A stretch of DNA of 21,587 bases. Source: an uncultured bacterium. GTDB taxonomy: Bacteria; CSSED10-310; CAZUFC01. Shown here in pieces: positions 1-21,587 of the stretch. Positions within the stretch are counted from its first letter, which is position 1. Every line of letters begins with the position of its first letter. The position numbers were made by a program, and so were the translations under genes. The stretch covers positions 67,850-89,436 of the forward strand of contig CAZUFC010000011.1 of NCBI GenBank assembly GCA_964619725.1, read 5' to 3'. The notes beneath the pieces were generated by a model. That model did no database searches, had not been told where the DNA came from, and was given only the letters and a program-made list of their open reading frames with translations.

Positions 1-587
1 GTCGCTCCCGCTGGTCCTGCTTCTCCTTGAACTCCCGGCGGTCCACTCGGACCAGAATGACCCTGTGGACCCGTCGCTCCGATTGGACCAGTATCACCTC
101 GAGGTCCGGTAGGGCCTAACAATCCGTCGGGCTCCCCTAACCACTCTCCCCATTCATTAATAACTTTTCCATAACCTGAAATAAATACGTTTCTCGGGTG
201 AATTTCCTGGTCGACGACATCCTCAGCGTTGTAGGACTGTCCCACACTGGTCAGCATCTGTCTGGGATCAGTCGTTTCTCCGTTCACTTCAATTTCCAGC
301 CACAAAATACCGGAAAAATCCAAATTCAGCGGCTCTGATGAACCTAATTTGACATTGAAAACACCATCATACACAAAAACATCGGTTTGCGTCTCTTGCC
401 AGACCGATTCACCGCCGCTTTCGACATTGAATATCCTGAATCCGAAATCTACTGATCCATTTATCGGGGCGCCCTCGGTGTCGGTTAAAAAACCCTGATA
501 ATTTATTTGATGTGGTATTCCTGAATAAACTATTGAAAAACAGCACACTTGAAGCATTACAATAAAAAATATACTCTTGCTTTTCAT
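1..587 (-). CDS. Secreted collagen-like (Gly-X-Y) surface/fibre protein, 3' end outside the window
   Basis: Hand translation from ATG at 587: MKSKSIFFIVMLQVCCFSIVYS (signal-like), GIPHQINYQGFLTDTEGAPING...FNVKLG...WLEIEVNGE..PRQ N-terminal domain, then 13+ uninterrupted Gly-X-Y triplets (GLL GPT GPR GDT GPI GAT GPQ GHS GPS GPP GVQ GEA GPA) from 125 to the window edge. GGGGAG SD just upstream. Absent from the ORF track because it has no stop in the window. Confidence 0.9.
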   Translation of the reverse strand, partial: MKSKSIFFIVMLQVCCFSIVYSGIPHQINYQGFLTDTEGAPINGSVDFGFRIFNVESGGESVWQETQTDVFVYDGVFNVKLGSSEPLNLDFSGILWLEIEVNGETTDPRQMLTSVGQSYNAEDVVDQEIHPRNVFISGYGKVINEWGEWLGEPDGLLGPTGPRGDTGPIGATGPQGHSGPSGPPGVQGEAGPAGA

Positions 588-755
588 CAAAATTCTCCCC
601 CTTCAAAATGACAATTCATGGCAAATCAGTCCATTTACGAAAATATCCAGCGTAAAATCGGTCTTCTTTAACCTACATTTTCATGACATTTAAACTGCCT
701 CCTGGTTGGTTTTTAAAATATTAGATTTTTCGGAGAGAGAGGGTTTACAATTATT

Positions 756-783
756 AATATACGTTCTGTTTTGAAAAAGTCAA
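756..783 (-). promoter_or_regulatory. Candidate sigma70 promoter for the collagen-like gene
   Basis: TTGACT-16 nt-TATATT on the minus strand; motif match only. Confidence 0.35.
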
Positions 784-1011
784 AATTTTACATCCCATGT
801 CATTAGCTGATAAAAAATTGCATAATGTGTAACGAAAATCCAACAATCGATCAAAAAATTTCAAGGAAAAAAGTCGCCCCGCTCGCAGGTCAGTTGATTA
901 ATCGAATATGGATACGATTCCAAACCATACGATGCATCATCGTAAATCATCATTAGCGGCTGTACATAAACTCAATTCCCGATTCAAATTTCGATGCTGG
1001 ACAAGCGCTGC

Positions 1012-1188
1012 AGTTTCTGATCCACAAACGAAAAAACTTTTCTCAAGGTAAGGAAGGCAAGGATTTGCGAAGGAAGCGCAACCTGTCCCGCCGGAGCCTT
1101 GGCGTAAGCGGATTGCACATAGGTTGACTGAACAAATCCGCAGCCTAACGCAGCATTGAGGAAAATTGGCCGTTTGTGGACAGAAAAT
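1012..1188 (-). repeat. Intergenic palindromic repeat element (MITE/REPIN-like), copy 1
   Basis: Terminal inverted repeat TTTCTGATCCACAAACG ... CGTTTGTGGACAGAAA. Its reverse complement aligns without gaps over 177 nt to 6214..6390 (about 133/177 identical) and at both ends to 7944..8075. Confidence 0.85.
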
Positions 1189-1406
1189 CATTAACATCAT
1201 AACTTACTTATGAATCTCGATTTATCAGTGCTCTTCCACCGAACGCGGAAAGGCTAAAATGTGCAAAATTTTCATGCTAGAACACAGTATAAAAAATCAA
1301 TCGATTCAATATGTTAGGATGCCCATGCAAGAGTTCTGAAATTCATTAGAATAAATACGAGACTCCTGTCCTAAAATATAAAATTAAATCTTTATAAATT
1401 CACTAT

Positions 1407-1434
1407 TTGACAAAAAAATATTAACTCTTATAAC
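1407..1434 (+). promoter_or_regulatory. Candidate sigma70 promoter
   Basis: TTGACA-16 nt-TATAAC, 56 nt upstream of ATG 1491. Confidence 0.55.
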
Positions 1435-1490
1435 GGATAAGGCGACCTTTTTCGTTTCTCGCTAGACTCAGAAAGGAAGAAAAACAAATT

Positions 1491-3593
1491 ATGGCATTTA
1501 TAAAAAAATTTTTTACTTTTTCCTGTTTCAGCCTTTTTCTCGTATTGCTATCCTCTTTTTCGCCAGTGGATGGTGCGATACGACGAGTGCCCACGGAATA
1601 TTCCACCATTCAAGCGGCCATCGATGCTGCAGGAACGGGCGACATTATTCTTGCGGCGGACGGAACGTATACGGGACCGGGCAACAAAAACATCGATTTC
1701 GGCGGCAAATCGATCACGGTTCAATCAGAAAACGGTCCGGAAGCATGCATCATTGATTGCGAAAACAACGGTCGCGGTTTCTATTTTCAAAATGGCGAGA
1801 GTCTGGATTCAATCCTGGACGGCTTTACAATAAAAAACGCGTATTATGAGAGCGCCGGCGGCGGAATATATTGCCGTTACTCATCTCCGACCATCATCAA
1901 TTGCATTATGACGGCGGGTTGGGCCTGGGAAGGCGGCGGGATGTATTTTTACGTTTCCGACGCAGCCGTTCATAACTGCATTATTCACGACAACCTGCTC
2001 ACTGGCGGAAAAGGCGGAGGAATAAGATGCAATTATGCGTCACCCACGATCAGCGAGTGCATAATCGTCGACAATTCAGCATCGCACGGCGCCGGCATAT
2101 CCATGGACCGTTGTGATTCAATTATTTTAGACTGCTACCTGAACAACGACGGCGTCTTTGGAGGCGGTATTCATGCCGATCAGTATTCCAATCCTCTTAT
2201 CGTAGGTTGCGAAATAACGGAAAACGCCGGAGGCGGGATTTACTGCGACGATTTCGCATGTCCGGAGATAATTAACTGCGTCATCACTCAGAATTATCGG
2301 TCAAGAGGTTCAGGGATATATTGCGAATTCTTTTCCAATGCTGTTATCCAAAATTGTCTTATCACCAATAATACGAGCTCTGAAAACGGCGGAGGAATCT
2401 ATATTTACAATGCCACGCCTGTAATTTACAGCACAACGATCGCCTATAACGCGGCGAGCGACGGAGGAGGCATTCACTGCTTGTTCAATTCGCATCCGGA
2501 AGTAACGGATTGCATCATCTGGGGAAACACGCCGAACGGCACGAACAATTCTGACCCCGTGGTCAATTATTCCATTACTCAGAGATATCACTCCGGTACG
2601 GGAAATATTAATTCGTCGCCATTGTTCGTCCCCGGACCATACAGCAATTATTATTTAAGCCAGGTCGCTGCAGGGCAAACATCCGACAGCCCGGCCGTCG
2701 ATTCGGGAAGCGATGATGCTTCGCTGGTCTGCTTCACTTCGAGCGCCGGGACGTTTTGTATGGACGAACTGTCGACACGGACGGATGAATTGCCCGACAC
2801 AGGTCAAGTCGATATGGGATATCACCACCCGGCTGTCATAGCCACGCCGACTGAAATTCCCTCTTCCACGCCGACGGGTACCCCGCCGACAGAAACGACC
2901 ACCCCGACATACACTTCAACGCATACTCCTTCGCCGACAGCCACCGTACCCACGGACACGGCAACCCCGTCGCCCACAAAAACCTCTTCGCCCACTCCTA
3001 CCAATACAGCCCCTACCGACACCGCCACACCCACCGCCACATCAACTCCGTTTACTCCATTGCCTTCCGGAACCCCCACTAATACACCTTCTTCCACTCC
3101 TACAGAACTTTTCACCCTCTTCCCGCTCCACACCAATACACCCACAGCATCACCGACCTTCTCCCCTACAAATTTACCCACCATTCATCCGTTAAATACG
3201 TTTACTCCCACACAAACTCCATCAGCCACATTCTCCCCCACGCCTCCCGGCACCATTCATCCCTTTTATACGTCGACTTTCACTCAATCCCCGACCCCGA
3301 CATACACAGCCACTCTGACGGCAACATTGACGCCGACAGAAAGTCACACGGCATCGCCCACCATGACTCCAACCAATTCGCTGACCCCTTCCCCAACCGC
3401 TTCGCCGACGTTTTCACCGACACTGACTCCATCCTCCTCCCCTTCCCCTGTCGAAACCGCCTCCCCGACTGCTACGCCCTCCATTCCGCCTGTTCCGACT
3501 TTGCAAACGCCTTCGATTTTCCTGATCGTGTTGCTGCTGAGTCTGCTGATCGGCCTGAGTTTACATAGGTCCCGCCGCCTGGTGCGATTCTGA
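1491..3593 (+). CDS. Secreted right-handed parallel beta-helix (pectin-lyase-like) protein with Thr/Pro/Ser stalk and IPTL-CTERM-like C-terminal anchor
   Basis: Signal peptide; [15 protein letters not shown] beta-helix cap; repeated [14 protein letters not shown] / I..N turns; about 210 aa T/P/S-rich region; C-terminus PPVPTL + hydrophobic helix + HRSRR. Confidence 0.9.
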
Positions 3594-3646
3594 CGCATGA
3601 CATTGATCTCAATTTCTTTTTTGAGTTAATAACTGTTTTACCGGAT

Positions 3647-4672
3647 TCACCGAAAAATCTTTTTTTTCCTGAAAATATCAAACATCCCGCTCAATATGCC
3701 GGCATCCATTACAATCACATCCCAGACCGTCAAGAAAATGAGAGGGAAGCATTCGAGATAACTTCTGTGCTCAAGAAAGAAGAACCAGAAGGGAGTATAA
3801 AGCAGAGCGAAGAGCAGAAAAGAGAGTGTGCCGAGGAGCGACGACAGGGAGGAAAAAGGCGCTGCCGAAGCAAACAGGAAGGCCAGCGGCAGAATGATAA
3901 GGCTTATCATCTGCGAGAGGGGATGATGAGATTTATTTTCTGCTGATTTGGCGCAATCTTTGATGAAATCGCTGGAATGGCCTGAGAAGAGTGCGTTTGT
4001 TTGATTTCTGGTCATTCTGAATTTTCTTTTAGAAAAAGATTTCAAATTGTATCGTGCAGCATGCTCCACGAGGAGACTCTTGTTCAATCTGATTTTTCTC
4101 CCGTGACTCGCCAGTCGATAACCCAGCTCTTCATCTTCGACGGTGGGTTCCCTGATGTTTTCTCTGAATCCCCCAATTTCTTCAAAATGGCTTTTCATAA
4201 CGGCAAAGCAGTATGTGGCGGCAATGCCAACGAAATCATGATTTATATGCATAAAAGTATAATGATAATAGTCGTTCTGATAAGCCGATATAAGGTCCCA
4301 ATTTTTTTCGGACAATTTGTAGATACCCTGAACGCCTGAAATTTCGGGATGTTCTTCGAAGGAGGAGGCGATTTTCTGAAGGGTTCGTTCAGTAATGACG
4401 ACGTCGCCGTCGATGAATAGTATTATTTCGCCTTGAGCTGCTGAAACGCCTCTGTTTCGGGCTACGGCGGGTCCGCTTCTTTTTTCCAGATTGATCAGCG
4501 TTGCCGGAAATTCCGCCGCTATATCAGCCGAACGGTCCGTAGAACAGTCATTCACGACAATGCACTCAAAAGGCTCGTAATGCGACTCGAAGACTGCGTT
4601 AAGACACACTTTTAAAGATTCTTCATCATTAAAAACCGGTATGACGACTGAAATGCGAGGATTTTTCATCAT
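3647..4672 (-). CDS. Family 2 glycosyltransferase with C-terminal transmembrane helices
   Basis: ISVVIPVFN, VVNDCSTD, GPAVARNRG, FIDGD (DxD), GGF.E, VEDEELGYRL motifs; hydrophobic C-terminal segments. Confidence 0.92.
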   Translation of the reverse strand: MMKNPRISVVIPVFNDEESLKVCLNAVFESHYEPFECIVVNDCSTDRSADIAAEFPATLINLEKRSGPAVARNRGVSAAQGEIILFIDGDVVITERTLQKIASSFEEHPEISGVQGIYKLSEKNWDLISAYQNDYYHYTFMHINHDFVGIAATYCFAVMKSHFEEIGGFRENIREPTVEDEELGYRLASHGRKIRLNKSLLVEHAARYNLKSFSKRKFRMTRNQTNALFSGHSSDFIKDCAKSAENKSHHPLSQMISLIILPLAFLFASAAPFSSLSSLLGTLSFLLFALLYTPFWFFFLEHRSYLECFPLIFLTVWDVIVMDAGILSGMFDIFRKKKIFR

Positions 4673-4771
4673 TTTTTTTCTAACCCGTAGGGAAAGGGAA
4701 CAGGTTTCGCCGGATGATTATACTTTAATTTACTGTAATGGCAACAAACCGCGAAGTTTTTTTTCGACTTT

Positions 4772-4800
4772 TTGACATGAGGGCTTATTATCATTAATAT
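4772..4800 (+). promoter_or_regulatory. Candidate sigma70 promoter for the REC-HDOD gene
   Basis: TTGACA-17 nt-TAATAT, with an overlapping TATAAT at 4798-4803. Confidence 0.5.
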
Positions 4801-4895
4801 AATGGTTACCAGGGACTGGCCCCAGAGTCCTTGAATTCGCCGGGGTCTCGATAAACCTTTTTAAAATAAAATAAACGGTCGAGGAAGATACATTC

Positions 4896-6134
4896 ATGAA
4901 GCCGAAAAAACATCTTTTGTTTATTGACGATAAACCGAAAGTAGCAGACGCTTTTTTGCGAATAATGGAATTCAACAGGCATTTGTGGGAAATTGAAACT
5001 GCGGTGAGCGGGGAGGCGGCGCTGGGAAGACTGGCTAAAGACCCTTTCGACGTCATCGTCATAGATATGGGAATGACGAACACAGATGCCCGGAAGCTGA
5101 TGAACGAAATAAAAAGTTCTTATCCCTGGATAATTCGGATAAGCCTGTTCGTAGGACCGACGAAAGACAAGCTGATTTCGCCGACCGGCCTGATACAGCT
5201 TTCGTTGAGCAAGCCTGATGACGTCCAGCATTTAAAAAGTACCCTGGCGCGCGCTTACAATCTCAGCAATATTTTATCGAATACAAAGCTTCGTTCCGTG
5301 GTATCGAGCCTGGAGACATTGCCCGGACGGCCATCGCTCTATAATGAACTGACCAGGGAGCTGCAGTCGTTATATCCGTCTGCAAAAGAAGTCGGAAGAA
5401 TCATTGAGCAGGACATGGCCATGAGCTCCAAGATACTGCGAATAGTGAATTCAGCGATGTTTTCACTCCCCAATCAGATATCCAGTCCCACCCACGCCGT
5501 AAATTTACTGGGTCTGAATACGATAAAAATGCTGGTTTTATCGAATCAGCTTTTTTCGCAATTCAACGTAAAAAATGCCGCTGAATTCGGGCTGTCCGGT
5601 ATCTGGAATCACAGTCTGACGGTGGCTTCTAATGCGAAAAAAATAGCGTTAACGGCCGGGAAGGATCAAAAAATTGCCGAAGATGCTTCCATCGCAGGCT
5701 TGCTTCACGATATCGGGAAACTTATTTATGCTTCGAATCTTCCCGAGGATTATAAAAAAGTGCAGGAATTAAAACAGACGGAAAACATGAATGAACCCGA
5801 AGCGGAATATTCGATATTCGGAGCGAATCATGCCCATCTAGGCGCTTACCTTCTGGGATTATGGGGGCTGCCTGATGCGGTGATCGACGCCATAGCTTTC
5901 CATCATGAACCCGCTTCCTTATCCGTCAGTTCGTTCAACGCGTTGACGGCCGTTCATATCGCCAACGGCTTCGCCAAGTCCCATGACCTGGATGATGAAA
6001 CTTTTCAGGACCATCTGTTCGATGAACTAAATAAAGAATATTTCGACAAATTAGGCTACGATGATCAATCCCTGCACAATTGGAGGAAAGCCGTCGTATC
6101 AGAAAATAATCAGCAGGAAATACGCTCCATTTAA
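4896..6134 (+). CDS. Response-regulator receiver + HDOD domain signalling protein
   Basis: N-terminal LLFIDD...FDVIVIDM...SKP receiver pattern; HDOD motifs IEQDMAMSSKILRIVNSA, AVNLLG, WNHS, GLLHDIGK, LGAYLLGLWGLP, AIAFHHEP. Confidence 0.92.
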   Translation: MKPKKHLLFIDDKPKVADAFLRIMEFNRHLWEIETAVSGEAALGRLAKDPFDVIVIDMGMTNTDARKLMNEIKSSYPWIIRISLFVGPTKDKLISPTGLIQLSLSKPDDVQHLKSTLARAYNLSNILSNTKLRSVVSSLETLPGRPSLYNELTRELQSLYPSAKEVGRIIEQDMAMSSKILRIVNSAMFSLPNQISSPTHAVNLLGLNTIKMLVLSNQLFSQFNVKNAAEFGLSGIWNHSLTVASNAKKIALTAGKDQKIAEDASIAGLLHDIGKLIYASNLPEDYKKVQELKQTENMNEPEAEYSIFGANHAHLGAYLLGLWGLPDAVIDAIAFHHEPASLSVSSFNALTAVHIANGFAKSHDLDDETFQDHLFDELNKEYFDKLGYDDQSLHNWRKAVVSENNQQEIRSI

Positions 6135-6213
6135 AAATATCCTCCGCATAAAATCGACAATCAGCAAAAAGATATTTTTGAGTCTCCGGTTCGTCAGCGT
6201 GCCGCTCCTTTCC

Positions 6214-6390
6214 AGTTTCTGACCACGGACGGCGAACTTTCCGTGACTCTCCGTCAGGCTGCGGACTTGTTCGGTCAACAAATAACCAATCCTCTTACGC
6301 CAAGGCTTCAGCGGGACTGGTTACGGCTCCTTCGCAAATCCTTGCCTTGCTTGTCTCTAAATCAATTCTTCCCTTCATCGATCAGAAGCC
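6214..6390 (+). repeat. Intergenic palindromic repeat element, copy 2 (inverted relative to copy 1)
   Basis: Ungapped 177 nt alignment to the reverse complement of 1012..1188, including the shared TCCTTCGCAAATCCTTGCCTT and CTTACGCCAAGGCT blocks; terminal stem partly decayed. Confidence 0.85.
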
Positions 6391-6440
6391 TGCAGAGCCT
6401 TTTTCCCCCAGCGTTTGATAACTTTTTCGTCAATTCGCGC

Positions 6441-6468
6441 TTGAAAACCTGAGATAAAAAGTTATAAA
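6441..6468 (+). promoter_or_regulatory. Candidate sigma70 promoter for the Ppm1-like/HAD gene pair
   Basis: TTGAAA-16 nt-TATAAA; overlapped by one arm of a 10-bp inverted repeat (6418-6427 / 6456-6465). Confidence 0.35.
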
Positions 6469-6515
6469 GATATGATGATTCAACTGTCGAACTGTCGTGG
6501 GAGGAAAGGAAGTTA

Positions 6516-7241
6516 ATGAGAGCAATGGAAACGATGTTGGTTGTACCTACTTTTAATGAGAAGGAAAACATTGAAGCGCTTCTGGATGAGATTCTTAATT
6601 TAAAGAAAAAATGTCATATAGCGGTTGTGGACGACGAGTCGCCGGACGGCACCGGACAAATCGTCGATCAATATGCACGGAAATATCAGGAAATTCATCC
6701 GCTCCACAGAAAAGGAAAAAGGGGCCGGGGCTTAGCCGGCATCGCAGGTTTTTGCTATGCACTCGATAAGGGAGCTGAAAAAATAATCGAAATGGATGCC
6801 GACTTTTCTCATCACCCCCGGTATATTCCACAAATAATTGAAGCTTTGGATGATTATCCCGTTGTTTTCGGCTCACGTTTCGTCAAAGGAGGACGCGACG
6901 CCAGGCCGGGAGCATTTCGCAGGGCAGTCAGCCGCGCCGCCAATGCGTATACGAGGATAGTATTGGGTACGAACGTCCGGGATTGCACTTCAGGATACAG
7001 GGGATACCGGGCTGAGACGCTTGAATCCATCAAAGTCAGAAACATTTCCACCTGGGGTCCGGGGGTTTTGAGCGACGTCCTGTACCGGTTGATTCTTAAG
7101 GGATATGAAATTAAAGAAATTCCCATCATATTCGAGGACAGAACGAAAGGCGAGTCGACTCTCACGACGAAAATACTGCTGGAAGGTTTATATAACGTCT
7201 TAAAAGTTAAATTGTCTGTAAATGAATCGGATATCAAATGA
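6516..7241 (+). CDS. Polyprenol-monophosphomannose synthase-like (Ppm1/DPM1-like) GT2 glycosyltransferase
   Basis: VVPTFNEKENI, VVDDESPDGTG, EMDADFSHHP, GSRFVKGG, DCTSGYRGYR, EIPIIFEDR..GES motifs. Start may be 6516 or 6525. Confidence 0.9.
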   Translation: MRAMETMLVVPTFNEKENIEALLDEILNLKKKCHIAVVDDESPDGTGQIVDQYARKYQEIHPLHRKGKRGRGLAGIAGFCYALDKGAEKIIEMDADFSHHPRYIPQIIEALDDYPVVFGSRFVKGGRDARPGAFRRAVSRAANAYTRIVLGTNVRDCTSGYRGYRAETLESIKVRNISTWGPGVLSDVLYRLILKGYEIKEIPIIFEDRTKGESTLTTKILLEGLYNVLKVKLSVNESDIK

Positions 7242-7266
7242 AAAGAATATATTACGGAGTACGGCA

Positions 7267-7941
7267 ATGAAAAACGGACTGATCTGTTTTGATGTCGACG
7301 GTACCTTGATAGACGGGACCGTCTATATTTGGAAAACACTCCATGAATACTTCCGGACGGATGTATCTGAGCGGCAAAAGGCATTCAGAGACTATTTCGA
7401 CGGAATAATCTCTTATCGCCAATGGGCTGAACACGATATAAAGCTTCTTAAATCAAAAAACGCTGATAAAAAAAGCATTGCTAAAGCTTTCGCCTGCCTG
7501 GCGCTCATTCCCGGCGTGGAAGAAACCCTCAGATATTTGAAAAAAAGAGACCATCGCCTGGTCATTATATCCGGGTCCGTCGATCTTGCTTTGGAAACAG
7601 CGTTTCCTCAATATTCCCGCTATTTCGATGCCGTTTTTCTAAATCGTTTGCTTTTCGATTCGTCAGACGCGCTTGTCGGCGTTCAGACCACGCCCTATGA
7701 TCTGGCCGCAAAAGCCGACGGATTGGTGAACATGGCGGCAAAATTCAATATCCCGCTCCAAAGGACCGTATTCATCGGCGACAATGAAAACGACCTGTCC
7801 GCAGCCGAAACTGCAGGATTGTCCATCGCCTTCAATTGCAAAAGCCAAAAACTCGAAAAAATAAGCCGGCATGTGATTGCCGAAAAAAATTTAAAAAAAA
7901 TTATTCCCCTCATCGATCAATGGTTCGCCCGGACCGAATAA
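7267..7941 (+). CDS. HAD-superfamily IB phosphatase (phosphoserine phosphatase-like)
   Basis: FDVDGTL (motif I), IISGS (II), K (III), FIGDNENDL (IV), IAFN. Start moved from 7222 to ATG 7267, which has GGAG 7 nt upstream and removes the overlap with the upstream gene. Confidence 0.88.
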   Translation: MKNGLICFDVDGTLIDGTVYIWKTLHEYFRTDVSERQKAFRDYFDGIISYRQWAEHDIKLLKSKNADKKSIAKAFACLALIPGVEETLRYLKKRDHRLVIISGSVDLALETAFPQYSRYFDAVFLNRLLFDSSDALVGVQTTPYDLAAKADGLVNMAAKFNIPLQRTVFIGDNENDLSAAETAGLSIAFNCKSQKLEKISRHVIAEKNLKKIIPLIDQWFARTE

Positions 7942-7943
7942 CA

Positions 7944-8075
7944 GGTTTCTGTTCATAAACGGCTCATTTTCCCTGTTGCTGCATAGTCACTCAGACGCAG
8001 AAGCAATACGCATCCTTTGCAAATCTTTGCCTTCATGACCTTAAGACAAAATCATCCGTTTATGGATTGGAATCT
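7944..8075 (+). repeat. Intergenic palindromic repeat element, copy 3 (shorter, different centre)
   Basis: Left ~39 nt and right ~69 nt align to copies 1 and 2; terminal stem TTCATAAACGG ... CCGTTTATGGA; begins 3 nt after the HAD stop codon. Confidence 0.8.
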
Positions 8076-8232
8076 CGCCCCCCATCTCCTGGAGTATTTT
8101 TTCCTTGGAATGAGTTCATGGACAGGCGCTGAACGGCAGAATTCTTTCAGAAAAATCCAAATCCTTCTTGACAACGGCATTCAGATTCATTAATAGAAAG
8201 GAGCAAACAAAAAATATTTTTTCACGGAGGTC

Positions 8233-11163
8233 ATGGAGATGAAAAAAAGTTTTATATGGTGCGTCGTTCTCTTTTCTTTCATTGTCTGGTCGGCAATTCA
8301 GTTCGCTCCGGAGGCACGCTGCTATGTGGACGGGAGCGAAATAACGGATACGTGGAATCCATCGACCACGGGCTACGCCTGTCGCCGTATACTGGTCAAG
8401 GACAGTTCAGGAAGTCTTTATGCTGTGTTGAACATAGCCGTCAATCAAGATAACAACGAGCCTTATTACGTCAGCGTGATGAAATCCGACGACGGCGGGG
8501 CGACCTGGGTCTTACTGCCCGATCCGGGAATTACTCCTGTCGACACCAATAAAGGAGTCGGAATAGCGGTAGATTCTTCAGATAATATTCATCTGATTTA
8601 TCATCTTTGGGAAACCAGTAAAACAGGTCATTTCTATCATAAAGAATTCAACGGCTCTTCCTGGACCGGAGCGGTGCAGGTATCGGAAGTAATGGAGGAC
8701 GGCGGAAGGAACCCGACCATAGCGGTTGACGGTTCGGACAACCTTCATGTTTTGTGGCAACGTGAAACCTTAGGCGACACTTTTTATTGCAACCGGATAG
8801 GCGGCGTATGGTCTTCCGTGGAATCGATCGGAGCGTTGGGACCGCAGACGGCCCTGGCCATTGATTATAATAATGATGTGCATGTAGTGGGCGGGTATTT
8901 TATGAGCGCAGGTCTGAAGTATAAAAAACGGACCGGCGGAACCTGGGGTTCCATGGAAACAATAGATTCAACCGGTTCGCCCCGTCATGCATCTATAGCG
9001 ATAGACTCTCTCAACCGACCTCATGTAGCTTGGACGGGCGACGGATACAGTCTGCCCTGGCGGATTTATTACAGCATAAGGGAAAGCGGAGGCTGGACCT
9101 CGCGCATGCAGATATCTGAAACGGACTTGGATTATCACGAATCTCCGATTGGCCTGGACGTAAGCGACAACGTATACATTATTTACCAGAAGGTAGTCAA
9201 TCCTTCTTCAGGTGAAGTTCAACTTTGTTACCGGAAAAAGGTCGGCGGGAGCTGGACGCCTGAAACGCCCATTACGGCGTTGTCGGACAAGGCATTTGCG
9301 CCTTCGATAAGATGGTCCTCCTTTCCGGCTTTCAACAGGATCAGCGACGTGGATGATGTCGACTTTATCTGGACGGAACGAGGCGAAGGTTCAGCGCCCT
9401 ATCCTTACCCCGCCATGTATTATGCGGGCCTGGATATAACTCCGGTCGACACCCCGACCCCGGGTCCTTCGTTCACGCCCAGCCCTTCTCCCACGCCGTC
9501 CGGCTCTCCCTATTTCATCGAAGTTACTTCCCAGGCCGGATTAATTTCCCAGTCGGCCTTTCGCCTGTCCATCGGAGACATTAACGGGGATAATTATCCC
9601 GACCTTCTTTTGCACGAACCGATCAACGAGGCGTCAAGCGATCCAGCGGACGTGCTGAATCATCAGTTCATCTATTTGAACGTTCCGGGAGATACGCCGG
9701 GAACCAGGGAGTTCGTAGATTTTACGGAAGAATCGGGCATAAGGGAAAACCGTCAGGGCACGCCGGAAGGTCGTCATTCATCACTAGGAGCTTTCGCAGA
9801 CGTAGACAATGACGGCGATCTGGACCTTTTTCTGGGTCTCTATTATCATCGACTGGAAAACTACACCGACTGGGGCGATCGCAATGACCTGTTCCTCAAC
9901 GACGGCGCCGGTCATTTCACGATGGCCCCTGATACCACATTCCACGATGCCGGGCTTCTGAATACGTCAGGCGCAACCTTCGTGGACTATGACCTGGACG
10001 GAAACATCGACATTTTCGTTGGCAACTGGTTTCTGGATTACGCCGGCAGCGTTTATTCCATGGACCGTTTGTATAAAGGAAACGGCGACGGCACGTTCAC
10101 CGAAGTCACCGCAGCGGCCGGCATGAATCTCTCCCAACCCTCCTACGGAGTTTCCATGGCGGATTACAACTGCGACGGATATCCCGACCTCTTCGCCTCA
10201 AATTATTGCCGCGGCCCCGGATTCCACTGGCACAACAACGGAGACGGCACATTCACCGAAGTCGGAAACGCAACCAATTTCAGGGCATTCACCCGATGCT
10301 CCTGGGGATGCATGCCCCGTGATTTCGACAACGACAGGGATTTCGACCTGTTCGAAGTCTATGTGCATGGATACAACACCGGCTACAGCTCAAGAATCAT
10401 GGTCAACAACGATAATGTCTTCACCTGGGAAGGCCGGCCGGAAGGAAGAATAAACGGACGACCGGATGAGGACTCTTACGATCACAACGGCGATCATTAC
10501 GGAAGCTGGCTGGATGCCGACAACGACGGTCTGGCCGATTTCGCCATTACAGAATCCGGTTACAGCAACGACCAGATGTATTTCTTCAGACAGCTTCCCG
10601 ACAATACCCTGCATGCTTGCACCGAAGCAGCAGGCCTTCACGTCGTCAATACCGGCCCGCCGCCTCATAACGCTTCCCCCTTGGATTACGATCTCGACGG
10701 AGATGAAGATATCCTCATCGGTTACGCCTCCTTCGATCACGTTAGGATGATGGAAAACGTCGTGGGAACTGATAATAACTGGCTGCAGGTCAAACTCGTC
10801 GGCCAGGGCATTCCCGGCAAAAGCAATAAATCAGCCATCGGCGCACGAGTGGAACTTAACGCCGGCGGCGTCGAATACATGCAACAGGTTGATGCCGGAA
10901 ACGGGCATTTCTCGCCACAGGTTCCCCTTATCCTCACTTTCGGACTCGGCGACGCAATCCTGGTCGACTCCATCACCGTTCACTGGCCAAACTCTTCACA
11001 TGACACGCAAACATTGACCAATCTCGCCGTTAATCAACTCATCACAATTCATGAAGGCGCCGAACCGCCTCCCGTACCCGCCGTGGACTTCCGCGGCGCT
11101 CTCCTGCTCATACTGCTTGCATCTGTGGCTCTTACGGGATACTCGCTTAATAAACTCAGGTAA
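8233..11163 (+). CDS. Secreted multi-domain protein: BNR/Asp-box-type propeller, FG-GAP (VCBS-like) repeats, ASPIC/UnbV domain (CRTAC1-like), IPTL-CTERM-like anchor
   Basis: Signal peptide; KSDDGGATW Asp-box and repeated IAVDS.DN.H blades; PT linker; DINGDNYPDL, DVDNDGDLDL, DYDLDGNIDI, DYNCDGYPDL, DFDNDRDFDL Ca-loop repeats; SNKSAIGARV...LTFGLG...ITVHWP; C-terminal PPVPAV + helix + NKLR. GGAGG spacing favours ATG 8239. Confidence 0.92.
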   Translation: MEMKKSFIWCVVLFSFIVWSAIQFAPEARCYVDGSEITDTWNPSTTGYACRRILVKDSSGSLYAVLNIAVNQDNNEPYYVSVMKSDDGGATWVLLPDPGITPVDTNKGVGIAVDSSDNIHLIYHLWETSKTGHFYHKEFNGSSWTGAVQVSEVMEDGGRNPTIAVDGSDNLHVLWQRETLGDTFYCNRIGGVWSSVESIGALGPQTALAIDYNNDVHVVGGYFMSAGLKYKKRTGGTWGSMETIDSTGSPRHASIAIDSLNRPHVAWTGDGYSLPWRIYYSIRESGGWTSRMQISETDLDYHESPIGLDVSDNVYIIYQKVVNPSSGEVQLCYRKKVGGSWTPETPITALSDKAFAPSIRWSSFPAFNRISDVDDVDFIWTERGEGSAPYPYPAMYYAGLDITPVDTPTPGPSFTPSPSPTPSGSPYFIEVTSQAGLISQSAFRLSIGDINGDNYPDLLLHEPINEASSDPADVLNHQFIYLNVPGDTPGTREFVDFTEESGIRENRQGTPEGRHSSLGAFADVDNDGDLDLFLGLYYHRLENYTDWGDRNDLFLNDGAGHFTMAPDTTFHDAGLLNTSGATFVDYDLDGNIDIFVGNWFLDYAGSVYSMDRLYKGNGDGTFTEVTAAAGMNLSQPSYGVSMADYNCDGYPDLFASNYCRGPGFHWHNNGDGTFTEVGNATNFRAFTRCSWGCMPRDFDNDRDFDLFEVYVHGYNTGYSSRIMVNNDNVFTWEGRPEGRINGRPDEDSYDHNGDHYGSWLDADNDGLADFAITESGYSNDQMYFFRQLPDNTLHACTEAAGLHVVNTGPPPHNASPLDYDLDGDEDILIGYASFDHVRMMENVVGTDNNWLQVKLVGQGIPGKSNKSAIGARVELNAGGVEYMQQVDAGNGHFSPQVPLILTFGLGDAILVDSITVHWPNSSHDTQTLTNLAVNQLITIHEGAEPPPVPAVDFRGALLLILLASVALTGYSLNKLR

Positions 11164-11202
11164 TTCAATAAACCGGCGATGATTTTTCACGCCGCTCAGC
11201 TT

Positions 11203-11278
11203 ATGACGGATTCTGTCCTTGATGCCTGCCCTTTACTTCAATTTCTGCTCAAAGGCTCAAGGATGGAATCCGGTTCAT
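11203..11278. other. Long hairpin between convergent genes (possible terminator or mini repeat element)
   Basis: CGGATTCTGTCCTTGA (11207-11222) pairs fully with TCAAGGATGGAATCCG (11257-11272) using two G-U pairs; extended by GCCT/AGGC inside and ATGA/TCAT outside; no U-tract. Confidence 0.55.
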
Positions 11279-11310
11279 TATCTGAACTGCGAGCAATTGT
11301 CTGCATGCCC

Positions 11311-12393
11311 TTACAATAAATCCTCAAGACCTTTCAGTATCTCCCGGAACAGACCGAAATCCGCCTGCTGATCAGAATCGGATAATGCCGTCTCCGGTAA
11401 ATCATGCACCTCTATCATTACTCCATCGCTCCCCGCTGCCAGTGAGGCCCGCGCCAGAGCCGTCAGTATGTCTCGCCTTCCCGCCGAATGACTCACGTCG
11501 GTTATAACAGGAAGATAGGTCTCGTTCTTCAATATAGGAACAGCCGAAATGTCCAGAGTGTTTCTCGTCCACTTCTCAAATGTCCTTATCCCTCGCTCGC
11601 ACAAAATCAGATTCTTGTTCCCCTGACTCAGTATGTATTCCGCTGCCAGCAAAAATTCCTCTATTGTGGACATATAACCACGCTTCAATAATATGGGCTT
11701 GTCCGTCTGCCCCACCGCCTTCAGCAACTCGAAGTTCGCCATATTACGGGCGCCTATCTGGAAAACGTCCAGAGCCTTGTATGCCGCCTCGATATGACGC
11801 GTGTCCATCACCTCCGATACCGCCAGCATATCATATTTCTTGACCGTCTCTCTTATTATCTCCAATCCCTTTAATCCCAACCCCTGAAAAGAATACGGCG
11901 ACGTCCTCGGCTTGAACGCTCCCCCACGGATGAATCGTACGCCCACAGACTTTAAAAATCCCGCTATTCGATCATACTGCTCAGGCGTTTCCACCGCACA
12001 AGGCCCTGCTATGATTATAGGCTTCCCTCCGCCTACCGTCACATCTCCTACTTTTACTCCCCTGTCCATACCCTCTTTTCGCGATACCAGCATATAAGTC
12101 CGCGTCTGCTCCTCAACCATATCCAGACTCGTTTGAAAAATCTGCTTGAATACTGACTTTATCGCACTCGGCTTCATCGGCCCTTCACTCTGCTCCAGCA
12201 AATCCTTCAGCATCTCCGATTCGCGTATCGGATCATACTTCTCTATTCCCAATGTCTCCTTTACACGACCTATCTTCTGGACGATCTCGATGCGCTTATT
12301 CAGTAATTCTAAAATCTCACGATTAATTCCATCTATCGACTCTCGATACTTTTTTATCCTTTCATCTATCATCTTTCCATCCTTTTCTGACAA
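11311..12393 (-). CDS. aroF: Bifunctional chorismate mutase (AroQ-type, N-terminal) / DAHP synthase type I-beta, Bacillus AroA(G)-like
   Basis: RESIDGINREILELLNKR...IGRVK...DPIRESEM chorismate mutase; IAGPCAVE, RGGAFKPRTSPYSFQGLG, QIGARNM, LLKRG, LCERGIRTFE, DVSHS, IEVH...ALSD DAHP synthase motifs. Start TTG 12393 or ATG 12372. Confidence 0.96.
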   Translation of the reverse strand: MSEKDGKMIDERIKKYRESIDGINREILELLNKRIEIVQKIGRVKETLGIEKYDPIRESEMLKDLLEQSEGPMKPSAIKSVFKQIFQTSLDMVEEQTRTYMLVSRKEGMDRGVKVGDVTVGGGKPIIIAGPCAVETPEQYDRIAGFLKSVGVRFIRGGAFKPRTSPYSFQGLGLKGLEIIRETVKKYDMLAVSEVMDTRHIEAAYKALDVFQIGARNMANFELLKAVGQTDKPILLKRGYMSTIEEFLLAAEYILSQGNKNLILCERGIRTFEKWTRNTLDISAVPILKNETYLPVITDVSHSAGRRDILTALARASLAAGSDGVMIEVHDLPETALSDSDQQADFGLFREILKGLEDLL

Positions 12394-12750
12394 ATCCGCC
12401 TTCCTCGTTTCATTATGATCATTCTCAAGAAAATCTCAAATTTTATCGACATCTTTCCCAGAATTTTCAACACGCATCTCTTCAAATTCTCGACGCATAC
12501 TTAAAATTCTAACCCCGGCAAGTCGCTGTGGTCTCTTACCAGCATGCCTGTCATTCCGTTACATTTAATCATCGGCCTGGAAAACCCCCAAATTCGCCAT
12601 TTTTTTTCTGAAATTCAATCTTTTTTCCACATATTTAAAATTAAAATAAATATTTTTTAAATACAATAACTTAATATTGCACTCCATACTGTTTTTTAAG
12701 TTTTTTTGCAGTTTTTGCCGAAATTATCATGAAAAAAACTCAGTTTTTTT

Positions 12751-12780
12751 TTGACATTTTGAAATCCGTTTTGATAGAGT
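12751..12780 (+). promoter_or_regulatory. Candidate sigma70 promoter with adjacent palindrome
   Basis: TTGACA-18 nt-TAGAGT; AAAAAAACT-C-AGTTTTTTT palindrome immediately upstream (12732-12750). Confidence 0.4.
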
Positions 12781-12855
12781 TGTTGACGAGAGACGCAATC
12801 TGCCTGTATAAGGGGACGGCGGATACCTGCAGTAACCGTAATTGAGAGGCCGCTA

Positions 12856-13500
12856 ATGAGAGGAACAAAGAATTTGGATTTAAGAGAACTGATAAAGGGT
12901 CTATGTCTGGCGGGACTTTTTTTCCTGATACTCTCTTCGTCGGGGTGGGTGAAAGGCAGCCGGCATCTGACCTGGGGGAAACTCACTTCGGACATGGGAA
13001 TAAACATCAAGGGACTGGAAGGTTTTCGGGTAGAGGAATCGAGCATACAGGATTTAGCGGACACTTCAAGCGGCAACCGTTGGGAAATATTGGCTCGCCG
13101 CGGCTCAGACTGTATCCGGATGACTGTGTTCGAGCAGATACCTTTGGAGGAAGCTGTATTGCGCATAAGGAGCCAGTGTCGCATATTGGATGAGGAATTG
13201 TCGAGTCTAAGCGAGCGAGATTCGATGGATAAAGGTGATGAATCGTTGTTTCCGGCGAAGTATTTACCCTTTTCGGACCCTACGATACCATTATATATAC
13301 TTCGTGCCGGCGACGATTTTCCCTGTCCTATCCAGGAATCATCCGGGACGGAATATCGTCTGGGTGTAACATTTTTCTTATGCGAAGCGGACGGGAAGCT
13401 TTTTCAGATCGAGTATTTTCAGCCAAATGATCAATTCAACCGTGATAAAGTGCTCGATGTGTTGAAGTCTTTTCGCTGTCCTTCGGTAGTGGCATCCTGA
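12856..13500 (+). CDS. Hypothetical exported or membrane-anchored protein
   Basis: 214 aa ORF, GAGAGG SD, single N-terminal hydrophobic segment, several Cys; no family recognised. Confidence 0.7.
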   Translation: MRGTKNLDLRELIKGLCLAGLFFLILSSSGWVKGSRHLTWGKLTSDMGINIKGLEGFRVEESSIQDLADTSSGNRWEILARRGSDCIRMTVFEQIPLEEAVLRIRSQCRILDEELSSLSERDSMDKGDESLFPAKYLPFSDPTIPLYILRAGDDFPCPIQESSGTEYRLGVTFFLCEADGKLFQIEYFQPNDQFNRDKVLDVLKSFRCPSVVAS

Positions 13501-13648
13501 TTGTTTTCTGAATCAGTCATTTCAGATTATCGGCGCTTCCAGCCCTGAATCACTCGAATCAACAGAGGAAAAAAGCATCGGTGAACGGTTTCGAGGTTAT
13601 CTGCACTGGAGGAAAGCTCAAAGACTTACGATTTGCCTTGGTAGAGCT

Positions 13649-14491
13649 TCAGTTGGGTTGCTGTTCCTGTTTTCCGATGGAGCCGGTAGTGAATTCGAGG
13701 CGATAAGGGGCAGATGCAATGCCTTTTTCGTTCTGGAAATTGCTTTTTTCCTTGGAATTTATCCAGATGATGTAGGTCTTATCGGGTTTCAGAGAAACAG
13801 GGAGCCTGCAAACCGTTCTGGTATCGTTAAAGGATGGTTCTCCCGTCAATTCGGGAAACTCATCTTTTGATTCGTAAGCCCATGTCCAACTGTCGTTTTT
13901 CATTGGAGTATCGAAGCGAACCACTATTTCCTTCAGTTCGGGAGAGACGTCGCGGGCCATATTGAGCGGATAAGTCGAAGTAACTCGCGGCGGTTGATCT
14001 GCTGCGTTGGAGATCAATTCGCTATCGCTGATCATTTTTTCAATTTCGTTTTTTTCGGGATGATCCGGAAAAACTTCCAGAAGAGTTTTAAAATAGGGAG
14101 CGGCGTAGCTCTTTCTGTCACTCGAATAGTACAGCATTCCCAGATTATACAAACTGGGAACGAACCTGGGATTTATTTTCAGGGCTTGCTTGAAGGCATT
14201 GACAGCCATATCTAGAAATTCAGGATTCCCGTGAACTTCATATCTTTGTTTGTAAACCAGTCCTTTGGCGTTCATTAAAACGGGAGATTCCGGCTCCCTT
14301 TCCAAAACATCATCGTATAATTTCAGCGCTTCATCATATCGGCCGTTCTGGACGTGTTCCGAGCCTTTTTGAAGCGCTTCCCGGATCGACAATTCAGCAG
14401 CGAAAACCGACGAAAAAAGGAAAAGGAAAGCGACCGCAACGGAAAGCCGTCTTAATTGATTGCTTTTGTTTTCTCTTTTGGGGGGTTTCAT
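13649..14491 (-). CDS. Secreted TPR-repeat protein with C-terminal bacterial Ig-like (Big_5/SbsA-type) domain
   Basis: Signal peptide ending SSVFA; TPRs (YDEALKLYDDVLEREP, AFKQALKINP, LYNLGMLYY); PPRVTSTYP...IVVRFDTPM...LKPDKTY...LEFTTG. Start ATG 14491 chosen so the signal peptide is N-terminal; the ORF extends to ATG 14665. Confidence 0.85.
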   Translation of the reverse strand: MKPPKRENKSNQLRRLSVAVAFLFLFSSVFAAELSIREALQKGSEHVQNGRYDEALKLYDDVLEREPESPVLMNAKGLVYKQRYEVHGNPEFLDMAVNAFKQALKINPRFVPSLYNLGMLYYSSDRKSYAAPYFKTLLEVFPDHPEKNEIEKMISDSELISNAADQPPRVTSTYPLNMARDVSPELKEIVVRFDTPMKNDSWTWAYESKDEFPELTGEPSFNDTRTVCRLPVSLKPDKTYIIWINSKEKSNFQNEKGIASAPYRLEFTTGSIGKQEQQPN

Positions 14492-15002
14492 GGCTGAATT
14501 TCGGCAAGAATTTTTATGACTGCGAATAATATTTGTCTTCCGTTTTTCGGAAAGAGGAATGATAGCATAGTTGAGATTTTTTCGCGATAATTTATGCGAA
14601 AAATTCGAGTCGATTTTCATTACAGAATGATGAATGCCGTCTGATTTCTGCGGTATGTTCTTCATCGTTCTCGTCTCCTTCCTTGTTCATTCATTCATCG
14701 AATGATCTATGATATTGTTTCAAGACCGAAATGTAAAGCGGGGAATCCCGATCTGATCGCATCGCCGGTTTTAAAACCGGCTCCTCTGAAAAAAGAGCTT
14801 CCGTTAGTGGATTCCGACGGTGCAATGGAATATTTCGATTGTCGGCGGTTGAGCAGGAAATCATCTTTACTTCGACATGCCCGGGCAGACAGAAACTTGC
14901 TAAAAGAAAAATATTCCATTAGACTTTTGTGGTTTGCATGATTTCACCGCTCGAAACAAAAGATGAGGAAGCCAGAGCGGAAATTGACGCTTGAATTTCA
15001 AA

Positions 15003-16895
15003 ATGAATTGTCCCAGTCGAAAAATCTTCACAAAAACAGTTTTCTACATTTTCACCATCATTTTTCTGGCCGGCGGAATTTTCATTTTTCATCAGTATCT
15101 TTTCCATCATGGCTTGAAGGCCCGATACTATTCTAATCGGCATTTCCAGGGCGAGCCTTTCTACGAAGAAAACGACAGGGAAATAAGCGTTGAAGTAGTT
15201 CGAGAAAAATACGCTGAATTTCCTCAAAGAAATTTCAGCGTTCACTACAGCGGATGGATTTATATTCCAGCTTCTGCTTTTTACACTTTCACCACCAGGT
15301 CTGATGACGGCTCTGACCTTTATGTTGACGGAAAACTCGTCCTGCACAACTACCGGTTTCCACCCGTGGCTTCAGAAACCGTCGAACTCAGCAAAGGATT
15401 GCACTCATTCGAGATTCGATACGTGCAAAGCGGCGGGCCTTACGACATGGCGCTTTACTGGTCCTCATCAGGAGCCGAGAATACAGATGCCGGTTCACCG
15501 GAAAAAAGCGGCGCCCACCAGAGTTCAAAAAAAGCCGGATTCGAGCGAGAACTGCTGCCCGCTTCTGTATTATATAACTACAAACCGCCGTTAATACTGG
15601 TCTATTTTGAGAAAACTTTTTTCCCGGTTTATGCGGTTTTTTATATTCTTTTTACGGCGACGGTTCTATTTTTAGGAGCGATAAGCGCTGCGGCAAAACA
15701 GGGTTGTCTTTTTATGCTGAAAAAAATCAGCGTGAAAACGGCGGCAGTCATTTTAGGATTGCTGATATCTTTTACTGCGGCTGAATTATTTTCCCGTTTT
15801 TATCTCTATTTGAAACAGGACCATAGGACTTATGAGCAGCGGCTGGAAGAATCTGAATTACATAAATTAACGACATTTTCAGGGCCTGTTTTTAATTTGA
15901 ACGGACTCGTCAAACCCAGCGAGAACAAAAACATAGTGTACGAAATGAAACCCAATCTTTTCGGAACATTTCGCAATCAACCCCTGCGCACTAATTCGCA
16001 TGGATTGCGCGACCGCGAATACTCCTTCAACAAAGCTCCCGGCGTTTTCAGAATCGTCGGCCTGGGAGATTCGATTATTTTCGGATGGGGAGTCAAAATG
16101 GAGGACACTTTTCCTTCTTTGCTGGAGGATTGGTTGAATCAGGCGGACTCTGATCGAAAATATGAAGTAATCAATTTCGGAGCGCCCGGATATAATACGG
16201 CGATAGAAGCCGCTGTTTTCGAGCATAAATGCCTGAAATATGACCCTGACCTGGCGATTCTTAATTTTATTTCCAACGATTTTAATCTTCCTAATTTTAT
16301 TGAGAACCCGCCGAAATATTCATCATTGAAGAGGTCTTATTTTCTGAAGCTGATCATAGACGCATTTAAGGGATTAAAAGGTCGGGAGGAAGAATCGCTT
16401 ATCGGCCTGGACCTTCGAGATCGCTTTGAAATAGGTAAGTTAGAGGCTACTGTGCCGAAGGATCAGAAACCTGAGCTTATCGGCATGGAAAATGAACGAA
16501 AGGGAGAAAAGCAGGACATTCCTGACGGAGCTTCCGCAAACGTTCCGGAGGAATTCCGATACATGATCGGCAAATCTGGAGTCAAACGTGCGTTGAAGCG
16601 GCTGGCGGAAGCAGCCCAAGAACATGACGTTCCTGTTTTAATAGCTTCTTCAGCTTTGCCGCATCAGAAAAAATTCCTGGAAAAGACCTGCAAAGAGCTT
16701 AATTTACACTATTTAGACCTGTCCGGATACGTGCAGGATTACGTGGACAATAATGAGATAAAGGACCCCAGGGGTTTAAAGGTATCGCCGGCGGATTCTC
16801 ATCCCAATGAAGAAGCACATAGAATAATGGCCGAAGGGATTGGCCGGTATTTGCTTGAGCGTGAGCTGATTCCGCTTGAGGTTCAGGGTGAATGA
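15003..16895 (+). CDS. Membrane protein with PA14 domain and SGNH/GDSL (AlgJ/AlgX-like) domain
   Basis: TM; GLKARYY...FSVHYSGWIYIP...SDDGSDLYVDG...LSKGLH.FEIRY.Q (PA14); two TMs; TNSHGLRD, LGDS, INFGAPGYN, SND, DSHPNEEAH (SGNH blocks). Start ATG 15003 or TTG 14991. Confidence 0.9.
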   Translation: MNCPSRKIFTKTVFYIFTIIFLAGGIFIFHQYLFHHGLKARYYSNRHFQGEPFYEENDREISVEVVREKYAEFPQRNFSVHYSGWIYIPASAFYTFTTRSDDGSDLYVDGKLVLHNYRFPPVASETVELSKGLHSFEIRYVQSGGPYDMALYWSSSGAENTDAGSPEKSGAHQSSKKAGFERELLPASVLYNYKPPLILVYFEKTFFPVYAVFYILFTATVLFLGAISAAAKQGCLFMLKKISVKTAAVILGLLISFTAAELFSRFYLYLKQDHRTYEQRLEESELHKLTTFSGPVFNLNGLVKPSENKNIVYEMKPNLFGTFRNQPLRTNSHGLRDREYSFNKAPGVFRIVGLGDSIIFGWGVKMEDTFPSLLEDWLNQADSDRKYEVINFGAPGYNTAIEAAVFEHKCLKYDPDLAILNFISNDFNLPNFIENPPKYSSLKRSYFLKLIIDAFKGLKGREEESLIGLDLRDRFEIGKLEATVPKDQKPELIGMENERKGEKQDIPDGASANVPEEFRYMIGKSGVKRALKRLAEAAQEHDVPVLIASSALPHQKKFLEKTCKELNLHYLDLSGYVQDYVDNNEIKDPRGLKVSPADSHPNEEAHRIMAEGIGRYLLERELIPLEVQGE

Positions 16896-16916
16896 ACTTC
16901 GTCTGGAGTGTTATCA

Positions 16917-18074
16917 ATGATCAACAAATTGTCTTTATTTTTCGTCGGATTACTTGTTTTCTTTGTATTTCAACAGGAGAAGACGCTCTCGGCGCTCTTC
17001 GACAAAACCAATATTTTTTACCCGGTAACCGCAGACAGTGAAACTGCCCCGGTACCGAGTTCCGGTGATGCCGCCGACGATATAGCTGTCTGGGTAAACC
17101 AAGAATCGCCGGAGAAAAGCCTGATCATTGGAACTGACAAGCAGAGAGGTATAGCCGTTTATGATCTCAAGGGTCATGAAAGAAACTATTACGATGCAGG
17201 ACGAATAAACAACGTTGACGTCCGTTGCGGTTTTCCCCTGGTCGGCTCTGTGATAGATATCGTGGCCGGGACCAACCGGACCGACGATACGATAGTTATA
17301 TTTAAAATCATACCGGAAACGGGCGAACTGGAGAATATTGCAGCCGAAAAGATCAAATGCAGAATGAAGAGAGTTTACGGATTTTGTCTTTATCACAGCA
17401 GTCGGACGGATAATTTTTATGCCTTCGTCGTGGGTAAAAGCGGAGAGCTAGAACAATGGAAACTCTATGCCGATCAGCGGGATAAAATAGCTGCAAAATT
17501 AGTCCGATCCTTTGACGTGGGAGATATAAGCGAAGGTCTGGCAGCGGACGATCAAAACGGCCTGCTTTATGTCGCAGAAGAAGACAAAGGCATATGGAGA
17601 TATTCGGCGGAACCGGACGGAGGCGAAAGCAGAACTTTAGTCGATGATTTCAGCAATCCGAATTTGAAAGCCGACATTGAGGGTTTAACCATATTCTACG
17701 CCCCGGATGGAAAAGGGTATCTGATCGCTTCCAGCCAGGGTAACGACAGTTTCGCTGTTTATACGAGGGACAAATCAAACAAATACCTGGGAAGCTTCAA
17801 AATTCATCAGGGAGACATTTGCGACGGCGCTCAGGATACCGACGGCATTGACGTTACGGGAAGTTTCCTGGGAAAGATTTACCCTCATGGTTTATTCATT
17901 GTTCAGGACGGTTTCAATACAGACGACGGAAAAAGAATAAACCAGAATTTTAAATACGTCTCCTGGAAAAAAATAGCGGAAGCCTTTCAACCGTCTCTCA
18001 TAATCCCGGCAAAAAAAATAATTTTAAAACATTACTCCTTCTCCCCAAACGGAATCCCCCGGAAAACTCATTGA
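16917..18074 (+). CDS. phyC: Beta-propeller (Ca-dependent) phytase
   Basis: DAADDIAVW, IIGTDK, NNVDVR, YGFCLY, SEGLAADD, AEED.GIW, DIEGL, IASSQG, TDGID, GLFIVQDG, QNFKYV motifs of Bacillus-type phytases; N-terminal signal. GGAG spacing favours ATG 16917 over GTG 16908. Confidence 0.95.
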   Translation: MINKLSLFFVGLLVFFVFQQEKTLSALFDKTNIFYPVTADSETAPVPSSGDAADDIAVWVNQESPEKSLIIGTDKQRGIAVYDLKGHERNYYDAGRINNVDVRCGFPLVGSVIDIVAGTNRTDDTIVIFKIIPETGELENIAAEKIKCRMKRVYGFCLYHSSRTDNFYAFVVGKSGELEQWKLYADQRDKIAAKLVRSFDVGDISEGLAADDQNGLLYVAEEDKGIWRYSAEPDGGESRTLVDDFSNPNLKADIEGLTIFYAPDGKGYLIASSQGNDSFAVYTRDKSNKYLGSFKIHQGDICDGAQDTDGIDVTGSFLGKIYPHGLFIVQDGFNTDDGKRINQNFKYVSWKKIAEAFQPSLIIPAKKIILKHYSFSPNGIPRKTH

Positions 18075-18139
18075 TGTTTAAGGGACTGATCGAACCGGGG
18101 TTAAGCCTCTTTCAAAACTTTCGACAGTTTGTTTCTGTA

Positions 18140-18169
18140 ATCGGGGTCGGTATCGGGATCGAAATCGAA
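18140..18169. repeat. Degenerate hexamer tandem repeat
   Basis: ATCGGG GTCGGT ATCGGG ATCGAA ATCGAA, five RTCGRN units in an intergenic region. Confidence 0.6.
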
Positions 18170-18550
18170 ATAAAATGAGGGGATATTCTGTCGAATTGTA
18201 GCCTCAAAAGTCCTATTTTTGATAAATGCCGTGCTTTCTCTTCGGGACCTTTCCTCTTTCGATATCCCAAGCGCCGCTGCAGCCGGCATTCATATCGTCG
18301 CTATACACGACAGGGAAAACAGTCGGTTTCAAATGATTTCAACCTCTCCAGGGAAACAATAAAGCTGGAAGGCGAACAAATTTGTTTGCAATGCTTTTCG
18401 AATTGTGTTATTAGTTTCTTGATAAGCTATTTTGATCTGGACTTTCCGGCATGAAATTATTACAAGAATTTGTCGGGCTTTGAAAACGTATAATCATCGG
18501 ATTCTTTCATGGCTTTGCTTTCATGCTGACGAGAAAGGGAGCAACATAAA

Positions 18551-21500
18551 ATGATACGGATGATCCTGCAGGCATTTCGTTGTAAACGTTTTTTCTTTTC
18601 ATTAATTTTCCTTTCGCTGGGCATTTTTTGGGGGAAATTCAACGATGAAACGGAGGCCGGCCTTTCGCCTTATTCCGTAAAACGTTCAGAATTTCATCTC
18701 AAAGGTTCGAAATGCACGCCGACACCGATTAAGACGCCGACTTTAAAACCGACGCAGACCGAAACAGTTCCGGCGGCGCCGACTGTCTCATCAACATGCG
18801 TGACCATACGTCGCGACGTATCGGGAGAGGTCTGGGATACTTATGTCAGGAAGGATTATCCTAATTATAATTACGGCGAACAATCATATCTTTACGGCGG
18901 TAAGGAAAATTATGCTCTATGCCATTATCCGAGAAGGTCGTTGATTCGATTTAACATTGACGTCATACCGCCGGAAGCCATGATTGACTCTGCAACGTTT
19001 TATATTTATACGGCGACAGCGAAGTGTGGAACGGTAGAAGTTCACCGGGCGACTGTAGGGTGGGAGGAAAGCCAGGTAACGTGGAATACTTTCGATAACA
19101 ATTTCGCTGCCGAAATCGAGGGAGCTTTTATTACCGATTCCGTCGGATTCTATTACATCGACCTCACCGGTCTGGTCCGCGATTGGCATTGGGGATTGCT
19201 GGAAAACGAAGGAATCGTTCTAATCGAATATCTGAACGATTATGATCGTTTTATCAGCAGCGAATATTCTAATTTGAACTACAGACCTGCCTTAGAAATC
19301 TGTTATCGGCAGGCGCTTTCCACAGCGACGGCATCGCCGGAACCGACTTTTACACCGGTTCCGCCCACATACACGCCTACGCTTTGGCCGACGATAGTCC
19401 CGACTGTTGCGGCCACGGCCCGCTGTATTATTTATGGCGTTCACGACGAGAGCTTAAATGATTCGCAATTTTTTACGCTTGATCCTGCATCCGGGAACGC
19501 GCAATATCTCGGCGATATTCATCTGAATAAGGACATTGAAGGTCTGGATATTCATCCGGTTACGAATCGGATTTATGCTGTCAGCGGCAGCGACAGCTCC
19601 TCCGACGGAATGCTTTATGCCGTTGACGGAGAAACAGGCGCTTTAACATCGATTGGAAGTTCCGGTTTCAGTGAAATCACGGCTTTATCATTCAGACCAT
19701 CGGACGGGACTTTGTGGGGGGCTTCAGAAGGAACAGGTTTAATTCAAATCGATATCGCTACAGGCGCCGGGCATCTGGTCTATAACGTGGGCCTGAATAT
19801 TGAAGGACTGGCCTGGAACAACAACGGCGACATATTGTATGCGACCTCCGGAAACAATATCTATGCATACTTTCCGGCTGGGGGATACTTGTCCTTGCTG
19901 GCCTCCAATTTACCGGGCGAAACGGAAGCCCTGGAAATCAGGCCGGACGGCAAATTGTGGGGCGGCCTGGATGAAACGGGAACTTCCGGGATTGTGTTTG
20001 TGTATGATTTAAATGCATTGACGGTTATCGATATGCTTTCCATCGATACTTTTACCGATATTGAATCTCTTGCCTGGCCTGATTATTGTTCTCTGACGCC
20101 GACGCCTGAACCCACCGAAACTCTGCCGGTCATCCCGACGGAAACGCCGACGCCGGCACCTACCATTCAAACAACTCCGATACCCACTGCCGATTGTTTG
20201 CTTTATGCCGTCCACGACGAAAACCTTAACGATTCTCAATTCCTGACTATCGACCCCTCAACGGGAACGGTATTGCCGCTCGGCCCATTGCACCTTAACC
20301 AGGATATCGAAGGACTTGACGTTCATCCTATGACTAATGTCATCTACGCATGCGCAGGCAGCGACGGTCAATATGACGGCTGGCTTTTTAAACTCGATCC
20401 CCAAACAGGGCTTCTGTACCAATGGGTTTATACGGGATTCAGCGAAATAGTCGCCTTGTCTTTCAATCCCGTTGACAGCGTCCTTTGGGGTTGGTCGGAA
20501 GGCCTGGGTCTGATCACAATCGATGAGACGACAGGAACCGGGGTTTTGCAGTATTCTTCCGGGCTGAACGTGGAAGGGCTGGCCTGGAATTATGCGGGCT
20601 CCCTTCTTTATGCCGCATCAGGAACGGACCTCTATGTTTATGATCCGTCGTCATCGACTTTCAATTTTTTAGCAGATAATCTGCCGGGAGAAACAGAAGC
20701 TCTCGAAATGCGTCCTGACGGAATGCTCTGGGGCGGAATCCACGAACCGGGCGTGCAGGGCAGGATATTCACTTACGATATTAATACACTGCAGGTCAGA
20801 GCAGAATTCGACCTTTGGATTGACGATTATACTGACATTGAATCACTGGCCTGGCCGGAATATTGTTTATTTACTCCTACGCCGTTTCCGACGCTTTCGC
20901 CCACATTTATTCCCTCACGGACTCCCGAACCCACCGTCACTGATTCACCGACGAAAACGCCGACTCCCTCTATAACGCCGACGGAAACTTTCACCATTAC
21001 TCCTACAGTTACGCCGACCGAGACATTGACCCCTACCCGCACCCCTACGCTTACGCCTACCTGCCCGCCGACTCTCACTCCGACCATTTCTCCTACTAAA
21101 ACATCAACGATGTCTCCCACAGGCACGTTAACTCCCACAGAATCCCCTACGCTGTCGCCGACATTTACCTCAACACCCACCCGCACGCCGACTTCATCTC
21201 CCACTTCAACCCTTTCACCGACGCACACGGCCACCGCCACATGTTCACCGACATTAACGTCTACCGGCACGCTGACGCCGACTCTTTCACCCACGCTTAC
21301 CGCCACATTGACTCCTACTGATACCCCTACTCCTACAAAATCACCCACGCTTTCGCCCACTTTATCCCCTACAGTCACACTCACTCCGACCAAATCGCCG
21401 ACTCTGTCGCCCACCGTAACGATGACCCCGACCAGAACGCCCACCAGCACGCCGACACGAACCTTATCGCCCACCACATCGCCCACGCTCACTCAAACCA

Positions 21501-21587
21501 GCTCCCCAACCGCAACGCTATCCCCGACAAGAACACCTACACTGTCTCCCACAACCACCCTTTCGCCCACGCATTCGCCGACACGCA
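18551..21587 (+). CDS. Large secreted protein (>1012 aa, 3' end outside the window): DNRLRE/CBM96-like domain, two tandem beta-propeller domains, long Ser/Thr-Pro stalk
   Basis: Hand translation from ATG 18551 (AAAGGGAG SD) is open to the window end. Hydrophobic N-terminus; DTYV....PNYNYG...RSLIRFN...IP.EAMIDSATF...WEESQVTWN...DLTGLVRDW...NEGIVL...FISSE...RPALEI (DNRLRE pattern); two ~222 aa repeats; ~240 aa T/S/P tract. Absent from the ORF track. Confidence 0.92.
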   Translation, partial: MIRMILQAFRCKRFFFSLIFLSLGIFWGKFNDETEAGLSPYSVKRSEFHLKGSKCTPTPIKTPTLKPTQTETVPAAPTVSSTCVTIRRDVSGEVWDTYVRKDYPNYNYGEQSYLYGGKENYALCHYPRRSLIRFNIDVIPPEAMIDSATFYIYTATAKCGTVEVHRATVGWEESQVTWNTFDNNFAAEIEGAFITDSVGFYYIDLTGLVRDWHWGLLENEGIVLIEYLNDYDRFISSEYSNLNYRPALEICYRQALSTATASPEPTFTPVPPTYTPTLWPTIVPTVAATARCIIYGVHDESLNDSQFFTLDPASGNAQYLGDIHLNKDIEGLDIHPVTNRIYAVSGSDSSSDGMLYAVDGETGALTSIGSSGFSEITALSFRPSDGTLWGASEGTGLIQIDIATGAGHLVYNVGLNIEGLAWNNNGDILYATSGNNIYAYFPAGGYLSLLASNLPGETEALEIRPDGKLWGGLDETGTSGIVFVYDLNALTVIDMLSIDTFTDIESLAWPDYCSLTPTPEPTETLPVIPTETPTPAPTIQTTPIPTADCLLYAVHDENLNDSQFLTIDPSTGTVLPLGPLHLNQDIEGLDVHPMTNVIYACAGSDGQYDGWLFKLDPQTGLLYQWVYTGFSEIVALSFNPVDSVLWGWSEGLGLITIDETTGTGVLQYSSGLNVEGLAWNYAGSLLYAASGTDLYVYDPSSSTFNFLADNLPGETEALEMRPDGMLWGGIHEPGVQGRIFTYDINTLQVRAEFDLWIDDYTDIESLAWPEYCLFTPTPFPTLSPTFIPSRTPEPTVTDSPTKTPTPSITPTETFTITPTVTPTETLTPTRTPTLTPTCPPTLTPTISPTKTSTMSPTGTLTPTESPTLSPTFTSTPTRTPTSSPTSTLSPTHTATATCSPTLTSTGTLTPTLSPTLTATLTPTDTPTPTKSPTLSPTLSPTVTLTPTKSPTLSPTVTMTPTRTPTSTPTRTLSPTTSPTLTQTSSPTATLSPTRTPTLSPTTTLSPTHSPTR
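19424..20866 (+). repeat. Intragenic domain duplication (19424-20089 and 20195-20866)
   Basis: CIIYGVHDESLNDSQF...DIESLAWPDYC versus CLLYAVHDENLNDSQF...DIESLAWPEYC, about 59% aa identity by hand alignment, separated by a PT linker. Confidence 0.92.

Follow-up and report, generated by a model that had tools for sequence, protein, structure and literature searches.

The three intergenic repeats recognized in a 21,587-nt stretch of DNA from an uncultured bacterium (the window, i.e. the whole stretch analysed) belong to a MITE family of this lineage, a selfish element that is non-autonomous, palindromic at its ends, and present in high copy number. We consider it probable (roughly 85%) that the family owes its movement to a DDE-type transposase acting in trans; mobilisation in trans is deduced rather than observed, because the search yielded no autonomous element in which family ends enclose a transposase gene. 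The kind of element is an ordinary one, yet the family is new and has an unusually tidy insertion signature.

The family and its copies in the window

The similarity of the three copies, reported in a preliminary description of the window, proved to be real. In a repeat search, copies 1 and 2 were complementary over the arms 1015-1186 and 6216-6387 (172 nt, 76%), and MAFFT aligned copy 1 (minus strand) with copy 2 without gaps over their shared part; copy 3 has both ends in common with the other two and contains an internal gap. A profile of the three copies recovered them from the 9.17-Mb genome with E values of 2e-59, 3e-57, and 1e-31 and gave 289 further matches (292 in total), far above chance. 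The genome-wide profile search proposed in the preliminary description thus revealed hundreds of copies beyond those in the window. The assembly is a metagenome bin with a completeness of 90.9% and a contamination of 6.5%, so a few copies could come from another organism.

The current master form of the family is a 200-nt non-coding unit composed of two hairpin modules. The first module is a rod of ~144 nt, delimited by GTTTTTGTCCATAAAC and GTTTATGGATCAAAAAC; a link of 4 nt connects it to the second, a 50-nt hairpin with GTGRCTGTCCA and TGGACAGRCAC at its borders. The outer ends are retained in deletion derivatives of ~74, ~66, and 50 nt, and an older subfamily, represented by copies 1 and 2 of the window, carries ~36 additional central nucleotides. 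The terminal inverted repeats (left GTKNYTGTCCA, right TGGACARNMAC) are near-invariant across 112 elements. Copies consisting of the first module only (14 listed) were considered as an independently mobile form and rejected, as they rather appear truncated or interrupted. The following features were assigned in the window:

950..955: target-site duplication of copy 1, TCATTA (TAATGA in element orientation), identical to the 6-mer at 1188-1193
956..1187, minus strand: copy 1, complete element, 232 nt long, from the older 'long' subfamily (nhmmer, 202-position family model)
956..1008, minus strand: second hairpin module ('P') of copy 1, omitted from the preliminary description and recognized by conservation past the first module
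1188..1193: second TCATTA of the copy 1 duplication, 6/6 match with 950..955
6215..6400, plus strand: copy 2, old 'long'-subfamily element in a decayed state (nhmmer match to model positions 1-153, E 7e-19)
7894..7919, plus strand: candidate short remnant, similar to the right-hand end of copy 2 (repeat search, 26 nt, 85% identical to 6359-6384)
7945..8129, plus strand: copy 3, old member with internal deletions (nhmmer match 7945-8130, model positions 1-201, E 1e-21)

The ends originally assigned to copies 1 and 3 turned out to be those of the first module only, and the real elements are longer. Past this module, conservation runs ~58 nt further in 136 right flanks, and copy 1 has the same extension; since the second hairpin of 53 nt (956-1008) is part of copy 1, the element spans 956-1187. 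With the 202-position family model, nhmmer matched its nucleotides 1186-954 to model positions 2-202 (E 3e-45); it shows 83% identity to the 200-nt consensus and has the ~36 additional central nucleotides. At its terminus, copy 3 still has the second hairpin's right arm, GTTCATGGACAGGCGC; in its first module, identity to the consensus is 80%. In copy 2 (69% consensus identity), the first module is the only recognizable part.

The preliminary description had seen no clear target-site duplication. This holds for copy 2, the flanks of which contain no recognizable duplication, and for copy 3 with flanking 6-mers TAACAG and TGAACG (3/6), but not for copy 1, which lies between two identical TCATTA hexamers (6/6). 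The intergenic location was confirmed for all three copies: the sole overlapping ORF (937..1200, minus strand, 87 aa), which runs over copy 1, has no Pfam match, whereas the neighbouring ORFs do match Pfam. This ORF exemplifies the risk that family copies are misannotated as small genes or RNAs. The remnant at 7894..7919 falls within the 3' end of a HAD-hydrolase ORF (7222..7941) and may be a chance match, because it belongs to a short family of two copies only. Copies 1-3 are decaying relics of old family members, and nothing points to a separate function for them.

Insertion signature, genomic distribution, and pairing

Elements of the family are flanked by a 6-bp duplication of the palindromic target yTANNTAr. 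Of 160 near-full matches, 141 had sufficient flanking sequence, and both ends could be located in 112 of these; the duplication statistics are based on the 112. At flank positions -5 to -1, left and right nucleotides were the same in 88-90% of these 112 elements, compared with 31-78% in random pairings; position -6 was T on both sides (102/112 and 111/112), and position -7 showed no duplication (0.44 versus 0.42). The flanking 6-mers of internal full copies (n = 139) matched at 6/6 positions in 86 cases and at 5/6 in 17, and TANNTA fits 75 of 109 perfect duplications. For the solo 50-nt forms, the end-finder located both ends in 53 of 90, and 18 of those exhibited a perfect duplication. Copies also occur in arrays. 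A search on both strands for a right end, a spacer, and a left end yielded a 6-nt spacer in 63 of 64 matches, corresponding to ~32 junctions, and one 6-nt spacer is common to both members of each abutting pair. The same shared-spacer junctions are present in public contigs.

The family model gave 694 genome matches, 572 of them non-overlapping (nhmmer), on 219 of 344 contigs and covering 62,346 of 9,173,508 bases. The 572 matches comprised 143 full copies and 129 copies truncated at the end of a contig; a further 90 were solo 50-nt hairpins, 84 covered the right-hand part, 46 the left part, and 31 the left-to-middle part, with 49 others. This copy number, together with the measurable target-site duplications, bears out the earlier suggestion of a high-copy selfish element. 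The family also explains about one-fifth of the contig breaks in the 9.2-Mb bin (134 of 688 contig ends lie inside it). Internal matches were intergenic in 364 of 394 cases (≤10% covered by crude genes); crude genes make up 83% of the genome and contain 70% of the yTANNTAr sites. Among 107 full copies, the median identity to the consensus was 92%, and 25 of 5,671 pairs were at least 99% identical.

Outside this genome, no family match was obtained in 40 other genomes, and BLAST of a 200-nt copy against plasmid and phage collections gave none. Exact-pattern scans for a 20-mer of the A end and a 24-mer of the hairpin were likewise negative in metagenome contigs, as were scans of genome contigs other than its own for the same 24-mer and for the A and B ends. 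The locus itself is present in four public DNA runs, all from one study; the runs listed with it included none of RNA. In public contigs, the pieces stop inside elements, and no joint skipping an element was found; neither an empty site nor a presence/absence polymorphism was seen among these contigs, which break at the element, and no close relatives were available. In a search for relatives with DAHP synthase, the best match was 56% identical and belonged to an unclassified bin.

In the mechanism that we propose, a transposase supplied in trans would bind the 11-16-bp terminal repeats (core CTGTCCAYAAA), cut the palindromic target yTANNTAr with a 6-bp stagger, and join the element in, which would generate the 6-bp duplication. 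Each insertion would recreate the target on both flanks, so that new copies could land directly beside old ones and give rise to arrays sharing one 6-nt spacer. Selection would purge copies inside genes, leaving intergenic survivors, and old copies, those in the window included, would decay after insertion. With its sharp palindromic target, fixed 6-bp stagger, graded deletion derivatives, and self-seeded arrays, the family represents a clean natural data set that could help to define the minimal substrate of its putative transposase.

The palindromic ends and the rod could alternatively reflect a structured non-coding RNA or a cis-regulatory hairpin (terminator, mRNA stabiliser) maintained by selection for RNA pairing, which we regard as highly improbable. 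The long rod noted at the outset for copy 1 was reproduced (z -3.09), and copy 3 also folded well (z -2.84); both out-fold shuffled sequences. The RNA fold of copy 2 was no better than shuffles (z -0.35; 61 of 200 folded equally well or better). The related claim that pairing is kept despite divergence stands for the terminal stem and fails for the inner rod. A Watson-Crick pair was retained after 28 of the 43 double changes that the stem has undergone across 39 old copies (counted as cells, not as independent events), versus ~1/3 expected by chance, whereas the inner rod retained one after 17 of 47, which is at chance level; at many positions of the rod, pairs were broken one-sidedly in 34-59 of 102 sequences. 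Pairing in the stem would arise without any RNA if the two ends must fit one transposase. An Rfam search, which the preliminary description had recommended, matched no described RNA family, neither in the window at the gathering score nor at E values up to 1 with a young 200-nt copy and a solo hairpin. Orientation relative to co-directional neighbour genes was unbiased (27 on the same strand, 28 on the opposite one), and the duplications and shared-spacer arrays are signatures at the DNA level.

Transposase genes and family-like ends in the bin

A second alternative is a REPIN/REP-like element spread via single-stranded hairpins by a RAYT (Y1, IS200-like) transposase. As REPINs and REPs do, the family forms short palindromic intergenic repeats by the hundreds, and the genome contains six RAYT-like Y1 transposase genes (Pfam Y1_Tnp 39.6 bits at a cut-off of 23; NCBIfam REP_Tyr_transpos 67.4 bits, under the cut-off of 80). 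Y1 transposition is not known to leave a target-site duplication, whereas most full family copies are flanked by a 6-bp duplication. No family match lies within 3 kb of any of the six genes (0/6), and a different palindrome is found upstream of them. RAYTs are described as single-copy genes with their own REPs on the flanks (PMC3116915); the RAYT-like genes here are multi-copy and not flanked by the family. We regard a RAYT-driven origin as highly improbable.

The family is instead assigned to the MITEs, for which a co-resident autonomous element would be the expected source of transposase. No autonomous copy, i.e. a transposase gene between family ends, was found in the genome bin, and none of the transposase genes searched genome-wide is bounded by family ends. 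Matches to IstB were confined to contig C315 and remnants. For rve, an IS481-like gene on C103 resides inside a larger element lacking family ends, and another gene is located on C341. DDE_Tnp_1 detected one IS4-like gene on C132, which lies outside an adjacent decayed copy, and DDE_3 gave no match in the genome. One ISL3 fragment was also observed.

Among pairs of ends 400-6000 bp apart with identical 6-mers, the sole candidate was C99:24143-25945, where a small two-gene cassette lies between two 50-nt units. It was rejected as a segmental duplication rather than a transposon, because the outer flanks of the two units are also alike. ORFs between inverted end-matches on C52, C36, C116, C88, C10, and C5 were judged by eye not to be transposase-like.

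Larger elements with the same end core are present at contig breaks. Two of these, at the end of C302 and at the start of C309, have >49 nt of end sequence in common, with the flanking 6-mer TAATTA at both. The A-type end at such breaks reads GTTCCTGTCCACAAAATAGAAAG..., and the B-type end reads GTGCCTGTCCATAGTGCGCC.... BLAST against the genome showed the interiors of the A-, B-, and C-type contig-break elements to be missing from the bin, and no transposase was linked to these elements.

Comparison with IS21-family elements and bacterial MITEs

One candidate for the partner is an IS21-family element, encoding the IstA transposase and the IstB ATPase, full copies of which would have been lost from the bin. 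On C262, a degenerate B-type end, reading GTTGCTGTCCGCAGTGCGCC... and 87% identical to the C171 end over 61 nt, is located ~330 nt upstream of a fused IstA/IstB remnant (IS21 transposase C-terminus 35.7 bits; IstB 74.1 bits with NCBIfam and 65.2 bits with Pfam). This adjacency may be accidental, because repeats are nested in a patchwork at this place on C262. C315 carries an IS21-family element with a 255-aa IstB (266 bits), but the visible end region of this element lacks family termini. According to PMC10122671, IS21-family members make short duplications, with 5 bp for IS5376, which is close to the 6 bp of the family; the family also resembles these elements in carrying repeated motifs internally that are similar to transposase sites. 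The same source states that the IS21 transposase depends on a pair of direct repeats at each end and cuts at a terminal 3' CA, and that IS5376 has no strong target preference. In contrast, the family ends in G...C (right end ...GRCAC) instead of a terminal 3' CA, one site per end suffices in the 50-nt form, the 200-nt unit carries its internal repeats in inverted, not direct, orientation, and target specificity is strict. We consider mobilisation by an IS21-family element unlikely.

A joint reading of the ends, target, and arrays is that the partner is an insertion sequence of an undescribed group, characterized by G...C termini, inverted repeats of >49 nt, a strict palindromic 6-bp target TANNTA, self-seeded landing sites with arrays, and the ability to move a bare 50-nt hairpin. 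We put this forward tentatively, as a possibility. If true, the movable 50-nt hairpin would rank with the smallest mobile DNA units so far known from bacteria, and it would come from a phylum of which only 13 other genomes have been sampled.

MITEs are defined as small (about 50-600 bp), non-coding elements, and MITEAba12, mobilised by ISAba12, is one that generates a 9-bp duplication without a sequence pattern (PMC6382973); Correia/NEMIS and ERIC elements are further bacterial examples (named in PMC3116915). The sizes seen here (50, ~66, ~74, 200, and 232 nt) are within this definition, and the family shares with bacterial MITEs its terminal inverted repeats, a fixed-length duplication, many dispersed copies, a preference for AT-rich targets, and presumed mobilisation in trans by an element that resides in the same genome and shares these ends. 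It differs from them in that its transposase-bearing parent was not recovered from the bin, and from MITEAba12 in that its duplication is 6 bp long and placed at the palindromic yTANNTAr. Further differences from bacterial MITEs are the two-module build with nested deletion forms down to 50 nt, the presence of several hundred copies in one genome, and the ~32 arrays, each with a single shared spacer.

Structure of the unit and the window copies

The likeness of three window copies reported in the preliminary description was confirmed by a repeat search of the window, which returned arms at 1015-1186 and 6216-6387 (172 nt, 76% complementarity), and by a MAFFT alignment, which placed copy 2 in gapless register with copy 1 read on the minus strand; copy 3 shared both ends with them and had an internal gap. 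A genome-wide search, proposed in that description, was carried out with a profile of the three copies; it recovered them at E values of 2e-59, 3e-57, and 1e-31 and gave 289 further matches in the same genome (9.17 Mb, 344 contigs). The right end assigned earlier had to be moved: when 152 near-full copies from the genome were aligned together with flanking sequence, conservation continued for ∼58 nt beyond it, through a second hairpin, and the modern unit is 200 nt long.

Modules of the 200-nt unit and family members in the window
First module (rod), ∼144 nt: GTTTTTGTCCATAAACGG ... CCGTTTATGGATCAAAAAC
Link between the modules, 4 nt
Second module (hairpin), 50 nt: GTGRCTGTCCAGCATTAAATTTTGAATCGAGATTCGAGTTTRTGGACAGRCAC
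956-1187 (minus), copy 1, 232 nt
6215-6400 (plus), copy 2, first module alone still recognizable
7945-8129 (plus), copy 3

The second module was also found solo, and forms of ∼66 and ∼74 nt retain the second module together with one inner end. Copies 1 and 2 have ∼36 additional central nucleotides and belong to an older "long" subfamily. The intergenic siting of all three copies was upheld; the genes on either side are readily assigned to Pfam families (a beta-helix protein, an HDOD response regulator, two GT2 glycosyltransferases, a HAD hydrolase, and an FG-GAP/ASPIC protein) and an 87-aa ORF over copy 1 had no Pfam match. The start of copy 3 adjoins the TAA stop of the HAD-hydrolase ORF 7222..7941 (window 7939-7944); a 26-nt stretch in the 3′ end of this ORF (7894-7919) is similar to copy 2 at its right end. 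Separately, ORFs 1491..3593 and 18551..21586 contain numerous imperfect repeats with periods of 6 and 12 nt (ACNCCNAC...), at 2840-3430 and 20090-21586, that encode Thr/Pro-rich linker-like tails.

Abundance, arrays, and target sites

The family model gave 694 matches, corresponding to 572 non-overlapping hits on 219 of 344 contigs (0.68% of bases); 134 of 688 contig ends lie within the family.

Classes of non-overlapping family hits in the genome
Full: 143
Cut by contig end: 129
Solo 50-nt hairpins: 90
Right-hand parts: 84
Left parts: 46
Left-to-middle: 31
Other: 49

Full copies, with a median identity of 92% to the consensus and 25 of 5,671 pairs at least 99% identical, are young; the three window copies (83%, 69%, and 80% for copies 1, 2, and 3) are relics of earlier waves. 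Against crude genes, which cover 83% of the genome and 70% of yTANNTAr sites, 364 of 394 internal hits were at most 10% genic. Between co-directional genes, the element strand was the same in 27 cases and opposite in 28. Abutting elements nearly always have exactly one common 6-nt spacer (seen in 63 of the 64 matches to the junction pattern on the two strands, representing ∼32 junctions because the pattern is almost identical to its reverse complement), and such junctions likewise occurred in contigs from four public runs.

Of 160 near-full hits, 141 had sufficient flank, and duplication statistics were obtained for the 112 of these in which both ends could be located. The five positions immediately outside the element were identical left and right in 88-90%, versus 31-78% for randomly paired flanks; the sixth was T on both sides, and the seventh was not duplicated. 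Among 139 internal full copies, the flanking 6-mers matched at 6/6 positions in 86, at 5/6 in 17, and at 4/6 or fewer in 29, the ends being not located in 7. TANNTA was present in 75 of 109 perfect duplications, and the preferred target including flanking bases is the palindrome yTANNTAr. Copy 1 is itself flanked by perfect TCATTA at 950-955 and 1188-1193; the preliminary description had seen no clear target-site duplication because the element end was misplaced.

Several other repeats accompany the family. The assembly is broken, in clusters of 24, 22, 18, 16, 14, 14, 12, 10, and 10 contig ends, by at least nine additional repeat families whose ends differ from those of this one (e.g., TTCTGAACTCCTGACAAGAATGTCAC..., GAGCTTTTTCCGCTGTGCAGG..., TTCACATCTCCTGACATTGACTG...). 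Mobile DNA is very abundant in the genome, and the bin lacks most of the interiors of these families. The motif GGCATTGATCAAAAATGCGTCTTTTGAGGTTACAATTC interrupts or adjoins family copies at several loci (e.g., flanks of C32:656-791 and C86:22651-22786) and the related GGGACTGATCAAAC recurs in flanks; both are probably parts of further small repeat families. At C99:24143-25945 (locus L003), two 50-nt family units enclose a two-gene cassette that by eye looks like an AbrB/MazE-type antitoxin and a PemK/MazF-type toxin; the outer flanks are alike too, which suggests a segmental duplication. A 21-kb stretch including a family copy occurs twice at 99.995% identity (C36:23040-44003 and C117:3666-24629), likely through assembly/bin redundancy or very recent duplication.

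Terminal pairing and candidate partners

Little variation was seen among 102 distinct young copies in the 26-bp terminal stem and in the second hairpin, whereas many inner-rod pairs are broken one-sidedly in 34-59 copies. Counted as cells rather than independent events in 39 older copies, double changes kept a Watson–Crick pair in 28 of 43 cases in the terminal stem, but in 17 of 47 in the inner rod, with ∼1/3 expected by chance. Thus, the proposed retention of pairing despite divergence holds for the stem and not for the rod, and the CACAAA/TTTGTG versus CATAAA/TTTATG change noted earlier is a real feature of an older subfamily, since stem double changes keep pairing. Among copies with exact surrounding motifs, this pair was T/A 109 times and C/G once; the C variant also occurs in the A-type larger element. 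When folded as RNA, copy 1 forms a long rod (z = −3.09), copy 3 also scores well (z = −2.84), and copy 2 does not surpass shuffled sequences (z = −0.35); no Rfam family matched. The change concerns putative transposase-binding ends, and no RNA is needed to explain it, since the two ends are symmetrical.

No transposase flanked by family ends was found in the genome; neither an IS4-like gene (C132) nor the IS481-like and other rve genes (C103 and C341) lie between such ends. An ISL3 fragment lies on C18. Ends with the family core, preceded by TA-rich 6-mers, occur at contig breaks in three types (four A-type, three B-type, and three C-type) ascribed to larger elements, whose interiors are absent from the bin. 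More than 49 nt of B-type end, together with the flanking 6-mer TAATTA, are common to the C302 end and the C309 start, which fits two sides of one larger-element insertion. Leads to an IS21-family partner are a fused IstA/IstB remnant on C262, with a degenerate B-type end at a distance of ∼330 nt, and the IS21-family element on C315. However, IS21 ends as described in PMC10122671 depend on two direct repeats as well as a terminal CA, and IS5376 shows no strong preference for target and produces 5-bp duplications, whereas the family has G...C ends with one site per end enough and a strict target. Because end structure, site number, and target strictness differ, IS21 is a lead rather than a link. 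The C315 element (C315:1-2889, locus L116) has an intact IstB (255 aa, 266 bits) and an apparently split transposase (N-terminal HTH frame 16-360, catalytic frame 399-1520); the contig begins within it, leaving its left end uncovered.

RAYT-like Y1 genes in the genome
C5:24948-25660
C35:6271-6978
C22:69861-70568
C22:72240-72947
C27:20638-21339
C12:95546-96247

These six copies (∼226 aa, 85-94% DNA identity) have another, shared palindrome, AATTCAAATTTTTTGAAAAAAATTCAAAAAATTTGACC..., upstream at five loci, the stretch covered ending before the 5′ side of the first C22 copy; two are within a 2.4-kb tandem duplication (99.9% identical). Such a multi-copy family is unusual, because RAYTs are described as single-copy in PMC3116915.

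Relation to known elements

BLAST gave no match to the family in 40 other genomes, including 13 of the same phylum as the closest available. An 18-mer of the end (≤2 mismatches) occurred 231 times in this genome, versus 9 for a reversed control, and in none of these 13. Genome and metagenome contig collections gave no exact match besides its own record, and BLAST against plasmids and phages gave no match. General literature searches on IS21, MITEs, and REPINs did not turn up the family, and a description elsewhere is possible; we regard it as new, from a poorly sampled lineage. Features that stand out are a strict 6-bp palindrome as target, a series of nested sizes reaching down to 50 nt, self-seeded arrays, and several-hundred-fold abundance; for mobile-DNA specialists, interest would rise if the partner were a new insertion-sequence group, the window itself being of less interest. 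Movement in the REPIN/RAYT mode, considered earlier, is not supported: the family lacks the features given in PMC3116915, and no member lies within 3 kb of any of the six RAYT-like genes. Bar a demonstrated parent, the family has all defining features of a bacterial MITE (PMC6382973), and it works as, and is, a MITE.
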